DNA of 63,273 nucleotides, filler included, from Octopus bimaculoides (Eukaryota): the NCBI RefSeq assembly GCF_001194135.2. It is 5 parts of 5 records of this genome, joined end to end, with 100 filler letters (N's around TTAATTAATTAA, not from the genome) between each part and the next. Parts side by side here need not be neighbours in the genome. Positions count along the whole stretch, not along the records: positions 5,567 to 21,081 come from NC_069009.1; 4 more parts are not named here. One strand, given 5' to 3'. Below, piece by piece: positions 1 through 63,273 of this stretch. Position 1 is the first letter of the stretch. The number at the start of each line of letters is the position of its first letter. The notes beneath the pieces were generated by a model. That model was not told the DNA's origin, did not search any database, and saw only the letters and a list, made by a program, of their open reading frames with translations. The position numbers were made by a program, and so were the translations under genes.

Positions 1-12324: not shown

Positions 12325-13135
12325 CCCCCACCACCACTTTACCTCCTGCTGTGTTACTACTGCTACTACGACAACCACCACCACTACTGTCACCATCATT
12401 ACAACTACCACCAGCACCACGTCAAACAACACCGCTACCACCTATACCACTACCAATATTACAACCACCACCACCACCACTACCATTACTACTATCACTA
12501 CTACCACTACCACCACCCCCACTGCCACTGTCACTATTACTACAGCCATCATTACCACCACCACCACCACTGTCAACACCATTATCTCCACCACCATCGT
12601 CACCGCCACCACCACCAACACTACCACTATTATCACCACAACCCCCCGCCACTATCATACCATCACTACCATTTCTGTTACCATTACAGTGTCACCATCA
12701 CGATCACCACTACATCCACCGTTACTACCATGACCACCACAACTATCATTACCATCACCACTACCACCACTGGCATCCCCACCATCACCCGCAATACCTT
12801 CACTTCCATCCCCATCACCACCACCAAACACCTTTACCATCAGCAACATCATCATCACCACCATCATCATCACCACCACCACAACCACTACTACAACCGC
12901 TGTCACCACCACTATCATCATCATCATCCTCACCACAATTACCACCATTTTCACTATCACCTCCATCAACTTCAACACCACGACTCACCACTGCCACTAC
13001 CACCAACACCAACACCTTCAGGAACCGTTACCAGCATCAGCATCAACATTGACTTCCTGTCCCCCCACCGTCACTACAACAACCACACCACTACCGCTGT
13101 AACAGCTATAACCAATAATTCTAGCGACTATACTA
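12325..13135. repeat. Degenerate (ACC/ACT/ATC)n tract
   Basis: Directly visible; produces Thr-, Pro- and His-rich ORFs in three frames. Confidence 0.9.
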
Positions 13136-13319
13136 CACATTATGTAATGTAGTTCTATATACTCTGTGTCTGAATATAAGTTGGGATGGTCACAACTGGA
13201 GCGTATTTGATCATAGATTTATGGGACCAAAACTGACCTGGGGCTAAACAATGACAACTGTAGCCATTAATACTAACGAGTATATTAATGAGTATATCTG
13301 AGTGTGTGTGTGTTTGCTT

Positions 13320-13521
13320 TTGTGTTTGTGTTCCAATCCCACCCACCCCATTTGACAACCTGTGTTGGTTTGCTTACATCCCTGTAATGTAGCAGTTCAG
13401 CTGAAGACACCAATAGAATAAGTACTAAACTTTTAAATGTTTTCTGGTGTCGATTTGTTTGACTGAGCAGTTCAAGGTGGTGCCCCAGCATGACCAGAGT
13501 TCACTGACTAACAAGTAAGAG
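13320..13521 (+). mobile_element. SINE family A, 3' part, diverged
   Basis: ttgacaac..gtaatgtagcagttcagc..atagaataagtact..gtcgatttg..gtgccccagcatgacc..aacaagtaaga. Confidence 0.8.
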
Positions 13522-13610
13522 ATGGAATCTTTAGCCTTACTTGTACACTTCTGTATGCAAGTATGAACATGTGTGTGTGTGTGTGTGGATTTTCCTTATA
13601 TATTAAAAAA

Positions 13611-14693
13611 CACCCATGCTGGTGCCAGATGAAAAGCACCCGGTCCACTTTGTAACGTGGTTGGCATTTAGGAAGGGCATCCAGCTGTAGAAACCATTCC
13701 AAAGCAGACCTCACTGGTGCTGGTGCCGGGTGAAAAGCACTCGGTCCATTCTGTAAAGTGGTTGGCATTAGGAAGGGCATCCAGCTGTAGAACNNNNNNN
13801 NNNNNNNNNNNNNNNNNNNNNNNNNNNNNNNNNNNNNNNNNNNNNNNNNNNNNNNNNNNNNNNNNNNNNNNNNNNNNNNNNNNNNNNNNNNNNNNNNNNN
13901 NNNNNNNNNNNNNNNNNNNNNNNNNNNNNNNNNNNNNNNNNNNNNNNNNNNNNNNNNNNNNNNNNNNNNNNNNNNNNNNNNNNNNNNNNNNNNNNNNNNN
14001 NNNNNNNNNNNNNNNNNNNNNNNNNNNNNNNNNNNNNNNNNNNNNNNNNNNNNNNNNNNNNNNNNNNNNNNNNNNNNNNNNNNNNNNNNNNNNNNNNNNN
14101 NNNNNNNNNNNNNNNNNNNNNNNNNNNNNNNNNNNNNNNNNNNNNNNNNNNNNNNNNNNNNNNNNNNNNNNNNNNNNNNNNNNNNNNNNNNNNNNNNNNN
14201 NNNNNNNNNNNNNNNNNNNNNNNNNNNNNNNNNNNNNNNNNNNNNNNNNNNNNNNNNNNNNNNNNNNNNNNNNNNNNNNNNNNNNNNNNNNNNNNNNNNN
14301 NNNNNNNNNNNNNNNNNNNNNNNNNNNNNNNNNNNNNNNNNNNNNNNNNTTGGCATTAGGAAGGGCATCCAGCTGTAGAAACCATTCCAAAGCAGACCTC
14401 ACTGGTGCTGGTGCTGGGTGAAAAGCACTCGGTCAATTCTGTAAAGTGGTTGGCATTAGGAAGGGCATCCAGCTGTAGAAACCATTCCAAAGCAGACCTC
14501 ACTGGTGCTGGTGCTGGGTGAAAAGCACTCGGTCCATTCTGTAAAGTGGTTGGCATTAGGAAGGGCATCCAGCTGTAGAACCCATGCTTGAACATAGAAC
14601 AGGAGCCTGGTGCAGCTTTCTGGCTCACCAGCTCATGTCAAACTGTCCAACCCATACCAGCATAGAAAACAGATGTTGAATGACAATGATGAT
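13611..14693 (+). repeat. 100-bp tandem array derived from the RTE 3' UTR, ending in the RTE terminus
   Basis: The unit gaaaagcactcggtccattctgtaaagtggttggcattaggaagggcatccagctgtagaaacc... recurs at 13631, 13732, 14420 and 14520. It is homologous to 26044-26293 and ends ccaacccataccagcat..gatgat. Confidence 0.9.
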
Positions 14694-15214
14694 CAGTGAG
14701 CTTGGCCAAAAGTGACCATCTCTTCTGATGGTAACAGGCCACCAGGAAAACTACAAATAGTAGTGCTAATGGTCAGTTTGACCAGAAAGAAGTGACCAGA
14801 TTTGTTGAGAGAAGCGAATGAGAATTCGGTGTGGTGGTGGTGGCGGTGGCGGTAATATCACTTAAGCATTTGTATGTATATTTGCTTCTCTGCATGTGTA
14901 TGTGCGTGCGTGTGTGTTCGTTATATATTAATGGTCATTAGCTTGACCAAAAGTGACCGATGCTTTCTGATTACGTAACAGGCTACCAATAAAATTACAA
15001 TTAGTCTTAATGGTACATTTGTATCTGTGTGTGTTTATGTGTGTGTATTTGTGTATGTATAGATTATTGAATATATGTGTGTGCATATGTCTGTATACAA
15101 ATATGTGTATGTATATATATATTTGTGTGTGTATGCAAATATGTGTATATATATATATATAGAGAGAGAGAGATAGATGTACATGTATATATGTGTGTTT
15201 ATGAATTTGTGTTG

Positions 15215-15254
<40 letters not shown>

Positions 15255-15940
15255 GACATACATATGTATACACACACACATGTGTGCGTTTGTGAGTGTG
15301 TTTGTGTTCAGGCGCCCAATGCTTGATGACCAGTGTTAGTTTGTTTACAACCCCCTGTGTTTCTTGAGTGTGGCAGGTGAGGTGGCAGTGTTGATGGTCA
15401 TTTCGGCCACTTAGAAGTGACCGATAGATATGTGGTGGCAGTATTGCTCATTAGTTTGTCCACATATTTGCCTTTCTGCATGTGTATGGGAGTGTGTGTT
15501 CTTTATATTCTAGTGGTCAGTTTGCTTGACCATTAGTGTCCATGGATTTACTGGACTTAAAAATCAATCAAGATTTAATTAGGGGATTTTTTCTCTCTCT
15601 TTGCAGCTCCTTTTTCTTTTTATCTTTTATCTCCATGTGTCGGTCAGTTTGACCAGAAGAAACTGACTGCAATGGCAATAGTATTAGCGGTGGTGTGGGT
15701 GGTGGGGATCGTGATTGTGGTGTTGGCATTGGTACTGGCGGTGGTGGTGTTGCTGTTAATGGTAATAATATTAATATTGCTGTTGGTCAGTTTGACCACA
15801 GCAACATTGGTGGTGGTGGTGGTGACAGTAGTGCTAAAGTTAATGTTGTTGTTGCTAATATTAAAGATATTGTCTGTGGTGGTGAACTGTTAGAATTGTT
15901 ATCATGCCAGGCAAAAGGCTTATCAATATTTTATCTGTTT

Positions 15941-16085
15941 TTATGTTCAAATTCCACCGAGGTCGACTTTGCCTTTCATCTTTTCTGGGTCGATAAATCA
16001 AGTACCAGTTCAGTACTGGGGTCGATGTGATCAACTGTCCCCCTCTCCACAAAATCCAGGCCTTGTGCCAATGGTAGAAAGGATG
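15941..16085 (+). mobile_element. SINE family B, 5'-truncated
   Basis: gttcaaattcc B-box, gtcgactttgcctttcatc, aagtaccagtt..tactggggtcgatgt. Homologous to 51393-51610. Confidence 0.85.
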
Positions 16086-16271
16086 AGAGAACAGTGCATG
16101 CAATCAAAGTGACACTGACGAAAGAGCAAAACTCCTGAAATATGGCATATACTCCCATTATCCTTTTTTCATCTCTGAATCTCATTGTTGTCTTGTATCC
16201 GAAACATCCTTACAGAATCAGTGCTGGCTATAATTCCTGTAGAGAATCTGCAGAGATAACGTTAACGAATA

Positions 16272-16422
16272 CTGTGAAGTGGTTGGCATTAGGAAAGGCG
16301 TCTAGCTGTAGAAACCATGCCAAAGCAGACACTGGAGCACGATACAGTCCTTTGGCCCATTGGATCCTGTCAAACCAACCCACCCATACCAGCATGGAAC
16401 ACGGATGTTAAATGATGATGAT
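16272..16422 (+). mobile_element. RTE LINE 3' terminus
   Basis: gtggttggcattaggaaaggc..tagctgtagaaacc..cccataccagcatggaa..gatgttaaatgatgatgatg. Homologous to the 13611 and 26044 copies. Confidence 0.85.
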
Positions 16423-17199
16423 GGTCAGCTTGACCACTAGGAATTGGTTACATTAATGATGATGGTGATGATAGTGTTGTCACTTTCATTTTCCTGTTTG
16501 CTAAGTCATTATCTCTGTTTCGCTGCTCTCACATTATCAGTGGTCAGTTTGAGCAGAGAGTAATGTGGCTTAATATTGATGGTCAGTTTGACCACATGAG
16601 TGGCATTACTCTTAGTGGCCAGTTTCTATCTCCAACACATGGAGATAGTGTAGATGCTAGTATTGGCATTAGTTTGACCTAAGGGAACTGACCAATAGGT
16701 TGAGTCATGGTGTTGTTGACCAAATAGAAGTGACCAGTAATTAAATGGTTTTGATAGTACTGACGGTCATTTTGGACATGTAAAACTGACCAATATATTG
16801 ATGGTAGGGATGGTGCTGATAAAATTGGTATTGGTCAGTTTGACCACAGAGTAGAGACCAATAATTTTATGGTTGTATTGATGGTCATCTTGGACACATA
16901 AAACTGACCAATATATTGATAATGAGGAATATGTTGATCCTAGTGGTGTGGGTTAGTTTGACCGCTGAGAAGCAACCATTTATTTGGTAATGGCAATATT
17001 TTCAATTGGTGGTGTTGCTGGTTACTCTTGCCATAGAGAAGTCACCAATAATTTGGTAATGGTTATAATATTCTTTGTGATGTTAGTGGTCAGTTTGGCT
17101 TCATACATGGTGTTCGTGGTCAACTTTTACATCATATTTTGTGATTATGGTCCAACGAACCATTTGTGCTACCAATTTATACCATCAATGATGCCACCA

Positions 17200-18180
17200 T
17201 CATTACCACTGATTGTCTGACCATTGTCTGGTCAACTGCCACCACACCCATTGTTGTTGCTATTAGTGACACCATCATCATCATCATCGGTTTAATTACA
17301 ATCACTATAGCTACAGTTACTGCCACCACTACCACCACCATCATCATCATTATCCTCATCTCTATGATCATCATCACCACCATCATCATCATCATCATCA
17401 CTGCCATCATTCTTACCACCATTACCATCATCATCATCATCACTATTAGTATCATCATCATCATTGCCACCACCTTCGTCAGCATCACCACTACCACCAG
17501 TCTCACCTCTGTCATCCACCACCATACACCACCATCACCACCACCACCATCACCACCACCACCACCACCACCACCACCACCACCATATCCACCACTACTA
17601 CCGTCAACAACAATACATCCACTACCACCACTACCACTACTACTGCCACCACCACAACTACTCCCATTTCCACTGCAACCGCAACCACTACTACCAACAC
17701 CACAACTACTACCACCACCACCACCACCACAACTACCATCACTACTACCACTATTAGCACCATCATTATAACTACCACCACTACCATCACAACTACCATC
17801 ACTACTACCACTATTATCACCATCATTATAACTACCACCACCACCACCACAACTACCATCACTACTACCACTATTACCACCATCATTATAACTACCACCA
17901 CTNNNNNNNNNNNNNNNNNNNNNNNNNNNTCACCATCATTATAACTACCACCACCACCACCACAACTACCATCACTACTACCACTATTACCACCATCATT
18001 ATAACTACCACCACTACCATCACAACTACCACTACTATCATCATTACAGCAACCACATCTATCACTACCACCAAGACAACCATCATATTCACTGCCACCA
18101 ACACTACAACCATAACCACTACCAGCAGCACCACAGCAATCGTCCCCAACCCCACCATGACCATCACTCGAGGCTCCATC
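17200..18180. repeat. Degenerate (CAT/CAC/ACT)n trinucleotide tract
   Basis: Directly visible. Confidence 0.95.
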
Positions 18181-18302
18181 AATTAATTATACATTGTGAC
18201 TAATTCTCTCACGTAAATTGATTTCGTCGCTTTTGCTTGGCTGTGTAGTATAATTGTTTTTGTCTGTCTTTATGTATGTATGCCTGTATGACTGTGTGTC
18301 TG

Positions 18303-18351
<49 letters not shown>

Positions 18352-18499
18352 GTGTGTGTGTGTGTTTGTATACGTGTATGTCTGTTGATCTCTCTGTATG
18401 TAGGTGTGTATGTATGTATGCATTATGTATGGATGTATGCATATATATGAATATATGTGTGTGTGTGTGTGTGTGTGTATGTATTTATTTGTGTGTATC

Positions 18500-18676
18500 A
18501 TTGTGTCTCTGTCCCCCTACCACCGCTTGACAAGTATTGTTGGTGTGTTTATGTCTCCATAACTTAGTGGTTCAGCAAATAGACCAATAAGATAAGTACT
18601 AGGCCTAAAAAGATTAAGTCCTATGGTCGATTTGTTCAACTCCATAGCTGCAGTCAAATGATTGAAACAAGTAAAA
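18500..18676 (+). mobile_element. SINE family A, 3' part
   Basis: cgcttgacaa..taacttagtggttcagcaaa..ataagtactaggc..gcagtcaaatgattgaaacaagtaaaa. Confidence 0.85.
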
Positions 18677-18682
18677 CATATA

Positions 18683-18740
<58 letters not shown>

Positions 18741-18999
18741 CACAACAAAAAATGGAACGAGAACATAACAGGGGACAACAAAACATTCGGACAGTCAGGG
18801 ATACAAAAAATGGACAGGAAAAAACAAGGACGGGACATCTGGAGATTTCAATCTTCAGTCGAGAAGCAGATCATCTTTGCAGTTTCAGCCATATATATAT
18901 ATGTATATATATATGTCTTAGGGAGACTTAGAAATATTAATATTTCTATATATATAGATGTATAACATATGCAGTGTAGCTACACACATGCTGTTGGCG

Positions 19000-19150
19000 A
19001 TGTCTTTTCCTTCTTTGGAAGTTTCCCTTTCTCCTTTCCGATGAAGAGCTATGCTCGAAACATCAAAAAGCTTTCTTTTTACTGAGCGTCAAACTAATAC
19101 TTTCCTTTTGCATGTCCTTTTGTTGTTTGTTATCAGTAATTTTATTGTTC
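19000..19150 (+). mobile_element. Penelope-type terminal repeat with a decayed minimal hammerhead motif
   Basis: CCTTT-CCGATGA-AGAGC-TAT-GCTC-GAAAC-ATC-AAAA at 19033-19068. The downstream ctgagcgtcaaactaatac is shared with the copies at 29.2 and 31.6 kb. Confidence 0.65.
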
Positions 19151-19175
19151 GTTTATTTTGAATTGACTATTGTAT

Positions 19176-19326
19176 ATGTGTGTCTGTGTTTGTCCCCCAA
19201 CATCACTTGACAACTGATGCTGGTGTGTTTACGCGCCTGTAACTTAGCGGTTCGGCAAAAGAGACCGATAGAATAAGGACTAGGCTTACAAAGAATAAGT
19301 CCTGGGGTCGATTTGCTCGACTAAAA
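19176..19326 (+). mobile_element. SINE family A, 3' part, tail truncated
   Basis: Close match to 6530-6685. Confidence 0.9.
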
Positions 19327-19329
19327 GAG

Positions 19330-19999
19330 TAATACTGCCACTCCTACGATCACCAATACCACCTCCACTATCACCGCCACTGCTACCATACTGACCACCA
19401 CTACTAATAATGGTAGCACAGCCTCGATACTATCACAGCACCTTCCCACTATCACCGATACTATCCTACAAGCAGCATTATCATCACCACTGTCGCTATC
19501 ACCAATACTGCAACCCAAAGTACTACTGTTACTAATACTACCACCACAACCATTACCAAAACAACCTCCACCATCACCACCACTGACCTTCCCCTCCACT
19601 ACTACCACGACTAACACCAATGCCAGTACAGTTACCAGCATGGCTACTACTGTAACCAATACAATCATGATCACTGCCACCATTACCACCATAACTACCA
19701 CCAACACCACCATCATAAATACCACCACCACAACTACTACCACCAATACCACCATCACTATCAGTACTGCTACTACAACCACCACTGCCGCAACCAACGT
19801 CACCGCCACCCACTACCACCACCACAACTACCACCACCATCATAACTACCACCACAACTACCACAGCTACAGCTATCACCACCACAGCCACTACGGCTGC
19901 CACCACTGCTGCAACTACTGTAATAACAATCTCCACAACAACGACAGCCACTATCGCCACAACCATCACCACTACCACCACCACCACCACCACCACCAC
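19330..19999. repeat. Degenerate (ACT/ACC/CAC)n tract
   Basis: Directly visible. Confidence 0.9.
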
Positions 20000-20611
20000 N
20001 NNNNNNNNNNNNNNNNNNNNNNNNNNNNNNNNNNNNNNNNNNNNNNNNNNNNTACAAAAAGGTATTACCTACTTAAGACACAAATCACTGGTTAGGCTAA
20101 CATCGTTCTTGGGTCTCTAACCTGTTATTTTCTTGTCCTCTAATTTTTTTAGGGATTTTTCAGTATGTGCTCCTTCTCCCTCTGCCATGACCCTACAATT
20201 TAGGGCCCACTTACTGCAGATAGCTCCCCTATATATGATATACCATTGTGTCTGTGTGTGTGTGTGTGTGTGTGTGGATGGGTGTATAGCTGTGTGGATG
20301 GGTGTGTGTGTGTGTGTGTATGTGTATGTAAGTGTTTTGGTGTGTATATATGTGGGTATATATATCTGTATATATTTATGCACACACACACCCAATAATG
20401 TGTATATATATACATATACACAAAAACACATGTGTTTGTGTATATACATGTATGTATGTATGTTTGTCTGTGTGCATATATATATGTGCATCTGTGTATA
20501 TATGCATGTATATATGTGTGTATATATGTATATATTTTATGTGCATATATATATAATATATATATATGATACATTTGTGTGTATTTACATATATGTATGT
20601 TCATGTATGTT

Positions 20612-20652
<41 letters not shown>

Positions 20653-20966
20653 NNNNNNNNNNGTGTGTGTGTGTATGTGTATGTAAGTGTTTTGGTGTGT
20701 ATATATGTGGGTATATATATCTGTATATATTTATGCACACACACACCCAATAATGTGTATATATATACATATACACAAAAACACATGTGTTTGTGTATAT
20801 ACATGTATGTATGTATGTTTGTCTGTGTGCATATATATATGTGCATCTGTGTATATATGCATGTATATATGTGTGTATATATGTATATATTTTATGTGCA
20901 TATATATATAATATATATATATGATACATTTGTGTGTATTTACATATATGTATGTTCATGTATGTT

Positions 20967-21031
<65 letters not shown>

Positions 21032-21081
21032 GTATGTACGTATATATACATATATAATTTGTGTGTGTTTGTGTATGTATT

Positions 21082-21181
21082 NNNNNNNNNNNNNNNNNNN
21101 NNNNNNNNNNNNNNNNNNNNNNNNNTTAATTAATTAANNNNNNNNNNNNNNNNNNNNNNNNNNNNNNNNNNNNNNNNNNNN
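21082..21181. other. Artificial gap N44-TTAATTAATTAA-N44
   Basis: Linker at 21126-21137. Confidence 0.95.
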
Positions 21182-21219
<38 letters not shown>

Positions 21220-21393
21220 TATGTATACACATATATATACACGTATATGCATACATATCTCTCTATAATATATAAATATATATATATAGAGAGAGAGATA
21301 GATAGATAAATATTAAAAAAATTAATGAGTGGGTGCGTTACATAAATAATATTTTCAGGATTAAATAAAAAGACAAACAGAAAATATGACATA

Positions 21394-21476
<83 letters not shown>

Positions 21477-21540
21477 CATTAAAAAAAAAACGTGTAGTAA
21501 ATAAACAAACGAACATATACTAAATACAAAAGCAAACAAA

Positions 21541-21774
21541 GCACAGAAAGTCACCACTTCCTCATCAGTATCTGCCAGAGGGGCAAACATAATTCCAGCC
21601 ATTATTGATAATATTGCTTTCACTCTGGAGGCACTGACAAGAAACTTGCCGGGAATGGGACCAAAACACAACAAAACGAGACAAGCTCAGAGTGGAAGCA
21701 ATATTATCAATAAGGGCTGAAATTGCATTTGACCCTCTGGCCAATAAGTGATGAAGAATTGGTGACTTCTGTGT
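21541..21774. repeat. Foldback inverted repeat (about 87-bp arms, 60-bp spacer)
   Basis: 21541-21627 matches the reverse complement of 21688-21774 at roughly 80-85% by eye, including a perfect TTATTGATAATATTGCTT. Confidence 0.85.
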
Positions 21775-21881
21775 TTTCTGTTCACCTGTGTATTTAGTAA
21801 ACGTTTGTCTGTTTATTTACTCCATGTTTTTTTTAATTATATATATAGGTGTGTCATATTTTCCATTTGTTGTCTTTTTAT

Positions 21882-21918
<37 letters not shown>

Positions 21919-21952
21919 CATATACACATGTATATATACATATATGCATACA

Positions 21953-22037
<85 letters not shown>

Positions 22038-22759
22038 AATATACATACATACATACATACATACATATATGCATACATACATGTATACATGCCTATATAG
22101 ATACATACGTAAATATAGACACATATAGACACACACACACACATACACATATACAGTACAAACCATATTCATGCTATCCATCACTCTCACTCACATTTCT
22201 CCCTCATCCATCAGTCATTGTTGACATCAATCACTCTTTTTTTCTCCCCTTATCAATTACACTGCTTGCACTATTTTTATTCAGCCTCCTTATGAACAAT
22301 CCTCATCTAGCTGTCTACTACTATTTCTCTTTTATTTCTCTCTTCTCTATCAACCACTTTCACTAGTTCTCGTTGCCTGTGGTAGACGTGCAGGAATAGT
22401 TAGTTAGCAGTCAAAGTTACCAGTAAAATAATTTTCTTCAAATGTCTAGAAAGCTCTGCTGAAGTCATTTAAAGCTTTTTTTAATTATTATTTAGGTACC
22501 CTAATCAGCTATGGAACAGGGCATTTTGAAAGCAAAATAACCAGAATTGGGGTAGGATAGAAAAATGCCAGAGAACTGTAACCTCTCATCGTGACAAAAA
22601 GATTCTCTGAGTGTAAAGCAGATTAATAATCCTTGTGTGTAAACTATAATACTGCATGGTAGTGAAACATTGACAATGAATACAAAGGAAATGTTGAGAA
22701 TGGAAAAAATGAACAAGCATTATCCACTGAGTACATTAAGTTTGTGTGCTTCAGGGCAC

Positions 22760-23050
22760 ACGTGAGCTGAGAGAAAAACTACATAAAATAAGAGATCAAT
22801 TGTAATGTGCAAATGAGACGACTATGTAGATACGTATATGTAAAGCGTATGGTTGATGACAGATGGGTTATCAAAAAGTGGTAGAAGATCCATCTGGAAA
22901 GAACCCATGGAAGAAAAAAAATCAGGAAAGATATGGGCAGCAATGGTGAAAACTGATCTCAGAAATAAAAAGACAAAGCAATCTTGCAAGTGTGAGAATG
23001 CTATGTTAGAGAGTACCTGCCCAACACATGAAAGCATAAAAAAATTAACA
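22760..23050 (+). mobile_element. Old RTE LINE ORF2 C-terminal fragment
   Basis: Frameshifted reading ELREKLHKIRD..VQMRRLC..YVKRMVDDRWVIKK..IHLERTHGRKK..KIWAAMVKTDLR parallels the RTE peptide at 9840-10030. Confidence 0.6.
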
Positions 23051-23806
23051 AAAGAATGATGAGGATAAAGATGATTTCACACACACACACACATGTCCAT
23101 TTATCCCTCCATCCGTCCATCCATCCGTCCATCTATCCATTTATATGTATGTATATCATTATTCAGTTTATGTATGTATGTATGTATGTATGTATGTATA
23201 TATGTATGTATGTATGCATGTTTATAAATAAACGTATATATGTATATACACACATGCAGATAGATATACGTATATCCATATACAAAAATTCATATAGAGG
23301 AAAAACAGGAATGGAGGTAAATTTATGCAAGGAAATACTTGACAAACCAATTGCATCATCAGATCATCAGAGTTTGTACAATAAACGAAATATTAGCCTT
23401 GAGACAATTTAAAGTTGTTAGATAGTTGCATTGTTTGTGATACAATCAGGCTGAACCTTCCATTCTCAAAGCACATTAAAACTAACGTAGTAAAAACTTG
23501 CTTTGAAATTCTTATTTAATAATTTTACAGTGAAAATTCATATACATAAAACTGAATTAGTGCATAAGCAATAGCCACAACCTGAATGATATAATTTATA
23601 CTCTTACTCATAGGAATGACCACTCAAATATAACAGTAAATAAAAATTCTACAACTCAATCACATATCAAATATTCTACAAGTATAAAGAACTCTGAAAA
23701 TAAAAATAGAGGGAAGAACTCCTACCTTCCTCAACACACTACAAAAACTGTTAAGGTTTCTAATCACAACAGGCCTGAGAGTAACAAGCATTCCTTCAGT
23801 TATGGT

Positions 23807-24108
23807 GATGAGTGTTCCCGCTGATCCAAACAATGGAACAGCATGCTCATGAAATTAATGTGCAAGTGGCTGAGTACTCCACAGATGCATGTAACCATAA
23901 CATAGTTCTCAGGGAGATTCAGTGCAACCTAGAATGTGACAAGGCTGGCCCTTTGAAATACAGGTATTACTAATTTTTGCCAGATGAGTGCACTGGAGAA
24001 ACGTGAAATAAAGTGTCTTGCTCAAGGACACAATGTGCTGCAGATATCAAACACATCCACTTATAATCGTGAGTGGAGTACCCTAACCATTAAGCTATGT
24101 GACTTCAC
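23807..24108 (-). mobile_element. tRNA-headed SINE, family C
   Basis: The minus strand starts gtgaagtcacatagcttaatggttaggg (same head as 35559), followed by the core motif gtgtccttgagcaagacact. Confidence 0.75.
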
Positions 24109-25170
24109 CATTTCATTAAAGGCAGAAATAATATGAAAACTGAACACAGAAATATTATCATCAATAAGATTAAAATTAGGCTCATCCCTTTAGGGAAGAA
24201 TAGTTTAACCTCTATTAATATGTGCAACCACAAGAATAAAACTAGCAGAAATAGTATTAAAGATGAGAGCACCAATAATGCTCACAGTCTCTTAACTCCA
24301 ACAGCGACCTCAGGTCCAAACAATAATGAAAAAATATAAAATCTTCAATCTCTTTTATAGGCTTCAAATAAGTGATCCATTAAAATCTAACTATAGAATA
24401 ATTCGAAAATTTCCTTTTAATGGAAATTGCTTGAGAAGCAATGTGGAGTGTAAGTACAATGTTGTCACCATTAGTGGCTGTAAATATCACATCAGTTAAA
24501 TTCAAATTTCAAAAGATAATTCACAAAATATAATAATACAAAAAATAATACAAAAAAATTAAAGTATTCAACATCATTAGCAGAATACATCTGGTTTTTA
24601 AAGTAAAAGGTGACAGGATAGCATTTATATTAGAATGACATATCATAGTTACTGTCCCCAGTGTATAAAGGAAACAGATGTAAGTGCAGATTATGTACTC
24701 TGGAGGCACTCGAAATACTACAGACAGATAAATAGGAAAAATCAAATTATAAAGGTATGCAACCACAAAAATCTGGAAACGTTTTAAGTTCTACTAGCCA
24801 AAGATTAAATTTAGTGCTAAATGCAGATTAGCAACTCATATTAACACCTTACATTCTTTAGAATAGCTATTAACTAGTCAAACAACAGCTTTCATGCCCT
24901 CAGAAAAATACTTTTCTAAAACTAATCAGACTTACAATATTTACATATTCCACCATGCTGGTTTGTCTATTCTTTATGTAATAGTATTGCATTGGCAATG
25001 CTAAATATATGAGGTAGTTTGGTGTAAATTATAAATTGTAAATTATAAATTATATGAGGCAAAACATATTCCTTTATTTCTTTGTTTGAACCCAAAAAGT
25101 ATGGCCATGTTGGGACACCACCTTTGGTTGGATATGTTGATATATATGCTTGTATGCATGCATTCATGTA

Positions 25171-25218
<48 letters not shown>

Positions 25219-26043
25219 TGTGTCTGTGTGTGTGTGTATCACCAAGCAATATGTCAATATATTACTGGCTATTGCCCATAACTATATAACTGGTAAGAAT
25301 GTTACCATCAGTTTCATGCCAAAATTTACCACTAGAAAATATTGACAACACTTCAGACAACACATGCCAAATGGAAGAGCATAGCATATTTAGTGCTGCT
25401 TGGGTATAGACTCAGGGTTGTTTCGATGGTTGCAAAAAGGTAGAACAAAACTTAGTGGAAAATATTTTTAGAAAGAAAAACAGAATGAAGAAGAAAAGCA
25501 GAGTTATTCCCATACATTGATGTTAGCCATAGGTCAAGTGTATAAGCTGTGTATATTACTTTCTAGTTCAAAAAGGATCATGAATATATTGCCAAAATGA
25601 ATTTGTGCTCATGAGGACAGTATTCAAAAATTTCACTTTTTGAGTCCAAAAAGCATCCAGATTGTGTGAATAAGCAGTCCCCCATATCTCCTATTTCTAT
25701 TAAGATATGGCCTAGACTATTCCAGTAACTTCCAGTTGAAGTTATATGGTATTGCATTCTCTCTTAATTGTAATATATAACTGGCTAAAGTTCTGCCATT
25801 ACATATTTCCTGGATCTGTAAAGAGGATTCGTGATTATTCAGCCAGACCTAATACATTGGGAGCCTCTATTTTCCAAACATATTACTCTTGGTGTTGGTA
25901 GATTTTATTTCTGCTTTGAACATCACTGCTCCTGTGTTGCACTGACCATTTGCTAGGCTCTCACTATAAACCCAATATGAGCATTTTGTCTCTGTCTGTG
26001 GTTTAGGACTATTAAATAACACACACGCATGCACACACACCCA

Positions 26044-26251
26044 CAGACATTCTGGCCTTCGTGCCGGTGGCACATAAAAGCACCCACTACACTCTCGGAG
26101 TGGTTGGCGTTAAGAAGGGCATCCAACTGTAGAAACTCTGCCAAATCAGATTGGAGCCTGGTGTAGCCATCTGGTTCACCAGTCCTCTGTCAAATCGTCC
26201 AACCCATGCTAGCATGGAAAGTGGACGTTAAACGATGATGATGATGATGAC

Positions 26252-26293
<42 letters not shown>
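26044..26293 (+). mobile_element. RTE LINE 3' terminus with (GAT)n tail
   Basis: gtgccggtggcacataaaagcacc..gtggttggcgttaagaagggcatcc..ccaacccatgctagcatggaaagtggacgttaaac followed by (gat)n. Confidence 0.9.
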
Positions 26294-26504
26294 CGTTATA
26301 TATAAAAACAGTTGAGAATTAAACTGAAGGATTACTCGGTACTTTTTAGCCAAGTACATATTCATTAACTTTTACATGGAAAAGGTTGACTGTAATATCT
26401 AAGCTCTTGCTTGCTCGCCTTCATCATATTGTGCTATATTTGGGTTCTTTGTTTTTGTTTTTTGTTGTTATTTTTTGCTTTATATAGCATTTAGTAAGTT
26501 GTCT

Positions 26505-27830
26505 TACAACTGTGCCAAAGGAATTGCAACAATCAAAGACACTGAAATAGAAAAACTACAAATGAACAGGAATCTCTTCTGTTCCACAATAATGCACACA
26601 GTGTTAAGAAAAACATTATAAAAACCATTAAATGTTGGCATGGAATCATAGAACTCAACAGAAGTAAGCAATATCATTGGCCTATATGTATTATCAGCCC
26701 TAAACATAAGCTTTTCTTTTGTTTTAAGTAGCCTTTACAGAGATGAAGGTTTTCTCAGCCTAAGAAACTGTAACCCACAAAAACCCCATCAAATTTAGGA
26801 AAAATTTATATCTCTTCTTAAAAATCGTAGAATTCTCAATTACAGTATCCATACATCTTGAATCAGTTAACTTTCTTGACTGCACTCTAGACTTAGAATC
26901 TTTTACTTATAAGCCTTATCAAAAACTAAACAAAAAATCCTGTATATACATAGGCAATCCAACACTTCCCAGAGTATACTTAAAACCAAGTCAAGAACAT
27001 AACAATAAAACTCTCTTCTTTAATTTCCACTGAACAAATATTCAATGAAATAGCAACTACATATAACAAAAACCTTATGACAACAGTTACAAGGGAAAAG
27101 TTTATTACATAAAAGTTTATTACATAAAAAATTCAACAAGCATAATAAGCAAAGATACAAAAATTGGAAAACGAAAATTATCTGGTTCAATCCATTCCTC
27201 AACATACAAATTTCCACACTAATGTCCAGTTTATTTTTTTTTTAGATACTTGAAAAGTACACCCATCCAAAACACAAGTACCATAAACAAATAAACTAAC
27301 TCAACATAAGAATATAATACACCATAACTAACAACTTTGAAAAATTCATTGCAAACTATGTTCACCCAAAACTTAAAAAATTTGAAAAAAAAAGTACACA
27401 TATTAATTCAACAATAACACCCTTTTTGTCCTGCTTTTTAAACAGAAATTAGCTGACAAGCAACATTGTCTGCTTCACAGCTGTAACTATGAACACTACA
27501 ACGCCAGCCTCAGCCACATATATAGAGTCAAACTGGTTCAAAACATGGCACAGCCTATACATGCGTATTTTTCACTGCCCAAACAGGAAAAGATGACACT
27601 TTACGATCTAAACATATATGGAAACTAAAGTTTAAAAGCACTTCATTTAGCATTAATGAAAATTATTGTCCCATGCACAATCAAACAAAGCAAACAATAA
27701 ACATTGCCAACTCTGAAGCACTGAATCTTCCCTTCTTTAAAACCCTAATACTAAACCATTACTCTGAGTTAGTCTCTTGCTGCAAATACAAAATCTTCAA
27801 ACATCTAAAGCATTTCAAACCTATAAATTT
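26505..27830 (+). pseudogene. Decayed Penelope-like retroelement ORF (RT domains 4-7, thumb, GIY-YIG endonuclease region)
   Basis: With stops and frameshifts: ESLLFHNN; GMES*NSTEVSNIIGLYVLS; SLYRDEG (YRDD-type motif, 26736); VNFLDCTLDLESFTYKPYQK (26866); LYIHRQSN; KLSSLISTEQIFN; SKHIWKLK (27607); LNHYSELVSCCKYK. Motif order matches Penelope/Poseidon-type proteins recalled from knowledge. Confidence 0.85.
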
Positions 27831-28992
27831 CTACAACAGCTAAAGATGACAATTTCTAACCCTTTCTTTCAACATAGCATAAACAATCTCTCTACTAATG
27901 AGAAACACTACAGCTCTTCACTCAACAAACTCTATTACATTTATCTAAAAGTCTACAGTTATCATCTATAATATTCACAAAGAATTTTCAAGGATCCATT
28001 TGTAGAATCACTCACATATAGGAATAAAGCTCCTTATATATATTTGCTTTTAAAGAGAAGTGTACAAGGAACACCACATATCACTCTAGCTAAATCAATA
28101 CATCAGCAAACCTAGTAAATTATATGCACATACAGCTCCACATACTTTGAATTAGGGATGAACATATATGCCCAAAAACTAATAAGCATACACCTTCATC
28201 CAGAGATATCACAGTGTATATTGTCTCTTATTTTAAAAGGTAATATAGGTAATTTTACATAAGTTCTTAGAGGCATATCCTTGATTAATGTTCTATTACT
28301 CTAATATGTCTATGTATACCTATGGATATATGTGTGTGTGTGTGTGTAAAATTGTTTATACTTATAAATGCATATACAAATATATATTTACATCACTTTG
28401 TAAAGCTGTCTTTATGTATTTGATAATATATGTAGATCTCAAATTTTGGTGTGTATGTATGAAAGTATACACATATGTATACACACAAAAGCATATGAAT
28501 ATCTGTGTGTGGATATGTATATATATTGTTATATCTATATATTGATTATACATCTGTATTTCACCTTATAGATGGATATACCTAAAGAAAATTGCATAAT
28601 CTTCATGCATTCATTGGGTTGTATAGATAACATCATGAAATTACATGTATCTATTTGTCTAGAATAATATACTATAAAGATAAATAGCCATAGTAGAAAT
28701 AGACTAGAAAATTTTAACAGATGTTTATAGTAACATAGTCATCTCAACTCTAAACTTCACAAAATACCCAGTTTAAAGTTTCCTAATAAAACTAATAAAA
28801 TCTAATATCGTCACTACCAATTAGCTTCAGTTTGACCTATGCTGTATAACCAATTTATCAACAAACATTCTTTTGTGACTCCTACAACACAACAAAAGTC
28901 AACTTTCTTTACAAAGAATGTTGTGACCTGAATGCGGAGTAGATAAAAGAAGAAAAATTTAAACAGTTAAATCAAAGGATATTGAGTGAAAA

Positions 28993-29073
28993 CCCTGAAG
29001 AAACTGTACTGGTATTACAGTAGGGTTGCAATTGCAATGGTTACTAATTGTCACAGTTGAAACATGTGTAGGT
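28993..29073 (+). ncRNA. Type I hammerhead ribozyme with intact core, probably from a Penelope terminal repeat
   Basis: Stem I ACC/GGT; CTGAAGA 28995-29001; stem II AACTGT (29002-29007) / ACAGTT (29053-29058); GAAA 29059-29062; self-complementary helix III ACATGTGT; cleavage triplet GTA 29068-29070. Confidence 0.75.
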
Positions 29074-29189
29074 CTATGTAAAGCTATATATATATATATA
29101 AAGAATTAAAAGTAATGCTGTGTAACTTCGTAATAATCCTTATTATTATTATTATTTATATATTTATATATATATATATAAGTTAAAAA

Positions 29190-29350
29190 AAACACAAAAA
29201 ACAATAACAAAAAAACAACAAAGTGAGGACGTGATACGGATAGTGTTATTGGACGCTCGGGAAAGAAAAGAGAGAGAGTATGACGTTTCGGGCGGAACCC
29301 TTCGTCGGAAAGACGGAAAGTTCAAATAATGGAAAAACGGAGGAAGAGAA
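29190..29350 (-). mobile_element. Penelope-type terminal repeat with a minimal hammerhead motif
   Basis: Minus strand 29308-29281 reads CCGACGA-AGGG-TTCCG-CCC-GAAAC-GTC-A, followed by cccgagcgtccaataacact, homologous to the 19.0-kb copy. Confidence 0.7.
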
Positions 29351-29499
29351 AATCGGCACCGATGCCCACGAGGTTATATTGTGGAAGGACCGGAAGAGGA
29401 GGTGGTGGAGGAAAAGTTCTTTCTAAGACAGGAGAGTGAAAAAGGGAGGTGAATATCTGTGCGTGCGCGAGAGTCTGCAAGTGTGTGTGTAATAACAGA

Positions 29500-30100
29500 A
29501 CGTGTGTGTGCGTATGTATGTGTGTGTGTGTATGTGTGTGCGTGGTTTGGTGGTTTATCTGTTAGTGTGTATGTGTGTGTGGGTGTGACGTAGTGGAAGG
29601 AATTAGTAGCAGGAATAGTTAGTGGGTGCTTATGGACAATGGTCAGTGGAAGGTCAGCAGGCAGTTTTTGAGTATGTGTGTGTTCGTGTGTGTGTTTGTG
29701 TGGGGTTGTAGGTGTTGGGTACGTGTGCGTGTGTGTGTGTATTTTGTACGTGCGCGTGTGTGTATGTGCATGTTTTTGTGCGTGCGTGTGTGTTTGTGTG
29801 AATGTGTATGTTGTGTATATGTGCGTTGCTGTGTACGTGTGTGTGCGTGCATTTGCTTCTGTAGGTGCGTGTGTTGTTTATACCCATGTGTGTGTGATTG
29901 TATGTGTGTCTGTGTGAGTGTGTTGTGTTGGTGAGAGGTGTGTGTGCGCGTGTATGTGTATGTGGGTGTGTACGTGTGTGTGTGTATGTGTGTGGATGTG
30001 CGTGTGGGTGTGGGATTGTGAGTGTTAGGTACGTGTGCGTGTGTGTGTATGCGCGTGTGTGTTTATGTGTGTCTGTATGTGTGTGTCCGACATATATGTA
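29500..30100. repeat. Degenerate (GT)n tract
   Basis: Directly visible. Confidence 0.95.
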
Positions 30101-30106
30101 TGTATA

Positions 30107-30245
30107 CAATGGACTTTTTGCAGTTTCAGTCTGTCAAATCCAACCTGAGGCTATGAAAAAAGATTCTTGCCCAAAGTGCCACATAGTGGAACTGAACCTG
30201 AAACTATGAGATTGGGAAGCAAACTTCTTAATCACACAACCACAA
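30107..30245 (-). mobile_element. SINE family A head, diverged
   Basis: cagtttc..tcaaatcc..ttgcccaaagtgccac..agtggaactgaacc..aagcaaacttctta..cacacaaccac parallels 7722-7885. Confidence 0.75.
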
Positions 30246-30516
30246 TGCGTTTATGTATGATTACAAATGGATATATTTATGTGTGTGTATACATATCCAC
30301 ATGTCTGTGATTTAGTGTATAAGTGTATCTGTGTATCAGTATATGTTTATATAAGCTTGTATTGATACTTTTACAATTAAATGCGTCATTATATATAAAT
30401 AGATATGCATGTGTTTCCTTCTATAGTCCTGGGTGTGATTATGAATATGCCTGTATATATAAATATGAAACCTATTGATACATGTATGTGTATGAGTGCG
30501 TGCTTATGTAGGTTTG

Positions 30517-30556
<40 letters not shown>

Positions 30557-30956
30557 TGTATATNNNNNNNNNNNNNNNNNNNNNNNNNNNNNNNNNNNNN
30601 NNNNNNNNNNNNNNNNNNNNNNNNNNNNNNNNNNNNNNNNNNNNNNNNNNNNNNNNNNNNNNNNNNNNNNNNNNNNNNNNNNNNNNNNNNNNNNNNNNNN
30701 NNNNNNNNNNNNNNNNNNNNNNNNNNNNNNNNNNNNNNCACACACACACACATTTATTTATATATAAACACATATACACACATGTATTTCAACTAATATA
30801 CATCCTTTACATTCCTTTGTTGAAATTCCCTTGTAAGAATTGATTATTGTTTGCAAATAGGAATGAACCACCATAATTACTTCAAGAACAGAAAGGAAGA
30901 ACTAGAAAAGTTTTTTTTAGTATGTGGTTGTTTTTGTTTATTTTTAGAAAGAATGG

Positions 30957-31003
<47 letters not shown>

Positions 31004-31241
31004 CATGCGTGGACATATGTGCTTGTATTTGTGTGTAAGAGAGAATGTGTTTGTCTGAGCATGTATATGGATTATTTTTTTTTATTGATTTATAAAAATC
31101 ATTTAAATATTTTTTAGTAGTTCTTTCCTTTATGTTTTTTTTTTTTGCAGAGAGAAGACATTCATACACACACACGCACACACATACATATATACAGAAT
31201 TACTCATAGACACCCATACAAAACACATAAATACATATGTG

Positions 31242-31285
<44 letters not shown>

Positions 31286-31472
31286 TAGATATACATATAT
31301 ATACATGCATAGAGAGAAACAGACGGTGATATACTTGTTCATACACACATGTACATATGTACAAATATATATAATAGGTATGTGTGCGTGTGTATCTATT
31401 CATTTTGTGTGTGTGTACATACATACATGCATGCATACATACACATATACATATATACACACGTACATATAT

Positions 31473-31550
<78 letters not shown>

Positions 31551-31554
31551 ATAG

Positions 31555-31710
31555 TTGAAATTTACAGAAAGAAAAGTGAAGACAGGTGTATAATCAGCAA
31601 GCAGGTGTATTAGTGTGACACTCAGAAAGGTGAGAAAGTCTTTTATGTTTCGGGTCTATGCTCTTCAACAGAAAGGAACATGAGGAAATAATAAACACAG
31701 AGAGAAAATA
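31555..31710 (-). mobile_element. Penelope-type terminal repeat with a decayed hammerhead motif
   Basis: Minus strand 31675-31641 reads CTTT-CTGTTGA-AGAGC-ATAG-ACCC-GAAAC-ATA-AAAG, then ctgagtgtcacactaatac. Confidence 0.65.
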
Positions 31711-31734
31711 AAAAAAAACTCGTGGATTTAGTGA

Positions 31735-31769
<35 letters not shown>

Positions 31770-32132
31770 ATTATGCATATATGAAACCAGCTGAGTCCTC
31801 TTCATGTTACTGAAAGTTTTATAGGAGTAGATAGGATACATAATCAAAAGATATGTATGCACCACTTCAATGAATGATGTAAACTTTTTGAAAACTTTGC
31901 ATAGGTCTCTGAGCAGATATCGCCAAGCTTTTAGCAAAATTTGATGCAGTATTTTCCAATAAGCTGTTACCTATATACCAACATCAAACCACAACCTTCC
32001 TCAACCAACTGCAGCCCACCTTACAGTAATAACAATCAGCTTCTGTCATTCAAATTCAAAATGGCTGATGACTAGCATCACACTTGAAACTCAAGAGTAC
32101 CAAAGAATGAATCAAATTGTTTTAATCTATCC

Positions 32133-32165
<33 letters not shown>

Positions 32166-32512
32166 GTAGCTGCTTTCTCGTACATGAGCAAAGTTATTGC
32201 TAGAAACAATCATTGAAATGAGTTATTCATGATGCAATGTGAGGCCCTTGTATTACTCTTGAGCCCGGCCAAAGGTTTACACATACTATTGCATAATAGA
32301 CTGCTGTCCTGGCTGGCAGAGGGGACGGGTGCCACAGTATGGTGTCTTTTGACATGCCTTGTCAATCCTCTAACTGAAAGGCACACCTTTCCACAGATTG
32401 CACATGTTTTGTTGCAAACAACAGCCATATCACAATTTACAAGGGGTATATATACATGTACACATACCATACATGCATACACGTATACATACATATATCT
32501 TTTTTTAATTTC

Positions 32513-32725
32513 TTACTTGTTTCAGTCATTGGACTTTGGCCATCCTGGGGTACACCTTGATGAAGGAGCTAGTCAATAACATTCACACCAGTGCTCAACT
32601 GGTATTTATTTTATCAACCCTGAAAGAATGAAGGGCAAAATAAACCTTGGTGGAATTTGAACTCAAAACATAAAGACAAATGGAATGCAGCTAAGCATTT
32701 TATGTTGCATGATAATGTGTCTGCC
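32513..32725 (-). mobile_element. SINE with a family B head and a family A-like 3' tail
   Basis: ttacttgtttcagtcattggact.. tail, plus tttatcaaccctgaaagaatgaagggcaaa..ggaatttgaactc B-box region. Confidence 0.75.
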
Positions 32726-33189
32726 TCTGTTCCATTATTGGTAGGATCAAAAAAGTACCCCATCCAGTGCAAGATAAATATCATTTAAAATAAACAGTAC
32801 TTAAATATGAGGGACTATTAGTTTCATGCTGTAAAAACACAATGATATGACTGGCTTGCATAGCATGCTGTGTATTTCCATGCAATATTTCAGGCTCAAA
32901 TATACATCCTGGTTGGTCACTTTTGAAAAAAAAAAGCAGAAAAACATGAGAGGAAGGTAAAGGAAAGAAGTGGAATGAAAAAGAGGGAAAAGGTTAAGGG
33001 TTCCATCGTTTTGGCTGGTTCGAATCAGAATTAATATGGTTGGTGTAAATCAGTTTGACAGGTAGAAGACCAAAGTTTGTAAGACTGCCTTTGTGTGTGT
33101 TTACATGTTTATATGTATATATGTGTATGTGTAATATAGACTGTGTATTTAATTGAAGCTACATGGAAGGTTGACCCACATTGCATCAT

Positions 33190-33770
33190 GGTTACAAATT
33201 GTTTTTGCAAGTCTTAATGCCATATTGTCAAAGTTTGCAATTCTACCACATTTCTTTGGTTGATATGCTGGAAATCTTTCTACTATTGAATGTTTATTAA
33301 GAATTGTAGGGCTGCAGTAAAAGATCATGACATAAAGAAGCTTTTCTTTTTCTTTTTCATTTTATGTACAGTTTGTTTTTACTGTGTTGAATTCTAAGTT
33401 AGTATCTAGAAAGTTAATTGATGCTTTGGTTGAAGATGCAGTGACATTAGATTACAGTTTTTTTTTACAATACTATTTATATCTTCTTCCCTTGTTTTAT
33501 CTAAATTATGTCCCATTTTGTTAGGCATATCTAAACTATCATCTCCATAAAAGCTTGTGTCTAAGGTGTTAAATCTAGATTTAAGATTATTCAGAATGAA
33601 TAGTGGAATACAGACTCCTGTTTCATCAAAATAGTTCATCATAATATATCAAAGGAATCGTTAGTGTCTTTCAGTAATCAAAAGCCTTTGTTGAAAATCA
33701 GTGAATTTCTGTCCAGCAAGATTATGTCAACATTAACAATATCACAATGTTTCAATCTAAATGACTAGTC
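33190..33770 (-). pseudogene. Decayed Penelope-like RT fragment (second, divergent copy)
   Basis: The minus strand reads DIILLDRNSLIFNKG; DSFDI; FDETGVCIPLFILNNLKSRF; SFYGDDSL (33549-33538); LDKTREEDINSIVKKN; SINFLDTNL. These are the same RT motifs as 26505-27000. Confidence 0.75.
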
Positions 33771-33859
33771 CCTGCTGAGAAGAGATTGGATCTTGACAGA
33801 ATTCAACAGATATACATGCTTACACATATACACACTCATATAGTACAACTCTCTCTCTC

Positions 33860-33930
<71 letters not shown>

Positions 33931-34497
33931 CAGGAGCACAGTAAAGTGCAACACATAACCAAAATCAGGTTTAGTAGTGGATACCACACTCCACTCTGGT
34001 ATCCAGTGCACAATTGCAGGGTGCCAAACATGGGATTGGCTAGGGTGCAGAATATGAGCCAAGTAATAAGTAGAAAACAGGTGTGGTATTCAAAGCTTTA
34101 TAGGACACGTACATATTTCACCAAAATGCCAAAATGATTACATAACCATGGCAGAAATATTATACAATGATACATTTCACCTCATCAGTATCTATGATTG
34201 CATAATGATTCTATTATGGTAATGTAATTATTTTAGCATTTTGATGAAATATGTGTTTTATAAAGCTTTTCTGCTTACATGATTTTTTTTATATATTTAT
34301 ATGTATGTATGTATGTATTCATGTATGTATGTATGTATGTATGTATGTATGTTTGTTTTTTTGTTTTTTTCTGTTATATATCCTTATAGTCACCAGACCT
34401 CAAAACAGTTGCTTTACAAATCATTAAGAGAGGCTATTGAACCAAGAAGATTTACTCACAAGCAACAATTCTAGTAATTTGGAATAAAGCCTGTTTG

Positions 34498-34815
34498 GGA
34501 GTGGCTGTGTGGTAAGTAGTTTGCTTACCAACCACATGGTTCCGGGTTCAGTCCTACTGCGTAGCACCTTGGGCAAGTGTCTTCTACTAGAGCCTCGGGC
34601 CCACCAAAGCCTTGTGAGTGGATTTGGTAGACAGAAACTGAAAGAAACCCGTCGTACATATGTATATATATATGTGTGTATATATGTTTGTGTGTCTGTG
34701 TTTGTCCCTCCAACATTGCTTGACAACTGATGCTGGTGTGTTTACGTCCCCGTAACTTAGCAGTTAAGCAAAAGAGACCGATAGAATAAGTACTAGGCTT
34801 ACAAAGAATAAGTCC
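34498..34815 (+). mobile_element. SINE family A, 5'-complete, running into a gap
   Basis: tRNA-like head (tggctgtgtggtaag A-box, ggttcagtcc B-box), core ccttgggcaagtgtcttct, internal TA/TG repeat, and 3' body. Confidence 0.92.
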
Positions 34816-35458
34816 NNNNNNNNNNNNNNNNNNNNNNNNNNNNNNNNNNNNNNNNNNNNNNNNNNNNNNNNNNNNNNNNNNNNNNNNNNNNNNNNNNNNN
34901 NNNNNNNNNNNNNNNNNNNNNNNNNNNNNNNNNNNNNNNNNNNNNNNNNNNNNNNNNNNNNNNNNNNNNNNNNNNNNNNNNNNNNNNNNNNNNNNNNNNN
35001 NNNNNNNNNNNNNNNNNNNNNNNNNNNNNNNNNNNNNNNNNNNNNNNNNNNNNNNNNNNNNNNNNNNNNNNNNNNNNNNNNNNNNNNNNNNNNNNNNNNN
35101 NNNNNNNNNNNNNNNNNNNNNNNNNNNNNNNNNNNNNNNNNNNNNNNNNNNNNNNNNNNNNNNNNNNNNNNNNNNNNNNNNNNNNNNNNNNNNNNNNNNN
35201 NNNNNNNNNNNNNNNNNNNNNNNNNNNNNNNNNNNNNNNNNNNNNNNNNNNNNNAGATATTGAACCATTGGATCAGTTATTAGGTAAGTATACTTCTACA
35301 TTGTATATATTTGAGCCAAATTGTACTTGGGTATAATCTTGATTTTTAGAAAGTGTTTCAAACTTTTGGTCACAACTGTATATCTAGTAAAAGGAGAAAT
35401 CCTACAGTATAATAGCTGATATGTATAGAAGAGCCTTGGAAAACATGCTACAAAGTTA

Positions 35459-35506
<48 letters not shown>

Positions 35507-35558
35507 TTGTGTGTGTATTTGTATTTGTGTGTGTGTGTGTGTGTTTGTGCTTGTGTGT

Positions 35559-35859
35559 GTGAAGCCACTTGGCCTAGTGGTTAGGGGCGTCGTACTCAAA
35601 GTCATGAGGTCATGCTTTCGATTCCCAAACTGGCTGCACAGCATTGTATCTTTGAACGAAACACTTCAATTCACTCCAGTCCACTCAGCTGTAATGGGTT
35701 ACATTGTGATGGATTAGCATTGTGATCAAGGGGGGATGTTGGCCTGCTCACTTAGCCAGTAGGGTGGTAGCATTCAAAAGCTAAAACAATGCAAAGTGCA
35801 TTGTGACCAGCGATGTATAACAACATCTGATAGTCTGGTCGATCATGTAATCACATGAT
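35559..35859 (+). mobile_element. tRNA-headed SINE (family C-type head, different 3' end)
   Basis: A-box TGGCCTAGTGG 35570-35580, B-box-like tttcgattccc, core-like cattgtatctttgaacgaaacact, and gtccactcagctgtaatggg. Confidence 0.75.
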
Positions 35860-35870
35860 GTATATATATA

Positions 35871-35970
35871 NNNNNNNNNNNNNNNNNNNNNNNNNNNNNN
35901 NNNNNNNNNNNNNNTTAATTAATTAANNNNNNNNNNNNNNNNNNNNNNNNNNNNNNNNNNNNNNNNNNNN
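35871..35970. other. Artificial gap N44-TTAATTAATTAA-N44
   Basis: Linker at 35915-35926. Confidence 0.95.
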
Positions 35971-35987
35971 TATATATATATATATAT

Positions 35988-36041
<54 letters not shown>

Positions 36042-36874
36042 ATATTATATATATATATATTTATATATTGCTGACATGTATATATATATAATATCTAGCT
36101 ACACACATCCACTCAAACTCAATTGCATATATACAAACCAGTGTACAACAAAGTACTCAATACATGAAGTATAATTTATTTATAAGCTCGAAAGCTGATA
36201 ATTCCCTCCGCCCATATTCAAAGTTTACCTCAGGCAAAAGTCGTAAAAAAGGAAAGATCACAGAAAAGCAAAAAGAAAATCTAGCAAATGACTGAAACAA
36301 AGAGAGAAATATGCTAAACTTGACGACCCATTGCAAAACGGCTGCGAATACGTAACACGATATTACTTTTAGCAACCATGCAGAGTTAAGCCAACTTATA
36401 GTCTGGTGTATAGGATAAAGTGTCTACTGTAACGTCCTAGTGCAAAGATTTGCAGCGAGAATCGAACAATCTTGATACTTTGTGCATTAATTACTACAAC
36501 AGCTGATTGCTTTTTAAAACTGAAAAGTCTCGTTTACGACTGAGAAAGGTTTATGTTTTGACATTATATTTTAATTGAAAATGGTAAGCTGTCGCTTGTA
36601 ATAAAATATGCACCGCAGTGTCCTAGAGCTTAACCTAGTAATAACAGAAACTTCTAAGTTACACGTAACCAATTTCACATACATTTATGTGTGTGTGTGT
36701 GTGTGTGTGAGTAAGTGAGTGTATGTTTGTGTGTTAGTGTGTGCGTGCGTGTATATATATGTGTGTGTGTGTGTTTGTGTTTCTGTTTGTGTGTGTATAT
36801 GTATGTATGGATATATGGACATAAACACACATATGTATACATAGAAATATGTAAATATGTATATGTATGCACAA

Positions 36875-36915
<41 letters not shown>

Positions 36916-37145
36916 TATACATTTACATATGTATATTCATGTATATATTATATNNNNNNNNNNNNNNNNNNNNNNNNNNNNNNNNNNNNNNNNNNNNNNN
37001 NNNNNNNNNNNNNNNNNNNNNNNNNNNNNNNNNNNNNNNNNNNNNNNNNNNNNNNNNNNNNNNNNNNNNNNNNNNNNTATGTATGTATGTATGTATGTAT
37101 GTATGTATGTATGTATGTATGTATGTATGTATGTATGTATGTATA

Positions 37146-38376
37146 CGCGGGTGAGCTGAAACATTCATAGGCTGACTATGAAGGAGTGATGCTAGAGTTG
37201 TGAAATATTGCATTCATCAATTTCAAACTCTACTTATGAATACCTGCATTGTTTCTTTCCCGCTAACCAGACATCTGACTGTTCAAGGACTTCAAAAGTA
37301 GCTAGTAGTGACTTCTCTTGAAAATGGACAAAATTTGGTATCGTAGTGTTATCAGGTACCTGAAGAAAAAGGATTTAGTCTCCAAAGACATTCATACTGA
37401 CATGGTTGCTACATTATGGAATGATGCTCCAGCTTTATCAACAGTTTAAAAGTGGGCAGTTGAATTTAAGAGGAGAAGGAAGAATCTTGAAAATGATGCA
37501 AGGTCTGGATCTCCTGCAACTATCACCGTCTAAGAAAACATTGGTTGTGTTCACCACATGGTTATAGATGACAAGTAATTGGTTATAAGTCAAATAGCCA
37601 ATGCTATTAGCATATCCCGTGAGAGAGTTGAGAATATTCTGCACAATGAACTTGACATGACGGAAGTTTCTGCTTGGTGGGTGCCACGTCTTCTAACACC
37701 TGATCAAAATTGCACCTGGCTGATCAGATCATGGGAAAATCTGACATTGTTTGAGGCAGATCCAGCTGGCTTCCATGAACGTTTCGCAACCCAAGATGAG
37801 TGTTAGTTTCATCAATTTGAGCTAGGGACAAAGAGACAATCCATGTAGTGGAAACACCTCCCCTCACCTGCTCCGAAGAAGGTCAAAGTAGTTTCACCTG
37901 CAGAGAAGGTGATGACCTGCGCTTTTTGGGATGCAAAAATGCATTGCGTTTATTGACTTTCTTCGAAAGGGCCACACCATCAACGAGGAGTATTATTTTC
38001 AAATTACTAAGGCAGTTACGAAAAACTCTCAAAGCCAAACGCCTTAGAAAACTGACAAAAGTGTTCTTTCATCAAGACAATGCTCCAGAACACAAGTCCT
38101 TGGTTTCAATAGCTGCTGCGCGTGACAATAGCTTTCAACTGGTTGATCCCATCCCAATTCTCCTGATTTAGTCCCATCTGGCAGGGAAGCAGTATTGCAA
38201 TGACGATGACGTCTTCTTTGCCGAATAGGATGAAAGCTTTTTCACCAATGAGAACCAAGCATTGCAACACAGATGGGAAATGTTTGTGAACCGCAAAGGA
38301 GTCTATACTGAAAAATAAACCTCATTTGGTCACATGAGGGTATCTTGGTCAGTCTGAACTTTTCAGTCGTCCTTTG
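37146..38376 (+). mobile_element. Mariner transposon, near full length, decayed
   Basis: TIRs CGCGGGTGAGCTGAAACATTCATAGGCTGAC and its inverted counterpart ending 38376; TA flanks at 37144-37145 and 38377-38378; inserted into a (TATG)n run. Confidence 0.92.
37324..38318 (+). pseudogene. Mariner transposase pseudogene
   Basis: MDKIWYRSVIRYL..RSGSPAT..WVPRLL (37678)..TQDEC..FHQDNAPEH..SPDLVPS, then a short deletion removing the third catalytic Asp, ending CVNRKGVYTEK*. Multiple stops and frameshifts. Confidence 0.9.
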
Positions 38377-38387
38377 TATGTATGTAT

Positions 38388-38449
<62 letters not shown>

Positions 38450-39488
38450 NNNNNNNNNNNNNNNNNNNNNNNNNNNNNNNNNNNNNNNNNNNNNNNNNNN
38501 NNNNNNNNNNNNNNNNNNNNNNNNNNNNNNNNNNNNNNNNNNNNNNNNNNNNNNNNNNNNNNNNNNNNNNNNNNNNNNNNNNNNNNNNNNNNNNNNNNNN
38601 NNNNNNNNNNNNNNNNNNNNNNNNNNNNNNNNNNNNNNNNNNNNNNNNNNNNNNNNNNNNNNNNNNNNNNNNNNNNNNNNNNNNNNNNNNNNNNNNNNNN
38701 NNNNNNNNNNNNNNNNNNNNNNNNNNNNNNNNNNNNNNNNNNNNNNNNNNNNNNNNNNNNNNNNNNNNNNNNNNNNNNNNNNNNNNNNNNNNNNNNNNNN
38801 NNNNNNNNNNNNNNNNNNNNNNNNNNNNNNNNNNNNNNNNNNNNNNNNNNNNNNNNNNNNNNNNNNNNNNNNNNNNNNNNNNNNNNNNNNNNNNNNNNNN
38901 NNNNNNNNNNNNNNNNNNNNNNNNNNNNNNNNNNNNNNNNNNNNNNNNNNNNNNNNNNNNNNNNNNNNNNNNNNNNNNNNNNNNNNNNNNNNNNNNNNNN
39001 NNNNNNNNNNNNNNNNNNNNNNNNNNNNNNNNNNNNNNNNNNNNNNNNNNNNNNNNNNNNNNNNNNNNNNNNNNNNNNNNNNNNNNNNNNNNNNNNNNNN
39101 NNNNNNNNNNNNNNNNNNNNNNNNNNNNNNNNNNNNNNNNNNNNNNNNNNNNNNNNNNNNNNNNNNNNNNNNNNNNNNNNNNNNNNNNNNNNNNNNNNNN
39201 NNNNNNNNNNNNNNNNNNNNNNNNNNNNNNNNNNNNNNNNNNNNNNNNNNNNNNNNNNNNNNNNNNNNNNNNNNNNNNNNNNNNNNNNNNNNNNNNNNNN
39301 NNNNNNNNNNNNNNNNNNNTATATATACGCGTGTGTGTGCGTAAATGTGTACAGTCTTGCGTTTGGTTATGAACGTATGAGTGCCTGCGTGTGTCTTTGT
39401 CTGTGTGCGTGTGTACATACATCCATAATTACATATATATATACATATATACACGCACACACACACACACACATACACACACACATAT

Positions 39489-39537
<49 letters not shown>

Positions 39538-39957
39538 TGCTTTTGGTATTTATGCGTGTGGGTATGACAGATGTATGCTGGGTGGGGGTAGGAAATAGGC
39601 GTAGGACTCAGGTTTGGTGGCGTGAGTGGGAAGAGACATGTACGTGTACGTGAGTATGTGTGTGTATGTGTGTGTGTGTGTACATTCTTGTATTTGTGCA
39701 TTGGAGATTGATTGTATGCGTGTTTGGAAGAACATGTGTGCATGTGGTTTCGTTTTGTCTGCTGTGTACACACACACACACACACACACATACACACACA
39801 CACATGTATCGATACTAAGCAAAAGTAACAGAGTGACTCGAGGTTCGAAAGTTTCGTGCGTTGGTCACTTATCACATGAGACTCTGCGAACTTGAGACAT
39901 TCTGTTGCTTGTGCTAAATATTAATAAGTATATAAACTCATATATATTTACTCTCTT

Positions 39958-40095
39958 GTACTTGTTTCAGTCCTTTGACTGTGGCCATGTTAGAGCACCA
40001 CCTTTAGTCGAGCAAATTGACCTCAGGACGACTTATTATTTGGAAGCCTAGTACTTAGTCTATCAGTTTCTTTTGTCGAGCCGCTAAGTTCGATG
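39958..40095 (-). mobile_element. SINE family A, 3' part
   Basis: tacttgtttcagtcctttgactgtggccatgttagagcaccacctttagtcgagcaaattgacc..gccgctaagtt. Confidence 0.85.
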
Positions 40096-40106
40096 GGTGA
40101 TATATA

Positions 40107-40156
<50 letters not shown>

Positions 40157-41820
40157 GAGATATATATAGGGTAGGGAGGGGGAGGGAAGGAGGGAGGGAG
40201 AGAGGGACATACAGACTGAGAAAGTAATTATATTAGATAGTTTTATTTATTTCAACTAACAGGCTGCTTTCACTGAATTCAAATGTTCATCAGAAACTGA
40301 ACACGCACATACATACATATGAATGCATGCTTGCGTGAGTGTGTATCTAAGCGTGTGCTTGTGTGTACGTGTGCGTATGTGTGTGTGTACATATGTTTGT
40401 TTCTATGTGTATAACAATAGCAATAATTATTTCTCAAAGTTCAAGTATGCATTTCGATGCTATTTGTGAAGAAGGAAACAATAGAAAAATATTACCTAAC
40501 AATATAACAAAATATCTTTTCCTGGACATAACGTGTTTCTGACAGTTGCACACACGCAAGCGCACCCCCCCCCATATATATACACATGTGTGTATTTATA
40601 TTTATACATGTAGATTTTGTGTAAAATAAGTACCATAAAATATGCACCAGTTGAATACTGGAGATCGAGTTAATCGACTTATTCCCTCCTGCAAAATTTG
40701 AAATCAATATGTATACCTTGGTGGCTTTTCTTTTACTATGCCGTTTGCTAAATGATACTTTATTATACCACTGCTCTAGACTCTTCTATCAAGCCCTTTG
40801 GTAAACTTTGCAGTGAAAACAACTCTTGTATTTGAAAAATATATATTCTTCTAAACTCCGATTTGTTGTTTAATTATTAATTCCAGAATAAGTAGAGCAC
40901 TTTGATGTAAAGACTTTTACACCCATTAATCCGTATTTGAATTTCTCGACATTTCGGCTTAGTTCATAATATACCTCAGTTTGCTTTACGTTAGTTACGA
41001 GGCTACACAAACAAATATACTTAGAACACTGTTCTTTATTCTGTAGCCTGTTGAAGAAGACAACATCTGTGTGTACACACACACACACACACACAAGAAA
41101 CATGATTATGTCCACGCGAATTCTCTCTCTATATTTATTTTAATATCTATACTGCATTTGATATTTTTGTCGTCATCTCGTCAACCATGTCTGTGTGCGT
41201 GAGTGTATGTGTGTGTGCGTGCGTGCGCGCGTGCGCACGTTCGTTCGTATGTATTTGTGTATGTATTTGAGTGTGCGCGTGAGATGTGCTCGTTTATCGA
41301 GGTGTTAGTGGTGTACACTTGTATGCGTATGAATGTATATGTATGTTGTTGTTGTGTGTGCGAATATGCATGCTTCTGTCTATGCGTCTATGTAAGCGTG
41401 AATGAGGGGGAAATGTGTGTTGTCTACCTTCTCTAAGATGTAGACTTCAAAAAGATTTTGTGTGTTTCTAATTCCTTTCAAAACATTACAACTTATGAAA
41501 GGATTGGATTGCTTTCTCAGAAGAGGGCCTAAAACAACTTAATACATCGGTTTTCGTTAAGATCCATAATGTAGATCATATTTCATAGAACCTTTAAACA
41601 CACACACACACACACATGTATGTGTGTGCCTGTGTATGTGCATATATATGTGTGTGTGTGTGTATATACATGTGTGTGTTTATGAATGTATGTGTGTGTA
41701 TGTACGTACGTATGTATGTATGCATGTATGTATGTATGTATATATGTATGTATGTGTGTTTGTGTGCGTGCGTATATGTATGTATGTGTCTGTGAATGTA
41801 TGTCTTTTATGTCTTTTATC

Positions 41821-42015
41821 TTTTACTTGTTTCAGTAAATAGATTGCAGCCATATTGGGGCATGGCCTTGAAGGGTTTAGCCGAAGAATTGGACCCCGGT
41901 GCTTATTTCTTGAGTCTGTTACTGTTACTTTTATGTTGGTGAATTGCTAAGTCATGGGGACGTAAGCAAACCATCACCGGTTGTCAAGCGGTAATTTGAG
42001 ACAAACAAGCACAAA
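41821..42015 (-). mobile_element. SINE family A, 3' part, diverged
   Basis: ttttacttgtttcagt..gctaagtcatggggacgtaa..ggttgtcaagcggt..gacaaaca. Confidence 0.75.
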
Positions 42016-42237
42016 AACAAAATATACGTACATATATATGTGTTTGTGTGTGTGTGTTTGGGTGCGTGTGTGTCTCTGTGTGTGCTTTTTTCCCCCCGAT
42101 ATGATTGTCGGTTGGGGTCTGAGGGAGATTTGTATGCTATTTCCGACAGGTCGAGTAATGGTCTCCTTCCTTCTCATATTTCACACACGTACGCAGATAA
42201 TCATACGTAATCATAAGTGTGTGTGTGAGCGATGGTG

Positions 42238-42280
<43 letters not shown>

Positions 42281-42395
42281 ATGTGTTTTTTTCACTAGAA
42301 TGAATAGTTAAAAACAGGAAATGTAAAACCAATATCATAAAAGTATAATAAGAGAGAGAGAGAGAGAGAGAGCGTGTGTGTGTGTGTGTGTAAGA

Positions 42396-42449
<54 letters not shown>

Positions 42450-42875
42450 CTGATTGAGTAAAAAGAGGAAGTGAGAGAATATTGGTAATATTTGGCCAAC
42501 GAATGTAATATCATAGTGAAATGTANNNNNNNNNNNNNNNNNNNNNNNNNNNNNNNNNNNNNNNNNNNNNNNNNNNNNNNNNNNNNNNNNNNNNNNNNNN
42601 NNNNNNNNNNNNNNNNNNNNNNNNNNNNNNNNNNNNNNNNNNNNNNNNNNNNNNNNNNNNNNNNNNNNNNNNNNNNNNNNNNNNNNNNNNNNNNNNNNNN
42701 NNNNNNNNNNNNNNNNNNNNNNNNNNNNNNNNNNNNNNNNNNNNNNNNNNNNNNNNNNNNNNNNNNNNNNNNNNNNNNNNNNNNNNNNNNNNNNNNNNNN
42801 NNNNNNNNNNNNNNNNNNNNNNNNNNNNNNNNNNNNNNNNNNNNNNNNNNNNNNNNNNNNNNNNNNNNNNNNNNN

Positions 42876-42914
<39 letters not shown>

Positions 42915-43043
42915 GATGTATATATATACATATGCATGTGATGTGTGTGTGTGTGTGTGTTTGTGTAAATCCATGTATATTCTAAATATTTATATATATA
43001 AATACGTACACACACACACGCACACACACAGTCACACACACAG

Positions 43044-43080
<37 letters not shown>

Positions 43081-43179
43081 TATATCGTTGGTAGTGAGAT
43101 TTGGTTGGTGTGCCCATGACTGCTGCTTGTCACTGATGAGACACAATAAGTTGAATTCACGTAATCTGGCAGATACGGC

Positions 43180-43345
43180 GCCTGGACTGCAGGCCTTGAA
43201 GGTTTTAGTCGAACAATTCGACCGCTGTACTTATTTTTCAGCATGATACTTATTTATCCGTCGCTTTTGCCGAACCGTTAACTTATAAATGGATAAATAA
43301 ACACCGGTTGTGATTCGGTGGTGAGGGACAAACACAAACACAAAG
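43180..43345 (-). mobile_element. SINE family A, 3' part, diverged
   Basis: ttttagtcgaacaattcgacc..cttttgccgaaccg..aaacaccggttgt..gggacaaacacaaacac. Confidence 0.7.
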
Positions 43346-44209
43346 TCACACACATATAAATATATACATACACTTCATATAAAGGACATTTTGAAGTCCT
43401 TATGATTCAATTTTTTTTTCTTGATAACTGGTTCATTCAGCGTTTATTTAATTTCTACGGTAATAATGTTAGTATGATACTATTTTTTAGAAAGTTTCTT
43501 TCTTATATAAACTACATGATTTGTAATCTTTAATCTTTGACTTTTAGTAATGATTATTATAAATATTTGAAGCAATCTAGTTTATAAAATTATTTGCTAT
43601 TTAATTAGAGATGATATCGTATTTAAGTATATTAGTTTGTTCTTTACCCATAGATAAATAGCGTATTATTATAATAACATGTATTTTTAATAATATGAAA
43701 GAATGAAGGGGACATTTCTTATTTAGCCATGATTTTTTTTAAATATTAAAAAAAAAATTTGTTCCTGGTATCTAAAAATACTAATTCGATAAGACATCTT
43801 TAAATTAAAATACTTAATAGTATGCAAATATATTTTATGACCATAATATTAGTTTATTTTTATTTTTTTATCTCTGTTTTTGTTTTTAATTATTGACGCT
43901 CATGCTTGAAAACAAGTATATTTAAATTCAGTCTTTTCTTGGATTTTTGAATCCGCATATATAAAAAATTACACTGAGGAGATTCTTGCCCACAAACAAT
44001 GGATTTTTATAATTTTATTATGGGTAAGAATCGAAACAATTGTATGTAATTTATATTTATATTTAATATTAATTACTTATTACATTATGTTATATTATTA
44101 TAACAGTATAATAAAATATAGTATTATGCTATAAATTTTAATTTTGTATTGGCAATTGTTATATATATTTTCATTTCTTATTCATATATATATATATATA
44201 TATATATAT

Positions 44210-44264
<55 letters not shown>

Positions 44265-44287
44265 CAGACAGACAGAAACAGAGAGAC

Positions 44288-44592
44288 TTGTAATAATGAA
44301 GTGAAACCAAATAATGATATTTTGAAAGCATTTAACACGTACATTTCACGTCATTATTACAAGTTATATGACTCAATGCAAGCACAAACTAGCCTTTCCT
44401 GGCTCTATGTACACGATTTTTAACAGGCAATGGGAGTATTTTGTTGTATTTAGTTCAAGTAGAAAATCCTAGTGCCGTGCCTTACTTTTAAGCAAAACGC
44501 AATATATACATATGTATGTATGTATGCATGCATGTATGTATGTATGCATGCATGCATGCGTATACATATATATATGTATGGCTGCATGCACG

Positions 44593-44630
<38 letters not shown>

Positions 44631-45379
44631 NNNNNNNNNNNNNNNNNNNNNNNNNNNNNNNNNNNNNNNNNNNNNNNNNNNNNNNNNNNNNNNNNNNNNN
44701 NNNNNNNNNNNNNNNNNNNNNNNNNNNNNNNNNNNNNNNNNNNNNNNNNNNNNNNNNNNNNNNNNNNNNNNNNNNNNNNNNNNNNNNNNNNNNNNNNNNN
44801 NNNNNNNNNNNNNNNNNNNNNNNNNNNNNNNNNNNNNNNNNNNNNNNNNNNNNNNNNNNNNNNNNNNNNNNNNNNNNNNNNNNNNNNNNNNNNNNNNNNN
44901 NNNNNNNNNNNNNNNNNNNNNNNNNNNNNNNNNNNNNNNNNNNNNNNNNNNNNNNNNNNNNNNNNNNNNNNNNNNNNNNNNNNNNNNNNNNNNNNNNNNN
45001 NNNNNNNNNNNNNNNNNNNNNNNNNNNNNNNNNNNNNNNNNNNNNNNNNNNNNNNNNNNNNNNNNNNNNNNNNNNNTATATATATATATATATATATATA
45101 TTTGCATGCATGCATGTAAATACGTATACATACATACATACATATATACATATACATACATATATATGTATATATTGCATTTTGCTTAAAAGCAATGCAC
45201 TGCACCAAGATTTTCTACTTAAGCTAAATACAACGAAATACTCCCATTGCCTGTTAAAAATCGTGTACATAGAGCCAGGAGAGGCTAGTTTGTGCTTAGA
45301 TCGAGTCGTATAACGATCTGAAATGTACGTATTAAATGCTTTCAAAATATCATTATTTGGTTTCACTTCATCATTACAA
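44288..45379. repeat. Large inverted duplication (foldback) with a gap at the centre
   Basis: 44288 to about 44510 matches the reverse complement of about 45170-45379 at roughly 85-90% by eye with one indel. The inner (ATGC/TATG/TA) microsatellites are mirrored too. Confidence 0.9.
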
Positions 45380-46480
45380 ATAATATATATATATATATAT
45401 ATATATCAAATATTTTGTAAAATTTACCTATAAGGCTTTTATTTCCGTTCTGGCTACCTGGTAAAATTATTATTGATTTTACCCTTTATTATATATATAT
45501 ATATGTACATAAAGTACCACTACCCACCAAATGTCGCCAAGGCGAACCGCCCAATCTAGCTGCCTCTTAGTCAAAGGCGTTCCTCTTAGATCAAAGACCT
45601 TCCAGCTCTGGCTTTCCGGTTTTTATTCAGCGCAGTATGTCCATAACTGCATTTTCAAAGGATTCCTCGTTTATAATACGATTGGGTATAATTTGAAGAA
45701 GATTTAGTTGCTGTTTCTGTTAAGTCAAGCGGTCATGTAGATGCTTTCTGTGATGGCTCGACCAAACCCTTGATTTAATGTGAGGTGATATTCGAGCATT
45801 ACTGACCCTGCTTTAACGTCGATATTTACACATACCCACGCACACGCACACATCCACTCACGCACGCCCAGATATGTGTGTATGTATTTATATTTATATT
45901 TTATATATCTGTGTAAACGTGTGTTTATATACGTATGCACGTGTGTGTCACTTGATTAAAATAAAGTTGGCAAACAACAATTTATTATTCAGACATGCTG
46001 GGTAGCCTTTTGGAACATTCACTTACACGTTTTTTCGAAATTTCTTCTCCCACACACCTGCTAACACCTTCACATACACACAAATCAGACAATTTTGTGC
46101 AAGGTGAAGGAGCGCTGTTTCGAGCACAGCAAGCTTCCATCGTATCACTTCATGTGATATTAACGCGTGTACAACTACAGACCACCCTTGCTCTCTCTGT
46201 TTTGATTCTAAATACTATTCACTCTTGTCGTCTTCCTTAGCCGAGCAAAGACTGTTTGAATAAACAAGCCACTTTGCATCAAGGCGTCTTTCCTACAACA
46301 AAACAGCTTCATTGAATGAATTTATGAATAAAGGCATATTAAGAACAATGAATTTATTTATGGGTAAACGACATATTAAAACCATTGTGTTATTTATTGC
46401 TGACGACATATTAACACCAACATCCGCAAGGCGTATGTATGTCTATGTGTGTGTGCTTACGTGTGTGTACGTACGAGCGT

Positions 46481-46588
<108 letters not shown>

Positions 46589-47106
46589 GAGACAGTGGGA
46601 AAGAGAGAGAAAGAGAGTTGGTTTGTATATATGTATATTTATTTTAATGTTTTGTACATTATTTTTGACATACTGTTTAATTTATATTTAATTTTTTTTC
46701 TTTTGATTCTATATTTTTAAAACTCCATACTTTACTGCATCTAAATCATATTTAGTTTCTCCTTTAGATTTATTTCTCAACGTTTTAGGCTCAAATTCAA
46801 TCAGGATAGGCACGTTGGTATTCATTCTTATATCGACAGTGAAATACGTATCAGTGATACATAGAAGAAGTCGATTCATTTCATCTCTCCGTCTTCATTG
46901 CTTAATCAAAAGGAAACAAAATATTTCGTTTTTCACTTCAGTACTGAATTCTTTAGCTTTTAGTCAGAGTCGCCAAAATTTTAAGTATGCATCTTTATAC
47001 CGGAAAACTGGCCCGTATACTTAAAACAGAGTGGGGTCTGCTCAAGGTATCCAAGATGCCAGGTGGCGTATTAAACTGAATAACAAATTAAGTGTACCAC
47101 TCAAAG

Positions 47107-47340
47107 GGGCCATGGCGGGATTTGAACTCAGAGCGCAAAGAGCCAGAACAAATACTGCCAAGTATCTAGTCCAACATTCATGCTGCTAGGTACAATTCAA
47201 TCGACCATAAAGGATGAAGAGCGAGATTTTCATTCTTTTCATCCTTTTCATCGGTAGGAGTTGAGCTTGAAACGTAAAGTCGGAACAAAGACCAAAGGGA
47301 AATCTCTCCAACCTTCTAACAACTCTGTCAGTTAGCCGTC
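47107..47340 (-). mobile_element. Two diverged SINE family B head fragments
   Basis: ggcgggatttgaactcagag..aaatactg and tcgaccataaaggatgaa..aactctgtcagttagcc. Confidence 0.55.
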
Positions 47341-48035
47341 AGATTTATTTATTTGAAAATGGCAAGTTAACAGCTGACTAATATCGCTTGATATGGTTTC
47401 ATATTTTACGTAAGGCTAAAAACATTCCTCTGAACAAAGTGAACAGCAAATCATTAATGATCTCTAAGTACTTCTTTTAAATTGAAGATTTAAATTTTAA
47501 ATTACTGAGCATAGATGCTTGTAGATATCAACCAAGCTTTTATTTGTTTTCATGTTTACATTATACGTATTTTTTAGAGATTTAGAAGCAAATTACTAGA
47601 GCTCTTTGTTTAGAAAGAAAAGACAAAAAAGAATTTCAAGATATTTGTGAATTATTTAGAAATACTAAAAGGCAAAAAAAATTAAAAAAACAATAAAATA
47701 CAATTTTTAAGTCGTAGTTGGATTACTGTTGGACTACATGTTCATAAAATGTTCAAATCAGAATAATTACAACTAAAGATGTCAGAACAAGTAAGACAAA
47801 CAATTGTGGAAGAAAATCATGGACCATTGAAGTACAGACAATATTTAATTAATAGTACGCTTAATTAATGAGTGTGAAATACTTCGGCGCAGAATTAGAA
47901 ACCAAAATTAATCAGTGACTCTACTTGCAGTGTCTTCTTGGTCAGAAGCACAAAAAGAAAGCCTGAAGCTTGTTGAGAAATAACAATTGCTTTTTAAACA
48001 CACTCGCATGCGTACATAATACACACACACACGCA

Positions 48036-48096
<61 letters not shown>

Positions 48097-50769
48097 GCAT
48101 ATATACATGGTGATTGCCCCATCTTTATAGATTGTAGATGATTGCTGTCTTTTTGTGCTGCCTCGTTGCAAATAGCATTTCTGGCTTTCCATCCACAACC
48201 TTTTAAATGGCCACGCAGCCCCGTTTCAGATCTACATAGTTTGGAGCATAGGGAACAGCTGAAAGTTGTAACTTACTGAACCTTTCCGGCTGGTTAGGTC
48301 TGCACACATCGCCACTTTTCCATCGCCATAGGATTTTCATTAGATGGAATGACGAATAAGGTCACCATAAAAAAACATCTGTATGCCGTTGAATTATTGT
48401 GATAAACACTTGTACACCACGAGTACGGCTCTTTGAGTTTCCATAATTAGTGCCAAGTGATAGGCCTGAGCGAGATGACCAGCCATCACGTGAAACCGCA
48501 AGTTTTACATCAGAGTGTCTATCTCTTCTAGAAGGTTGCTGTGACAACTGCTAGGAGTCCCTCACTCTCAGTGGATTTACTGCGCACCTTAACGCTGACC
48601 AAGGTATTTCTGCACCCCCGCGCTCAGAAAGATTATCATCGCATATGCTAGTTAACTTACCACTGAGAGCCTGACATTTGTTACTATTCTGGGTCAGAGT
48701 AGACCTGGGAGTGGATAAGAGGTTTTACAATCATCAAAACCCCAGAATTCCTGAAACACAGACCCACTACCGGATGCAGTTTAAAGTCATACCCACGACA
48801 AATACACCTCTACGCACGCACACACACACACATACACACACACACACACACGTACATATATGTGTGTGTGCGTGTGTGTGTGTGTGTGTGTGTATGTATG
48901 AATGTATGTGTTTCTATGTGTGAGTTCTTAGCTTATATATAATGAACTGGTTATGGGATATTTATGTAATATTAAAGGGTAGTAAAACTAAAATTCCATT
49001 CTTCAATGAAAAACATCACGTCTTTCATTTTTATTTATTCGTATAGTCAATATTTACAGGAAAATCTTGATCAACTATTGTGTGTTTTTTTTGTTTGTTT
49101 TTCACAAGGCAATACATATTAAATACATCTGTTTCCAGCAATTTAACGGGAAATATTTTTTTCAGAACACGATGTAACACTAATCTATGAAACTGTTTTT
49201 AACACGCTATGTAGTATTGAACACGCTATGTAATATTAGTAAGCACAATTTGCAAGTTGTGAGGCTTCGTGAGTTAAATATTTGCAGTCATTTCGTTCGT
49301 TCAGTTTTATGATTTGACAAATCCAAACTAAGGTGGACAATATGTGGAATACTTGGGGATTTGTTCATTGATCATAATTCAAACATGATCTTCCTGTACC
49401 GATTCTCATAAACGTCACCGACCTTTAAGGATGGTTCTATGATATACACGCGATATATATAGGAATATACACTGCGCTGTTACTGATAGTAAAAATAAGT
49501 GAGAGTATAAATAATGATGCAGACATGGTTGCTTTTGAAAGACATCCAAGAAATTAAGGCACAAATCTATGCTTTTCTTTAACCAATGCGTTACCTTATT
49601 GTCCTACTTTGAAATCTTCCCGTGCCTAAATGTGTCGTTCATCAGCTTGGAAACCGATAATATAAGTATCAGTAATATCTTGCAGTAAGGTCTACACAAA
49701 GATTTCTCTAATTTATATTTGCAATGAATTAAATTGGTTCACTCTGGACAAAAGAGAAGTTTCATTATGCTGCTTAGCGGTAGCGAACATTTGGTGAAAA
49801 GGTACCTGAAGTGTTGGTTGGTAGTGGTTTTGTAGCTTAGAGTAAGAGCATATAACAGAATAGAAAGTTAGTAATAAGCACAGATATGACAAAATCAATA
49901 AAAACTGCTGTGGTATTTATCATTTAGATCGATTATTATCGGAGCAGAACAAAGATGAAATCAATAGAAGTCATACAGTTGGCTGTTTAATTTAGAATGA
50001 GTGATTCAATTGTTATACAATCGATAAAGATTAGACTGAGTATAATATAATCTTGGATAAGGTCAACATAGGAGATGGTTATAATGGTGACGACGATGAT
50101 GATGATGATGACAATGGGGATGACGGCGACGAATGACATTGACGAGAATCATGACGATTTTAATGATGATGACAATAATTACAATGGTCGTAATGATGAC
50201 GAAGTGTATGATGACGGTGATGACGGGGAAGATAATGATGTCGAGGGTTTGAGCGATCGGGCAATCATGATTTCTATAATCTTCATATTATGAGATTATG
50301 AGCGAAGATTATAACGAGTGTTATTGGAAAAAGAACAAAGTGAATATAAAGATCTCAATTACAGCTACAAGGATAGTTGATATTGCTATTTGATGAGACT
50401 ACACATACTCACATTTATGTGATTATATGCATGCATATAATATTTATGCGTATTTATATATACGATCATACGTGTGTACGTGTGTATATATGCATATATA
50501 TATATATGTGTGTGTATAAGTATAATATATATATATATATATATATACTCACACACACTCATATAATATATGCGTGTGTGTGTGTGTGTGTATGTGCATG
50601 TGTGTGTGTCAGTGTGTGAAGGCTAGGATATAGCCAAGTGCACAATTGGGCGTATCCCACTTCACGCCTGAAGACTTTTAGTAGTACCTTTAACTCATTA
50701 ACTTGTTACTGACCGAACAGTCAGCCATTTTGATGCTCATATGGTGGCCTGAAGCAAAGTGAAGTAAAG

Positions 50770-50846
50770 TACAAAGACAAAACGCATGTTACGAACCGAG
50801 ACTTTACAGTAGGCTGGAAGCCCAGCTATCTAATCTTTAGGCCACG
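50770..50846 (-). mobile_element. tRNA-like SINE head, diverged
   Basis: Minus strand reads tggcctaaagattag (A-box-like) .. ggttcgtaac (B-box-like). Confidence 0.45.
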
Positions 50847-50902
50847 AACATTCATTAAAAAAATAACACCATTTTAACAGTTATATATATATATATATAT
50901 AT

Positions 50903-51002
50903 NNNNNNNNNNNNNNNNNNNNNNNNNNNNNNNNNNNNNNNNNNNNTTAATTAATTAANNNNNNNNNNNNNNNNNNNNNNNNNNNNNNNNNNNNNNNNNN
51001 NN
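50903..51002. other. Artificial gap N44-TTAATTAATTAA-N44
   Basis: Linker at 50947-50958. Confidence 0.95.
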
Positions 51003-51010
51003 TTGCTTTA

Positions 51011-51034
51011 GTTTTTCTTTTGCCTCAGGTAAGT
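51011..51034 (+). promoter_or_regulatory. Juxtaposed 3'/5' splice-site motif (candidate recursive splice site)
   Basis: GTTTTTCTTTTGCCTCAG|GTAAGT, with AG at 51027-51028 and GT at 51029-51030. Confidence 0.45.
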
Positions 51035-51345
51035 CTTTTTCTGTAATGCTGTATTTGTACAGTATTTTTGTTTTCTTCTTGTTACTTAGTAGTGTTGATT
51101 GTTTACTAATTTCGTTGAGAATCGATAAATCTTTTCTTTTTTTTTAAATTTTGTTCTGAATGTTATTTATCCACAAGGTCTGTTTGGGTGGTAGAACTCC
51201 TGTTCGGATGGGTTTGAGTGAGTATCCTGCTTCTTTTGTGGCTGCAGTGGCTGCCGCATATATCATGTCATTTAGCTCAGTGATATTGCCTGTTGTTTCT
51301 GTGGTTGTTAGTTCCGTGACGGCCAGGTTTATGCTATTTATTATT

Positions 51346-51392
<47 letters not shown>

Positions 51393-51394
<2 letters not shown>

Positions 51395-51992
51395 GGCAGC
51401 AAGCTGGCAGAATTGCTAGCATGCGAGGCAAAATGCTTAGTGGCATTTTGTCCATCTTCAAATTCTGAGTTCAAATTCCGGCAGGATCGACTTTACCTTT
51501 CATCCATCCAGGATCAATAAAATAAGCAGCAATTGAGTGCTGGGGTTGATGTAATCAACAATCTCACTCCACTAAATTTCGGGCTTTGTGCCTGTAGTAG
51601 AAAGTATTATTATAATTATCATTATTATTATTATTACTATTATTATTATTATTATTACTATTATTATTAAGGTGGTGAGGTGCCAGAATTGTTAACACAC
51701 TGGGCAAAACACTTAGTGGTATTTTGGCCATTGCTATGTTCTGAGATCAAATAAGTACCAGTTGAGTACTGGGGTCAATGTAATCAACTTAAACCCTCCC
51801 CTGAAATTACTGGTCTTGTGCCAAAATTTGAAACCATTTTTGTTATTATGAAGACAGCTATCTGGAAGAATAATTAGCATGCTGGACAAAATGTTTAGCA
51901 GTGTTTCATGTCTTTACATTCTCAGTTTAAATTCCACTGTGGTTAACTTTGCCTTTTATCCTTTTGAAATCAATGTAATAAGTACCAGATTA
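51393..51992 (+). mobile_element. Three head-to-tail SINE family B copies
   Basis: Heads at 51393, 51669 and about 51850 (ggcagaat..tagca..aaatgcttag..gttcaaattcc), separated by (TTA)n-rich tracts. The second copy has an internal deletion. Confidence 0.85.
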
Positions 51993-52046
51993 ACTCCTAC
52001 CCCAGAATTTCAGTCCATTTTCCTATAGCAAAAAAGATTAATATGA

Positions 52047-52413
52047 TTATTACCTCCGCCTTAGTGAAGGCGGAGGTATTGTTTTCAATCGTGCTTGTTT
52101 GTTTGTCTGTGGACAAGATATCTCGAAGAACTACTGGATGGATTCGGATTAAACTATCAGGGATGTTTGGCCTCGTGACTAGCACAAACTTATTAGATTT
52201 TGAGATCGATCTGGTATTGGACAAGGATTCTGGATTACTTTTCTTTGTTTTTTACTTAAGTTTTGAGAGCGGTCAGTTTCATTTTTAGTATTCTCATTTA
52301 TGAGAGCAGTGAAGTTTATTTCAGATATTCTCATTCTAAAAATCATCTGTGGCTAATCGTTGAGAGGACGTTGGTGTTGCCTTGATGGAGGTTTGCACTC
52401 TCTGTGGGTTGTT
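52047..52413 (+). mobile_element. Helentron-associated non-autonomous element (HINE/DINE-1-like architecture)
   Basis: 5' hairpin TACCTCCGCCT-tagtga-AGGCGGAGGTA (52050-52077); gtttgtttgtctgt microsatellite; 3' sub-TIR ccttgatggaggt (52380-52392) followed by a gcactctctgtggg terminal stem-loop remnant; TT context at both ends. Confidence 0.75.
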
Positions 52414-52659
52414 TGGGACTGTTAAGATTGATATGGCTAACATTCTTCTTGAGCATTTTTCCCATTGATGACAAGAATAAAGGCTTAGGCAGAGAGAGAA
52501 AATTTTGAATAGATGAGGAAGGATTGGTTGTTGTGTGTGGAATGAAGGAGAATTCAATACAGGTGATGAACATAAGAAAAGAAAATGAGCAATCCAGGTT
52601 TGGCTGGGTAGATGTGGCATGAGATCATCCAGCTCTGAAAATAAGCTGCCACTTTAGCA

Positions 52660-52995
52660 GTAACTACAGTAACAGTGGTGATGGTGTTGGTGAGAGTAGA
52701 GTGGTAGAGGTGATGGCAGTGGTAGTGGCAGCAGTGGCAGTGGTAGTTGCAGCAGCATTGGTTGCAGTGATAGTAGCAGCAGTAGCATTGACAGCAGTGG
52801 CAGTGGTTGTGCCAGGAGCAGCAATGGTGGTAACAAGGGCGACAACAATAGTGGCAGCAATGGTGGCAGTAAAAGTGGCAGCAATGATAGCAACAGCAGC
52901 AGCAGAGACAACAAAGGTAGTGGCAGCAGCAAAAAGGCAGTAAAGGCAGCAGCAATGACAGCAACAACATTAGTGGTGGTGATGGTGGTGGTTAT
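52660..52995. repeat. Degenerate (GCA/GTG/GTA)n tract
   Basis: Directly visible. Confidence 0.85.
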
Positions 52996-54204
52996 AGTAG
53001 TGCCAGGAGAAAAAACAGTGAGAAAAGAGAAGCAACTTATTTTTGAATACAACATTAGGCTGTATTAGTAATATACTTTCATGTCAATCACTTGAGTGAT
53101 CCTCCTTTACATGCTGTCGATGATGTCTGTGTGTCTGATAGGAGCACCATTCCAGATGTGGAAATGGTATGGCATTGCATGTGTGAAGTTGATTACCTGA
53201 GGTTTCTAGACAGTTATTAGTTATTGGGAAATAAAGTATTTTTTGATCTAGAAAAGAAGGCCAGTCTTTGAGATGAAGTTTTGGCTATATCGTCAATGTA
53301 TGCTGATGTTTCTGTTACAAGCATTTAGCTTCAGCCATCAAAGGAACCTTTAAATTGTTACTTGACCTGTAAGAAATATCAACCAAATATCCCTCAAATT
53401 ACATTCTCCTTTCTTATATAAATACAAGACAAGACACATTAAGAAAATGTTTTTCTACATAAGCCTAAAAAGATGGAATGTCTTTACAACAGGAATGTCT
53501 TTGCTCAGTTATAGAATTATTACCATCGTTGTTGATATAACTACTATTGAATAACACAAAGCAGCTGTGTTAGTATATTACTGACTCAGTGAAGGACATG
53601 TGTTTGATTAATTTCATATGTCCCAGTAAGTAGAAAATCTGACATACTGGAACTGATCCTTCATCTTATACAGAGAACAAAATTTACAAACTGAAGGTTT
53701 AGGTAACACTGAAATTATATAAATTAGGAGGGATAGTTAAAAGGCAATGGGTAAACTTTACAAAGTGGTTGTAGAGAGGATATTAAACAAATGAATATTA
53801 TCCACTGCATAACAGGCAAATTTTGCAATGCATTGTACATGAGATGAAAAGAGATACTGAGCATCTTCATAGTATGTTTCACTGCATATGAGTAAGACCT
53901 GTAGACCACACTTTTCACTCCACTGGTGACTCTATTGACCACCTTTCAGTGTCTAGATTTTTCAAAAACCACAGTCTCACACATTATTGCAGACATAAAG
54001 AGAAGCAGCTTAACTTCAAATTAAACACTGATTCACTCATGGGTGTTAATGAATGCTCTCTTCCTTTGTAATTTTTTTCATTTCTCATTATTTATTTATG
54101 AATTTATTGTACAAATGATATGAAATCTACAATATAATGCTGGTTATAATTTCATATCTATTGAATGATGAATGAATTAGCAATTAATAAGAGTCAAATA
54201 CAAA

Positions 54205-54605
54205 TATGTATTCATCAGAAATACTATCTTAACCATCTTGATTTTCAGTTAATTTGACTAATTGTCATTTAATCCTGTATTCTAAGTTTGTAACCAACTA
54301 ATATATGTTGAGCAGAAATATAGATGGAAGAGAAATTTGGTTGCTAAATTAATTACTTAATTAATTTAACATAAAATTGATTTCACTTCTCCCAACTAGT
54401 TGCATCATTTATCAGCTTTGTACAAGTAATTATAGTAATTATTCATCTTCAATATAGTTATTTCGTCTCTGGATACTAAAGAGACTCATCATACAATAAT
54501 ATATGTAATTTCTTTTATAATACTAGCACATATTTGAATATTTATCTGATGAAAGAAAATAATGTAATGGCAATAGCCATCTTTCAAATTTTTATTAAAA
54601 TTTCA
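54205..54605 (+). repeat. Unclassified repeat, copy 1 (direct repeat of 59240-59635)
   Basis: Shared blocks: tgagcagaaat, ttgctaaatt, cataaaattgattt, tttgtacaagtaattata, gtctctgga, taaagagactcatcatac. Confidence 0.8.
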
Positions 54606-54609
54606 AAAT

Positions 54610-54835
54610 GCAGAGAGCTTGCAGAATTATTAGCATGCTGTATAAAATATATTTAGTGGCATTTCTTTGGCTATTTACATTCTAAACTCAAATTCTACTA
54701 CAGCCGACTTTGCCTTTCATCCTTTTGGAGTTGATAAAATAACTGCCACCTGTTGAGCACTGGGGTTGACACAATCAACTAACACCCTCATCTTAAAATT
54801 ACTAGACAAAATTTTCCAAAATTTGAAACTATTAT
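54610..54835 (+). mobile_element. SINE family B, diverged
   Basis: gcagaattattagcatgc..ctcaaattc..gactttgcctttcatcc..gagcactggggttga..ccaaaatttgaaac. Confidence 0.8.
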
Positions 54836-55198
54836 AATTTCAAAAGTACATAATGATGATGAAATAGATCACTACTATATGGATAGCTACTGTGCATCTA
54901 TACTTGAAACAGCTGTAAGAGACTATCTATGAATTCTTACTTTGTTCTCTTTTATGATCTATACTCCTGTTGTAACAATTCAACCCTCATGTTTAGATAT
55001 ATAATTGTCATAATCAAACTTGACACCAGTTGTTTGCTTGTTTACACTTTTATTCTATTATATATATACCTGCTCAATTGATAAACCACCTATAGTCAAT
55101 TGTCATTAGGAGCCATAACATACCTGCTTTTAGTTGCAATTCAAGCCACCCTGAGAACTAAATGTATGTACAGATTACTTTATATTATCAGATGTGAT

Positions 55199-55415
55199 AT
55201 TGGTTTCAAATTTTGGTGAAAGGCCCAGAATTATGGGAGAGAGGGAGTAAGTGGACTACATCCACCCACTGGTCAAGTAGAGTTAATTTTATCGACTACA
55301 TAAGGATTAAAGGCAAAGCCATCCCTGGCATAATTTGAACTCAGCTCATGAAGACAGATGAAATACTGCTAAGCATTTTGCCCAGTGTGCTAATGATTCT
55401 GCCAGCTCACCAGCT
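55199..55415 (-). mobile_element. SINE family B, diverged
   Basis: ggtttcaaattttgg..ttttatcgac..aaaggcaaag..tttgaactcag..aaatactgctaagcattttgccc..gattctgccagctcacc. Confidence 0.8.
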
Positions 55416-55456
55416 TATCATTGGATGTAATATTCCCTGAATTATATATACATATA

Positions 55457-56988
55457 TACTGAACTACAAAAAAACATCACACTGCAAAAGATTATTTGTT
55501 TTACACACTATATTGAGATTATATGGATTTTATCACAGTTCTAGGTAATTTGACATCAGGAAGATGTCACTGACCCACAACACCACTCTCTTTTGAAAAC
55601 ACAAGAATTGCATGTAGAGTTCGAACTCACTCACCACTCACTTTTCATGAACATGGTAATGCTCGAGAAACACATCTTTATGAAAAGCATGATGAACATG
55701 CAAAATGTTGACTCATTGGGTGTAAAAGGCACCCAAATTTACCAGCCTGTCATTCATTTCCCAAATGCAGCAAACATGTCAAGACTGACATGAAATTAGA
55801 GGAAGCAAGCCATTAGATGTCACCATGCTGGTCAATGTCCATGGGTCATTGCTAATGACTTGAACTGCAGTATATGGACAACTGAGTGGCTGTAGAAATG
55901 ATACAATGTCACAAACAGCACAGATGATTGTCCATGCAGTGGCCGACCGAAGGTTACAACAGCATGTCAAGATTGCCACCTGCACTGACAGCACTTGTAG
56001 GATTGATTCCAGAGGGTAACAGAATCAACTAGACGAACCATAGGGACTCACCACAGACCAATTTGTGTAGAGACAGTTTTCCACCAGCTGAGATCTTCCA
56101 ATCTGTTTTGTCAACATCCGGCTAGGGGTCCCATCCTCACAGATCGTCATCGATGAACACATCTGCATTGGAATCAAAAACATCAGCAGTGGAGGACTGT
56201 AGTCTTTTCTCACAAAAGTTGATATTGCATTTCTGTGGTAGATGGCAAAGCTAGTGTTTAGGTAAGAAGGGGTGAATGTCAAGCCGATAGCTGTGTGGTG
56301 GAGAAAAACTCATGGGAAGAAAAGAGCATCATCGTATGAGGCGGAATTGCACTCAACCAGAAACAGACTGGTGATCTTCCAAAACATCAGCCAAGGCTGG
56401 AGCAATGGAATAATCACTGCTTGCTACATCAAACAAGTGTTGAGGTTTCACATTGTATCATACTTTGCGCGTCATCGAAATTATGTGTTCCAACATGACA
56501 ACGCCCATGCCCATACTGCCAGGCTAACAACAGACTTTCTCCAACAGCACAACATCCAGACACTGCCATGGCCTGCCCTAAGTCTCGACTTGAACCCCAT
56601 AGGGAACCTGTGGGATGAAATCCAAAAACAAGTTAAATGACATCTGTCCAAGGTCGACAACTGTGGCATAACTCACTGCAAGTTTTAACAGAGTGTGGGC
56701 TGCTATCCCCATGGCCTTCAATCGTTTGGTGCATTCAATGTACAGAAGATACCTGGCGGTAATCAATGCTAACGGTGGTCACACAAGATATTGTGTTCAT
56801 CTCTTTGGATCCCAGACACTCTGCCATCACATGACACCATGTGACGTCAAGCATGTTTCAGGAAATGACATTTTATCATTAGGAAAGAACGGTTTCTTAA
56901 TTAGCACTCTTCAGTCAATACTATGGTAGTCTGTTGATAAACCAATATCTGTTTAGTATGTGTGTGACATTTCTTTTGTGGTTCAGTT
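55457..56988 (+). mobile_element. Tc1-like transposon, full length, decayed
   Basis: TIR TACTGAACTACAAAAAAACATCACAC matches the reverse complement of gtgtgacatttcttttgtggttcagtt (ending 56988). Left flank TA, right flank CA. Confidence 0.85.
55776..56793 (+). pseudogene. Tc1-family (DD34E-type) transposase pseudogene
   Basis: MSRLT..SGRPKVTT..FQHDNAHAHTARLT..WPALSLDLNPIGNLWD (catalytic Glu replaced by Gly)..VINANGGHTRY. Many stops and frameshifts. Confidence 0.9.
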
Positions 56989-57029
56989 CATAAATGTTCG
57001 TTTGTGTGTATATGTATGTCAGTGTGTGC

Positions 57030-57094
<65 letters not shown>

Positions 57095-58020
57095 CTCCAA
57101 TATATTTTTTAAAAATTCAATTATTATAATTCTCACTTGAAGTTCTCTGAAATAAATATCTATTCCTAAATGCAAGTTGTTGGAGGTATTAATATTGATT
57201 TTTAAATATAAATGAAACTAAGTTTGTAAATCAATGATTAATAAGATTATTGGCCAGGATTACTGGTGAATTTTATTCATGTCCACCTGGGCACAGGTAT
57301 GATGATATAGGTAAAACGTTTATCATAAAATCACACGACCCTGGATTTGATCTCACTGAACAACAAGTGGCTTCTATCATATTGTCATACTCTTAGATTG
57401 ACTTCAGTCTTGTGTGTAAAATTAGTTTGACAGAAACTGTACTGAAACCCATCAGACTGACCATACTTGTTCATGAATTATTGAATTAATCCATCACCCA
57501 GAGCAATGTTATCACCTGACCCTTGAGTACTTTTAGAAGAGTCCACTTAATTGCAAGTATTCAAATTAGGTCTTTTATCTGAGGAAAAGTCAATGATTTG
57601 ATGTGTTGCTTCCTATTTCAGCAATACATCAATTGTGGCTTCTTCCTTCTGTTTTTTTATCTAACAAATGATTATGTTCACTGGCTGTCCAATGTTCAAA
57701 TTGGTTAACTTTCAATTATTCAGTTTATTTAACTATGAATATATGTCATTCAAGCCTTAGAGTTATTGAAAAGAAATCATCTGTAGTTTGCAGTTGTTTA
57801 TTTAAAAACTTCTTTGCAGTAATCTTTGAAACAAATAACAACATCCTGTGATTTCTGTTGTTGCTGTGGCTGTTTAGCTTCTGATCAACTCTGATTTAAC
57901 TGACCTATAACTAAAGACATTCCACCCATGACCATCACACCTTATCTCTTTTCAGATATAAGTTATTTTGGATTACATCATCAACGTGACCCTTTATTCT
58001 TAAGTTACTACAGAGTAGTA

Positions 58021-58532
58021 TTGCAATGTCATTACCAGTCTGAATATGCTTGATGCACATTCGAACTGGGGAACAAGCTACAAATGGTGTGTATACACCT
58101 AGATCAGCTTGCAGCACCGCCTACCTAGACTGTGAGATGCTAACATTTCAGAGTAGTTATCTATTCATCGGTTACAGACACTAGGCAGATGATGCTACGA
58201 GCTGAATTAAGAGATTACCTCCCTTATGCTTTTTCAGTCACCATACGATGACTGGTATCACTACACAGTGGCTCACTGTAGAGTGACTGGAAAAGCATAA
58301 GAGAGGTACTCTCTTAATTCAGTTCATAGCATTGTCTGCTTAGTGTCTGTGATAACTACCCCGAAATGCTAGCGTCTCACAGTCTAGGTAGGTGGTGCTG
58401 CAAGCTTATCAAGGTGTATACACACCAGCTGCCAACAAGTGAGATATATGCTCCATAACAAAATGCAGTGAGTAGCTTGTTTCCCCAGTTTGAACGTGGA
58501 TCAAGCATTTTCAGACACATAATAACATTGCA
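58021..58532. mobile_element. Foldback / long-TIR MITE
   Basis: 58021-58241 matches the reverse complement of 58283-58532 at roughly 80-85% by eye, with one indel of about 40 bp and one of about 11 bp, around a 41-bp loop. Confidence 0.85.
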
Positions 58533-59239
58533 GTTTTACTTATCACTGCTTAGTGCTCCCTGTCTGTAAATTACAGAGTAGTTTCAGTGTTATTTGATTA
58601 TTATTTCTAGTAAATAGAGGACTCCAGTTGATGTGCTACATAAGATGTTTCCACTATTGTCACCAGAGCAAAATGTTTGAAGCATTTTGTTTTTGCCATA
58701 TGATACCACTCAAACATTTGTTTGACAGCTGTTTCTTGTATCTTCAATATTTTCACTTTAAGGTATAAGCACATGGTTAATATTTCCTTGATAGGAATGT
58801 AAAGCAATTTCTAACATCTAAATGTATTTCCTAAACTAAAATATCTACACAAAACCATAGTATTATTTTGAAAGTCACATTAAACACACTAACACATGTC
58901 TGTGCAAACATAAGCTTCCTTTTCTAAACCTATAAGATATAGGATCCAATAAACTAACCACAACATAATCATTCAATTTACTAGATATAGAAGTCATATC
59001 TTCCTCAACTCACAAGTTTTAAAAGAAGAATGTCATTCTCAATAACATGTACCTCAAGACATTATGTTTGAAAGAAAAGCCAATATGGTCAATGTTGAGA
59101 CATCTTTGATCATAGGTTGGCTTGATCACAGATGATAGGGAAACATACAGTTATATAGAATCAGTTTTTATTTTCTCACCAACAGAATGATAAATGGATT
59201 AGCAATTCCAGAGAATCAAACACAGCTCTGCCACATACT

Positions 59240-59635
59240 GAATATCTCATCAAATATACTATCTGAAACATCATTGCCAACTGTCTTTTAATCCTCTATC
59301 TTGAGTCTGTGGCCAACCAATATAGGATGAGCAGAAATAAAGTTAGAAGAGAGATTTAGTTGCTAAATTGCTAGCTTAATTACTTCATCATAAAATTGAT
59401 TTTATTTCCCTTGGCTATATACATTCTTTATCAGGTTTTGTACAAGTAATTATACATCTTAAATATACTTAAGTCTTATTCTGTCTCTGGACATTAAAGA
59501 GACTCATCATACTAAATATAAATAATATATTGATTATTTTTTTTAAGCATCCACATATTTTGTATTTATTTAATAATTGAAAATGATGTAATGGGCTTAG
59601 TTATCCTTTGAAGTTTGTGTTATAATTTCAACTAC
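59240..59635 (+). repeat. Unclassified repeat, copy 2 (direct repeat of 54205-54605)
   Basis: Same blocks in the same order as copy 1, roughly 70% identical by eye. Confidence 0.8.
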
Positions 59636-60182
59636 ATACATACATACATACATATATATTTATACACATATACACATACATACATATATTTATGTTTATG
59701 CATACATACACACACACATATATATATATACATGTATATCTATCTATCCATATATACACACATATACATATATATATACAATTGAGGCAGTATTTAGAAT
59801 AGCTGTCTATATGTCATACTTAATGCATATGCACTGTCAATATGCCAGAAACTACATCATTTGTCATAAGATATCTCCTATTTTTCTCTCTTCCTGATAT
59901 TTATTGTGTTTTTAACACAATACATATCAGGGTGAGACAAAAATTTGTTTCACCAGTAGCCAGCAAGAGCAAGGGATGCATTTTGGCCTTTTTAGGCCTT
60001 TTCAATGGCATGTAGTTGCAACCTGCCACTGGCGTTCGTTAGGAATTTGTCATCTCTGATGTAGGAAAAGTTTAATAAAACACATAATTATGTTGTGAAT
60101 AGTTTCCCAGTTGATTAAAACCCACTGTACACAACTGAAATAGTATTTCAATAAAATACTTGTTTATGGGTTCATATATATA

Positions 60183-61076
60183 TGAGGAGGTACCCAAAAT
60201 TAACCAAAAATGTTCTCTGTGGGACAAGCCCATTGTAGTTCAGGCTTCCACCTCTAGAACTCACTTGATGCCACCCTCAAGCATCATTGAATGAAATCAA
60301 ACTGTCACTTGGTGTGTGGTTTGTTTTGCAGTGCTTCTTCCCCCATTTGTCAATTTTTGTGATGACTGAAATGAAGGATGAAATGATGGCTTCCATGAAA
60401 TTCTGTTTTCTGTTGGGGAAAATGGCAGCCAAAACAGTTGTCATGCTTCAAACAGCTAACAAGAACGCTGCCATGAGCAAAATACAAGCTTACAAGTAGT
60501 TTTCACGCTTTAGGAATGGTCACTTGTCACTTGAAGACCAACCCCATTCAGGGCATCTGTCAACCTCCCGAATGAATGAAAACATCATGAAAATTCATGA
60601 ACTGATTTTGGGAGAACCATCACTGAACAATTGATGAACTTGTTGATATGATCAATGTGTCCTGGAGCACCTGCCAATGAACTTTGAGCGAGGAACTGTG
60701 AAGGAAAGGAGTTACAGCAAAATTTTCACCTCACTTGCTCACAGAAGATCAAAAGTAATCACAATTGAATGCATGTCTTGAACTGAAAGAAAAGTTGGAA
60801 AATTGATCCAAACTTGTTTTAGAAGGTCATCACTGGTGACAAAAGCTGATGCTATGTAATTTGCAGATATGGCAGAGGTGAAGAAAAAATGATGGAGGTG
60901 TTAAAAGGCATCACTTTGCAAGAGTTCCAGCACTGCTGCAAACAGGGGAAAATGAGTCTAAACCAATGCATTGCTTGAAATGGAGAATACTTTGAAGGTA
61001 ATAAGAGTATAAACTTGTAAATCTAAGTGAATAAAATAATATTGCAAAATTTCAGTTTCTTTTGGGTATCCCCTCG
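60183..61076 (+). mobile_element. Mariner internal-deletion derivative (894 bp)
   Basis: TIRs TGAGGAGGTACCCAAAA and ttttgggtatcccctcg; TA flanks at 60181-60182 and 61077-61078. The ORF remnant from 60362 (MTEMKDE..KFCFLLGK..FSRFRNG..VITGDKS) jumps near 60856 to the C-terminus (FADMAEVKK..NGEYFEG), so most of the catalytic domain is deleted. Confidence 0.9.
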
Positions 61077-61144
61077 TATATGTGTGTGTGTGGGAGGTGC
61101 GTACATGTGTGTGTGTGCGTGTGTGCATATGTGTATTTATATAC

Positions 61145-61180
<36 letters not shown>

Positions 61181-61181
<1 letters not shown>

Positions 61182-61370
61182 TCATTGTCATCAACATCAT
61201 CACTTAACGTCCATGTTCTATGCTGGTATGGGTTGGATGGTTTGATCCAACCCATACCAATGAGCCCAGAAACTGCATCATGCTCCAGTGTCTGCTTTGG
61301 TTTGGTTTCTACAACTGGATACTCTTCCTAATGCCAAACACATTACAGTGTTTTTGTGCCACCAGCACTA
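61181..61370 (-). mobile_element. RTE LINE 3' terminus
   Basis: catcatcacttaacgtccatgttctatgctggtatggg..ctccagtgtctgctttgg..ggtttctacaactgga..cctaatgccaa is the reverse complement of 16272-16422. Confidence 0.85.
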
Positions 61371-62269
61371 CTGATATCCCCATGCCACTCACAAAGTCAA
61401 TAATATTGGGAGCTGTGAATGGGATTAATGTACTATTTTAAAAATATTATCAGAAATAAATTTTGAATTCATGAGTTAAGTGGTGTTTGGTTTAAGACTA
61501 ATGGTTAATGTTGCTCTTTGTTGATGTCAATCTTGATGCAAGTGTGCCTATATAAGAAAATTACTTCACAGTTACAAGTTTCAGAATTTGATCCCAATGT
61601 GCCACACCTTAGGTTAGTGTTTTTTACTATAACTTTGGGCTAACCCAAGGCTTGTGATTGAACCAGTTGGTAGAACCTACAGTGTAGTGGTTTATATTGT
61701 AAATGGTATCAATTTTGCTAATCTGAACTAATTGTCCAGTACTCTATCGACTCAGCAACTGCAATCTCTATTACTTCTGAAGAAAAACTTCTAATTACAA
61801 TGTAACTCCATTAGACATAGAAAGCCTCTTCCTTAGTGTACCTGCTGAAAACATGATTGCAATATATCCAATAATATATATATATATTATATATACATCA
61901 TAAACAGAAACTCCTTTTCCATACCATATGAAATATCTAAGAAATTATTAAAATGTTGTGATTCAAAGGTTTCCTTCCAATATCTTAAATAAGAACACCA
62001 TTCAAATTGACAACATGACTGTGGTAGCTATTTTAGACAGCTTCTTCACTTTCCTATTTGCAATGATAAAGATGACATACTTCTGTACATCGATAATGTC
62101 TTTCCAATAGTGATAAAGTAGAAGATATGCAGCAAAACAAAAAAAAAAATCACTATATAAAAATTTACCTAGAATCTCAGTGTCAATAATAAAATTCCAT
62201 TCCAAGATATAAATAGAGAAAATCCTAATGAAAAGTTAATAATGTTTCTCTCCGCCCCCCCCCCACACA

Positions 62270-62313
<44 letters not shown>

Positions 62314-62431
62314 CTCTCTCTTTCTAATATATATTTATATATGTGTGTGTTTGTGTATACATATATAAGTATATATAGATAGATATATGTGTACCTATAT
62401 ATATATATGAATGTATGCATGTTTATGGATT

Positions 62432-62467
<36 letters not shown>

Positions 62468-62607
62468 AGTGTATATATAATATATACATATATATATACA
62501 TATTATATATGTGTGTGTATGTGTGTGCATAAGTATATTCTTTTACTCATTTCAGCCATACGACTGTGGTCATGCTGGAGCATATATATATATAGATAGA
62601 TATATAT

Positions 62608-62673
<66 letters not shown>

Positions 62674-62684
62674 NNNNNNNNNNN

Positions 62685-62746
<62 letters not shown>

Positions 62747-63227
62747 TGTATGACTGCATGTATGTATACTTAGTCACTCAACAATTCTATATAAATGTCC
62801 ATGCAAATCATGAGTGTTCATATAGGTACAAAATTTCAGTCATAAAAACATTAAATAAAAGTGCTCATAAAAGTTCAGACATCAAATATCTCTTAAAGAT
62901 ACAAACTAACATAATTCAACCAATCCTCATCAACTAGAGATACTTCAAATTATTAGTGAAGAAATTCATAAAACTATCCAATGAAATACTCCATCATAAA
63001 AATACGAATAAAATGATCAAACAAAGGCCAATACAATACATAAAATTTACTATGGCAAACAACAGAATCAAATACATAAATGAAATGAACCAATACTTAT
63101 CAGTAATATTAAACATAGCATTAAATAACCAACAAACTAATAAGATATGGTCTGTGATCTGCATTACCCATAACATGAATATATATATATGTGTGTGTAT
63201 GTGTGTATGTATGTATGTATGTATGTA

Positions 63228-63273
<46 letters not shown>

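What the first reader, a model, noticed from the sequence alone, without database searches (positions are those of the whole stretch)
14694..17240. Decayed minisatellite whose unit carries a perfect estrogen-response-element core palindrome (GGTCAnnnTGACC)
Seen: six perfect copies (14771, 15642, 15785, 16423, 16581, 16833) and about nine variants, often followed about 9 bp later by a third TGACC half-site. Spacing is about 68 bp distally, and there are higher-order duplications (14694-14775 resembles 14930-15015; 14875-14945 resembles 15460-15535). The spacers have drifted far more than the palindrome. Rough estimate assuming about 35% GC: about 0.02 chance hits per window, although tandem copies are not independent. 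Established: GGTCAnnnTGACC is the IR3 element bound by estrogen receptors, and mollusc ER orthologues, including that of Octopus vulgaris, are reported as ligand-independent activators at such elements. Inference: a repeat-built homotypic nuclear-receptor enhancer or binding sink. Caveat: the flanking base is T, not the optimal A of AGGTCA.
Basis: partly seen in the sequence, partly recalled or inferred. Interest (0 to 1): 0.75.

Follow-up and report, generated by a model that had tools for sequence, protein, structure and literature searches.

The report
Decayed minisatellite carrying ERE-like palindromes
This is an old tandem repeat, broken up by transposon insertions, whose unit happens to contain an estrogen-receptor-type palindrome; the six perfect sites are copies of one ancestral sequence, and nothing in the sequence shows they are kept for receptor binding.

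Summary
There are six perfect GGTCAnnnTGACC cores at the stated coordinates, against 0.02 expected. There are about a dozen degenerate copies, a third TGACC 9 nt downstream in many units, 50-69 bp spacing at the distal end, and both higher-order duplications.

The family is confined to 14691-17100 and lies on the + strand only. It is a decayed minisatellite, too diverged for Tandem Repeats Finder. Three blocks interrupt it: two of SINE-like sequence and one of microsatellite.

The functional reading gains no support from the sequence:
- The six sites share one origin. Five have the identical non-contact spacer GTT, and the real core is TGGTCAGTTTGACCA.
- When units are defined without reference to the palindrome, its 10 positions are 0.81-0.83 conserved. 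The adjacent block scores 0.81-0.87.
- The apparent excess of conservation comes from picking units by the motif, and from spacers that are slippage-prone period-3 simple sequence.
- The two arms mutate independently. About half the units have lost critical bases or the 3-nt spacing.

Receptor binding in vitro remains plausible but cannot be tested here. No cephalopod sequence could be reached with these tools, so genome-wide and orthologue tests are still open. My verdict is an ordinary repeat, of low interest.

The parts
14691..17100 (+). Whole interrupted minisatellite. It has about 20 units with consensus core TGGTCAGTTTGACCA-CAGAGAAG-TGACCAAT, followed by a variable tail of simple sequence.
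   Evidence: nhmmer with a profile built from the units finds significant copies only in 14696-17060, all on the + strand. Repeat families D7, D8 and D10 cover the same units.
14771..14783 (.). Perfect core GGTCAGTTTGACC, flanked by T and A, with an exact third TGACC at 14793.
15642..15654 (.). Perfect core GGTCAGTTTGACC. Its 5' flank is C, and the third half-site is degenerate (CTGACT).
15785..15797 (.). Perfect core GGTCAGTTTGACC. The downstream block has been replaced by (GGT)n-like simple sequence.
16423..16435 (.). Perfect core with spacer GCT (GGTCAGCTTGACC). It directly follows the (GAT)n end of a SINE-like element.
16581..16593 (.). Perfect core GGTCAGTTTGACC. It lies 39 nt after the one-mismatch copy at 16542.
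16833..16845 (.). Perfect core GGTCAGTTTGACC, the only perfect copy inside the regular tandem block.
14691..15022 (+). Proximal higher-order repeat of about 240 bp. It contains one full copy and one copy truncated at 15022, inside a core (GGTACATTTG|).
   Evidence: Alignment of 14686-14785 with 14926-15022 gives about 80% identity.
15382..15545 (+). A further partial copy of the higher-order repeat. It has units at 15396, 15446 and 15515; the last has spacer GTTTGCT (7 nt).
   Evidence: Alignment of 14846-14960 with 15432-15545.
13541..13606 (+). Detached left part of a higher-order unit (CATGTGTG...TTATATATTAA). A SINE-like insertion separates it from unit 14691.
   Evidence: 13568-13606 matches 14893-14931 at 82% (family D13).
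13607..14690 (+). SINE-like element 'Y' with an internal 100-bp tandem duplication and an assembly gap. It ends in (GAT)n, which abuts the first unit.
   Evidence: TRF reports period 100 at 98%. The second copy lies at 16268-16428 and is 76-90% identical.
15020..15365 (+). Interruption made of TG/TA microsatellites plus a fragment of about 60 nt of the interspersed element 'X'.
   Evidence: TRF rows; alignment with four other X copies.
15640..15895 (+). Long-unit part of the array (spacing 143 bp). The spacers are period-3 (NNT)n simple sequence.
   Evidence: Period-3 self-match is 0.45 against a background of 0.26. T content by phase in 15770-15895 is 0.07, 0.33 and 0.69.
15895..16420 (+). 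Interruption of non-array sequence: unidentified sequence followed by the second Y copy at 16268-16420.
   Evidence: This block has no period-3 signal and no unit hits.
16667..17110 (+). Regular tandem block of eight units spaced 42-69 bp apart, including a 118-bp higher-order pair (16749-16866 and 16867-16984, 75% identical).
   Evidence: families D8, D17.
17205..17250 (-). One inverted partial unit at the right edge. Here the strand composition flips from GGT-rich to ACC-rich.
   Evidence: Minus-strand matches ACTGCCACCACACC, CTGACCATT and TCTGGTCAA to unit flanks and cores. All are short, with E-values of 0.02-1.4.

Best explanation
This is a neutrally decaying minisatellite.

Origin. An ancestral unit of about 68 bp happened to contain the 15-bp palindrome TGGTCAGTTTGACCA and a third TGACCA. 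Slippage or unequal exchange amplified it into an array, later with 118-bp and roughly 240-bp higher-order units.

Decay. Since then the array has collected point substitutions and small indels inside the palindrome. Its simple-sequence tails have expanded by slippage. Two blocks of SINE-like sequence and a microsatellite block now interrupt it.

The six perfect ERE cores are surviving copies of one ancestral sequence. They are not six sites held in place by selection.

Shown: the anatomy of the array, its single orientation, equal conservation of the palindrome and its neighbouring block, conservation of the spacer, absence of arm co-variation, and the interruptions. Inferred: the amplification mechanism and neutrality.
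For: 1. All significant copies lie in 14696-17060 on one strand. The distal spacing is regular and there are higher-order copies.
2. Five of the six perfect sites share the spacer GTT and the T/A flanks, so the conserved word is 15 nt long rather than 5+5.
3. When units are chosen without reference to the motif, the palindrome scores 0.81-0.83 and the best downstream windows score 0.81-0.87. It ranks 2nd and 5th of 32 windows. Only the motif-anchored set gives 0.88 against about 0.63.
4. The spacers are cryptically simple with period 3: self-match is 0.36-0.51, against 0.21-0.30 in the core and 0.26 background. They therefore turn over by slippage, and gapless comparison understates their homology.
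5. The arms mutate independently: 85.6% of cells are paired, against a shuffled mean of 84.8%, and 202 of 500 shuffles do as well.
6. Changes hit critical bases: GGTTA in two units, GGTGT, TGGAC in two units, TGAGC, TTGCC, CGGCC. Three units have 6-8 nt spacers.
7. Interspersed-repeat and microsatellite sequence interrupts the array.
8. The piece contains no detectable coding, tRNA or curated RNA feature.
Against: Six of about 18-20 units remain perfect at all 10 positions. If the per-site identity of the downstream block (0.77-0.79) applied uniformly, 1.3-1.7 perfect units would be expected (P = 0.001-0.005).

Three perfect copies (15785, 16423, 16581) sit next to badly diverged downstream sequence.

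Ascertainment, differences in unit age, gene conversion and slippage in the spacers can account for this, but they are not proven here.

No comparison with other genomic copies or with orthologous loci was possible.
Confidence: 0.7

Rival explanations
1. The array derives from a mobile element. Its unit would be part of the 3' tail of the SINE-like element Y, or a subterminal repeat of a DNA transposon, later expanded in place. The palindrome would then be a feature of the transposon.
For: The window holds two loci of element Y, and both end in (GAT)n directly against the 5' side of a palindrome copy (14691 and 16423). The Y-Y alignment runs into the first half-site (q14536-14696 against s16269-16428, 75.8%). 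Both of these copies share the GCTTG variant.
Against: The sequence just left of Y copy 1 (13568-13606) matches the sequence that directly precedes an uninterrupted unit at 14932. That pattern fits Y inserting into an existing unit.

The array has no bounding terminal inverted repeats and no clear target-site duplication.

The unit occurs nowhere else in the 15.5-kb piece, although element X occurs at least six times.

The left flank of the unit is itself GAT-like, so the abutment could come from tail microhomology during target-primed insertion. That is inference.
Confidence: 0.15
2. The array is a homotypic binding platform, acting as enhancer or sink, for the constitutively active mollusc estrogen receptor or a related nuclear receptor. 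Selection would then keep a subset of the palindromes perfect.
For: - There are six perfect 13-bp ERE cores in 2.1 kb, plus near-perfect ones.
- A mollusc ER DNA-binding domain binds GGTCAnnnTGACC without ligand and activates constitutively (PMC3778743, which also cites Keay et al. 2006 for Octopus vulgaris).
- In human cells about a third of ER-alpha-bound EREs lie in repeats, and some of those act as enhancers (PMC2853111).
- There are more perfect copies than uniform decay predicts.
Against: - The palindrome is not better conserved than the adjacent block in units sampled without bias.
- The non-contact spacer is conserved, and it is GTT rather than the C(A/T)G favoured at genuine ER-alpha targets.
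- The outer flanks are T/A rather than A/T.
- There is no arm co-variation.
- Half the units are disabled at critical bases or by altered spacing.
- Insertions interrupt the array.
- No chromatin, expression or orthologue data are available.
Confidence: 0.08
3. The palindrome is kept as a DNA hairpin or cruciform, or as the site of some other dimeric protein that reads all 15 bp. It would promote recombination or slippage within the array.
For: The 15-mer folds as a 6-bp stem with a 3-nt loop at -4.7 kcal/mol, z = -2.8 against shuffles. The spacer is conserved along with the arms.
Against: The stem is short and weak. The arms show no compensatory changes. Whole units do not fold better than shuffles (z = -1.7 and -0.2).
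Confidence: 0.04

Closest known systems
EREs carried by repeats in mammals (Alu and other repeats bound by ER-alpha; Mason et al. 2010, PMC2853111)
   Same: A palindromic ERE core is multiplied because it sits inside a repeated sequence. Such sites can bind the receptor and sometimes act as enhancers.
   Different: Here the carrier is a local tandem array, not a dispersed retroposon. No binding or activity data exist. The spacer is GTT, not the C(A/T)G enriched at bound human sites.
Ordinary decayed minisatellites with higher-order structure
   Same: Units of 50-69 bp lie head to tail in one orientation. Higher-order units are 118 bp and about 240 bp. Unit-to-consensus identity is about 75-80%. 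Transposons and microsatellites interrupt the array.
   Different: Nothing essential differs. The only unusual feature is that the unit's complex core happens to match a well-known transcription-factor palindrome.
Consensus vertebrate ERE, AGGTCAnnnTGACCT (from general knowledge; the core is quoted in PMC3778743)
   Same: The 13-bp core GGTCAnnnTGACC is identical in six copies.
   Different: The outer positions are T...A rather than A...T. The spacer is fixed, not free. The sites are paralogous copies of one another.
Tandem repeat rich in TGACC/GGTCA on metagenome contig L007 (Ga0265306_10149500)
   Same: An AT-rich contig that looks eukaryotic carries a 132-bp tandem repeat. Each of its two full units contains ATGGTCAGTTTGACCAC plus several further half-sites.
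   Different: There is no similarity beyond that 17-mer. The unit length and remaining sequence differ, and the source organism is unknown. The match may be coincidence or convergence.

Membership tests
Minisatellite (tandem array of 10-100 bp units) | Head-to-tail copies of one unit, all in the same orientation | tested here: met
   Seventeen significant profile hits, all on the + strand within 14696-17060. Spacings are 42-69 bp in 16667-17110.
Minisatellite (tandem array of 10-100 bp units) | Detected as an array by a standard tandem-repeat finder | tested here: not met
   TRF at minimum score 30 lists no array of period about 68 in 16480-17270. This fits its stated limit of about 70% identity between copies, so the array is decayed.
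Minisatellite (tandem array of 10-100 bp units) | Higher-order repeat structure | tested here: met
   A 118-nt pair at 75% identity (family D17) and roughly 240-bp units.
Functional estrogen response element / ER-bound enhancer | IR3 palindrome GGTCAnnnTGACC | tested here: met
   Six exact copies.
Functional estrogen response element / ER-bound enhancer | Extended consensus flanks, A at -1 and T at +14 (AGGTCA...TGACCT) | tested here: not met
   All six perfect copies have T or C upstream and A downstream.
Functional estrogen response element / ER-bound enhancer | Contact positions conserved more than non-contact positions (spacer and neighbouring sequence) | tested here: not met
   In unbiased unit sets the palindrome scores 0.81-0.83 and the best downstream windows 0.81-0.87. 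Spacer identities are 0.67, 0.80 and 0.93. The result rests on only 8-9 units, so power is low.
Functional estrogen response element / ER-bound enhancer | Receptor occupancy, open chromatin and half-site-dependent reporter activity | not testable with these tools
   No functional genomic data are available. Only in-vitro binding of a snail ER to the core is documented.
Functional estrogen response element / ER-bound enhancer | Conservation of the sites at orthologous loci | not testable with these tools
   No cephalopod DNA could be reached. Scans of viral, genome and metagenome contigs and the protein look-ups returned nothing related.
Transposon terminus or tail repeat | The unit recurs at the end of an interspersed element in independent copies | tested here: inconclusive
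   Both Y loci abut a palindrome copy. There are only two loci, and the flank evidence favours insertion into a pre-existing unit.
Transposon terminus or tail repeat | Bounding terminal inverted repeats or target-site duplication; dispersed copies elsewhere | tested here: not met
   No convincing inverted termini were found. No unit copies lie outside 14691-17100 in the piece.
Protein-coding repeat | Open frame, unit length a multiple of 3, recognisable domain | tested here: not met
   Unit lengths are 50, 56, 68 and 69 bp. The core carries TGA in one frame. The ORFs are low-complexity and match no Pfam family.
Selected hairpin or structured element | Compensatory changes that keep the arms complementary | tested here: not met
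   The covariation score is 0.167, against a shuffled mean of 0.170; only one cell has a change on both sides.

The most novel reading that the evidence does not exclude
The array is a dense platform of perfect and near-perfect EREs built by tandem duplication. The ligand-independent cephalopod estrogen receptor, or another nuclear receptor that reads GGTCA half-sites, occupies it in vivo, and it acts as an enhancer or as a titrating sink. That would be a minisatellite serving as a nuclear-receptor regulatory element in an invertebrate.
Probability: 0.07. Interest if true: 0.6.

Novelty: new member of a known kind. Interest (0 to 1): 0.18.

Why it matters
As it stands the finding matters little. 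Any repeat family amplifies whatever short motif its founder unit carried, so a cluster of perfect transcription-factor sites inside a tandem repeat is not evidence of function.

If receptor occupancy were shown, the locus would be a natural example of a regulatory element created in one step by repeat expansion. It would also give a concrete genomic target for the mollusc ER, whose target sites in mollusc genomes are still described as unknown (PMC3778743).

Tried and rejected
- **Collection scans for related DNA.** The unit pattern found nothing in viral contigs. One search used a wrong gap of 9 nt, corrected. In metagenome contigs it found 8 loci. Seven are single hits in GC-rich contigs that look like chance, and one (L007) is an unrelated AT-rich tandem repeat.
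- **Element Y 3'-end pattern.** No match in viral or prokaryotic genome contigs.
- **Protein route to orthologous or paralogous loci.** Three searches with window ORFs or repeat translations found nothing. Two exact look-ups also failed.
- **Organism identity.** I could not confirm the source organism. It fits my recollection of octopod SINE sequences but was not tested.
- **Literature string searches.** The core and the interspersed-repeat sequences matched no paper. No open paper links minisatellites with EREs.
- **Rfam.** Only sub-threshold matches to microRNA families, caused by TG/TA microsatellites.
- **tRNA and Pfam.** No tRNA and no Pfam family.
- **Coding reading.** Rejected because unit lengths are not multiples of 3 and the ORFs are low-complexity.
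- **Assembly artefact as the source of the perfect copies.** Rejected. 14350-17902 has no gap and every perfect copy has different flanks.
- **Terminal inverted repeats around the array.** None found.
Full report
**What is there**

The pattern GGTCANNNTGACC occurs exactly six times, at 14771, 15642, 15785, 16423, 16581 and 16833, and nowhere else in the piece. Dinucleotide shuffles give a mean of 0.02, and none of 100 reached six. Base composition gives 0.007 for the piece.

Allowing two mismatches adds 15396, 16542, 16709, 16765, 16883, 16951 and 17088. Reading the units adds copies with three mismatches or a longer spacer at 14691, 14933, 15515, 16667 and 17020, and a truncated one at 15012.

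A third TGACC starts 9 nt after the core in six units and is recognisable but mutated in four more. Distal spacings are 56, 68, 50, 68 and 69 bp.

**Anatomy**

A profile built from nine units finds significant matches only between 14696 and 17060, all on the + strand. The rest of the 15.5-kb piece gives nothing better than E about 1.

The consensus core is TGGTCAGTTTGACCA CAGAGAAG TGACCAAT AATTT, followed by a variable tail. The array has three parts:
- A proximal part with a higher-order unit of about 240 bp (14691-15022 and 15382-15545).
- A middle part with long units of 113-143 bp (15640-15895 and 16421-16666).
- A regular distal block of eight units (16667-17110), which includes a 118-bp higher-order pair at 75% identity (family D17).

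Tandem Repeats Finder does not report the array, which fits copies being near or below its identity limit of about 70%.

At the right edge (17205-17250) there is one inverted partial unit, supported only by short matches, and the strand composition flips from GGT-rich to ACC-rich.

The stretch 14350-17902 contains no assembly gap. The perfect copies have different flanks and are not scaffold artefacts.

**Interruptions**

- A SINE-like element, which I call Y, lies at 13607-14690 and has an internal 100-bp tandem duplication. It sits between a detached left piece of a higher-order unit (13541-13606, which matches 14893-14931 at 82%) and the unit at 14691.
- TG/TA microsatellites and a fragment of a second interspersed element, X, fill 15020-15365 and cut a core after GGTACATTTG. 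X has at least six copies in the piece.
- A block of non-array sequence at 15895-16420 ends with a second Y copy at 16268-16420.

If these blocks are insertions, as the flank match at 13568-13606 suggests for the first, the array predates them.

**Is the palindrome specially conserved?**

| Unit set | Palindrome (10 positions) | Comparison |
|---|---|---|
| 15 units anchored on the motif, in register | 0.88 | downstream windows about 0.63 |
| 8 units of the periodic block, chosen without the motif | 0.81, rank 2 of 32 windows | best non-overlapping downstream window 0.81 |
| 9 units anchored on the downstream 21-nt block | 0.83, rank 5 of 32 windows | best downstream windows up to 0.87 |

All three rows are; the raw anchoring is. 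The first set is selected by the motif itself, so its excess is expected.

The three spacer positions, which the receptor does not read, are conserved at 0.67, 0.80 and 0.93. Five of the six perfect sites have the same GTT. So the conserved word is the whole 15-mer, as expected from common descent.

The two arms do not co-vary. Of all cells, 85.6% are paired, against a shuffled mean of 84.8%, and 202 of 500 shuffles do as well.

The mutations present hit bases critical for a half-site: GGTTA in two units, GGTGT, TGGAC in two units, TGAGC, TTGCC and CGGCC. Three units have 6-8 nt spacers.

**Why the spacers look more drifted**

The stretches between cores are cryptically simple with a 3-nt period. 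Their self-match at lag 3 is 0.36-0.39 around cores and 0.45 in 15640-15895. The core scores 0.21-0.30 and ordinary sequence 0.26. T content by phase reaches 0.07, 0.33 and 0.69.

They resemble the large (GGT/GAT)n and inverted (ACC/ATC)n blocks that fill the rest of the piece. Such sequence changes by slippage and indels far faster than by substitution. That inference explains the poor gapless alignment of the spacers without invoking selection on the core.

**What speaks the other way**

If the per-site identity of the downstream block (0.77-0.79) applied uniformly to 18 independent units, only 1.3-1.7 would keep all ten positions. Six do (P = 0.001-0.005).

Three perfect copies (15785, 16423, 16581) have badly diverged downstream blocks.

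The units are neither independent nor of equal age. They were partly found through the motif, and gene conversion is possible. I therefore do not read this as selection, but it keeps the functional reading alive at a low level.

**Function**

A snail ER DNA-binding domain binds GGTCAnnnTGACC without ligand and activates constitutively. That paper also cites the Octopus vulgaris result and notes that the positions of EREs in mollusc genomes are unknown (PMC3778743).

In human cells about a third of bound EREs lie in repeats, and some of those act as enhancers. Bound sites there favour a C(A/T)G spacer (PMC2853111). The spacer here is GTT and the outer flanks are T/A.

In-vitro binding to the six perfect sites is therefore plausible, which is inference. 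Nothing in the sequence indicates a maintained function.

As single-stranded DNA the 15-mer forms a weak hairpin of -4.7 kcal/mol. That might favour slippage, but there is no compensatory evidence for it.

**An open point**

Both Y loci in the window end in (GAT)n directly against the 5' side of a palindrome copy, and both of those copies have the GCTTG variant.

Flank evidence favours Y inserting into an existing unit, possibly through microhomology between its (GAT)n tail and the GAT-like left flank of the unit. That last step is inference. Two loci cannot exclude that the unit belongs to the tail of the element.

**Limits**

No cephalopod sequence could be reached:
- Scans of viral, prokaryotic and metagenome collections gave nothing related.
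- Protein searches and exact look-ups gave nothing.
- Literature string searches gave nothing.

The source organism is not verified by any tool. No coding, tRNA or curated RNA feature is present.

**Verdict**

This is a decayed, interrupted minisatellite whose founder unit carried an ERE-like palindrome. The description is confirmed and the functional inference is unsupported. It is an ordinary kind of sequence, and a modest candidate for a binding experiment.

Noticed in passing
window 13607-14690 and 16268-16428: The window holds two loci of a SINE-like element (Y). Both end in (GAT)n exactly at the 5' edge of a palindrome copy, GATCAGTGAGCTTGGCCA at one and GGTCAGCTTGACCA at the other. This could be target preference, tail microhomology, co-duplication, or the motif belonging to the element's tail.
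   Followed up: partly
window 13617-14585: Element Y carries an internal 100-bp unit repeated at least 4.4 times at 98% identity on both sides of a 556-N gap. It may be a satellite derived from the SINE, or partly an assembly effect.
   Followed up: partly
window gaps 11015-11232 and 20653-20662 (also 13794-14349 and 17903-17929): Sequence on the two sides of two gaps is 100% identical over 172 nt and 345 nt. It is 94% and 88% identical at the other two gaps. This looks like scaffold gap-edge duplication. The '355-bp x 2' repeat at 20307-21007 and part of the (TGATGA)n block are probably artefacts.
   Followed up: yes
window 5924-5978, 6566-6729, 9137-9278 (-), 9317-9483, 13330-13540, 15285-15365, 18527-18601, 19204-19322: An interspersed element of about 200 nt (X) with a TG-rich head occurs at least seven times in 15.5 kb at about 70-77% identity. 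The piece is saturated with short retroposon-like repeats.
   Followed up: partly
window 8242-8858, 10321-11409, 12374-13016, 17160-18124, 19540-19999: Large blocks of degenerate trinucleotide-type repeats alternate in orientation: (GGT/GTA/GAT)n on +, and (ACC/ATC)n, which is the same repeat inverted. TRF periods are all multiples of 3. The long ORFs across them are low-complexity artefacts with no Pfam match.
   Followed up: partly
L007 1-1225 (Ga0265306_10149500): This AT-rich metagenome contig looks eukaryotic. It has a 132-bp tandem repeat whose units contain ATGGTCAGTTTGACCAC followed by TTGACCTTTGACC and GGTCA..AAGGTCA. It also carries other tandem repeats. It shows no further similarity to the window.
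   Followed up: partly
window 15093-15281, 18268-18422, 20302-21051: Rfam matches to mir-297, mir-466 and similar families score 30-52 bits, against gathering scores of 85-101. They fall on TG/TA microsatellites and are not microRNA genes.
   Followed up: yes
window 9625-9762: A separate 42-bp tandem repeat of 3.2 copies at 78% identity (TGAGGCCCAACACTTGAAAGGAACTCAGCCACTTTGCCTCCA), unrelated to the finding.
   Followed up: no
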